In this document: in pieces, positions 1-8,747 of the stretch
Numbering within the stretch: the stretch's first letter is position 1
How the letters are laid out: every line of letters starts with the position of its first letter
IMG/VR virus record: IMGVR_UViG_2778261069_000010
Length of the DNA stretch: 8,747 bases
From: a virus
Lineage: Duplodnaviria > Heunggongvirae > Uroviricota > Caudoviricetes
Direction: 5' to 3' (one strand)
The notes under the pieces: model-generated
What the model was told of the DNA's origin: nothing
Database searches by the model: none
The model's input: only the letters and a program-made list of their open reading frames with translations
Position numbers and translations under genes: made by a program

Positions 1-369
1 GTGAAGGCTAATGAAACAACCGAAGCAATATTGATTATCGCAGGACTTTGGATGATAAAAAAAGTCAATTACATTTCTATTGAGATATTCAATGAAACAT
101 TCGACAACTTACGTTCTCGAGTGGAGTCCGCTTTCGATAAGTATTTAAAGTTTGAAGAAAATAAAGAAATCAAAGATAATGCAGATAGTATTAAGAGTAG
201 CATTACAGGTTTGATTGATAAAGCTAAAAAAAGGATGAGAACTGTTAAATATCTCGCATCAGCCATGTTTTATGGAGGCCTTATTTACGTTGGATATAAA
301 CAGTTCCCAGTCTTTTTTGAAAAATCGGCAGTAAATCTATTTTATTTTTTATGCCATACTATAAGCTAA
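1..369 (+). CDS. Hypothetical protein, probably 5'-partial (frame open to window edge); AT-rich moron-like gene convergent with Q
   Basis: At least 122 codons stay open in markedly AT-rich DNA, where stop codons are frequent by chance. The stop at 367-369 overlaps the 3' end of Q by 21 bp. The product has hydrophobic stretches (AILIIAGLWMI, YLASAMFYGGLIYVGY) between K/E-rich segments. No family recognised. Confidence 0.45.
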   Translation: MKANETTEAILIIAGLWMIKKVNYISIEIFNETFDNLRSRVESAFDKYLKFEENKEIKDNADSIKSSITGLIDKAKKRMRTVKYLASAMFYGGLIYVGYKQFPVFFEKSAVNLFYFLCHTIS

Positions 370-705
370 CATTGCTAAACAGCCGTCAACAAACCCCATG
401 GCAGTCTGCAATTCCTTCCTAATTGTGCCATCTGAACATCTTCTCTTCTTGGCAATAGTGCGTAATGAGATACCAATAACAAAGTGAGCTATGAGCAGCT
501 CATATTCCTCTGGTTTATACTTTCGCAACCGAGCCACACAACCGTCTATCATGATGCCTTCATCATCATCACACTGGAGACGTGACTTTTTACCGTGTGG
601 TAAAAGTCCCTTGAAACCAGCCGCTATCGGCTGCCAGTCCACACCACTATTTTCTGCTGCAGCCCATGCTCCCCAGCGGTCCAATACTTCATACATATCA
701 CGCAT
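349..705 (-). CDS. Q: Phage late-gene antitermination protein Q (Q family as found in E. coli lambdoid prophages, QuuD/QuuQ-like)
   Basis: Product has the LDRWGAWAA...GFKG...DDD...C.ARL pattern I recall for prophage Q antiterminators. ATG at 705 is preceded by GGAGAAAG (6-nt spacer); the track start at 720 is a TTG. Position at the distal end of the nin-like region is as expected. Confidence 0.8.
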   Translation of the reverse strand: MRDMYEVLDRWGAWAAAENSGVDWQPIAAGFKGLLPHGKKSRLQCDDDEGIMIDGCVARLRKYKPEEYELLIAHFVIGISLRTIAKKRRCSDGTIRKELQTAMGFVDGCLAMLAYSMA

Positions 706-722
706 CAACTTTCTCCACAAAA

Positions 723-1718
723 TCAGGCCAGCACGCCAATTGCCAGCGCACGATCGATAAAACGAAATATCAGCTCCAGCTGGGAGCCATACTTCTCTTC
801 AAATGCCACGGTATCCGCATGCAGCTCGTCGTGATGCTTTCTGCACAAAGGCAACACAAAGAGGTCATGCGCTTTTGTACCCATTCCCCCCTGACCGTGG
901 CCTATCAGGTGGTGGGGATCATCAGCAGGCTTTCCACAACATGCACACGGCTGTGTCTTAACCCAGCGCGTGTACTTTTCATTAACCCAGCGGCGACGTT
1001 TTGGGCGTAACATAAAAGACTCCGGCGACTCCGGATCCACTTTCAGCGCCAGCACCTTTTTCGCCTTATCCTGGATGATGCTGGTGGCAGGAACCGAAGG
1101 CACAAGGTCACTTTCCCGGGTGACAGACGGCACAACAGGCTTCGGTAATCTCAGTGCCTTACGGGCAGCACTTTCCGGTAAGGCATCCGCCAGGTCATTA
1201 CGAATCAGCCACCAGCACAGTTCCGGCATTGTCACAACGTGACTATCATCAAAACCGAGATCCCGACGCACAACAGACAACACCCAGCGGGCACAGTTAT
1301 CCGTTGCCATTGATTCCAGCCGTTCCGTGAACTGATCGCGCAGCTGGTTATCGCAGTGCCAGCACAGACGGATTGCGCCCGGAGCGTGTCGCATTGTGGT
1401 CATGTTCTCGCTGTGCCAGTCGGAATGAGGCCACTGGCAGCCTTTTTCACGAAGTAACCAGCTTTCAAGACATTCCACGCCACCAGCACGACGGATCACT
1501 GCCTCATTGCGGAACACGGCCCGAACGGCAGGATCATCCGCCAGCGGTTGTGATGCCGCCGGAACGGCACCACTGGCGAAAGATGAATAACGTTCTGGCT
1601 CAGGCTCCAGCAGGACACGCCCCTGCATAAACAGGGGCATCAACTCTGAACCTGGCCTGAACAATACGATCCCCATACGCGGGGCAATTTCAGGGGTCAG
1701 TAGTGCTCTCACGGTCAC
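723..1718 (-). CDS. DUF968-like protein (YdfU-like), C-terminal Cys/His cluster suggestive of an HNH-like zinc-binding nuclease fold
   Basis: 331-codon ORF immediately upstream of Q, as YdfU sits next to Q in the Qin prophage. C-terminus contains CACCGKP...HHLIGHG...CRKHHDELH. GTG start at 1718 is 1 nt from the upstream stop; the exact start is uncertain. Confidence 0.6.
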   Translation of the reverse strand: MTVRALLTPEIAPRMGIVLFRPGSELMPLFMQGRVLLEPEPERYSSFASGAVPAASQPLADDPAVRAVFRNEAVIRRAGGVECLESWLLREKGCQWPHSDWHSENMTTMRHAPGAIRLCWHCDNQLRDQFTERLESMATDNCARWVLSVVRRDLGFDDSHVVTMPELCWWLIRNDLADALPESAARKALRLPKPVVPSVTRESDLVPSVPATSIIQDKAKKVLALKVDPESPESFMLRPKRRRWVNEKYTRWVKTQPCACCGKPADDPHHLIGHGQGGMGTKAHDLFVLPLCRKHHDELHADTVAFEEKYGSQLELIFRFIDRALAIGVLA

Positions 1719-1719
1719 C

Positions 1720-2562
1720 TCAATGAACGGTATCGAGCAGCTTTAACAGCTCAGGGAATCGGGATTCGAAGAAATGCGGCTGCGTCTCGCGCGGATTTGC
1801 GGGACTGGTGATGTTCTTGCCGAACATGCAGCCTTTCGCCGTCAGCGACCAGAATTTTTTGATGTTGTTAATCGCAGTGCGGCTGTATCGTTCACGTTGT
1901 TCAACGATCCCCAGCTTCGCCATCTGGTGATATGCCTGATTAGCTGTCAGGCGGATACCATACTGCTTCAGCAGTGCACTCAGTGACAGCGTGGGGCGGC
2001 TTGAGCCATCAGGCGCGTCAGCAGGAGCATCAATAGCATAGCGCGGTGCCAGATTCGGTAAGCCAACAGCTTCCTGGAGTTTCTGACAGGCACCAAGCAC
2101 TGATGAGTTAGACAGATTTAACTCCCGGCGCATAAAGTCCAGCAGAATCACGCCAGCCTGCATCTTGTCAGCAGCCTGCCCGGATAATTTTTCCGGTGTG
2201 CTGGTTACCATGTCGAAAGTACGGATCACCTTCAGATGGAATGACGGGCTGATCCACATTGCATAGGCATACACCAGTTCCTTACAGACATATGTTCCGC
2301 CATTCCGCCCTTCTATTTTACTGACAGGTTTACTACCCAAATTTTGGGTAGTTTCATTGAATGAACCGACACCCAGATTTTGGGTATCGATCAATTCCTG
2401 AACCAGCTCAGTAATCTGTTGGCTAGAAAGAAACTTTCCCGGCTCCTTGGTTCTGGCATTTGCACCAGATGCTACTGCTGCGCGATGCAGATCGTTCAGG
2501 CTGTAACGCCCATAAGCATCACGACGAACTTCAATACCATCAATGACCATCAGATTATTCAT
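1720..2562 (-). CDS. KilA-N domain protein (antirepressor/Bro-like DNA-binding protein)
   Basis: N-terminus MNNLMVIDGIEVRRDAYGRYSLNDLH ... GTYVCKELVYAYAMWISPSFHLKVIRTFD matches the KilA-N pattern. ATG at 2562 is preceded by GAGGAG (9-nt spacer). The track start at 2595 would overlap the rusA 3' end. Confidence 0.7.
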   Translation of the reverse strand: MNNLMVIDGIEVRRDAYGRYSLNDLHRAAVASGANARTKEPGKFLSSQQITELVQELIDTQNLGVGSFNETTQNLGSKPVSKIEGRNGGTYVCKELVYAYAMWISPSFHLKVIRTFDMVTSTPEKLSGQAADKMQAGVILLDFMRRELNLSNSSVLGACQKLQEAVGLPNLAPRYAIDAPADAPDGSSRPTLSLSALLKQYGIRLTANQAYHQMAKLGIVEQRERYSRTAINNIKKFWSLTAKGCMFGKNITSPANPRETQPHFFESRFPELLKLLDTVH

Positions 2563-2581
2563 ACTTCGTTTCTCCTCTTGA

Positions 2582-2971
2582 TCAGGCAGCTGCACCCGCC
2601 GTTTTCTCGTACTTACTGATAGTGATCTCGACCTTCCCTTCCGGGATAACCGGTCCCCATTCCACCAGCATTCTTTTCACCTGACTGTCGTCTTCCCACA
2701 CCCCCGCGTGGGTCAGGGCGTCAAACAGCGCCTTGTTATAGTTGTCCAGATCGCGGATCCTGTTATCCGGAGGAAACAACACGATCTCCACTGAAGCAGG
2801 TGCCGACGTTGGTTTCGGCAGACGACGTAACTGTTCAACTATTGCTGCGCACGCCGCGCTCTGAAATTTTCGCCCCGCCGCGCTTATCAGGCTCTTACCT
2901 GCAAACGCCCCTTTGTTGGGGTGTCGCCAGTACGTGTTCACGCTGGGCGGAAAAGGCAGGATAAGCTTCAT
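2582..2971 (-). CDS. rusA: Crossover junction endodeoxyribonuclease RusA (Holliday junction resolvase)
   Basis: Product carries LPFPPSVNTYWRH ... RDLDNYNKALFDALTHAGVWEDDSQV, aligning with the catalytic DLDN region of E. coli RusA. ATGA overlap with the upstream gene. Confidence 0.85.
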   Translation of the reverse strand: MKLILPFPPSVNTYWRHPNKGAFAGKSLISAAGRKFQSAACAAIVEQLRRLPKPTSAPASVEIVLFPPDNRIRDLDNYNKALFDALTHAGVWEDDSQVKRMLVEWGPVIPEGKVEITISKYEKTAGAAA

Positions 2972-3294
2972 ACTTTCAAGCCCCTCTCATGTAACCAGTG
3001 AGTTGCACGCAGCCTGGCGTTTTCCTCACCGGCAAGCAGTGCGCGGATAATCCCGACCGTCTCGCTGTCGTCGTCCTTCACTGCGGTATGAAGCGTTATC
3101 CCCCGGGCCACGCCACGCTTTATTGTGATGACGCCTTTTTTCTCCAGTGCGCGAAGATGCTCCACCGCTGCATTCACCGAACGGTATCCCAGCATGGTTG
3201 CCACCTCCTGATTGGTTGGCGGGAAGCCACGTTCTTTCTGGTAAGAAATCAGCATATCCAGCACCTGCTGCTGGCATTGAGTTAACGTCGTCAT
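2968..3294 (-). CDS. LexA N-terminal DNA-binding domain-like protein (winged helix, no S24 peptidase domain)
   Basis: MTTLTQCQQQVLDMLISYQKERGFPPTNQEVATMLGYRSVNAAVEHLRALEKKGVI aligns by eye with the LexA N-terminus (LTARQQEVFDLI...[35 protein letters not shown]). Start at 3294 shares one A with the upstream stop (TAATG). The track start at 3327 would overlap the upstream gene. Confidence 0.6.
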   Translation of the reverse strand: MTTLTQCQQQVLDMLISYQKERGFPPTNQEVATMLGYRSVNAAVEHLRALEKKGVITIKRGVARGITLHTAVKDDDSETVGIIRALLAGEENARLRATHWLHERGLKV

Positions 3295-3773
3295 TAAGCC
3301 CCCACGTAATTGCCTGGCAGATACCACTCTTCACCCGATGCCACGCACCTTTTACTTTTGCGTACACACCGCTCACGGCGCGCCAGAAAATTGTTTCGTT
3401 CTGACTGGGAGTGGCTTTCACGGAATGCCTCCATCCACACCGTTGCAGCACGACGAAATAAACCTCTTGACTCCAGATCTTCTGCCTGCTGAATCAGGCG
3501 CAAAATCACCCGCTGATCATTAGTGCCGACGTAGCTTTTACTGGCCACACTCATATGCTTCAGCACCGGCTCAGGTGGCAACACAGCCTTGCGAGAAAAA
3601 TGCCGGTGTGTTTTGCCTTCACTGCGATAAGCGACACGTCTGCACTGGCGTAACTTACTGGTCGTATTCAGTACACGGGGACGTGGAAAGTATGCAAACG
3701 CGTTCGCAATATCACCGGTCGTACATCCAGGATTGCTTTCAATGAATTTTTGAATCTCACTCATCAGGCTCAT
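3294..3773 (-). CDS. Hypothetical regulator with C-terminal PerC-like motif (LESRGLFRRAATVWMEAF)
   Basis: ATG at 3773 is preceded by AGGGGGTG and lies 2 nt after the upstream stop. The C-terminal segment resembles the G-L-W-R-R-A-A..W motif of the PerC/Pch family, recalled from memory and not searched. It occupies the slot where a P/DnaC-type helicase loader usually sits. Confidence 0.5.
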   Translation of the reverse strand: MSLMSEIQKFIESNPGCTTGDIANAFAYFPRPRVLNTTSKLRQCRRVAYRSEGKTHRHFSRKAVLPPEPVLKHMSVASKSYVGTNDQRVILRLIQQAEDLESRGLFRRAATVWMEAFRESHSQSERNNFLARRERCVRKSKRCVASGEEWYLPGNYVGA

Positions 3774-3775
3774 GA

Positions 3776-4582
3776 TCACCCCCTGAATCCTGCCGGGATC
3801 TGGCTGTAGTCCACATTGTTGTAACTGGCTTTGAAGTACGGGTCTTCGCATCTGGCCGCCGATACCGCAGGAACTTCCCAGGATTCTTCGAAATGACGAT
3901 CCGGACCAAAGAACGTGACAGCCTGTTTCACAAATTGTGTGCCGCTGTTACCCATCGCAGATACCCAGCCCGCGTAGCGTTTCACACCTTCCAGCATGGT
4001 TTCGGGGTTTACCCCCTCGTTCAAACGGGCTTTCCAGGCTTTGAAGGCCGCTGATTTTGAATTGCCACCAGCACGTTTGGGATATGCCAGCCATGCCTGC
4101 TCAAACTCCGGAGAGTATTCCGGTCGGTTTGAACGAACTCGCACAGACTCATCAGCAGATGCACCAACAGCTATTGGTTCATTGACTGGTTCAAAAGAGT
4201 GACTGGTTCTGGGTGAATCTCCTGCACTACCCCCTGGTGCAACTCCTGCACTACCTGGTGAATTTGCTGCACCAGATAGTGAATTATTTGCACTACCCCC
4301 TAGTGAATCTCCTGCACCATCAAGATGAAGAAGATAGATATTACTTGAGTTACCTTTTTCACCTTTCCTGGTGACTTTTTTTACCAGCCCGGACTCACAG
4401 AGGGCCGCAATATGATTCATCACAGAACGTTTGCTAATCTCGCACTGATCAGCGATATGCTGATAGCTGGGCCAGCACTCGCCCTGATCGCTGGCATTAT
4501 CAGCCAGCTTAATCAGAACCAGTTTTCGCAATGGATTTCCCACTCGAATTTTCATCGCTTTAACCATCAGCTCCATACTCAT
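3776..4582 (-). CDS. Replication initiator, lambda O-like: N-terminal HTH (replisome-organizer type), Gly/Ser-rich linker encoded by the iterons, distinct C-terminal domain
   Basis: N-terminus LRKLVLIKLADNASDQGECWPSYQHIADQCEISKRSVMNHIAALCESGLVKKV resembles the lambda O N-terminal DNA-binding region. The linker GGSANNSLSGAANSPGSAGVAPGGSAGDSP is encoded by the direct repeats at 4213-4325. ATGA overlap with the upstream gene. Confidence 0.7.
   Translation of the reverse strand: MSMELMVKAMKIRVGNPLRKLVLIKLADNASDQGECWPSYQHIADQCEISKRSVMNHIAALCESGLVKKVTRKGEKGNSSNIYLLHLDGAGDSLGGSANNSLSGAANSPGSAGVAPGGSAGDSPRTSHSFEPVNEPIAVGASADESVRVRSNRPEYSPEFEQAWLAYPKRAGGNSKSAAFKAWKARLNEGVNPETMLEGVKRYAGWVSAMGNSGTQFVKQAVTFFGPDRHFEESWEVPAVSAARCEDPYFKASYNNVDYSQIPAGFRG
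4213..4385. repeat. Putative origin of replication: five 21-24 bp iterons (core GTGAATCTCCTGCACTACC) followed by an AT-rich stretch, inside the O-like gene
   Basis: Direct repeats start at 4213, 4237, 4258, 4279 and 4303 (gtgaatctcctgcactacc / gtgcaactcctgcactacc / gtgaatttgctgcaccaga / gtgaattatttgcactacc / gtgaatctcctgcaccatc). AT-rich DNA follows at 4326-4385. Same architecture as ori-lambda within O. Confidence 0.55.
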
Positions 4583-4815
4583 GCAGCACCTCCGAGATGC
4601 TTCATGTTTTTTCCGGAGCGAAAGGCTATAAGCGGCATACTGACGCGGTAATTACGGCCCAGCGGTTCACAAATCACTTTCTGACATTCACGGTCAACCA
4701 GGCTAACACGTAGAACATGCCCTGCAGGCGTGGTGTACCACTGCCCAACTGTAGGAATTGATGTTTTTTTACGCTGAAGTAAACGGCGAATATTGAGGCT
4801 CAACGGATTAAGCAT
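4579..4815 (-). CDS. Small hypothetical protein, DUF4222-like
   Basis: 78-codon ORF. ATG at 4815 is preceded by GGAGGG (7-nt spacer) and overlaps the upstream stop by 8 nt. The W-Y...G..L.V.....C........Y pattern resembles small DUF4222 prophage proteins; low certainty. Confidence 0.45.
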   Translation of the reverse strand: MLNPLSLNIRRLLQRKKTSIPTVGQWYTTPAGHVLRVSLVDRECQKVICEPLGRNYRVSMPLIAFRSGKNMKHLGGAA

Positions 4816-5644
4816 GACGATGCCCTCCGCTGATATTCAGGAGACGGTGAATATGAAAATTAGCCTTATCCACCAAACGGATACGTTCAGCCTGCAAGTT
4901 AAGAAGGGTTTCTACCAGAACCTGATGCGCCTGCGGATCCGAAAGAGTTACCTTGCGCAGAGCACGTAGTGCAGTTGTTACATAACTGAGTTTATGTAAG
5001 TCTTCATCATTCAGACGAGTGAGGGCTGGGACAGTAGCCATGATGGCAGCCTCCTTGATCGGTGAAATACTTCCACCACCGGAAACGCCAATTTCGCTGG
5101 TGGTGAACTGAACGGGGTTGGCGTAACCGGTGATCAAGGAAACCGGCGCATCTTTCGATGCCCCCGCCCAGCCCACCATAACTTTGATGTGAGCAAATGC
5201 GGACGATAAAAAAGACGCTGGCGCGTCATATATCGCCTTGATCAATTCCAGGACGCCAATCCCGGCACCCGCTTTATAAGGTGCCTGAACAGTGTAACGT
5301 CCCGGAATGGCAGAATCAATGTGCTGGTGGTCCTTCACACTCAACAAAATCACGCCTGAATTTCCACAAAGGACTAAAGCACTCATGCGGGTAGTCTTTG
5401 CGAAGATAGATAACGCGCTGTGTTTCTGGCTCCCAACGAATAACATGAACATAAAGTCCTCTTCCGTCACGAAACCAGCGGTTAAGTTCCTGCACAACTC
5501 GCCCCCCACAGTCAGGTAAAGTTCTCTGTGGTTACTTACAGCCAGGTGATTTGGTAATCTGCATTCATGCCGTAACAACAGGTGTTCAGCGACGCTGACC
5601 ACCAGCTGTTGCGACAAACGGTTATTTGCCGTTAAACTGTTCAT
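4808..5644 (-). CDS. Hypothetical early-operon protein (278 aa), function unknown
   Basis: Long ORF with ATGA start/stop overlap to the upstream gene and GGAGA upstream. Normal GC content. No Walker A motif; no family recognised by eye. Confidence 0.55.
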   Translation of the reverse strand: MNSLTANNRLSQQLVVSVAEHLLLRHECRLPNHLAVSNHRELYLTVGGELCRNLTAGFVTEEDFMFMLFVGSQKHSALSIFAKTTRMSALVLCGNSGVILLSVKDHQHIDSAIPGRYTVQAPYKAGAGIGVLELIKAIYDAPASFLSSAFAHIKVMVGWAGASKDAPVSLITGYANPVQFTTSEIGVSGGGSISPIKEAAIMATVPALTRLNDEDLHKLSYVTTALRALRKVTLSDPQAHQVLVETLLNLQAERIRLVDKANFHIHRLLNISGGHRHA

Positions 5645-6204
5645 GCGTTAGTTTCTCCACAGACACAAAACGCCACGACGCCCGGAGCTGCACACTCGCG
5701 GGCGTCACTCTTTTCTGGAGCGCAAAAGATTTTGTAGACCAGTGCTGCATGCTCCTGGAGCTTCGAAATTGACAGATACAACTCATCATTAATTGCTGTC
5801 TGCTCGTGTGGCTCCACTACCCCATCTTCGATTGCCGAACGAATCTGCTTTGAGTAACTCCCGATCTGTTCGATGACTTCCAGCAGGCGCTGGTTGATAT
5901 CGGCGTTCTCTACTTCCTCAATTTCAGGAAGCGATACAAACACCCCACCAGCAGACTGTGCGACAGCATCCGCAATGTAGTGAGTGCCAGCCGCGCGCTG
6001 TAAAATCATTGCCCATCCCAGCGGGAAAATCTGATCGCCATCTGCACGAAGGCGGTTGAATAAAGCGTTCTCTGTTACATCCAGCCACTCAGCAGCTTCA
6101 GCGTAACCCCCCGGCAACGCCGCGATAGTTTTTCTGACAGCTTTCACGTACCACTCAGGCTGTTTTTCTACTTTCCAGTGATGCTTACCCACGGTTAGCC
6201 TCAT
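5641..6204 (-). CDS. CII-like / YdaT-family regulator (inferred)
   Basis: Second gene of the rightward operon, directly after a YdaS-type Cro-like gene. Contains an HTH-like segment (GGYAEAAEWLDVTENALFNRLR). Family assignment rests on synteny and loose resemblance, not a verified match. Confidence 0.5.
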   Translation of the reverse strand: MRLTVGKHHWKVEKQPEWYVKAVRKTIAALPGGYAEAAEWLDVTENALFNRLRADGDQIFPLGWAMILQRAAGTHYIADAVAQSAGGVFVSLPEIEEVENADINQRLLEVIEQIGSYSKQIRSAIEDGVVEPHEQTAINDELYLSISKLQEHAALVYKIFCAPEKSDARECAAPGVVAFCVCGETNA

Positions 6205-6235
6205 CGTTCTGTGGTTAAAAATTGAAGGTGTTCTG

Positions 6236-6436
6236 TTAATCTTTCGGATAGATATCCGGTCTTAAGTCAGATTTCGTAATTGCACCTGACGTGCATTGCT
6301 CAAGTTTTTTAGCCAGCACAAAACTGGCTTTTTTATAACCATTGAAAACCAGCCGTAAGTAGCCTGGTGTTGAGCCAACTTTGCCAGCCAACTCGGCCTG
6401 CTGTTCTTTGGTTAAAGAGTCCCAATACGCTTTCAT
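6236..6436 (-). CDS. Cro-like HTH transcriptional regulator (YdaS/Cro family)
   Basis: 66-aa product MKAYWDSLTKEQQAELAGKVGSTPGYLRLVFNGYKKAS...LRPDIYPKD with a typical HTH. ATG at 6436 is preceded by GGAGGT (8-nt spacer). Divergent from the CI-type repressor. The track ORF 6236-6739 is an upstream over-extension. Confidence 0.7.
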   Translation of the reverse strand: MKAYWDSLTKEQQAELAGKVGSTPGYLRLVFNGYKKASFVLAKKLEQCTSGAITKSDLRPDIYPKD

Positions 6437-6526
6437 ACAATATGTACCTCCGGTATACACATTACATGATTGAGATGAACCTTCAAGATACTTGTACCTT
6501 AACGGTACAAGGGTTTTAATTTCGTT
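6437..6526. promoter_or_regulatory. Divergent immunity control region (OR-like): operator repeats plus candidate pRM-like promoter for leaderless cI
   Basis: Perfect 8-bp inverted repeat CTTGTACC-ttaac-GGTACAAG at 6491-6511; ATGTACC at 6442-6448. Candidate -35 TTGTAC (6492-6497), 17-bp spacer, -10 TTTAAT (6515-6520), placing +1 at or near the cI ATG (6527) with no SD. The promoter for the cro-like gene was not confidently located. Confidence 0.5.
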
Positions 6527-7201
6527 ATGAAAACAGTCCATGACATCCGGCGGTCTAACGCCAGAAAACTGAGAGATGGTGTTGGCGGGAATTCTTCCTT
6601 TGCCACCATGATTGATCGCGAGCCAACCCAGACCAGCAGGTTTATGGGAGATGGTGCAACTAAAAATATCGGTGACAGCATGGCACGGCACATCGAAAAA
6701 TGTTTCGACCTGCCTGTCGGATGGCTTGATCAAGAACACCAGACAACGAACATCACAAAAAAACCTGATGTTTCAATCACTAACAAACAAATAACGTTAG
6801 TCCCTGTCATATCATGGGTACAGGCCGGAGCATGGAAAGAAGTTGGCTATTCTGAGGTTGATTTGAGCACAGCAGAAACTTATCCCTGCCCTGTACCCTG
6901 TGGCGAAATGACTTATATCTTGCGGGTGATTGGTGATTCAATGATTGATGAATACCGCCCGGGAGATATGATTTTTGTTGATCCTGAAGTACCTGCCTGC
7001 CACGGTGACGACGTTATTGCATTGATGCACGATACAGGTGAAACCACCTTTAAAAGGTTGATAGAAGACGGAACACAACGTTATCTCAAAGCATTAAACC
7101 CAAACTGGCCAGAGCCTTACATTAAGATCAACGGTAATTGTTCCATAATTGGTACTGTGATTTTCTCAGGAAAACCAAGGAGATACCATATTAAAGCCTA
7201 A
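6527..7201 (+). CDS. cI: CI-type phage repressor (HTH N-domain, S24 LexA-like autopeptidase C-domain), P22 C2 / lambda CI-like
   Basis: C-domain matches by eye: ISWVQAG (Ala-Gly cleavage site), GDSM (catalytic Ser), DMIFVDPE, TTFKRL (catalytic Lys), LNPNWP, NGNCSIIGTVI. These parallel P22 C2 (ISWVSAGQW, GDSM, ILVDPE, TFKKL, LNPQYP, NGNCKIIGVV). Confidence 0.9.
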   Translation: MKTVHDIRRSNARKLRDGVGGNSSFATMIDREPTQTSRFMGDGATKNIGDSMARHIEKCFDLPVGWLDQEHQTTNITKKPDVSITNKQITLVPVISWVQAGAWKEVGYSEVDLSTAETYPCPVPCGEMTYILRVIGDSMIDEYRPGDMIFVDPEVPACHGDDVIALMHDTGETTFKRLIEDGTQRYLKALNPNWPEPYIKINGNCSIIGTVIFSGKPRRYHIKA

Positions 7202-7213
7202 TCAATATTTATG

Positions 7214-7236
7214 AACCTGCTTCGGCAGGTTTTTTT
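7214..7236 (+). terminator. Rho-independent terminator downstream of cI
   Basis: Stem AACCTGC / GCAGGTT with a TTCG tetraloop, followed by a T-run (7230-7236), 13 nt after the cI stop. Confidence 0.7.
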
Positions 7237-7240
7237 ATAC

Positions 7241-7268
7241 TTGACAATGTACCCTTGAGATACATAAT
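7241..7268 (+). promoter_or_regulatory. pL-like sigma70 promoter with overlapping operator repeats (OL-like)
   Basis: -35 TTGACA (7241-7246), 16-bp spacer, -10 CATAAT (7263-7268). Two copies of AATGTACCC (7246-7254 and 7265-7273, 19-bp period) overlap the spacer and -10, as expected for repressor operators. Confidence 0.55.
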
Positions 7269-7376
7269 GTACCCAGATGAAACAGCGAACAGGCAGGATG
7301 CCCACGAAGTAGCCGCCCGGGGCATATGAAGACCGGGATGATTCGTTAGCAACAAAAAAGCGCCGTACCGGACACT

Positions 7377-7389
7377 TCGCTCTTTAACA
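7377..7389 (+). promoter_or_regulatory. boxA-like antitermination element (rrn/nut type) in the pL leader
   Basis: CGCTCTTTAACAA closely matches the rrn boxA consensus GCTCTTTAACAA and lambda nut boxA CGCTCTTA. It lies about 100 nt downstream of the predicted pL start. No clear boxB hairpin was identified by eye. Confidence 0.45.
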
Positions 7390-7435
7390 ATCTGATCCCC
7401 ATCAACAAGTAATTGATAACTTGAGGAAGTGTGAA

Positions 7436-7678
7436 ATGCACAAAACAGAACCAAAAATCGTCGCGCCAGGCTACACAGATGAGGAAATTTACGAGTGGAT
7501 GACAAAGAAGCTGGCTGCTATAAACCAGCTTCGTGAAGTGCAGTCTTATCGTCAGGAAACAATAGACTCCTTAAAAAAAACTAGATCAGGAGATCACATC
7601 TTTATCGCAAGAATCTACTCTAGATATTGTTCATACAAATTAGGATCCCATTCTTTTTCGTCAAAGTTATCAAAGTGA
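7436..7678 (+). CDS. Small hypothetical ORF, first ORF of the pL transcript; 3' part runs into the AT-rich island and may be truncated or fused
   Basis: ATG at 7436 is preceded by GAGGAAG (6-nt spacer). The first ~45 codons are in normal-GC DNA; the remainder lies in AT-rich DNA and overlaps the 3' end of the convergent gene 7615-8049. Not arginine-rich, so not N-like. Confidence 0.3.
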   Translation: MHKTEPKIVAPGYTDEEIYEWMTKKLAAINQLREVQSYRQETIDSLKKTRSGDHIFIARIYSRYCSYKLGSHSFSSKLSK

Positions 7679-8049
7679 TAAATTTGAGATCTCCAGTCTA
7701 AATTATCTAAAAAATCCTTAGCTCTTTTACTCATTTTATCAAACGTCAATTCATCCTGAATAGAAAGAATAAGATCATCAAACTCCATTTCATTAATTTT
7801 TTTTGGTGTCCAATGATGTTTCATAAGAATAAGGTGAATCAACGCATTTTTCCCTTTCAATTGATTATAGGGTGTGCTGAATTTCTTTCTATGCTCATAT
7901 AGTACAAGATCAAGCAAAGTCAGGAATGCGGCTCTTGATTCAACCTTAACTTTATCGATTGTTTGAACTATTCCACTAGTATTAATACCACGACACTTTC
8001 CAACATTTTCACAGTGGGATGCATACAGGTCACGTATATAAACAGACAT
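7615..8049 (-). CDS. Hypothetical protein (144 aa) in an AT-rich island, antisense to the pL operon; candidate accessory/exclusion gene
   Basis: ATG at 8049 is preceded by AAGGAAAAG. Composition is sharply AT-rich from about 7566 to 8050. No family recognised. The frame remains open upstream to 8313 in GC-rich DNA, but the RBS and composition favour the 8049 start. Confidence 0.55.
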   Translation of the reverse strand: MSVYIRDLYASHCENVGKCRGINTSGIVQTIDKVKVESRAAFLTLLDLVLYEHRKKFSTPYNQLKGKNALIHLILMKHHWTPKKINEMEFDDLILSIQDELTFDKMSKRAKDFLDNLDWRSQIYHFDNFDEKEWDPNLYEQYLE

Positions 8050-8065
8050 TCTCTTTTCCTTTTGC

Positions 8066-8112
8066 GTTGTTGGGGATACCCAGATTAACCGAATCCTTGT
8101 TGTTGGGGAATA
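8066..8112. repeat. Two direct repeats GTTGTTGGGGA (8066-8076, 8102-8112), 36-bp period, immediately upstream of the start of the 7615-8049 gene
   Basis: Exact 11-bp repeat with similar flanks (gttgttggggataccc / gttgttggggaataacc). Function unknown. Confidence 0.4.
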
Positions 8113-8335
8113 ACCAGGTCCACCTCGCCTGATGTGGCTAAAAGCAGGCACATAACAGCTAAGTATTTTCAACCAGAGAGAATCCTTAGCGTTGTGGTGA
8201 ATGCGGCTCAGCGCACGCGGGTTAAGGTTGAGGCTGACAGTCGACCTTCTGTGGATACCCACCCGCCTAGTGTGCAACCTTCGCCAGGCACCGGGAGGCA
8301 CCCGGCACCACAACTTTATGCTGTGTGTAGTCCTG

Positions 8336-8383
8336 GCGGTACCAGCTTGTACCCTTGCTTCCGGCTGGTACCGCTCTTTTTAC
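8336..8383 (+). terminator. Strong stem-loop followed by a U-tract: candidate tL-type intrinsic terminator (or structured RNA element)
   Basis: Perfect 11-bp inverted repeat GCGGTACCAGC (8336-8346) / GCTGGTACCGC (8364-8374) with a 17-nt loop, followed by TCTTTTTAC. The loop contains TTGTACCC, the operator-like motif. Confidence 0.45.
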
Positions 8384-8517
8384 AAAACAGAGAAGAGCAT
8401 CACCGGACGACGGGCTCATAACCCAATCCATCCGGGCGGCTGCCACCACAGGTGTTCTTCTCTGTTTTGTGGAGAAACTAATCGGCCTTGCAGGGCCGAT
8501 ATGATGAGGAGCAGCAA

Positions 8518-8747
8518 AATGGCTAGCGAACGCAGTACTGATGTGCAGGCATTTATCGGGGAGCTGGACGGCGGCGTATTTGAAACCAAAATCGGCGCAG
8601 TTCTCAGTGAAGTCGCTTCAGGTGTGATGAACACGAAAACCAAAGGTAAGGTCTCACTCAACCTGGAAATCGAACCATTTGATGAGAACCGTGTGAAAAT
8701 CAAACACAAACTCTCATATGTTCGCCCGACTAACCGCGGGAAAATTT
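8518..8747 (+). CDS. Hypothetical early-left operon protein, 3'-partial (runs off window end)
   Basis: ATG at 8518 is preceded by GAGGAG (7-nt spacer). The frame is open for 76 codons to the window edge (MASERSTDVQAFIGELDGGVFETKIGAVLSEVASGVMNTKTKGKVSLNLEIEPFDENRVKIKHKLSYVRPTNRGKI). Not in the ORF track because it has no stop in the window. No family recognised. Confidence 0.6.

Follow-up and report, generated by a model that had tools for sequence, protein, structure and literature searches.

The AT-rich frame convergent with Q in a lambdoid prophage is most likely the 3′ end of the anti-phage gene DS-1B, in a possible defense slot between Q and a candidate late promoter

We identified the AT-rich reading frame at the left edge of the window (the whole 8,747-nucleotide stretch of viral DNA analyzed here) as, in all likelihood, the 3′ third of the DS-1B gene, which is the downstream member of the two-gene anti-phage cassette DS-1, and we put the probability of this reading at about 0.85. 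The gene is not novel in itself, because DS-1B has already been characterized as an anti-phage effector. The features at this end of the window are as follows.

1–369, plus strand: most likely the 3′ part of the DS-1B gene (codons 283–404 plus the stop), from DNA and protein identity and the NF053869 profile
16–81, plus strand: conserved hydrophobic helix, DS-1B residues 288–309 (second half of the 267–309 hairpin), from family hydropathy and AlphaFold2
69–266, minus strand: hydrophobic antisense ORF of 65 aa, not a gene, from frame comparison across homologs
241–312, plus strand: second conserved hydrophobic segment, DS-1B residues 363–386, from a family mean hydropathy of 1.0–1.45 and model helix 337–403
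349–369, both strands: convergent 3′-end overlap of DS-1B and Q, 21 bp, from the ORFs of the window, with the same overlap annotated in prophage L001 (12349–12369)
349–705, minus strand: antiterminator Q, 118 aa, Q21/PF06530 family, from the Pfam Phage_antitermQ match (2.6e-47)
370–399, no strand: last stretch identical to the DS-1-bearing prophage L001, from the alignment of window 1–720

In the ORF list of the window, the plus-strand frame is open from the first base to a TAA at 367–369. The GTG at base 1 corresponds to codon V283 of a 404-codon gene, so it is not a start and the gene is cut by the window edge. The G+C content is 31.7% in 1–369 versus 49.2% in 370–8747, and the original prediction of an AT-rich plus-strand frame that ends 21 bp inside Q was borne out by these values and by the position of the stop codon relative to Q. 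The 369 nucleotides are all identical to positions 12001–12369 of L001, a prophage locus of E. coli 2016C-3878, and all 122 encoded residues are identical to residues 283–404 of WP_000150292.1, a protein of 404 aa. NCBIfam holds one equivalog model for each DS-1 protein, NF053868 (DS1_1_antiphage) and NF053869 (DS1_2_antiphage). The 122-codon fragment alone matches NF053869 at profile positions 242–337 of 337 with 96.1 bits (2.2e-27), and it stays under the 315-bit cut-off only because the window lacks two thirds of the protein. The full-length L001 relative scores 375.2 bits (2.8e-112) against the same model, and the L001 DS-1A scores 451 bits against NF053868, for which the cut-off is 330. 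The gene had at first been described as unrecognized, which does not hold: DS-1B is experimentally validated and has its own equivalog model. No model in PADLOC-DB 2.0 (2023) matches either DS-1 protein; this library is older than the DS-1 system, and an Rfam scan of the cassette and its flanks gave no match.

What lies to the left of position 1, which the original prediction had wanted to see, was reached through the relatives L001, L008 (a Klebsiella prophage), and L017 (an IMG/VR contig). In these relatives, it consists of a complete two-gene cassette and then holin, endolysin, and spanin genes, which come after the cassette in both L001 and L008. The original prediction of a partial cargo gene convergent with Q, in the interval between Q and the lysis genes, is supported by these relatives and was right in its essentials. 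In L001, the cassette sits between a lambda-family holin gene and Q, on the opposite strand to both, while L008 carries an 85%-identical pair at the same place, followed by a holin from a different family. The megablast comparison of window 1–720 with complete E. coli genomes retrieved 105 genomes with the whole stretch. The cassette itself is present at ≥99% identity in 106 of 5,426 complete E. coli genomes, or about 2%, including O104:H4 and O103:H2 strains, and 105 of these have the Q junction. None of the INPHARED phages carries the cassette at the megablast level. Beyond E. coli, the pair of an NA37 protein and its partner is conserved in Klebsiella, Serratia, and Pseudoteredinibacter, and in the last two genera it is found in integrative islands beside BstA, AbiEii, and AAA_21 genes. 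DS-1A is present in every relative examined (L001, L008, L006, L009, and the 105 uninterrupted E. coli copies).

Two other readings of the frame have to be weighed. The window ends inside the DS-1B gene, insertions of IS1 and ISKpn26 occur within the cassette in 2 of 107 E. coli records, and the window has no match over its full length among the complete E. coli genomes, so that the frame might be a dead remnant, the tail of a pseudogene whose cassette is cut short or broken up beyond the left edge of the window. We consider this quite improbable, as there are no substitutions in 369 nucleotides compared with intact cassettes and the cassette is uninterrupted in the remaining 105 of the 107 records. 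In addition, L017 has the cassette on the same DUF968/KilA-N backbone (96.5% identity over window 1–2298) and carries the full 2,435-bp interval between Q and the conserved module described below. An even smaller chance, close to negligible, is left to the scenario that the original prediction had named as its own refutation, in which the minus-strand hydrophobic ORF at 69–266, encoding a small holin-like protein after Q, is the real gene and the plus frame is untranslated. This ORF is open, hydrophobic, and on the strand of Q, and it is open in Klebsiella too. However, its wobble positions coincide with those of DS-1B, and an antisense frame in this register is prone to staying open. For the same reason, the codon-position test is indecisive: between DS-1B and the 85%-identical Klebsiella gene, the first, second, and third codon positions account for 8, 6, and 35 differences (31 codons changed synonymously and 12 non-synonymously), but the two frames cannot be told apart by positions that they share, and the decision was instead based on how often residues change and how many stops occur in divergent homologs. 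Over the same stretch, 4 of 66 residues differ between E. coli and Klebsiella in the sense protein and 10 of 65 in the antisense product. Across seven homologs, the most distant at ~30% identity, the sense frame is free of stops over 391–527 codons, whereas each antisense frame has 12–42 stops over the gene. The sense frame also matches a curated NCBIfam profile, and the genuine lambda-family holin comes after the cassette in relatives such as L001. A holin at 69–266 was ruled out because the ORF is less conserved than the sense frame and outside any lysis cassette. The plus frame is the gene, and ORF 69–266 is a by-product of an antisense frame that shares the wobble positions of DS-1B.

The Q protein starts at the ATG at 705, and the mechanical ORF extends to a TTG at 720. 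It is 93% identical to WP_001205470.1 and a distant match to the Q21 structures 6p18/6jnx (E=0.002). In the Klebsiella prophage L008, the cassette overlaps Q by 30 bp (7195–7224). The comparison of window 1–720 with L001 gave 31 mismatches, all of them at or beyond position 400, which places a mosaic junction at ~399/400, within the last 17 codons of Q; the tail of Q thus travels with the cargo. Compared across seven loci, the Q proteins hardly differ before about residue 100, and their C-terminal ~15 residues then differ by cargo type. No plus-strand terminator was found after the DS-1B stop in window 1–1800, and the cassette transcripts therefore probably run antisense into Q. In lambda, Q is damped by antisense transcription from paQ; by analogy, read-through from the cassette could damp Q in the same way, and an effect of convergent transcription on Q had already been raised in the original prediction.

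The rest of the window represents the early-right arm of an e14/mEp460-like lambdoid prophage, with the following genes.

723–1718: DUF968
1720–2595: KilA-N
2582–2971: RusA, named from the RusA annotation of the corresponding L002 and L004 genes
3294–3851: PerC-like
3776–4582: HTH_36/DnaD-like replication protein
4808–5644: Ash family
5641–6204: YmfL/CII-like
6527–7201, plus strand: S24 repressor

The cassette is ~2.4 kb long. Its G+C content (34.9% versus 49.1% in the flanks) is deviant, and close relatives of the window bear other cassettes at the same place, as is characteristic of a moron. The 5′ two thirds of the DS-1B gene and the whole DS-1A (NA37) gene fall to the left of the window edge. 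In the relatives, the gene for the nucleoid-associated protein comes first and is separated from DS-1B by a gap of 2 bp, within the limit of <40 bp used for PANGU systems. The promoter that we could propose upstream of DS-1A (TTGATA-16-AAAAAT, 9/12) is at consensus level only and occurs at chance frequency. DS-1A (WP_000355468.1, 391 aa, annotated as a nucleoid-associated protein in L001) matches the Pfam family NA37, the YejK family, at 1.2e-23, and its N-terminus carries a zinc-ribbon-like CxxC...CxxC motif with weak Pfam matches only.

For DS-1B, searching for homologs with only the 122-aa fragment as the query yielded a single 78-aa fragment, and a full-length query was needed; it returned 69 clusters of homologs, mostly from Enterobacterales with a few from marine gammaproteobacteria. 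An AlphaFold2 model built on 47 homologs (mean pLDDT 85, pTM 0.63) consists of an alpha/beta domain (residues 1 to ~165), a helical region (169–268), and three long helices (271–403), among them 288–331 and 337–403. The first two of these make up the soluble N-terminal part. Kyte-Doolittle hydropathy averaged over the 47 homologs revealed two conserved hydrophobic stretches, 267–309, which is split by a short polar loop, and 363–386. The window covers the second half of the former, the charged helix between the two, and then the latter. A C-terminal transmembrane domain is accordingly predicted for DS-1B, from modest hydropathy and the long helices of the model. The N-terminal 270 residues are acidic (pI 5.3, net charge −8), with a confident alpha/beta and helical fold in the model. 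Foldseek of the model against the PDB returned nothing at E≤0.001, and a likeness to alpha-pore-forming toxins or CorA was discarded, as this long-helix resemblance was not significant.

The function of the pair has been published. In the parts of the DefensePredictor study covered here (DeWeirdt et al., Science 2026, PMC13092281), WP_000150292.1 and WP_000355468.1, taken from GCF_003886375.1, form system D390, or DS-1, which is flagged as "replicated TRUE", and the YejK nucleoid-associated domain is counted among the newly validated defense domains. According to Table S7 of that study, DS-1 cloned in E. coli K-12 lowers the plating of Bas1 ~10^7-fold (−log EOP 7.6), with an EOP at the detection limit and no plaques. 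The −log EOP values given there for the other phages are 2.7 for Bas26, 1.7 for both Bas3 and T3, 1.0 for T5, and 0.9 for T7, with none for SECphi27; the portion of the table covered has no T4 row for D390 (PMC13092281).

In its architecture, DS-1 also matches the kind of system described as type II PANGU (Li et al., bioRxiv 10.64898/2026.04.06.716658), which consists of the YejK-like protein Pag2A and the transmembrane effector Pag2B. According to this preprint, both genes are required and neither is toxic alone, the N-terminal domain of Pag2B mimics DNA (DMK) and binds Pag2A at 19 nM, and Pag2A-GFP departs from the nucleoid upon T4 infection. Infected cultures stall instead of lysing, with stunted growth at high MOI in an Abi-like manner. 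The switch-on step of the TM-type effector is left unexplained by the preprint itself. Similar to type II PANGU, DS-1 is an E. coli-derived, bicistronic anti-phage system in which a YejK/NA37-like protein precedes a partner with an acidic N-terminus and C-terminal hydrophobic helices. However, PANGU was tested on T4 and Bas34, whereas DS-1 was tested on another panel and performed best against Bas1 and Bas26, and DS-1A has the additional N-terminal zinc-ribbon-like motif, on which the text of the preprint is silent. On this analogy, DS-1A would sit on the chromosome as a nucleoid protein and would be released when an infecting phage degrades the host DNA. The freed DS-1A might then bind the acidic N-terminal domain of DS-1B and thereby activate its C-terminal domain, which would be embedded in the membrane. 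The infected cell would cease to grow, and this abortive infection would protect the lysogen population and the resident prophage. Such a mechanism would draw on the published work on DS-1 and on the architecturally equivalent PANGU II.

It is also possible that DS-1 is a real defense system that does not work like PANGU. The NA37 protein might, for instance, silence or regulate the cassette or incoming phage DNA, and DS-1B could be a superinfection-exclusion membrane protein that blocks DNA entry. The strongest effect, on the siphovirus Bas1 with no plaques, would also fit an entry block, the PANGU preprint leaves the activation step of TM-type effectors open, and DS-1B has no significant structural relative in the Foldseek comparison with the PDB. 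We regard this reading as unlikely, though more probable than the two considered above, because in type II PANGU, which shares the architecture, both genes are necessary, growth is stunted at high MOI, and the nucleoid-associated protein relocates on infection. The binding of the isolated Pag2B N-terminal domain to Pag2A at nanomolar affinity, and the conservation of the NA37-partner operon across distant genera, which fits a sensor-effector pair, point in the same direction.

The location of the cassette raises the question of where the late promoter lies. A pR′ directly after Q was rejected because there is no room for it: the cargo overlaps Q by 21 bp here and is spaced from it by 28–30 bp in L002 and L003 and by 3 bp in SfII, and no sequence is conserved. 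With cargos that abut Q at 3–30 bp or overlap it and share no sequence, there is no space beside Q for a common promoter and Q-binding site. Promoter-like matches inside the cassette were also discarded as pR′, as they occur at chance frequency only. On the far side of the cargo, in contrast, an exact 14-mer, ACGCGTACGCAAAA, was found on the strand of Q in 6 of 6 loci. It belongs to a conserved block of ~60 nucleotides, in which ...TAT(y)GTAAT(n)TGTTAAGAGTGG... comes next and a G+C-rich hairpin with a T tract forms the end. Conservation of the block starts sharply at the cargo boundary. The block goes with Q and not with the lysis genes, since it is present in the Klebsiella prophage despite the unrelated holin and leader there. 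The parts of the module are the following.

Layout, strand of Q: ACGCGTACGCAAAA-N12-TGnTAAGAGT, mostly followed by a terminator-like hairpin
Elements within the candidate pR′/qut/tR′ module: ACGCGTACGC and TGnTAAGAGT

A scan of IMG/VR for the 14-mer returned at least 120 stretches, and together with the six loci, 126 motif occurrences were examined. Among the matches listed and the six loci, the extended block is present in 112 of 126 occurrences, and the hairpin and T tract, by a crude test, in 80. A Q homolog (61–97% identity) lies upstream of the 14-mer on the same strand in all 92 of the matches listed that have enough upstream DNA, and in these 92 loci, the distance from Q to the 14-mer is 617–3,584 bp, with a median of 1,616. 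A contig whose Q is more distant (44%) has no cargo, and its 14-mer lies 36 bp after the aligned end of Q, where it would overlap Q as the frame is called. The 14-mer is followed there by two terminator-like hairpins, an ORF of no assigned function, and then a large same-strand ORF, recognized by eye, which we take to be a structural late gene. This is the canonical Q-pR′-tR′ layout. We infer that, for this Q subfamily, the conserved block is a candidate pR′/qut/tR′, with the cargo slot separating Q from the site at which it acts. Within the module, the invariant TG-n-TAAGAGT resembles either an extended −10 or a sigma-dependent pause element. For the transcription start in the module, both TATyGT as the −10 and TGnTAAGAGT as an extended −10 or pause element would fit. 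Judged from the sequences compared here, the late promoter has probably been moved beyond the cargo rather than lost, and late transcription from a promoter and Q-loading site there would not need to cross the cassette head-on. The qut of phage 21 could not serve as a homologous site, as the Q studied here is only a distant relative of Q21, nor could the StxS/pR′ mapping in Sakai serve as a guide, as the Q there is of another type and has its pR′ adjacent to it. The 14-mer is absent from DLP12 of K-12, and the window itself contains only a chance match with two mismatches at 3698.

The interval between Q and the module holds one to four ORFs in each of the 92 loci among the matches listed, and 187 of the 192 ORFs in these loci point against Q. 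They fall into at least 63 protein clusters and at least 37 architectures. We scanned 58 representatives of the cargo against defense families and obtained matches to PDC-M53 (the SfII cargo), HEC-01, HEC-04, PDC-M25, and AbiLi; to AriA/OLD/Gabija-type ATPase-Toprim proteins (PARIS/OLD-like) and Kiwa KwaA/KwaB; and to DS-8, a DS-9-like protein, a MADS3-like ATPase, and three clusters of DS-1-type pairs. Each matching family mostly has one to four members in the slot. Many of the cassettes have a match to a known or candidate defense family, and many others have none. In per-protein scans, nothing above threshold was obtained for the cargo of L002, the Stx1a phage, or mEp460. Other opposite-strand cassettes occupy the same slot in SfII, mEp460, and the Stx1a phage, and in Stx1a-converting phages, three unannotated slot genes lie between Q and stx1. 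These observations led us to propose, tentatively and as something less likely than not, that in lambdoid phages with a Q of 113–118 aa, the late promoter and Q-loading module has been detached from Q by a defense hotspot of 0.6–3.6 kb, in which the cargo is almost exclusively antisense and, with recombination endpoints within the final codons of Q, each cargo comes with its own Q tail. No published description of this slot was found in a literature search, although an earlier one may exist.

From a biological perspective, the frame in the window can now be annotated as the 3′ end of DS-1B, and little is at stake in the gene itself. The relatives do reveal a natural home of DS-1, a prophage slot adjoining Q, and the resistance of a lysogen to some phages thus travels with the prophage. 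The Q-linked module and the antisense defense slot are the more interesting by-products of the analysis and are worth a separate look. If the proposal is true, the slot would be a ready-made catalog of untried anti-phage systems, many without a known family, and since a search for the 14-mer at its boundary is easy, new ones could be found by mining it. Read-through from the cargo into Q would then be a built-in antisense brake on the late genes, comparable to lambda paQ. The slot would also offer a test case for how Q-dependent late transcription is kept up across variable cargo.

Finally, these findings can be set beside known systems. With respect to the DS-1 of DefensePredictor, the 122 codons in the window are identical to the end of the cloned DS-1B, and the relatives carry an identical DS-1A directly upstream; there is no visible sequence difference, and the window is without the first 282 codons and DS-1A. 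The Q-overlapping position of DS-1 is not described in the parts of that paper covered here (PMC13092281). Porin cargo had been named for the interval between Q and the lysis genes, in the form of nmpC, and nmpC does occupy the slot in DLP12. Both nmpC of DLP12 and lc of PA-2 share the slot and orientation of DS-1, convergent with Q and ahead of the holin. However, they encode porins, involved in lysogenic conversion or receptor change, whereas DS-1 is a two-gene defense system, and DLP12 has a different Q subfamily and no 14-mer module. The P2/P4 hotspots (Rousset et al. 2022, PMC9122126) are likewise fixed slots of temperate phages with conserved bounds and many alternative defense cassettes, but in another phage family and with other boundaries. 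Unlike these hotspots, the Q slot runs from the 3′ end of Q to a Q-linked conserved module, and its cargo is almost always antisense to the flanks.

At the distal edge of the cargo, on the strand of Q, each of the six loci compared carries a block of about 60 conserved nucleotides, which reads CTAACGCGTACGCAAAA-N2-TATyGTAAT-N-TGTTAAGAGTGG... and leads into a G+C hairpin with a T tract behind it. All six copies lie outside the window:

L001 (E. coli 2016C-3878 prophage with DS-1), 9838-9925, minus strand, conserved block
L002, 1300-1392, minus strand, conserved block
L003 (Stx1a-converting phage Stx1_14040), 1665-1760, minus strand, conserved block
L004, about 1330-1425, minus strand, conserved block
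L005, 3007-3100, plus strand, conserved block
L008 (Klebsiella prophage with a DS-1-type pair), 4670-4768, minus strand, conserved block

The block goes with this subfamily of 113-118-aa Q antiterminators and not with the type of holin, and it is a candidate for the pR'/qut/tR' of the subfamily. L002 is the nearest of the window's relatives with a variant cargo; in it, an IS5 element (1393-2600) is inserted at CTAA, immediately 5' of the exact 14-mer shared by the blocks. Should the block be the late promoter, the insertion would cut it off from any upstream promoter elements.

Among the IMG/VR matches listed for the 14-mer (L011-L130), the interval between the Q homolog and the 14-mer ranges from 617 to 3,584 bp and holds at least 37 gene architectures and at least 63 protein clusters, with 187 of its 192 ORFs antisense to Q. 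Several of the cargo proteins in these listed matches resemble known or candidate defense families, and many have no match. The same 14-mer also accompanies a more distant, QuuD-like Q (44% identical) in one of the listed IMG/VR stretches, L069, where no cargo was found in 369-1000. There, it lies 36 bp past the aligned end of Q and overlaps the Q ORF, as called mechanically, at the 3' end of that ORF; the gap between it and GTTAAAGT is wider by about 10 bp. Next come two terminator-like hairpins, and behind them lie same-strand ORFs, the largest of which looks by eye like a putative tail-sheath protein.

At the other edge of the cargo, a mosaic junction falls at about 399/400 in the window, within 370-420, that is, Q codons ~100-118. 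The last ~15 residues of Q vary by cargo type (AMLAYSMA with DS-1; SILFW, CILNR, SML, or LIIKPL with others); therefore, cassette exchange rewrites the C-terminal tail of Q.

Two further sets of possible cargo genes were noted:

L003, 1814-3921, opposite strand, three hypothetical genes (350, 130, and 220 aa)
Window, 7615-8313, minus strand, ECs1072-family phage-associated protein (NCBIfam, 5.4e-47)

The three L003 genes occupy the stretch from Q to the conserved block that precedes stx1A, and their products had no match in Pfam, NCBIfam, or PADLOC; they may form an uncharacterized defense cassette in a Shiga-toxin phage. The window ORF is encoded by a second AT-rich patch (7500-8000, 28-35% G+C), right of the repressor gene, and is likely another cargo gene, beside the immunity region.

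Finally, DS-1A, the NA37/YejK-type member of the two-gene anti-phage cassette DS-1, opens with a zinc-ribbon-like CxxC-N11-CxxC motif (MDITCLECGNVLDDPTVACDKCG; residues 1-28, L001 9977-10060) ahead of its NA37 domain, with only weak matches to Pfam zinc-ribbon models (E 0.07-0.3). The text of the PANGU preprint on NA37/YejK-like plus effector systems makes no mention of such a motif.

Follow-up and report, generated by a model that had tools for sequence, protein, structure and literature searches.

Lambdoid phages that have no Rec module and are rich in Chi form a class described by Bobay et al. in 2013 (PMC3784561) and by Zheng et al. in 2025 (PMC12315714). In E. coli, Chi occurs about once per 4.6 kb, and wild-type lambda is without Chi (PMC12315714); the figures quoted in a sequence-only reading of the DNA studied here agree with these values. 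A top-strand 5'-GCTGGTGG-3' is active for RecBCD that enters at the right cos end (PMC12315714). Growth dependent on RecB and RecC, together with Chi-stimulated recombination, has been reported for phage LLS (PMC12315714). According to Subramaniam and Smith (bioRxiv 10.1101/2021.07.08.451572), phage P1 contains 50 Chi and requires RecBCD and RecA, and the share of the CTG-GTG frame is 41% in P1 and 68% in E. coli ORFs.

The window, that is, the whole stretch of 8,747 nucleotides analysed (IMG/VR record IMGVR_UViG_2778261069_000010), is identified from its sequence as part of a temperate phage of lambdoid type in the SfV/Ayreon/2H10/cdtI module family; it covers the early-right (replication/nin) operon, which runs from cro to the last gene before Q (Table 1). 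Pfam assignments and synteny gave the lambdoid order of cI and cro-cII-replication-nin-Q, and the operon was syntenic with those of SfV, Ayreon and TUM1886. Relative to the standard phage map the window is reverse-complemented; therefore its minus strand is the phage top strand. The iteron consensus matched seven times (0.49 expected), and five of these matches fell within one stretch of 105 bp in the replication gene. Stx2- and Cdt-converting phages have this module too, as do phages that convert the serotype of Shigella.

Table 1. Positions of genes, putative origin and Chi sites in the window (strand as in the window)
Feature	Position	Strand	Basis or remarks
Late antiterminator Q	349-720	minus	Phage_antitermQ, E = 2.6e-47; marks the cos-proximal (phage right) side
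Early-right (PR) operon	723-6436	minus	Gene calls, Pfam, synteny; contains 9/9 Chi
DUF968/HNH	723-1712	minus	Last operon gene in phage order, just before Q
KilA-N	1720-2529	minus	Early-right operon
RusA Holliday-junction resolvase	2582-2971	minus	Pfam
LexA_DNA_bind	2968-3294	minus	Early-right operon
PerC	3294-3773	minus	Early-right operon
Replication initiator (HTH_36 / DnaD_N)	3776-4582	minus	Pfam; annotated in relatives as replication protein or O
Five iterons, consensus GTGCAGGAGATTCAC, spacing 21-24 bp	4213-4317	minus	Inside replication gene; putative phage origin
Hypothetical gene	4579-4815	minus	Early-right operon
Ash-family gene	4808-5644	minus	Early-right operon
cII-like (Phage_CP76, ymfL)	5641-6204	minus	Pfam
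cro	6236-6436	minus	First gene in phage order
cI-type repressor (Peptidase_S24, ymfK-like)	6527-7201	plus	Marks the phage left side of the Chi cluster
yfdP-family gene, 5' part	8519-8747	plus	phrog_204, phrog_33467; aligns to yfdP of TUM1886 and SfV orf32
Chi	1080-1087	plus	Bottom strand, canonically inactive; antisense in DUF968/HNH; kept in 8/8 relatives
Chi	1209-1216	minus	Top strand, active orientation; DUF968/HNH; TGC TGG TGG (Cys-Trp-Trp); kept in 8/8 relatives
Chi	1480-1487	minus	Top strand; DUF968/HNH; GCT GGT GGC (Ala-Gly-Gly); kept in 8/8 relatives
Chi	2662-2669	minus	Top strand; RusA gene; G CTG GTG G (Leu-Val); kept in 8/8 relatives
Chi	4065-4072	minus	Top strand; replication-protein gene; GCT GGT GGC; ~140 bp downstream of iterons; kept in 6/6 aligned relatives
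Chi	5096-5103	plus	Bottom strand; antisense in Ash-family gene; kept in 4/6 aligned relatives
Chi	5323-5330	plus	Bottom strand; antisense in Ash-family gene; kept in 6/6 aligned relatives
Chi	5599-5606	minus	Top strand; near 5' end of Ash-family gene; CAG CTG GTG GTC; kept in 5/6 aligned relatives
Chi	5945-5952	minus	Top strand; cII-like; GCT GGT GGG; kept in 6/8 relatives

Since the window stops inside yfdP at its other end, that its own phage lacks a Rec module is inferred from relatives. No Rec gene was annotated in the early-left operons of seven phages and three prophages with this module, which instead had operons of the yfdP/yfdQ/yfdR type comprising xis, DUF551, a YfbR-like nucleotidase, DUF2303/YfdQ and YfdP; Gam, Bet, Exo, Erf and RecT were absent from these operons, and a Pfam search of the Ayreon genes revealed no Rec gene. 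The yfdP fragment of the window showed 52% amino acid identity (tblastx) with LLS 31576-31719, inside gp39 (yfdP family, 31359-31730), and probably represents the start of the LLS-type early-left set (yfdP-yfdQ-yfdR) that replaces the Rec module in relatives.

We found nine exact copies of the E. coli-type Chi octamer in the window, of which the minus strand has six and the plus strand three. The eight copies listed before were all exact at their positions and strands; one plus-strand copy in the Ash-family gene had been overlooked. Every copy lies inside an ORF, and the whole set is located around the iterons, in the part between the cII-like gene and Q. The most frequent octamer in the window is Chi, followed by TGCTGGTG, and Chi density is one per 0.97 kb, about 4.7 times the host average.

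Three nulls showed that this number is beyond chance. Dinucleotide-preserving shuffles (n=200) averaged 0.32 Chi and never exceeded 2, and the E. coli K-12 average predicted 1.9 (Poisson P(>=9) = 1.6e-4). The third, a codon-aware null, permuted synonymous codons without altering any protein sequence or the pooled codon usage; it expected 1.22 sense and 0.22 antisense Chi (1.4 total) against 6 and 3 observed, and none of 5000 permutations reached either value. The several-fold excess noted before was thus confirmed, at about five-fold. The Chi cluster is a true and biologically meaningful feature of an already known kind.

Considering that all nine sites are within ORFs, the Chi could be a by-product of protein coding, with Ala-Gly-Gly, Cys-Trp-Trp or Leu-Val needed at the sites and no selection on the DNA motif. 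The codon-aware null allows for this in part, as its 1.2 sense Chi means that one or two are expected, and hardly any synonymous change is possible at site 1209 (Cys-Trp-Trp). One LLS top-strand Chi (37243) stands at the projected position of this same site, the projection being made by the offset of a neighbouring colinear blastn HSP since the site itself is outside the aligned HSPs. However, permutation with the proteins fixed did not yield the observed numbers on either strand, and the three Ala-Gly-Gly sites are all spelled GCT-GGT-GGN, where the first eight bases could be written in 64 synonymous ways. Of the LLS Chi compared, only 37243, in the DUF968/HNH gene, coincided with a window site, and the Chi in the LLS cII-like gene (33367) was about 200 bp away from the projected position of window site 5945; this mostly non-coincident placement argues for repeated independent gains. 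The CTG-GTG frame was used in only two of the six sense-strand Chi, indicating that the sites are not of the codon-driven kind. We therefore consider a coding origin of the cluster very improbable, although one or two Chi, such as the one at 1209, are likely held by protein constraint. The Chi were conserved in 92% of cells compared with 71% for random octamers (P ~0.024), a weak test because the 8 relatives (90-96% identity) are not independent lineages.

Related phages contained 12-22 Chi each, which lie mainly on the top strand and cluster in the interval from ori to cos. The top/bottom counts over whole genomes were 17/5 in SfV, 14/4 in Ayreon, 12/5 in cdtI and 9/3 in 2H10, and three prophages, of each of which 31-34 kb was counted, had 15/5, 13/3 and 20/4. 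The relatives thus fit the LLS type of Chi-rich lambdoids without Rec module, which has at least eight top-strand and at most six bottom-strand Chi per genome; the 8.7-kb window alone gives 6/3. In SfV, 13 of the 17 top-strand Chi were found within the right 10 kb (26.9-36.1 kb of 37.1 kb), a concentration near the right end, in the ori-to-cos interval, that the window sites share by lying between the cII-like gene and Q. The density in relatives was one per 1.3-2.8 kb genome-wide (over 31-34 kb in the three prophages). The host flanks of the three prophages contained 1, 4 and 0 Chi in 14-17 kb. No Chi was detected in the lambda-like structural arm of 2H10 (~26 kb) or in the 20 kb covered of the lambda-like arm of PhiR29_2, indicating that Chi content follows the module and not the host. 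Two distant Rep homologues are anecdotal: the Phytobacter one was accompanied by 11/0 Chi and no recognisable Rec gene, and the Pluralibacter one by 0/0 Chi and a DUF3799 PDDEXK nuclease in the early-left operon.

These counts bear on a further possibility, which the sequence-only reading had treated as an equal alternative: passive gain of Chi by amelioration, that is, drift to host oligonucleotide and codon usage during long residence in E. coli. The module is indeed very widespread as prophage; some part of the window matched 4015 of 5426 complete E. coli genomes, mostly partially, and 83 complete genomes had a place covering at least 80% of it. Zheng et al. also considered that cryptic prophages would gain Chi as the chromosome does (PMC12315714). 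In all three lysogens examined, the strand with most Chi is the leading strand of the host, as judged by the K-12 gene order and by the negative plus-strand GC skew of the flanks. This agreement is non-discriminating, since a phage-level model gives the same result when the prophage is co-oriented with replication; orientation alone cannot separate selection at the phage level from that at the host level. But drift to host composition cannot overshoot the host density, and the module's own codon usage accounts for 1.4 Chi, not nine. Functional phages in the free state possess the same Chi (SfV, cdtI, Stx phages and Ayreon, the last isolated on K-12), the lambda-like arms of 2H10 and PhiR29_2 have none in the same hosts, and the frame usage of Chi is unlike that of E. 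coli. Density, occurrence in free phages that form plaques or are inducible, and Chi-free arms together reject amelioration as a sufficient cause; it is largely refuted, and we regard it as extremely improbable.

The six minus-strand copies had been described as a co-oriented group, and this count and strand were correct. The co-orientation is not significant by itself (6/9, one-sided binomial P = 0.25), and the codon-aware null already puts 85% of Chi on the coding strand; because coding-strand composition predicts it, the 6:3 bias has no statistical weight of its own. The direction is consistent with the earlier proposal that RecBCD reads these sites while moving from the Q/lysis side toward cI. 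In relatives, the lysis genes, cos and terminase are beyond the low-coordinate (Q) end of the window, not on the opposite side, and RecBCD coming from that double-strand end would approach the 3' side of the six top-strand Chi, assuming that cos of the window's own phage lies there too.

The bottom-strand Chi were enriched at least as strongly (3 versus 0.22 expected under the codon-aware null), which counts against RecBCD entry at the right end alone, since such a model does not predict this enrichment. Two of the three are just left of the iterons, and bottom-strand Chi are kept in relatives. We might speculate that these canonically inactive sites are themselves selected and that the cluster is organised around the phage origin as well as cos, quite improbable as this seems. 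If it were true, Chi would guard against RecBCD from both directions, for example on rolling-circle tails started at ori, which may run in either direction, or on broken theta forks, and the published right-end-only model would be extended.

We consider it probable that the window belongs to a module family without Rec module or RecBCD inhibitor, in which many Chi between the origin and the right cos end put RecBCD to use. During lytic growth a double-strand end would be exposed, either the right cos end, with terminase holding the left one, or a rolling-circle tail. RecBCD might enter this end and travel leftward through the lysis genes, Q and the early-right operon, and each top-strand Chi would have a moderate chance of switching it from degradation to RecA loading on the 3' strand. 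With a run of Chi, the switch would almost surely take place before RecBCD had destroyed the replication and immunity region. RecA-dependent strand invasion would then lead to recombination and recombination-dependent replication, and thus to the concatemers needed for cos packaging; the phage's own RusA, whose gene has an internal Chi, may be available for junction resolution. Chi excess, conservation, linkage to the module and, in relatives, placement relative to ori and cos were observed here. RecBCD-dependent growth and Chi-stimulated recombination of the module are inferred by analogy with LLS, and hotspot activity of the window Chi is predicted.

Close to the wording of the sequence-only reading is the view that Chi give pure protection or self-mimicry: they would only stop RecBCD degradation, cutting the supply of fragments for CRISPR spacer acquisition, and recombination would contribute nothing. 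Top-strand Chi extend from the cos-proximal lysis genes into the operon, and RecBCD would meet many in series. Recognition by RecBCD is 20-40% per Chi site, at which 5-26% of enzymes would be unswitched after 6 sites and 0.4-9% after 11. In lambda without Gam, RecBCD destroys the tails of rolling circles (background in PMC3784561). A role of Chi toward RecBCD in favour of the phage, as had been suggested, fits the published explanation for the class. However, LLS grows worse without RecB or RecC and normally on recD, while lambda is unaffected (PMC12315714). If Chi merely neutralised a harmful enzyme, its loss should be neutral or helpful. The help given by RecB and RecC points to Chi-stimulated recombination yielding packageable concatemers and not merely to less degradation. 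The module also keeps the RusA resolvase, which is sensible only if junctions form. Protection as the sole function thus appears unlikely, and recruitment of RecBCD for recombination is the reading we prefer.

The trait is nothing new in principle, being published in 2013 and 2025. It exemplifies a clear trade-off in phage evolution: either a phage has its own recombination system and RecBCD inhibitor and avoids Chi, or it drops that module, loads its genome with Chi and recruits RecBCD. In genome annotation, densely clustered Chi in the interval from ori to cos predict that the phage has no Rec module. Phages of this sort should rely on the RecA and RecBCD of their host and may respond differently to defences that sense RecBCD inhibition. 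Host recombination status may also affect the induction yield of the toxin- and serotype-converting phages with this module.

Among known systems, LLS, for which our recount of 20/3 Chi equals the published one (PMC12315714), is similar in lambdoid gene order, in the yfdP-yfdQ-yfdR-type early-left operon without Gam or recombinase found in relatives of the window, and in having most Chi on the top strand and gathered near the right end. Its density is one per 1.86 kb, against the range given above for the relatives, and it has the same two commonest octamers in the same order, a pair also reported for P1 (PMC12315714). LLS differs in its immunity, replication and nin genes, with about 68-72% nucleotide identity in the cII-like and HNH genes only. 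The module of the window has RusA, whereas LLS was reported without a nin-region recombination gene (PMC12315714), and its replication protein is of the HTH_36/DnaD_N type with five internal iterons, different from that of LLS.

The Rec- Inh- lambdoids of Bobay, Touchon and Rocha (PMC3784561) likewise over-represent Chi, with a median observed/expected ratio of 3.1 without recombinase, and concentrate them in the stretch from the replication genes to terminase, with a position nearer to ori when the phage is Rec-. That work was a statistical study of 275 elements in which strand orientation was not treated, and the local density in the window is higher than its genome-wide value of about 0.2 per kb. 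In P1, as in the window, Chi is the commonest octamer and CTG-GTG frame use is low; the coding-strand share of Chi is 67% in the window, 63% in P1 and 79% in E. coli. P1 is not lambdoid, however, and packages by headful from pac, with Chi serving cyclisation through terminal redundancy and not acting at a cos end. The lambda red gam chi+ mutants (Lam 1974; Kobayashi et al. 1982) follow the same orientation rule as the window, but there each Chi is one laboratory mutation by which a crippled phage is rescued, whereas the window comes from a natural phage with many Chi.

We searched both strands of the window and found nine exact copies of the Chi octamer GCTGGTGG, six on the minus strand and three on the plus strand. 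The sequence-only reading had counted eight; all eight are among the exact matches, and the one overlooked lies on the plus strand at 5323-5330. In dinucleotide-preserving shuffles of the window the mean was 0.32 Chi and the maximum 2, versus the 9 observed. E. coli K-12 carries 1008 sites, one per 4.6 kb (PMC12315714), and at this density 1.9 Chi would be expected in the window (Poisson P(≥9) = 1.6e-4). GCTGGTGG was the top-ranked octamer of the window by both strand-specific and two-strand counts; the second, TGCTGGTG, shares a seven-base overlap with it.

By megablast, window 727-8747 showed 94-97% identity with lambdoid early regions, in reverse orientation in every case, the matches including SfV, Ayreon, 2H10, cdtI, SfIV and several Stx2-converting phages. 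Prophage matches were detected in 4015 of 5426 complete E. coli genomes. The gene map was built from Pfam and synteny, with every gene except cI on the minus strand, and the window terminates within a yfdP-family gene. All nine Chi fall in PR-operon genes, from the cII-like gene through DUF968, and flank the probable origin on both sides.

Genes and Chi sites of the window (for Chi, start positions)
Feature	Position	Strand	Basis
Q antiterminator	349-720	-	Pfam/synteny
DUF968/HNH	723-1712	-	Pfam/synteny
KilA-N	1720-2529	-	Pfam/synteny
RusA	2582-2971	-	Pfam/synteny
LexA-type DNA-binding protein	2968-3294	-	Pfam/synteny
PerC	3294-3773	-	Pfam/synteny
Replication protein (HTH_36/DnaD_N)	3776-4582	-	Pfam/synteny
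78-aa protein	4579-4815	-	Pfam/synteny
Ash	4808-5644	-	Pfam/synteny
cII-like (Phage_CP76, ymfL)	5641-6204	-	Pfam/synteny
cro	6236-6436	-	Pfam/synteny
cI (S24 repressor)	6527-7201	+	Pfam/synteny
Minus-strand Chi	1209, 1480, 2662, 4065, 5599, 5945	-	Exact GCTGGTGG match
Plus-strand Chi	1080, 5096, 5323	+	Exact GCTGGTGG match

Positions 1-369 (plus strand) encode the last 122 aa (C-terminal) of a phrog_5023 protein, convergent with Q, in the Q-to-lysis cargo slot where cdtI, Stx2a_1447 and the prophage of lysogen 20A24 carry other opposite-strand genes; 1-367 had no match among the phage or E. coli records listed. The cI-yfdP interval (7209-8313) contains two minus-strand ORFs, and the final 143 residues of the 232-aa one (7615-8313) match phrog_5286, this ORF being annotated as ECs1072 family phage-associated protein in E. 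coli TUM1886. SfV, Ayreon and 2H10 have other DNA in place of 7209-8313, which is therefore a moron slot.

The Chi sites could have arisen as a by-product of the encoded proteins. In the eleven minus-strand genes, synonymous codons were shuffled 5000 times between positions with the same amino acid, so that pooled codon usage and every protein stayed unchanged; this null gave an expectation of 1.22 Chi in sense and 0.22 in antisense, versus 6 and 3 observed, and none of the 5000 permutations reached 6 sense or 3 antisense Chi. Only two of the six sense Chi are read as G-CTG-GTG-G, three are read as GCT-GGT-GGN (Ala-Gly-Gly) and one as TGC-TGG-TGG (Cys-Trp-Trp). Chi in E. coli ORFs lie in the CTG-GTG frame in 68% and on the coding strand in 79% of cases; the corresponding values in P1, where direct selection on Chi is thought to operate, are 41% and 63%, and the window resembles P1 in its coding-strand share (67%) and in having a minority of sites in this frame. 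The Cys-Trp-Trp site at 1209 is probably kept by protein constraint, and the top-strand Chi at 37243 of LLS, a published phage without its own recombination genes (Rec module), falls at its projected position; the projection takes its offset from a neighbouring blastn HSP, as the site is outside the aligned LLS segments and the flanking HSPs have about 72% nucleotide identity. Protein constraint explains one or two sites.

Among eight relatives (90-96% identity over the aligned part), Chi octamers were unchanged in 59 of 64 aligned cells (92%), versus 71% for all octamers of 723-6204, and 2.4% of draws of nine random octamers matched this conservation. As the relatives are not independent, this higher conservation is suggestive only. 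Whole-genome counts (top/bottom phage strand) were 17/5 in SfV, 14/4 in Ayreon, 12/5 in cdtI and 9/3 in 2H10, and the prophages of three lysogens gave 15/5 (TUM1886), 13/3 (20A24) and 20/4 (GF66.1), counted over 31-34 kb of each; the counting method returned 20/3 for the LLS record, equal to the published count. The final 10 kb of SfV holds 13 of its 17 top-strand Chi.

The sequence-only reading had proposed, as an equal alternative, that Chi were gained by amelioration during long residence in the host. Chi density in the window exceeds the host average 4.7-fold; the host DNA adjoining the three prophages (14-17 kb) contains 1, 4 and 0 Chi; the codon-aware expectation is far exceeded; and the sites are present in free phages. 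Moreover, 2H10 and PhiR29_2 join an SfV-type Chi-rich early region to lambda-like structural genes, and these arms contained no Chi in the same hosts (about 26 kb, 1-26000, in 2H10; the 20 kb examined, 1-20000, in PhiR29_2). Thus Chi content is a property of the module and tracks its ancestry, not E. coli residence; amelioration cannot explain these observations. SfIV and PhiR29_2 have ymfM and another type of replication gene, and their homology to the window restarts at 5608, 2 bp from Chi 5599-5606 and 36 bp into the Ash gene. This junction might reflect Chi-stimulated exchange or merely a conserved gene overlap; an association of Chi with mosaic junctions was set aside, as there was one coincidence, at a gene boundary (5599-5608).

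Lysis genes, cos and terminase of the relatives are all located past the Q end of the window, and as the window is reversed, its minus strand is the phage top strand. RecBCD entering from the right cos end would run toward higher window coordinates and reach the six minus-strand Chi from their 3' side, the active approach established in lambda (PMC12315714). The proposed orientation, for RecBCD travelling from the Q/lysis side toward cI, therefore holds. As evidence, the co-orientation weighs little: the 6:3 split is not significant (P = 0.25), and the codon-aware null already puts 85% of Chi on the coding strand, which is the same for all these genes. Comparison with the host replichore had been suggested as a check; the leading strand carries the greater number of Chi in each of the three lysogens, so orientation does not discriminate, but density does.

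Five iterons resembling GTGCAGGAGATTCAC, 21-24 bp apart on the minus strand (4213-4317), lie inside the replication-protein gene, as the origin iterons of lambda lie within O, and probably mark the phage origin. An active-orientation Chi is situated about 140 bp downstream. The three bottom-strand Chi, two of them in the Ash gene directly left of the iterons, also far exceed the 0.22 of the codon-aware null, and the published model gives such sites no role. A chromosome-like polarity switch at the origin was unsupported (4/1 to its right, 2/2 to its left in the window). Since a clean strand switch is absent at the origin of SfV and LLS as well, an origin-centred, two-directional arrangement has a low probability.

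The early-left operon of every relative examined contains yfdP, yfdQ (DUF2303) and yfdR (5'-deoxynucleotidase), one or two DUF551 or Eae-type genes, then xis and int. Among its annotated genes there is no Gam, Abc2, Bet/RecT, Erf or Exo, a Pfam search of the Ayreon genes revealed no Rec-module gene, and the sole recombination gene is RusA, inside the window. Scanning species-representative genomes with the replication protein returned distant homologues alone (at most 63% amino-acid identity over full length), unsuitable for per-site conservation, which served for a crude Chi census and a one-versus-one Rec-module check: a Phytobacter prophage had 11/0 Chi in 20 kb and no recognisable Rec gene in its cI-int interval, and a Pluralibacter prophage had zero Chi and a DUF3799 PDDEXK nuclease in that interval. 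Two module phages, cdtI (26458-26706) and 2H10 (26202-26450), encode DinI, a RecA-filament binder, which is notable given that these phages presumably rely on host RecA. Directly downstream of int, Ayreon encodes a 729-aa CHAT (caspase-like) protein (26917-29106), possibly a defence or cargo gene; cdtI has a similar-sized gene.

The Chi cluster is real, its orientation was read correctly, and the function proposed for it is right in outline. The present analysis shows the site statistics; RecBCD dependence was seen in LLS only, and the best-supported account, which transfers it to this module, would have five steps. The phage would be without means to inhibit RecBCD or to recombine by itself; a double-strand end in lytic growth (the right cos end freed by terminase, or a rolling-circle tail) would admit RecBCD; successive top-strand Chi, spread from the lysis genes across the PR operon, would switch it to RecA loading before the replication region is lost; recombination and recombination-dependent replication would yield concatemers for cos packaging; and RusA would be available to resolve junctions. 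If RecBCD recognises 20-40% of the Chi it meets, six Chi would leave 5-26% of the enzyme unswitched, and eleven (the six of the window and five cos-proximal ones in TUM1886) 0.4-9%. The earlier wording, that Chi attenuates RecBCD degradation, came close to protection only, which is hard to reconcile with the poorer growth of LLS without RecB or RecC, though possible for this module.

Chi is over-represented in recombinase-less lambdoids (median observed/expected 3.1), avoided by those with a RecBCD inhibitor, and concentrated between replication genes and terminase, closer to the origin in Rec- elements (Bobay, Touchon, Rocha 2013, PMC3784561). LLS, isolated by Zheng, Casjens, Davidson, Amundsen and Smith (2025), has no Rec module and a yfdP/Q/R early-left operon, ranks Chi first among octamers and TGCTGGTG next, and grows less on recB and recC hosts but unreduced on recD; at least 8 active-orientation Chi were present in 62 of 68 other Rec-less lambdoids examined (PMC12315714). 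With the Pseudomonas-type Chi GCTGGCGC, three Pseudomonas prophages (L043, L025 and L010) gave 10/0, 10/3 and 8/3 (top/bottom) over the 14-21 kb surrounding the Rep homologue, echoing the result for MD8 (Zheng et al.); most Pseudomonas loci with Rep homologues were not GCTGGCGC-rich. LLS is syntenic with the window, yet reaches about 70% identity in the cII-like and HNH genes only. Chi of the two cII-like genes do not coincide and, among the Chi compared, only the Cys-Trp-Trp position is apparently common by coordinate projection; therefore the two lineages probably gained most of their Chi independently. The Chi pattern of the window is already described in the literature, and its module is present in long-sequenced phages, so that the cluster is a good textbook example, not a discovery.

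Follow-up and report, generated by a model that had tools for sequence, protein, structure and literature searches.

A structured leader RNA and boxA in the N-less early-left region of an SfV-type lambdoid prophage

Described antitermination systems and the N-less early-left region

The textbook example of processive antitermination comes from the early genes of lambdoid phages, in which two forms are known: the N protein with its nut sites, and the put RNA of phage HK022. In HK022, putL and putR are cis-acting antiterminator RNAs that bind the zinc-binding domain of the RNA polymerase β′ subunit. Complexes of Nus factors with boxA work on Rho and are inefficient against strong intrinsic terminators. 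N-independent boxA elements shield long non-coding RNAs from Rho (PMC7665894, PMC5725501), and the functional boxA consensus is GYTCTTTAANA (PMC5725501). As for put, putL sits just downstream of pL, and the RNA folds into a pair of adjacent stem-loops arranged as a V (PMC9378689).

Here we analyzed an 8,747-nt stretch of DNA from a Caudoviricetes virus (IMG/VR record IMGVR_UViG_2778261069_000010), referred to below as the window. Our findings identify in it the ordinary early-left control region of an E. coli prophage from the SfV / SfIV / e14 group of lambdoid phages, which carry a YmfK-type repressor and have neither N nor boxB. As in lambda, a promoter, a boxA and a later terminator follow one another, at the same position relative to the repressor gene; unlike lambda, the window and all SfV-type relatives lack a boxB, an arginine-rich ORF and a nutR-like boxA in the pR operon. 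The pL-nutL-N-tL1 layout proposed in an earlier sequence-only reading of this DNA is superficial: the terminator closes a conserved structured RNA at its 3' end and is not a tL1 placed after a gene.

A cI-type repressor gene (YmfK-like, LexA/S24 family; 6527-7201, plus strand; Pfam Peptidase_S24, E = 1.5e-26), annotated as cI or ymfK in relatives, is transcribed in the same direction as pL. The intrinsic terminator of the cI transcript was located by a scan at 7213-7240 (plus strand), where an 8-bp stem (7213-7232) is followed by a T run, and its counterpart carries a terminator annotation in phages SfV and Ayreon. The pL promoter with its operator-like repeats occupies 7241-7274 (plus strand). 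With the architecture TTGACA-16 nt-CATAAT (7241-7268; -35 at 7241-7246, -10 at 7263-7268), it matches 11 of 12 consensus positions and is the top-scoring promoter site within 6200-8747, in agreement with the promoter that the earlier reading had placed at 7241-7268. Two AATGTACCC operator-like repeats (7246-7254 and 7266-7274) overlap pL, and an identical promoter is present in SfV, SfIV, PhiR29_1 and K-12 e14 and is annotated as a promoter in Ayreon. The transcript is predicted to start near 7275.

The absence of an N-type gene, already noted from the sequence alone, holds up in a frame scan and in family searches, and is common to the whole phage group. Among start-codon-bearing, stop-to-stop plus-strand frames of 7269-8519, none contains an arginine-rich window like those of lambda, P22 or phi21; the sole frame with 5 arginines in 22 residues (8201-8518) falls inside the conserved structured RNA. 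The search for an N-like ORF that had been suggested was run in the window and in relatives: Pfam and PHROGs revealed no N family among the unknown ORFs of the former or in the latter, and no N-like protein among the first ORFs past the leader RNA in other phages. The order cI, pL, leader, variable insert, STnc100-like terminator and yfdP recurs without an N-type gene in SfIV, SfV, PhiR29_1, PhiR49_1 and vB_EcoS-569R4 and in 343 E. coli genomes (coverage at least 80%). The paper on the "Nus-dependent" phage mEpimmI was considered and set aside as inapplicable, since that phage belongs to another group and has an N-like protein, Gp17.

The leader: junction RNA and boxA

The leader contains a three-way-junction RNA of about 65 nt (the junction RNA; 7284-7347, plus strand), which our covariance model R1 scores at 93.4 bits (7280-7352). 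Its helix P1 pairs 7284-7289 with 7342-7347 and begins some 6-9 nt past the predicted start of the transcript; P2 is a hairpin at 7292-7302, and P3 pairs 7316-7320 with 7333-7337, enclosing a conserved 12-nt loop. The conserved junction strands include CACGAAGUAGCC and GAUGA. Across 50 sequences, 94.6% of cells are paired, versus 73% in shuffles and 22-43% in slid controls, and changes on both sides were observed in 5 of 6 P1 pairs and 3 of 5 P3 pairs; RNAalifold recovers the same P1, P2 and P3 helices. Only comparative analysis exposed this RNA; the minimum free energy structure of the single sequence misses its helices. Folding the 7275-7435 leader, a check suggested from the sequence alone, thus gives a null result as a single-sequence fold (z = 0.36, no better than shuffles), but the conserved structured RNA emerges by comparison.

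No Rfam family was detected at the leader when we searched the whole window, 7255-7400 alone (E up to 10) and eight related loci. Full-text searches for the core of the junction RNA, in both DNA and RNA spelling, returned unrelated primer matches only, and a literature keyword search on cis-acting antiterminator RNAs returned nothing relevant; the RNA is apparently undescribed in the literature. A hammerhead-like reading of its GAUGA and CGAA strands was rejected on inspection, as neither the order nor the identity of the core nucleotides fits.

The junction RNA shares several properties with put: both are structured RNAs of about 65-75 nt right after pL in phages without N, both are near-unchanged in sequence across otherwise differing phages of several genera, and put, too, can be present on the left side alone (HK639, CobraSix). 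A further similarity, read by eye and serving as a lead only, is that of the P2 loop CAGGA(N)G to the apical loop of put stem II. There is, however, no homology of sequence or structure. A model built from 9 put sequences (R2), which recovers HK022 putL and putR, HK639 and CobraSix at 72-96 bits, found no match in the window (E up to 10, filters off) and nothing in the other junction RNA loci (filters off), while R1 found nothing in put phages. These reciprocal covariance-model searches rule out homology, and put-bearing phages lack the junction RNA and vice versa. The junction RNA further differs from put in being a closed three-way junction with a covarying P1, in having no pR-side copy and in coexisting with N-type sites in Xenorhabdus. 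Of the put-like RNA that the sequence-only reading had envisaged, a covariation-supported RNA at the putL-equivalent position stands, and the relationship to put itself does not.

The junction RNA, with compensatory base-pair changes, is conserved in temperate phages and in prophages throughout Enterobacterales, and also in E. coli K-12 e14 and in T5-like phages of Providencia. Of 5426 complete E. coli genomes, 1856 contain it, in every case without annotation, and searches of species genomes across Enterobacterales gave 74 strong matches. Of 40 promoter contexts that score 9/12 or better, 29 have P1 beginning 12-15 nt past the -10 hexamer, and the contexts represent many unrelated promoter and operator types. 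The sequences and genes joined to it downstream are also many and unrelated, which makes a local alternative-pairing switch unlikely and fits a processive or autonomous role better. Often it lies 25-40 nt 5' of the first gene with a terminator-free gap, as in K-12 e14, where it sits on the minus strand at 1202107-1202180 of NC_000913 between ymfK and ymfJ, with ymfJ directly after. Strong sense-strand terminator-like hairpins were counted within 1.5 kb downstream at 41 of 89 distinct loci versus 18 of 89 in the control region; the heuristic is lenient, and on the antisense strand it scores higher still, so this enrichment lends weak support.

Xenorhabdus prophages have, past the junction RNA, a boxA, a boxB-like hairpin and an ORF whose product is arginine-rich at its N-terminus, and a matching boxA and hairpin are present on the pR side. 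Such coexistence with N-type systems indicates that the junction RNA is not simply an N substitute. The Ayreon, cdtI and Stx2c phages share the repressor, pL and terminator of this region and lack both the junction RNA and boxA, so neither element is obligatory for passing that terminator. No pR-side twin of the leader was found in the window, either as inverted repeats between the operons or with model R1, although the pR operon carries terminated small RNAs (C4, isrK). The only identity between the two operons is a 14-nt RBS-like one (5648-5661 and 8468-8481).

An rrn-type boxA (CGCUCUUUAACAA) without boxB lies at 7378-7390 (plus strand). The exact match to CGCTCTTTAACAA at this position is the sole zero-mismatch copy in the window, and GCTCTTTAACA within 7379-7389 matches GYTCTTTAANA perfectly; the boxA reported earlier at 7377-7389 is therefore real and of rrn type, with coordinates one base off. 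Three further boxA-like matches in the window have 3 mismatches each, which is chance level, and none has fewer than 3, hence the pR operon has no nutR-like boxA. No stable hairpin that would qualify as boxB adjoins the element, as had been remarked before: the 50 nt 3' of boxA fold at -5.1 kcal/mol only, and the hairpin on its 5' side is a reverse-strand terminator. The latter, an intrinsic terminator for leftward moron transcription (7357-7378, minus strand), was recognized by the scan as a hairpin followed by TTTTGTTGC, and its PhiR29_1 counterpart, read directly from the sequence, has 8 bp and TTTTTGTTGC.

A perfect boxA is located 4-47 nt 3' of the junction RNA on the same strand at 26 of 106 viral and 16 of 70 genome loci. 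The linkers between the two are unrelated among loci, and the first base of boxA is C, A or T. Over roughly 1 Mb of related loci, almost every perfect match to GYTCTTTAANA sits at this distance past a junction RNA, on the same strand. In the T5-like phage PR1, boxA follows each of three early promoters. Some three quarters of junction RNAs lack a consensus boxA in their vicinity, and part of the association may just reflect that both are pL-leader elements. Even so, an rrn-like boxA operating without N is the best-supported element of what the sequence-only reading had put forward, given its perfect consensus and a position that is kept in relatives and in unrelated phages though the flanks diverge.

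From boxA to yfdP

The only sizeable plus-strand ORF past boxA is a small acidic one of the phrog_1744 family (7436-7640, called to 7678), which is non-basic and has no arginine-rich motif, as described previously. In relatives its product has 68 aa; here an extra A in the run 7573-7580 (8 A) shifts the frame, which is why the called ORF runs on to 7678. The corrected translation aligns to positions 1-67 of 68 in phrog_1744 (E = 1.2e-33).

A low-GC moron gene of the ECs1072 family (7615-8049, minus strand; phrog_5286, E = 5.8e-67), whose name comes from RefSeq, strain C4, is crossed antisense by the pL transcript; in other relatives the slot contains different morons or none. That this reverse-strand gene fills most of the interval, and that the terminator is part of an STnc100-like RNA, had been missed earlier. 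The untranslated stretch of the pL transcript at 7595-7794 (plus strand) is C-rich and G-poor, with C minus G of +4 to +12 and G of at most 0.11 in 80-nt windows, a composition that marks it as a candidate rut-like Rho loading zone.

STnc100-family RNAs are described as sRNAs encoded by prophages and related to PasD (bioRxiv 10.64898/2026.05.13.724894), and canonical STnc100 copies are reported to lie downstream of stx2 in the late region (PMC12370729). The STnc100-like structured RNA of the window (8161-8383, plus strand; Rfam RF02076, 46.2 bits, E = 1.1e-7) resembles them in aligning to the full 206-position model, in ending with the terminal terminator hairpin of the family and in its prophage location. 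It differs in scoring just under the curated threshold, both here (gathering score 47) and in relatives (42.4 and 39.5 bits), and in lying in a pL leader instead of the late region. The fold of 8100-8530 has a z of -4.98.

This RNA ends in a strong intrinsic terminator (8335-8381, plus strand), predicted as a 13-bp stem (8335-8347 with 8363-8375) followed by UCUUUUU, with a hairpin energy of -23.7 kcal/mol (RNAfold). The arms and loop carry operator-like GTACC motifs, the hairpin is kept in SfV, PhiR29_1 and Ayreon, and the consensus scan missed it because its loop exceeds 8 nt. The hairpin and U-tract reported earlier at 8336-8383 are thus confirmed as a predicted strong terminator, with a span of 8335-8381, and its tL1 role is superficial. 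Between the terminator and yfdP lies a long near-perfect hairpin (8382-8470, plus strand; inverted repeat of 18 nt, 94% complementary) of about 25 bp in the minimum free energy fold, kept in relatives, which is a possible RNase III-type processing site. The start of yfdP (8519-8747, plus strand; RefSeq; phrog_204, phrog_33467) opens the remaining left operon, which in SfIV and SfV comprises yfdP, yfdQ, an HD hydrolase gene and further genes up to xis and int.

Proposed mechanism, alternatives and significance

The best explanation of these observations as a whole, to which we assign a probability of about 0.4, is early-left control by the junction RNA together with a boxA-Nus complex, without N. 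The pL transcript would begin with the junction RNA, a portable module at the 5' end of early transcripts. This module may bind some conserved part of the host machinery, RNA polymerase being the most plausible candidate, and act processively in cis like HK022 put, carrying the enzyme past downstream pauses and terminators. By analogy with rrn, suhB and CRISPR arrays, we infer that boxA would load host NusB/NusE/NusA/NusG/SuhB without a phage protein, and that the Nus-loaded polymerase would resist Rho over about 1.1 kb of mostly untranslated RNA comprising the small ORF, the moron antisense and the STnc100-like RNA. The terminator at 8335-8381 would then gate entry to yfdP through xis-int. 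This boxA resembles the N-independent boxA sites of rrn leaders, suhB and CRISPR in its perfect consensus, in the absence of a boxB and of a phage protein and in its place towards the 5' end of a long transcript that is largely untranslated; it differs in belonging to the early-left operon of a temperate phage, where Nus loading is putative, with a conserved structured RNA ahead, and the mechanism is not expected to beat the intrinsic terminator. The broader proposal, that the junction RNA represents a new class of polymerase-modifying cis RNA, a put analogue unrelated to put that opens the first transcripts of temperate and T5-like phages of Enterobacterales, alone or with boxA-Nus, is tentative and open to considerable doubt.

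Several alternatives deserve consideration. The junction RNA could be a processing or stability element unrelated to termination (a self-cleaving ribozyme, an RNase substrate or the site of a stabilising protein), in which case the left operon would rely on boxA-mediated Rho resistance and leaky terminator read-through under strong pL firing. Such a compact three-way junction, with junction and loop nucleotides that hardly vary, is a typical feature of small ribozymes and protein-binding RNAs, and this view also accommodates the junction RNAs placed 25-40 nt before a first gene, their coexistence with N-type systems and the relatives that have the same terminator without them. It is nevertheless unlikely in our assessment, considering that P1 lies 6-9 nt from the predicted 5' end behind a single-stranded tail, unlike a simple 5' stabiliser hairpin, that no Rfam ribozyme family matches, and that pairing with boxA and with promoter-proximal terminators recurs. 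Alternatively, the pL transcript may be meant to end at 8381, its main product being a non-coding RNA, possibly processed to a ~220-nt Hfq-type sRNA from the STnc100-like domain, with no dedicated antitermination; the terminator would insulate yfdP-xis-int, expressed by low read-through or other signals. The description of STnc100-family RNAs as prophage sRNAs (bioRxiv 10.64898/2026.05.13.724894) agrees with this idea, as do the strength of the terminator, the long hairpin just past it, a possible site of processing or retroregulation, and the loci L118, L096 and L014, where a strong terminator 56-270 nt past the junction RNA would yield a discrete small RNA. We consider it quite unlikely: no plus-strand promoter-like site was found in 8383-8519, in SfIV and SfV the xis and int genes, which must be expressed on induction, follow downstream in the same orientation, and a boxA would serve no purpose without downstream RNA to protect.

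Two further readings appear weaker. As in suhB, boxA could act as a translational repressor, the Nus complex hiding the ribosome-binding site of the small ORF and Rho termination following. The small ORF indeed starts 46 nt past boxA (7436), within the 50 nt from a start codon used as the criterion for suhB-like targets (PMC5725501), and two boxA elements of PR1 lie 48-51 nt before start codons; the same hairpin-boxA module, however, precedes reverse morons with no plus-strand ORF after it in PhiR29_1 and other loci, and Xenorhabdus has a classical nutL-like site at the same position, which leaves this role improbable. Finally, the sequence-only reading had offered loss of N on island insertion, leaving a prophage crippled for early-left expression. 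The frameshifted small ORF and a moron sitting where lambda has N could be taken that way, yet the N-less arrangement is carried by isolated, propagating phages (SfV, SfIV, PhiR29_1, vB_EcoS-569R4 and Kati), N was detected in no relative examined, and at the moron-free locus L096 the leader RNA directly adjoins the STnc100-like block, with no space for N. Because plaque-forming relatives (SfV, SfIV, PhiR29_1) share the layout, this is not a crippled prophage, and N loss is very hard to credit.

These findings concern a large and very common group of phages that have neither N with nut sites nor put, including the SfV-like serotype-converting Shigella phages, K-12 e14, ST64B and many prophages of pathogenic E. 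coli, which carry in that slot a boxA that is perfect and N-independent, together with a conserved structured RNA. About one in three complete E. coli genomes carries the junction RNA, and its occurrence in K-12 e14 makes this RNA directly testable with standard genetics. Should it prove to be a ribozyme or a protein-binding element, it would still be a new and widespread phage RNA motif. If RNA polymerase is the target, the junction RNA would be just the second such phage RNA to be known, and would account for the expression of recombination, excision and integration genes in phages without N.

A left operon without N

The window represents the early regulatory region of an E. coli lambdoid prophage of the SfV / SfIV / e14 type. 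Over 7200-8747, it shares 99.5% identity with strains C4 and TUM1886 and 91% with Shigella phage SfIV. The genes for the Q antiterminator (PF06530), DUF968, KilA/Ant, RusA, a replication protein, a CII-like protein and Cro lie on the minus strand, while a LexA/S24-type repressor (6527-7201) lies on the plus strand. As the sequence-only reading had oriented them, pL and the repressor point in the same direction, as in lambda. The promoter (7241-7268) directly follows the cI terminator and agrees with 11 of 12 consensus positions. The predicted boxA is present as an exact CGCTCTTTAACAA, one base away from its original placement, at 7378-7390; it is the sole good copy in the window and agrees with the functional consensus GYTCTTTAANA (PMC5725501).

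The proposed lack of an N-type gene was borne out, as none of the start-codon-containing frames from boxA to the terminator has an arginine-rich window like those of lambda, P22 or phi21 N, and no stable fold adjoins boxA as a boxB would. The small ORF noticed in this interval encodes a conserved protein, phrog_1744 (E = 1.2e-33), which in the window carries a +1 frameshift within a run of eight A (7573-7580) that is either genuine or a homopolymer sequencing error. In relatives, this protein has 68 aa and a C-terminus of the form ...LDQEIT.LSQ..TLDIV.TN.

The suggestion that N was lost and the prophage crippled is contradicted by isolated phages. SfV, SfIV, PhiR29_1, PhiR49_1, vB_EcoS-569R4 and Kati all lack an N-type gene and share the order repressor, pL, leader, variable slot, STnc100-like terminator, yfdP ... 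xis, int. The absence of N is a property of the whole phage group, for which this layout is ordinary. In the window, the slot is mostly occupied by a low-GC moron of the ECs1072 family (phrog_5286; 7615-8049, minus strand), whose own terminator (7378-7357, minus strand) lies just upstream of boxA on the opposite strand. In relatives, this position is empty or holds a forward ORF (SfV orf33) or other inserts in reverse orientation, and it therefore represents a moron insertion site; at L096, one of the compared loci, the STnc100-like block is joined directly to the leader.

The tL-like terminator is real, with a 13-bp stem (8335-8347 with 8363-8375; -23.7 kcal/mol) followed by UCUUUUU. It corresponds to the terminal stem of the Rfam family STnc100, which 8161-8383 matches along its entire length at 46.2 bits (threshold 47; E = 1.1e-7; 42.4 and 39.5 bits in relatives), and this STnc100-like RNA with its strong terminator precedes yfdP-xis-int. 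The region 8100-8530 is unusually structured overall (z = -4.98). A near-perfect hairpin of ~25 bp (8382-8470), kept in SfV, PhiR29_1 and Ayreon, starts in the terminator U tract, ends 48 nt 5' of yfdP and resembles an RNase III-type substrate or a site of retroregulation.

Several further features of the two early operons were observed. The terminator hairpin DNA (8335-8375) contains three GTACC motifs, one of them as TTGTACCCTTG in the loop, which match the operator-like repeats AATGTACCCTTG at pL (7246-7274) and the palindrome CTTGTACC..GGTACAAG near pR (6491-6511); the terminator might be a further binding site of the repressor, as a distal operator or looping site. A 14-nt RNA segment, UGUGGAGAAACUAA, is common to the pR (5648-5661, minus strand) and pL (8468-8481, plus strand) transcripts, in both cases just 5' of the start codon region (~0.07 such matches expected by chance), and may function in both as a ribosome-binding or regulatory sequence. 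The pR operon, in which no antitermination signal is visible, also hosts two terminated small RNAs, a C4 antisense RNA (5096-5183, minus strand, 82.3 bits) and an isrK-like RNA (5208-5284, minus strand, 64.2 bits). Both lie within a 278-aa ORF (4808-5644) labeled "immunity region" in relatives and matching Pfam Phage_ASH; this protein call and its match may partly represent translated RNA genes.

A conserved three-way-junction leader RNA

Besides lacking N and carrying a consensus boxA, the group has a conserved leader RNA. The first ~75 nt of the leader are 82-97% identical among phages with unrelated promoters, repressors and downstream genes, including Citrobacter phiNP, Yersinia YeP1, Klebsiella phages, Pantoea AH07, Pectobacterium ZF40, Salmonella ST64B and SPN3UB, SfII, mEp237 and mEp460. 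Further copies were collected by a 15-mer scan of IMG/VR (80 distinct) and a 21-mer scan of species genomes (~70 distinct); conservation of the 15-mer is partly an ascertainment effect, and matches from pattern-free BLAST have the same core.

A single ungapped architecture fits all copies. In the window (plus strand) it comprises helix P1 (7284-7289 with 7342-7347), hairpin P2 (7292-7302) and helix P3 (7316-7320 with 7333-7337) around a conserved 12-nt loop, with near-invariant junction strands CACGAAGUAGCC and GAUGA. Paired cells amount to 94.6% in 50 distinct sequences, compared with 73% in column shuffles and 22-43% with slid partners. Two-sided changes affect five of six P1 pairs and three of five P3 pairs (for example, GCGAA/UUCGC to CCACC/GGUGG or GUCAUC/GAUGAC), mEp237 and ZF40 add covariation at two P3 pairs held fixed in the search pattern, and RNAalifold recovered the same helices.

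A covariance model of this RNA finds one copy per locus (7280-7352 in the window, 93.4 bits) and 74 strong matches in genomes, among them Escherichia, Shigella, Enterobacter, Kosakonia, Citrobacter, Kluyvera, Yersinia, Serratia, Erwinia, Pantoea, Pectobacterium, Xenorhabdus and Photorhabdus. Full-scoring copies (83-88 bits) in two assemblies labeled as non-Enterobacterales, Chryseobacterium sp. 18061 (L153) and Pseudomonas lundensis I31 (L159), may reflect contamination or mislabeled contigs and not genuine host range. P1 starts 12-15 nt 3' of the -10 hexamer, and thus ~6-9 nt into the transcript, in 29 of 40 promoter contexts scoring at least 9/12, which include many unrelated promoter and operator types.

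The evolutionary pattern of put is similar, as put also lies just after pL and keeps 80-100% identity over Escherichia, Salmonella, Erwinia, Enterobacter and Pantoea phages. However, homology of the junction RNA to put was rejected by reciprocal covariance-model searches: a model of nine put sequences recovered put in HK022, HK639 and CobraSix (72-96 bits) and, with filters off, matched neither the window nor other junction-RNA loci, and the junction-RNA model had no match in put phages. Whereas put consists of two side-by-side stems, the present RNA is a closed junction. HK639 and CobraSix do offer a precedent for an antiterminator RNA on the left side only.

In many phages, a second conserved leader motif, (A)ACGUUC(C/U)G...GCCGG...GGCGA(U/G)AAGG, lies 20-60 nt 3' of the junction RNA, or directly 5' of it in a few (L042, L039, mEp237 as L128, ZF40 as L129, L035, L018 and others); it is absent from the window.

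Possible roles of boxA and the junction RNA

Across ~1 Mb of junction-RNA-carrying loci, perfect GYTCTTTAANA matches (~4 expected by chance overall) are nearly confined to the same strand, 4-47 nt 3' of P1, at 26 of 106 viral and 16 of 70 genomic loci, and the intervening linkers are unrelated in sequence. boxA elements that work without N are known to recruit the Nus complex and shield long non-coding transcripts from Rho (PMC7665894; PMC5725501). Because the window boxA precedes ~1.1 kb of mostly untranslated sequence, with a C-rich, G-poor stretch at 7595-7794, we infer fairly confidently that it would recruit host Nus factors and keep Rho off the leader, as in rrn or CRISPR transcripts. 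In a rival reading, boxA would repress translation of the small ORF, as at suhB.

For the junction RNA, we propose with modest confidence an autonomous, portable module that would bind conserved host machinery, probably RNA polymerase, and act processively, since one and the same RNA occurs behind many unrelated promoters and ahead of many unrelated sequences, with terminators at differing distances. The unrelated flanks and variable distances also make a local alternative-pairing switch unlikely. Strong sense-strand terminators lie downstream at 41 of 89 loci versus 18 of 89 for a control region, by a crude heuristic under which the antisense strand scores higher.

An antitermination role is further limited by several observations. 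A gene starts within 25-40 nt 3' of the junction RNA, with no intervening terminator, in e14 and at many further loci. In Xenorhabdus prophages, boxA, a boxB-like hairpin and an ORF starting MTKVTVIRSDYAARRYERRAAFLAKK come after the RNA, with a matching boxA and hairpin on the pR side, and the RNA thus coexists with an apparent classical N/nut system. The repressor, pL and terminator of the window are shared by Ayreon, cdtI and Stx2c phages, which have no boxA and have lost all but the first ~20 nt of the junction RNA. The RNA could alternatively be a ribozyme or a processing or stability element, or the pL transcript could be designed to stop at 8381 as a non-coding RNA. The N-less layout described from sequence is confirmed, and its interpretation is supported in part.

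These phages show additional arrangements. The Xenorhabdus nutL/nutR-like pairs (L180, L194, L179, L183) have loops GGCAYUCU or GAAAA, and the ~103-aa ORF 3' of nutL, with an arginine-rich N-terminus and no PHROG family, is probably an unannotated N family. The Ayreon-type leader (Ayreon, L002, 5069-5530; cdtI; Stx2c) is another structured RNA of ~470 nt, whose long-range GUUGUGGU...ACCACAAC helix resembles the STnc100-like block.

In the T5-like Providencia phages PR1 (L130) and PSTCR5 (L058), the junction RNA stands at the front of the pre-early A1/A2 operon within the terminal repeat. PR1 carries three pre-early promoters in a row (2940-3930), with a consensus boxA after each one. Two of the three boxA copies are identical to the 13-mer of the window, and the first promoter also has the junction RNA. 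This arrangement suggests that T5-like phages employ N-independent Nus-factor antitermination for pre-early genes.

Of 5426 complete E. coli genomes, 1856 contain the motif, and it is annotated in none of them. No Rfam family matches it, and its core sequence was not found in a full-text literature search. The K-12 copy in e14 lies between ymfK and ymfJ (NC_000913 1202107-1202180, minus strand, 73.6 bits). This conserved leader RNA appears undescribed, and it is readily testable, including in E. coli K-12.

Follow-up and report, generated by a model that had tools for sequence, protein, structure and literature searches.

A mobile two-gene antisense cassette in the pL operon of lambdoid prophages, a candidate prophage defence pair

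The locus and its setting

The DNA analysed here (the window) is a stretch of 8,747 nucleotides from an SfV/SfIV/CPS-53-like lambdoid prophage and covers its immunity and early region. The rightward operon lies on the minus strand and includes a cro-like YdaS gene, ymfL, replication genes, RusA, KilA-N, DUF968 and Q. The repressor gene, the pL promoter and the locus under study are found at the following positions:

6527-7201, plus strand: cI, an S24-type repressor gene whose product matches Pfam Peptidase_S24
7213-7232, plus strand: intrinsic terminator after cI, detected by terminator scan
7241-7268, plus strand: pL-type promoter, TTGACA and CATAAT with a 16-nt spacer (11 of 12 consensus positions)
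7357-7378, minus strand: second terminator-like hairpin (terminator scan), just before the pL leader and promoter
7379-7390, plus strand: rrn-type boxA, GCTCTTTAACAA, an exact match in the pL leader
7414-8065: exchangeable cassette, GC 0.351, swapped for other DNA in phage PhiR29_1 (BLAST boundaries 7413 and 8066)
7436-7678, plus strand: small coiled-coil gene (PHROG 1744), the first ORF of the pL transcript; 80 aa here, frameshifted
7507-7532, minus strand: terminator-like hairpin for the large gene (terminator scan), inside the small-ORF coding sequence
7573-7580, plus strand: A8 homopolymer, A7 in relatives; a single indel at 7573 in the SfIV alignment
7615-8049, minus strand: large gene of the ECs1072 family (NF033230 and phrog_5286), 144 aa, ATG start, antisense to the pL operon
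8050-8160: gap from the large-gene start to the STnc100-like RNA; the ribosome-binding site of the large gene lies in it
8161-8383, plus strand: STnc100-like structured RNA (RF02076, 46.2 bits, E 1.8e-8, full-length match)

To the right of the cassette lie yfdP (from 8519), yfdQ, yfdR and the remaining left operon.

An earlier note, made from the sequence alone, had placed an AT-rich gene in the pL operon beyond a boxA-containing leader, and the promoter and boxA listed above agree with that location. Phage Ayreon carries a promoter annotation at the position homologous to 7241-7268, and only 0.07 matches to the boxA sequence would be expected by chance with one mismatch allowed. The note also regarded the slot as one where an N gene is expected, a view that does not stand: N is reported to be absent from SfIV, SfV and SfII (PMC3851460), and no relative examined has an N gene annotated in the slot. 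An exact boxA (plus strand) in the pL leader, combined with the reported lack of N in this phage group, hints at Nus-factor-dependent antitermination independent of N. A paper on mEpimmI was discarded, as its subject is Nus-dependent phages of an unrelated group.

Two structured RNAs were detected in the rightward operon, a C4 antisense RNA (82 bits; 5096-5183, minus strand) and an isrK Hfq-binding RNA (64 bits; 5208-5284, minus strand). Both score above their Rfam gathering scores and both lie within a 278-aa ORF at 4808-5644. Together they are reminiscent of a P1/P7 immI-like or Gifsy IsrK-type module.

An exchangeable block in an accessory-gene hotspot

The AT-rich block described in the earlier note is readily recognised: the GC content of 7566-8050 is 0.324 against 0.484 for the whole window, and lies about 3 standard deviations below the mean of 485-nt windows (0.489, sd 0.057). 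A presence/absence polymorphism with precise boundaries had been envisaged, and comparison with relatives reveals one. PhiR29_1 and the window have 7101-7413 and 8066-8747 in common, with different DNA between; SfV and Ayreon carry still other DNA in the same slot. Because the replaced block includes the small plus-strand ORF, the description of the locus as a single-gene island requires correction: a converging partner had been missed. In the PhiR29_1 comparison, the replaced block contains the ribosome-binding site and the start of the small ORF; the latter is not a backbone gene damaged by an insertion.

The segment with the large gene is present in 416 of 5426 complete E. coli genomes, and the segment with the small gene in 412 of the 5426 (around 8%, or about 1 in 13). 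Despite such frequent carriage, both proteins lack an assigned function and a recognised fold. Shigella, Salmonella and Klebsiella phages also carry the cassette. The large-gene allele of the window is rare: only 2 E. coli records reach at least 99% identity to it.

The cassette was found at three prophage junctions:

Context 1, directly after cI/pL: the window, SfIV, and loci L007, L012 and L013
Context 2, between a cII-like gene and O: Sakai prophage Sp4
Context 3, between Q and the holin gene: ST64B and Klebsiella phages

In all contexts the small gene is oriented with the lytic operon and the large gene against it.

The slot of the window also receives other genes. In related prophages with the same flanks, at least three other, and by one tally four, unrelated genes lie in it, all on the same antisense strand; other genes occupy it in loci L109-L112, and three E. 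coli prophages provide examples:

L109, 2469-2984, minus strand: 171-aa protein with a coiled coil and a zinc ribbon
L111, 2459-2971, minus strand: 170-aa protein with a signal peptide
L112, 2412-2891, minus strand: 159-aa protein with two transmembrane helices

PADLOC gave no matches for these alternative slot genes. Since unrelated antisense genes occupy the same place in related prophages, the slot is an accessory-gene hotspot, defined in SfV-like prophages from the pL leader to the STnc100-like RNA, and several uncharacterised genes reside there. The authors of the SfIV study mention ORF35 and ORF36 as possible subjects of virulence work only (PMC3851460).

Of the properties expected of a moron, patchy presence in collinear relatives, sharp boundaries and atypical base composition are observed. 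Along with the frequency in E. coli, the hotspot and the two other junctions, they uphold the accessory-gene (moron) reading advanced in the earlier note. That the island is a mobile two-gene antisense accessory cassette of prophages is a well supported structural conclusion. The cassette is a catalogued accessory unit, and it is more structured than had been perceived. Comparable to lambda-type morons such as bor and lom, and to immunity-region exclusion genes such as rexAB, P22 sieB and BstA (PMC8585504), the cassette is AT-rich, patchy among similar phages and located beside the immunity region, and like bor it is oriented against the surrounding lytic operon. The cassette differs from all of them in that it has two converging genes instead of one, shows no homology to them, and has a soluble product rather than a membrane protein or lipoprotein.

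The STnc100-like RNA is the conserved right border of the slot: it shows 96-100% identity to SfIV and is conserved to the same degree among SfV-like prophages. Its score of 46.2 bits falls slightly below the RF02076 gathering score of 47, and the RNA ends in an intrinsic terminator (stem 8336-8346 / 8364-8374). In Q-holin contexts, STnc100 matches were also obtained at L011 (108 bits), L025 (86 bits) and L024 (65 bits); tRNA genes take the position of the RNA in L007 and L020, and ST64B gave no STnc100 match. In the window and in those Q-holin contexts that have an STnc100-type RNA, the large gene begins on the side of this RNA and points away from it.

Several minor observations concern this border. 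STnc100 and PasD RNAs usually adjoin Q genes (bioRxiv 10.64898/2026.05.13.724894); the STnc100-like RNA of the window precedes yfdP in the early-left operon. The NCBI annotation pipeline marks 8161-8383 as a 'frameshifted hypothetical protein'. Between the STnc100-like terminator and yfdP lies an 18-bp inverted repeat (8382-8399 / 8453-8470, 94% complementary, with a 53-nt loop), and the plus-strand fold of 8050-8520 has a z-score of -5.1.

The two genes and their conserved pairing

The earlier note described the large gene as an antisense ORF of 144 aa with its own Shine-Dalgarno sequence, and rightly so: AAGGAAAAGAG, a ribosome-binding site of the AAGGA type, precedes its ATG. The statement that the protein belongs to no recognisable family has, however, to be abandoned. 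It matches NCBIfam NF033230, 'ECs1072 family phage-associated protein', with 161.5 bits (curated cutoff, 70 bits; residues 5-143 against profile positions 3-141 of 142) and PHROG 5286 with an E value of 5.8e-67 (residues 1-143 against 1-143 of 144), and is therefore a full-length member of both families. Homologues from Sakai, ST64B, L007 and L012 also score above the NF033230 cutoff, and an identical 144-aa protein is on record from Escherichia albertii. The window allele has only 71-72% identity to the common SfIV-type allele of the family. Both families are purely descriptive: they have no assigned function, and neither records the converging partner or the antisense placement. A literature search on ECs1072 and the family identifiers yielded only one microarray table entry.

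Purifying selection acts on the large gene, whose dN/dS is 0.20 in the comparison with the SfIV allele; among the other five reading frames, three give values of 0.5-2.7 and one antisense frame gives 0.29. The family comprises 67 clusters at 50% identity among 1.84 billion representative proteins, most of them around 145-155 aa and aligned end to end. An AlphaFold2 model built with that alignment is all-helical and confident (pLDDT 92.6, pTM 0.86); the first model, built from 4 sequences, had a pLDDT of 45 and was unusable. The dN/dS value, the end-to-end clusters and the confident model together indicate that the large ORF is a true gene.

Comparison of the model with solved structures in the PDB and with predicted viral structures in BFVD disclosed no similar fold. 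Pfam contained no domain for either window protein, and a search of Pfam, PADLOC and NCBIfam with both proteins plus 50 family members returned nothing beyond the two descriptive families. PADLOC-DB v2 gave 0 hits for both window proteins and chance-level hits only among the 50 family members. A profile of the large family produced a single chance match to myoglobin (E 0.46) among sequences of solved structures, and a scan of the genome contigs with the window protein found no relative. The large protein has a pI of 6.1 and a GRAVY of -0.55. Transmembrane segments, as in SieA, SieB, Imm or gp15, were not detected: the maximum Kyte-Doolittle hydropathy over 19 residues is 0.86, and the model is all-helical. 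As the protein is soluble, a membrane mechanism of the Sie type is unlikely.

Assignment of the large protein to the HEPN RNases (Tha-like or HEPN toxins) was also considered, on the basis of weak Foldseek matches and a K/R-x4-H pattern, and was rejected: the arginine of the Rx4-6H motif is not conserved, and the conserved motif together with the HEPN helical fold was not found. The family alignments are too diverse for pattern scans. Four residues (H53, R54, H72 and W80) are near-invariant in most members; they are missing in Sakai ECs1072, so no conserved active site can be claimed.

Divergence is unevenly distributed along the cassette and its border. Against the SfIV allele, the large gene has 68-88% DNA identity (dS 0.83), the small gene about 91% and the right flank 96-100%. 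That the large gene is far more diverged than the right flank suggests, on the sequence comparison, allele exchange or replacement within a conserved frame.

The small gene has a GAGGAAG Shine-Dalgarno sequence upstream of its ATG. Its native product, MHKTEPKIVAPGYTDEEIYEWM...DIVHTN in SfIV, E. coli C4 and TW14425, has 68 aa, with the stop codon TAG at the equivalent of 7641-7643, and intact copies are present at L005 and L006. In the window, an extra A relative to SfIV and E. coli C4 shifts the frame after residue 48; accordingly, phrog_1744 matches residues 1-48 in the window and 1-67 in the intact allele. The earlier note had attributed the altered 3' end of the small ORF to the insertion. 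The cause is instead this one-base frameshift (A8 for A7), and the native overlap with the large gene amounts to 29 nt, the native stop lying that far inside the large-gene 3' end. Because the 80-aa product (P0106) is found on 5 contigs, A8 may be a real allele; the alternative is an assembly error at the homopolymer. A programmed frameshift at the A-run was discarded, as the run is confined to the SfIV-type lineage.

The small gene is also under purifying selection, with a dN/dS of 0.13 (range, 0.09-0.17; 0.09 outside the overlap). Its product has a pI of 5.0 and lacks an arginine-rich motif, and a profile of the small protein retrieved designed coiled coils only among sequences of solved structures.

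The two genes converge tail-to-tail with overlapping 3' ends, and the pair is found again in six or more diverged lineages at the three prophage junctions. Family members with 28-41% identity to the window protein (L007, L008/L009 and L013/L014) keep a homologous small ORF that converges on the large gene with overlapping 3' ends, and in the small ORF a coiled coil comes after the motif P..PG[YM]T.E[EQ]..W[ML]. ST64B and Klebsiella phage KPP5665-2 have the same pair, with the large gene unannotated, and the small converging ORF is present in 80 of 80 viral contigs of the ST64B/Klebsiella type. A weak homologue of the small gene, GGLSDVELAEWL..., lies beside Sakai ECs1072. In the P0044 subfamily, the converging coiled-coil ORF is a different one, likewise conserved, with the start MNVTTE... 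At L015, the canonical small partner was not found in the 365 nt of contig that follow the large gene. Co-transfer by itself might account for the close linkage of the two genes.

A side observation concerns Sakai Sp4 (L016), where the small-gene homologue is open over 169 aa (19114-19674, plus strand; PHROG 8304) and extends, in antisense, across most of ECs1072.

Hairpins comparable to that at 7507-7532 lie 27-85 nt beyond the large-gene stop codon in 8 of 10 scanned loci, and the small-gene codons in which they fall are not homologous. Compared with natural-sequence controls, the combined p value is 0.003 over ten loci (nine of the scanned ten, with L104 replacing L001); the window copy alone stands only at the 20th percentile of the controls and is unremarkable by itself. 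At the opposite end of the large gene, the region 8050-8160 contains the motif CATCAGGCG, common to distant loci, and the direct repeat GTTGTTGGGGA is found at 8066-8076 and 8099-8109. Neither a consensus scan nor cross-locus alignment located a convincing sigma-70 promoter upstream of 8049; hence, expression of the large gene in the lysogen is an assumption in what follows.

A possible defence function and its alternatives

The arrangement of the cassette recalls Tha/Ith of S. aureus phage 80alpha, a system whose tail/antisense layout balances defence and self-immunity (PMC11087260). Tha/Ith, too, is prophage-borne, lies beside the repressor and couples a larger protein to a small one from the other strand, so that transcription in the lysogenic state excludes that in the lytic state and vice versa (PMC11087260). 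Given the tail-to-tail layout, expression of the two cassette genes would be mutually exclusive as well, as shown for Tha/Ith. The details are different: in 80alpha the HEPN RNase Tha is transcribed together with cI, and the antisense gene, ith, has a promoter of its own (PMC11087260), whereas in the cassette it is the large gene that is antisense, converging on cI, and the small gene belongs to the lytic operon. The two systems are unrelated in sequence and in fold, and the function of the cassette is a proposal. Prophage defence with built-in self-immunity is also exemplified by BstA/aba (PMC8585504).

The cassette is a reasonable candidate for a new prophage defence pair. Our tentative interpretation, which we hold as possible and below even chance, is that the large gene may encode a cytoplasmic exclusion or abortive-infection factor expressed in the lysogen, and the small gene an early-lytic antagonist or antidote. 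The large gene would be transcribed as a separate unit, against the direction of the lytic early-left operon. In the lysogen, cI would shut pL and the large gene alone would be expressed, its product acting in the cytoplasm on a superinfecting phage, either by exclusion or by abortive infection. Upon induction or infection, transcription from pL would run head-on through the large gene and lower its expression. Simultaneously, pL would make the small protein, which would neutralise the large one, and the phage would thus avoid blocking itself. A microarray signal reported for the Sakai homologue in an uninduced culture (PMC2241611) is weakly consistent with expression in the lysogen. Similarity searches with PADLOC, Pfam, PDB and BFVD spoke neither for nor against the exclusion, abortive-infection or other defence function suggested in the earlier note.

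A broader formulation is somewhat more doubtful. The pair may be an unrecognised two-component prophage immunity system, made of an effector without known fold that would be produced in the lysogen and stop incoming phage, and a tail-to-tail antidote on the lytic strand. In it, pL, pR or late transcription would switch the effector off by collision and by the antidote, with the block moving between three regulatory junctions of enterobacterial lambdoid prophages. If the logic of Tha/Ith applies, a new protein family would be added to enterobacterial prophage immunity, and if the proposal is true, antisense coupling of effector and antidote would be a general design.

The existence of the cassette admits other explanations. 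One that we consider rather unlikely, yet deserving attention, is a unit of lysogenic conversion or host physiology (host regulation, stress response or virulence) to which the small pL gene is merely linked. The slot also holds proteins with a signal peptide or two transmembrane helices, the SfIV authors named ORF35 and ORF36 solely in connection with virulence (PMC3851460), and no defence homology was found, all of which would suit such a unit; the overlapping pairing, however, survives across the 28-41% identity range and three insertion sites, which is hard to understand for independent genes. A further alternative, to which we assign a low probability, reverses the polarity of the pair: the small protein would be an early lytic effector directed against the host, and the large protein of the lysogen would neutralise it, shielding the host from leaky pL and excluding superinfecting relatives that need the same small protein. 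Lambdoid phages often have host-directed genes near pL, and the small gene is always sense in an early or delayed-early operon. However, the small protein shows no detectable similarity to known host inhibitors, its only matches being compositional ones to coiled coils, and frameshifted small alleles persist together with an intact large gene, which shows that the lysogen can do without the small gene.

The same alleles bear on the idea of an addiction module akin to toxin-antitoxin systems, in which the large protein would be the toxin and the small one the antitoxin that stabilises the prophage. A mobile unit on a prophage, with one small and one larger protein, invites the idea, which appears very improbable nonetheless: the genes converge and are not co-transcribed, the small gene, placed behind a repressed pL, should be silent in the lysogen, searches matched no toxin or antitoxin family, and the combination of a frameshifted small gene and an intact large gene, seen in the window and in other contigs, would be lethal if an antitoxin were constantly needed. 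A type II toxin-antitoxin operon was specifically rejected given the converging genes, the lack of a Pfam domain and the tolerance of a frameshifted small gene. Finally, AT-rich DNA easily gives open frames and the slot corresponds to the position of lambda N, so one might suspect a spurious ORF or a decayed remnant of an N-type antiterminator region. The dN/dS of 0.20, the 67 clusters and the confident model refute a spurious ORF; a remnant of N would be on the wrong strand, in a phage group reported without N (PMC3851460), and we regard this last explanation as exceedingly improbable. An intact lambda N-type antiterminator was likewise discarded, the large gene being on the opposite strand with a product of pI 6.1, and the acidic product of the sense small ORF (pI 5.0) having no arginine-rich motif.

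Outside the cassette, a second AT-rich ORF (GC 32%) is found at 1-369 on the plus strand, opposite the late operon and just beyond Q (349-720, minus strand). Its site is of the Q-proximal antisense kind used by the ECs1072 cassette in ST64B and in Klebsiella phages.

Follow-up and report, generated by a model that had tools for sequence, protein, structure and literature searches.

The non-coding stretch described here, part of a viral DNA of 8,747 nucleotides (the window), is probably the distal portion of the leader of a prophage early-left operon, in which positions 8120-8517 carry four conserved RNA modules of the + strand, named A, T, B and C. The finding is interesting but mostly not new; modules A and T are kin to prophage small RNAs already described, STnc100/PasD and DicF respectively. 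An earlier note on the same DNA had reported a long, GC-rich and structured interval between a minus-strand island gene (start at 8049) and the next gene of the + strand. The interval is real, even if several of the features reported in it required small corrections of their coordinates. Its GC content is 55-57.5% at 8100-8500, versus 29-39% in the island gene. The next gene is present as well, with its ATG at 8519 instead of 8518; the start signals of this yfdP homologue (8506-8521, + strand) include the Shine-Dalgarno sequence GAGGAG at 8506-8511. The order on the + strand is cI (6527-7201), the cI terminator, the PL promoter (7241-7268), a small ORF, the convergent island gene, the region under study, yfdP and yfdQ, the last two being followed in relatives by xis and int. 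PL scores 11 of 12 as a sigma-70 promoter, and no sigma-70 consensus promoter was found on the + strand of 8050-8520. The RNA of the + strand at 8120-8520 has a folding energy of -167.5 kcal/mol (z = -5.8), which none of 100 shuffled sequences equalled; the z-score of the minus strand is -3.7. Family matches and compensatory base changes support the view of the interval as a structured RNA without coding function. Among the functions put forward with it, a small RNA fits best (module A falls in the STnc100/PasD family, and T has a relative in DicF); the other options named fit less well.

Module A (8188-8318, + strand) is a pseudoknotted multi-helix domain of the STnc100/PasD type, delineated by an Rfam match, by our own model R1 and by covariation. 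It comprises P1 (8191-8199/8306-8314), a junction AAU, P2 (8202-8215), the closing helix of P3 (P3c, GCGGG 8217-8221/CCCGC 8262-8266), P4 (8265-8289) and P5 (CCGGG-AGGCA-CCCGG, 8291-8305). The loop of P4 holds the 3' strand of the pseudoknot, in which AAGGUUG (8224-8230) pairs with CAACCUU (8275-8281). The covariance-model search that the note had recommended returned the STnc100 family (RF02076) over the whole model (1-206 of 206) at 8161-8383, with E = 1.1e-8 and 46.2 bits, which is 0.8 bit below the gathering threshold of 47 bits; the match does not appear in a scan at that threshold. The alignment starts inside the conserved 5' flank of module A (8120-8187, + strand), which includes the hairpin CCAC-N10-GTGG at 8120-8137. 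An exact 22-nt STnc100 core is found at 8289-8310. Also present are the hairpin that follows GGUGAAU and the closing helix, with the hairpin CCGGG-AGGCA-CCCGG directly against this helix. The hairpin 8336-8374 and its UCUUUUU tail align to the terminator of the model. R1 places module A at 8188-8318 with 83.6 bits, the window being part of its training alignment, and gives 73 bits on the independent, untrained Qin locus. In spite of its slightly sub-threshold Rfam score, module A is assigned to the STnc100/PasD family of prophage small RNAs.

The comparative alignment, another check that had been suggested, revealed compensatory changes in support of all four modules. In P1, P2, P3c and P5, 96.2% of the cells are paired (86.8% after shuffling), and the covariation score is 0.257 versus 0.097, with none of 500 shuffles as high. 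Because register shifts barred the scoring of one structure string on a single MAFFT alignment, P4 was scored instead by an anchored Python analysis; 33 distinct strands of this helix occur in 50 representatives. The complementarity of the pseudoknot averages 6.66 nt between true partners and 4.69 nt (maximum 5.2) between permuted ones. In phage lambda, the same 5' flank and closing helix occur at 44857-44960 without the P5 core. This late leader was rejected as a family member, Rfam (E <= 1) and R1 both being silent on it, and is at most a remnant.

Module A is followed by a conserved single-stranded 14-mer, UGCUGUGUGUAGUC (8319-8332, + strand), and then by module T (8336-8381, + strand), which has the anatomy of an intrinsic terminator: an 11-bp stem GCGGUACCAGC/GCUGGUACCGC, a 17-nt loop and the tail UCUUUUU. 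The perfect inverted repeat described earlier is indeed found at 8336-8346/8364-8374. In relatives, the stem is wholly replaced while the U-run is retained (GUCGGCGUC/GACGCCGAC, GGCGGUUAUCC/GGAUAACCGCC, GGCGGCAUC/GAUGCCGC). With only five U's in the tail and a long loop (17 nt here, about 50 nt in ST64B), T is perhaps a weak terminator and a poor Hfq site. The 14-mer is kept in Escherichia, in Salmonella (ST64B, one change), in Cronobacter (phiES15) and in many viral contigs, whereas the neighboring helices vary. It occupies the position of the DicF 5' seed and is a candidate seed or RNase E-accessible segment; no site complementary to it was found elsewhere in the window. Nucleotides 12-58 of DicF align to the T regions of 13 of 28 relatives (e14 and 12 others) better than any of 300 shuffles; for the T region of the window, 3 of 300 shuffles equal the alignment. 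The Rfam DicF model (RF00039, threshold 48 bits) gives only 15.9 bits at 8322-8376, versus 76.7 bits for the true DicF. DicF membership was rejected on a gathering-threshold scan of twelve related loci and Qin, in which only the true DicF passes. Nucleotides 1-12 of DicF have no counterpart in the window, where UGCUGUGUGUAGUC is found; a terminator hairpin in a repressor-proximal early operon is present. As judged from the alignments, the module T hairpin is related to the DicF terminator hairpin.

Module B (8382-8470, + strand) is a three-way-junction hairpin with a basal stem of 18-19 bp (8382-8399/8453-8470), an inner hairpin at 8409-8430 with the invariant GACGGGCUCAUAACCCAAUCCA, and a variable apical hairpin. 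The CCACA...TGTGG hairpin that had been proposed at 8444-8470 is not a conserved pairing; its 3' part belongs to the 18-nt inverted repeat 8382-8399/8453-8470, which had been overlooked. RNAalifold applied to 22 diverse copies gave 33 pairs, 9 of them with compensatory changes. In this module, 97.7% of the cells pair (92.3% after shuffling), and the covariation score of 0.195, versus 0.102, was reached by none of 500 shuffles. The spacing between the invariant motif and the 3' basal strand, which encloses the apical hairpin, is 20, 21, 22, 23, 28, 39, 41 or 45 nt. The motif occurs in 25 species-representative genomes, 24 of which are labelled as Enterobacterales genera. A search of Rfam at E <= 10 gave only noise for module B, no conserved ORF was found in it and many copies have no start codon; it matches no described family. 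A purine-rich linker, GGAGAAAC (8471-8478, + strand), near-invariant in 27 module-B clusters, leads to module C (8481-8500, + strand), the hairpin AUCGGCC-UUGCAG-GGCCGAU, whose 3' end is 5 nt from the yfdP Shine-Dalgarno sequence. This GC hairpin had been noticed before with a shorter stem ending at 8496; it is of 7 bp (ATCGGCC-TTGCAG-GGCCGAT) and extends to 8500. Its stem reads ACCGACC/GGUCGAU, CGCC/GGCG, UGGCGG/CCGCCA or GGCGG/CCGCC in relatives, and its loop retains (U/G)GCAG or, as with GGCAAC of ST64B, a sequence close to it.

The region was found in 2781 of 5426 complete E. coli genomes. An identical layout after a cI-type repressor is seen in e14, SfIV, ST64B, phiES15 and many further Enterobacterales prophages, and in every case the region follows a cI- or DicA-type repressor gene encoded on the same strand and precedes the first early-left gene. 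Sub-threshold matches to RF02076 occur at the same position in 689R6, SfIV, an E. coli C4 prophage, ST64B, 118970_sal3 and phiES15; the module-A copy of HK639, at 52.6 bits, is above the threshold. A search of the literature on ymfH and on the sRNAs of ST64B found nothing for this locus.

The best reading of these data, built on the analogy with DicF, is that PL would transcribe the region, that T would end some of the transcripts to give small RNAs, and that read-through would carry B and C as the 5' UTR of yfdP. Loss of the repressor would allow transcription from PL through the region. Some polymerases would stop at T and yield an A-T RNA of about 190-260 nt, depending on its 5' end, which would be the STnc100-like species. 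RNase E may trim this RNA to a DicF-like RNA of about 60 nt carrying the 14-mer, and both RNAs would act in trans with Hfq. Polymerases reading past T would produce the yfdP...int mRNA, whose 5' UTR would contain B and C. RNase III is likely to cut the long stem of B, and this cleavage would split the small RNA from the mRNA part and set the stability or the translation of the latter. The data establish that the region is non-coding, that its structures are conserved and covary, the family relationships, the terminator anatomy of T, and the strand and genomic setting; we infer the transcription from PL, the processing steps, Hfq binding, the targets in trans and the roles of B and C. The copy in the window would be made only after induction, since PL is repressed in the lysogen, whereas the canonical late STnc100 copies have their own promoter. 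Other observations that go against this explanation are the Rfam score just under the threshold, the short U-tail and long loop of T, and the situation in Qin, where module A is part of the dicB 5' UTR and does not stand before a terminator.

The near-invariant core and the pseudoknot exceed what a base-pairing sRNA needs, which hints at a role in cis or in protein binding. The leading alternative, possible even if on balance unlikely, is an action in cis alone, with module A and perhaps also B as a regulatory or processing domain of the leader (an attenuator, a sensor of the riboswitch kind, a tRNA-like signal for RNase P, or an element binding RNA polymerase or the ribosome). This domain would control read-through at T and early-left expression, and any small RNAs would be by-products. 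The family is always found in operon leaders, ahead of holin or nanS-p in late regions, of dicB in Qin and of yfdP here, and for several canonical copies behind a PR'-like promoter no terminator could be detected, the transcript running on into the direction of the lysis genes. The multi-helix junction, the covarying pseudoknot and the near-invariant junction nucleotides speak for the same view, as do a tRNA-like gene next to one module-A copy (locus L187) and the tRNA genes beside the copies of P1 and HK639. Against it, inspection by eye revealed no mutually exclusive antiterminator/terminator pairing across the family. A riboswitch-style alternative pairing of P2 with the terminator, CCCCU/AGGGG, was considered by inspection and set aside as not general, because these sequences are common to both elements in one subfamily only. 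In addition, ARAGORN and the Rfam tRNA model are negative on the window, R1 does not match the tRNA-like gene of L187, and the relatives PasD1/2 behave as Hfq-dependent trans-acting sRNAs (PMC8550237).

A second alternative, very unlikely, sees in the region a DNA-level array for protein binding, made of distal repressor operators (with an OL-like site in the loop of T) or of direct-repeat sites for a regulator. This loop, inside the inverted repeat 8336-8374, contains TTGTACCC. The 10-mer TGTACCCTTG, formerly viewed as operator-like, is present in both the PL spacer (7248) and the T loop (8348), and each arm of T contains a sequence resembling a GGTACC half-site. However, this match is no more than expected by chance, as seven other two-copy repeats of 10-11 nt are found in the same 2.5 kb, and e14, with an identical gene layout, is devoid of the 10-mer. 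In relatives, the arms of T are unrelated complementary sequences, so that RNA pairing is conserved and not a DNA site; the helices of 8120-8517 covary as their sequence changes, which leaves an operator array there unsupported. The array reading could apply only to the direct-repeat segment 8066-8119, which adjoins the start of the island gene. It contains two copies of GTTGTTGGGGA(-/A)TA(C/A)CCAG(A/G)T, at 8066, as first described, and at 8099 rather than 8102, hence a spacing of 33 nt and not 36. The repeats are retained in SfIV and 689R6 and absent from e14, and the homology to SfV begins only at 8120, on their 3' side. No sigma-70 consensus was found in this segment on either strand. The segment is upstream of the conserved modules and might contain a promoter or operator for the divergent island gene.

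It is also highly improbable that the region is a real or decayed ymfH-like early gene with incidental hairpins. The earlier note saw no convincing ORF, and no frame is conserved, but a 95-aa ORF with a GTG start does exist at 8134-8421. RefSeq names its e14 homologue protein YmfH (103 aa) and, through PGAP, labels the closest relative a frameshifted hypothetical-protein pseudogene. As PGAP annotates exactly such a pseudogene, the possibility of a degraded gene, raised at the outset, was a live rival. It fails when frame conservation is considered. Single-base indels shift the frame among relatives, frames and ORF ends vary among copies that are 76-97% identical, and a frame conserved among YmfH homologues is not found. 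ST64B (77% identity) retains all the RNA helices with no ORF over the core, neither the 95-aa ORF nor the e14 YmfH matches a Pfam or NCBIfam family, the substitutions in the helices are compensatory, and the module-A sequence recurs in late leaders, Qin and phage P1 with no ORF in common. A small ORF in module B, with 49 aa in the window (8355-8504) and 69 aa in ST64B, was rejected because its starts, ends and frame are inconsistent. The region is non-coding. This suggests that ymfH of K-12, like many pseudogenes called as "frameshifted hypothetical protein", is mis-annotated RNA.

The least probable proposal is that the region specifies an antitoxin RNA, or another regulator, for the adjacent island gene alone (ECs1072 family; minus strand, 7615-8049). 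In its favor, the 5' end of this gene abuts the region. It is contradicted by modules A to C lying on the opposite strand and beginning 70 nt past the island start codon, by their association with unrelated minus-strand genes (ymfI in e14, another in PhiR29) or, in ST64B, with no annotated island gene, and by a mosaic breakpoint near 8066 (where the PhiR29 homology starts) or 8120 (where that to SfV-type phages and e14 starts) that separates the island from the modules.

With the interpretation preferred here, a leader giving rise to small RNAs, a seemingly "empty" stretch of 400 bp, carried by about half of the complete E. coli genomes, resolves into four defined RNA modules whose roles can be tested. 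It ties the STnc100/PasD and DicF sRNA families to one leader architecture, and the dicF-dicB spacer is shown to contain an STnc100-like domain. It also adds a covarying pseudoknot, which the printed Rfam STnc100 consensus structure line does not contain. Module B and a conserved element located after PL, which have no Rfam family, could explain early-left control, including that of xis and int, in lambdoid phages without N. A wider and doubtful proposition is that the STnc100 core is more than a base-pairing sRNA body, namely a tRNA-derived pseudoknotted RNA placed in phage operon leaders and acting in cis, with B as a second RNA motif, in an RNA-only leader of about 1.2 kb that replaces N and nut. 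If so, temperate phages of Enterobacterales would carry this core in the early-left leader, as here and in Qin, or in the late region, as in most others. Acting in cis, it would either be a processing signal of the RNase P type or interact with a host factor, as its sensor or partner. The first early-left gene would be controlled by module B, an undescribed motif, and the post-PL element and boxA would join the modules in the control system of this phage group.

Comparison with known systems places the locus more precisely. The put RNAs of HK022 and HK639 are likewise structured RNAs encoded in cis in the early leader of N-less lambdoid phages, and the phage group of the window also has no N-like protein. 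They are of about 70 nt with two stems, putL being just after PL and putR about 270 nt after PR (PMC9378689), whereas the region lies some 850-1250 nt downstream of PL. Identity with HK022 put was rejected, no similarity to PL-putL-nun being seen by blastn-short, Rfam or R1, and the region, distant from PL, shows no RNA of the putL/putR kind (two stems, about 70 nt, close to an early promoter). A lambda-type nut site (a conserved CGCUCUUUA-like boxA and a boxB of 5 bp with a 5-nt loop) was also rejected, since CGCUCUUUUUACAA at 8372-8385 is only the terminator tail and relatives have GUCCUUUUU or GCCCUUUUU instead. The antitermination element once suspected in the region has better candidates outside 8050-8517: a conserved element at 7290-7345, directly after PL, which matches no Rfam family and is the better put-like candidate, and an rrn-type consensus boxA at 7379-7390. 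The thermodynamic folding of the PL leader is uninformative, its z-score being close to 0, as is that of a genuine putL.

Module A has the cloverleaf-like layout of a tRNA, its closing helix resembling the acceptor stem, P2 occupying the position of the D arm and P5 (5 bp) stacking on the 3' strand like a T arm. At L187, the tRNA-like gene located 270 nt upstream of the module-A copy has in common with it the 5' flank and the acceptor/P1 sequence, the acceptor stem being identical in sequence to the closing helix. Module A differs from a tRNA by having no anticodon arm and no CCA end, and by a P5 loop of 5 nt (AGGCA) in place of the 7-nt T loop. A tRNA identity was ruled out: ARAGORN found 0 tRNA genes in the window and was negative on six loci too, and the Rfam tRNA model had no match at E <= 10 in 7900-8747.

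The likeness to STnc100/PasD is closer. The core GGUGAAU ... CACCGGGAGGCACCCGGCACC is identical, the closing helix, P2 and P5 match, and the prophage location and a Rho-independent terminator 20-35 nt downstream are shared. PasD1/2, for which a common ancestry with STnc100 has been proposed (bioRxiv 10.64898/2026.05.13.724894), show Northern bands at the predicted size, Hfq-dependent stability and RIL-seq targets (PMC8550237). Unlike the canonical copies, which belong to the late region, where they follow either a PR'-like promoter or stx2 and precede holin or nanS-p, the copy in the window lies in an early-left leader without a promoter of its own (no consensus promoter was found in 8050-8190). 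Its P2 and its P3 region are of a distinct "GCGG" subtype, which it shares with ST64B, phiES15, P1 and Qin.

The dicBF locus of Qin offers the nearest parallel in organization. DicF is cut from a repressor-controlled polycistronic dicBF transcript by RNase III, to a 190-nt species, and by RNase E, to a 53-nt species, and no read-through species was detected (bioRxiv 10.1101/2023.04.14.536235). The differences reside in the DicF 5' seed UUUCUGGUGACG, replaced in the window by UGCUGUGUGUAGUC, in modules B and C, which are absent from Qin, and in the order of the modules, A then T in the window and T (DicF) then A in Qin. Both loci nevertheless consist of a repressor, small ORFs, a long non-coding stretch with a terminated RNA and early genes; the T hairpin aligns with nucleotides 12-58 of DicF (UUGGCGGUA(U/C)CAG...CCGCCCUUUUU), and in Qin dicF is immediately followed by a homologue of module A before dicB.

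The stretch at 8050-8517 is a real, conserved and structured RNA region, made of four covarying modules on the plus strand, A, T, B and C. Roughly half of it can be placed in, or linked by kinship to, prophage sRNA families already known (STnc100/PasD and DicF); Rfam has no match for the rest, which comprises modules B and C and the combined arrangement A-T-B-C in an early-left leader. By megablast and by comparison with annotated relatives, the window spans the immunity and early region of an SfIV / SfV / e14-type lambdoid prophage. A LexA-family cI repressor (6527-7201, +) and its terminator (7213-7232, +) are followed by a strong sigma-70 promoter, TTGACA-16-CATAAT (7241-7268, +, 11/12 consensus matches), taken to be PL, then by a small ORF (7436-7678, +) and an AT-rich, convergently oriented member of the ECs1072 family, the island gene (7615-8049, -; NF033230, E = 1e-47). 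Beyond the RNA region, the yfdP homologue (+) starts at 8519 and not at 8518, as given in the earlier note. Relatives carry yfdQ, yfdR, xis and int after yfdP, and the operon position of the RNA region is fixed among them. Elsewhere in the prophage, a C4 antisense RNA (RF01695, 82 bits; 5096-5183, -) adjoins isrK (RF01394, 64 bits; 5208-5284, -), a pair that points to either an immI module of the P1/P7 type or an isrK-antirepressor module of the Gifsy type; an isrK match is also present in ST64B.

The GC-rich, highly structured character first noticed in the sequence is borne out. GC content is 55-57.5% over 8100-8500 versus 29-39% in the island gene, and the folding energy of the plus-strand RNA (8120-8520) is -167.5 kcal/mol, which no shuffle equals (z = -5.8); the minus strand of this interval gives z = -3.7. 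The 11-bp inverted repeat (8336-8346/8364-8374) was found as described, and so was the hairpin ahead of the SD (7 bp, 8481-8500). Both copies of the direct repeat are present, but the second lies at 8099, with a period of 33 nt and not 36, and an 18-nt inverted repeat (8382-8399/8453-8470) takes the place of the proposed CCACA/TGTGG hairpin. The proposal of a structured RNA is upheld by plus-strand helices conserved with compensatory changes and by a relationship to Rfam STnc100.

Indeed, an Rfam E-value scan aligned the full STnc100 model (RF02076) at 8161-8383 (+), at E = 1.1e-8 and 46.2 bits, below the gathering score (47). Equally placed sub-threshold matches were found in 689R6, SfIV, an E. 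coli C4 prophage, ST64B, 118970_sal3 and phiES15, and the HK639 copy is above threshold. A search with the 22-nt core CACCGGGAGGCACCCGGCACCA retrieved more than 120 viral contigs, yielding 111 distinct flanks in 46 clusters. The anatomy of module A (8188-8318, +) was derived from 50 diverse copies, parsed with anchors. On this strand, a closing helix P1 (8191-8199/8306-8314) and an AAU junction precede the P2 hairpin (8202-8215), a variable P3 region closed by GCGGG/CCCGC (8217-8221/8262-8266), the P4 hairpin adjoining the core (8265-8289) and P5, CCGGG-AGGCA-CCCGG (8291-8305). The post-P2 linker AAGGUUG (8224-8230) forms a pseudoknot with the P4 loop CAACCUU (8275-8281). Its strands occur as 30 different sequences in the 50-copy parse, with a mean complementarity of 6.66 nt for true partners versus 4.69 nt (maximum 5.2) when partners were permuted 300 times; for P4, 33 distinct strands occur. 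With 25 copies aligned by MAFFT/RNAalifold, P1, P2, P3c and P5 are 96.2% paired versus 86.8% when shuffled, and the covariation score is 0.257 versus 0.097, with 0/500 shuffles as high and every slid control lower. P5 was fixed by the search pattern and is hence invariant among the copies so recovered; it reads CCUGG/CCAGG in the independently found Qin copy and GGUGG/CCACC in the locus L187, both compensatory.

Module T (8336-8381, +) has the terminator-like anatomy of an 11-bp stem with UCUUUUU after it. Relatives have wholly different, but again complementary, stem sequences (GUCGGCGUC/GACGCCGAC, GGCGGUUAUCC/GGAUAACCGCC, GGCGGCAUC/GAUGCCGC), the U-run and the following ACA(A/C)AAC being retained, and this replacement around a constant U-run constitutes strong comparative evidence that T functions as an intrinsic terminator. 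The Rfam DicF match at T is weak (15.9 bits versus 48). In 13 of 28 relatives, nevertheless, the T region aligns with DicF nucleotides 12-58 better than any of 300 shuffles; the alignment for the window is equalled by 3 of 300. The 5' seed of DicF is not shared by the window, where its place is taken by a 14-mer, UGCUGUGUGUAGUC (8319-8332), conserved in Escherichia, Salmonella and Cronobacter copies.

Directly past the terminator tail begins module B (8382-8470, +), a three-way junction according to RNAalifold. Its invariant motif GACGGGCUCAUAACCCAAUCCA was detected by motif scan in more than 120 viral contigs, giving 102 distinct copies in 27 clusters, and in 25 species-representative genomes, of which 24 bear the label of an Enterobacterales genus. 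The remaining one is labelled Chryseobacterium sp. (L247 3360-3381), which is probably contamination or mislabelling, since the 24 others carry Enterobacterales labels. Over 22 copies, 9 of the 33 pairs of B carry compensatory changes, 97.7% of cells are paired versus 92.3% when shuffled, and the covariation score is 0.195 versus 0.102 (0/500 shuffles as high). A conserved linker GGAGAAAC leads to module C (8481-8500, +), a covarying stem keeping a (U/G)GCAG loop or a close variant, about 5-35 nt from the start codon of whichever gene is first (yfdP-like, RdgC-like or others). Many loci carry T-B-C without the exact module-A core.

The family relationships of the modules are upheld. STnc100 is a prophage sRNA family for which common ancestry with PasD1/2 of EPEC has been proposed (bioRxiv 10.64898/2026.05.13.724894), and its canonical copies have been described near Q, stx2 and lysis genes; the locations of 105 instances tallied here agree. 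Many of these, examined among viral-contig loci L010-L128, have a lambda-PR'-like promoter (TTGACN-18-TAAATT) about 10 nt ahead of GGTGAAT (e.g. L014, L016, L026, L072) and a terminator 25-35 nt past the core, with holin or nanS-p genes beyond it. These copies thus take up, in many prophages, the place of the short late-leader transcript that has lambda 6S RNA as its counterpart. The window copy, in contrast, lies in an early-left leader, and a consensus promoter scan found no promoter of its own. In the late leader of lambda itself, between tR' and S (44857-44960; L238 1058-1160), the family 5' flank GTGCTCTTTCCGTT and the 9-bp closing helix GUUGUGCUG/CAGCACAAC are kept, with no P5 core and no match by Rfam or by R1, the covariance model of module A built here; this is possibly a decayed relative. 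The P1-like record MH422554 carries a copy (L131 2238-2346) scoring 81.5 bits with R1, which had P1 in its training set, and 37.8 bits independently with Rfam STnc100. Its closing helix GUUGCGGUG/CACCGCAGC is compensatory. A weak second copy (L131 2499-2630, 16 bits) accompanies it; both lie among the clustered tRNA genes of P1, ahead of an SPFH-domain gene and the DnaB helicase gene.

In the proposed mechanism, PL would drive transcription through the region and T would end part of the transcripts, producing an A-T RNA. RNase E may trim it to a DicF-like species carrying the 14-mer, and both RNAs would act with Hfq. In read-through RNA, B and C would form the yfdP 5' UTR, the 19-bp stem of B being a putative RNase III site.

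An element of about 56 nt directly past PL (7290-7345, +) is a conserved feature of temperate phages from seven genera (Escherichia, Salmonella, Klebsiella, Citrobacter, Yersinia, Pectobacterium and Providencia) and shows a single compensatory change in a stem, where CCCGG/CCGGG becomes CCUGG/CCAGG. It has no Rfam match and no evident similarity to HK022 putL, and is followed by an rrn-type boxA, GCTCTTTAACAA (7379-7390, +). In 43 of 89 module-B loci, a 14-nt motif taken from the element occurs 335-1790 nt upstream in the same orientation. No obvious N protein was found in this phage group. The element and boxA are a candidate RNA-based antitermination leader, a possible way for polymerase past T.

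With the same anatomy, module A could instead act in cis, in processing, attenuation or sensing. Its core is elaborate and nearly invariant, it forms the dicB 5' UTR in Qin, some canonical STnc100 copies have no terminator, and the P1 and HK639 copies adjoin tRNA genes. Moreover, a tRNA-like gene in L187 shares its 5' flank and acceptor/P1 sequence with a module-A copy 270 nt downstream. However, no family-wide alternative pairing was seen by eye, no tRNA call falls on the window element, R1 finds no match in the L187 gene, and PasD behaves as a trans-acting sRNA. A cis role is the main rival reading, considered less likely than the sRNA one. The L187 gene (in the tract L187 1786-1930 and 1940-2040) scores 40 bits with Rfam tRNA, has an insertion of about 55 nt in the variable region and is silent in ARAGORN; L205 gives a similar match. 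Two orphan T-arm-like hairpins (UUCGAUU loops), T-arm remnants, separate it from module A, and another such remnant stands just before module A in 118970_sal3.

The degraded pseudogene, which the earlier note raised against itself, matches a RefSeq annotation: a 95-aa ORF lies at 8134-8421, and RefSeq labels its e14 homologue YmfH and the closest relative a frameshifted pseudogene. This scenario fails, because three single-base indels separate window and e14, ORF frame and length vary among 22 distinct homologues, ST64B (77% identity) has no ORF across the core, neither the window ORF nor e14 YmfH matches Pfam or NCBIfam, and a second frame is inconsistent. The latter (8355-8504) was rejected as a gene: start codons are missing in many copies, and the spacing from the invariant B motif to the 3' basal strand, with the apical hairpin inside, is 20, 21, 22, 23, 28, 39, 41 or 45 nt. 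The region is non-coding. The annotated ymfH of e14 (K-12-type; L004 2576-2887) covers modules A, T and B and is probably not a protein gene, as its frame is not common to relatives and no protein family includes it. The e14 P5 core has a 1-nt deletion and a G-to-A change.

The modules are not a partner of the island gene, whose slot holds different genes in e14 and PhiR29 and none annotated in ST64B. Nor is 8120-8517 an operator array, since the T stem is swapped in relatives and the recurrence of the operator-like 10-mer in the PL spacer is no more than chance would give, with seven similar two-copy repeats within the same 2.5 kb; e14 lacks the 10-mer. The slot between PL leader and module A (window 7615-8119; L004 2118-2459; L133 1969-2697) carries varying minus-strand genes by phage, such as the ECs1072 family here and ymfI in e14, and resembles a hot spot for moron insertion; mosaic breakpoints lie near 8066, 8120 and 8334.

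The A-T RNA proposed here has counterparts in known systems. PasD1/2 give Northern bands of the predicted size, are Hfq-dependent and have RIL-seq targets (PMC8550237). The Qin-type locus (L239) runs from a DicA-like repressor through ydfA, ydfB, ydfC and 570 nt of non-coding DNA to dicB. This spacer contains dicF and, directly after it, a module-A homologue (L239 2570-2704; 73 bits with R1, whose training set excluded it) ending about 25 nt ahead of the dicB start. The same two modules, A and T/DicF, are therefore found in the same kind of operon with their order swapped. DicF, for which no read-through species was detected, is cut from a repressor-controlled polycistronic transcript by RNase III to a 190-nt and by RNase E to a 53-nt species (bioRxiv 10.1101/2023.04.14.536235), a precedent for the mechanism proposed here.
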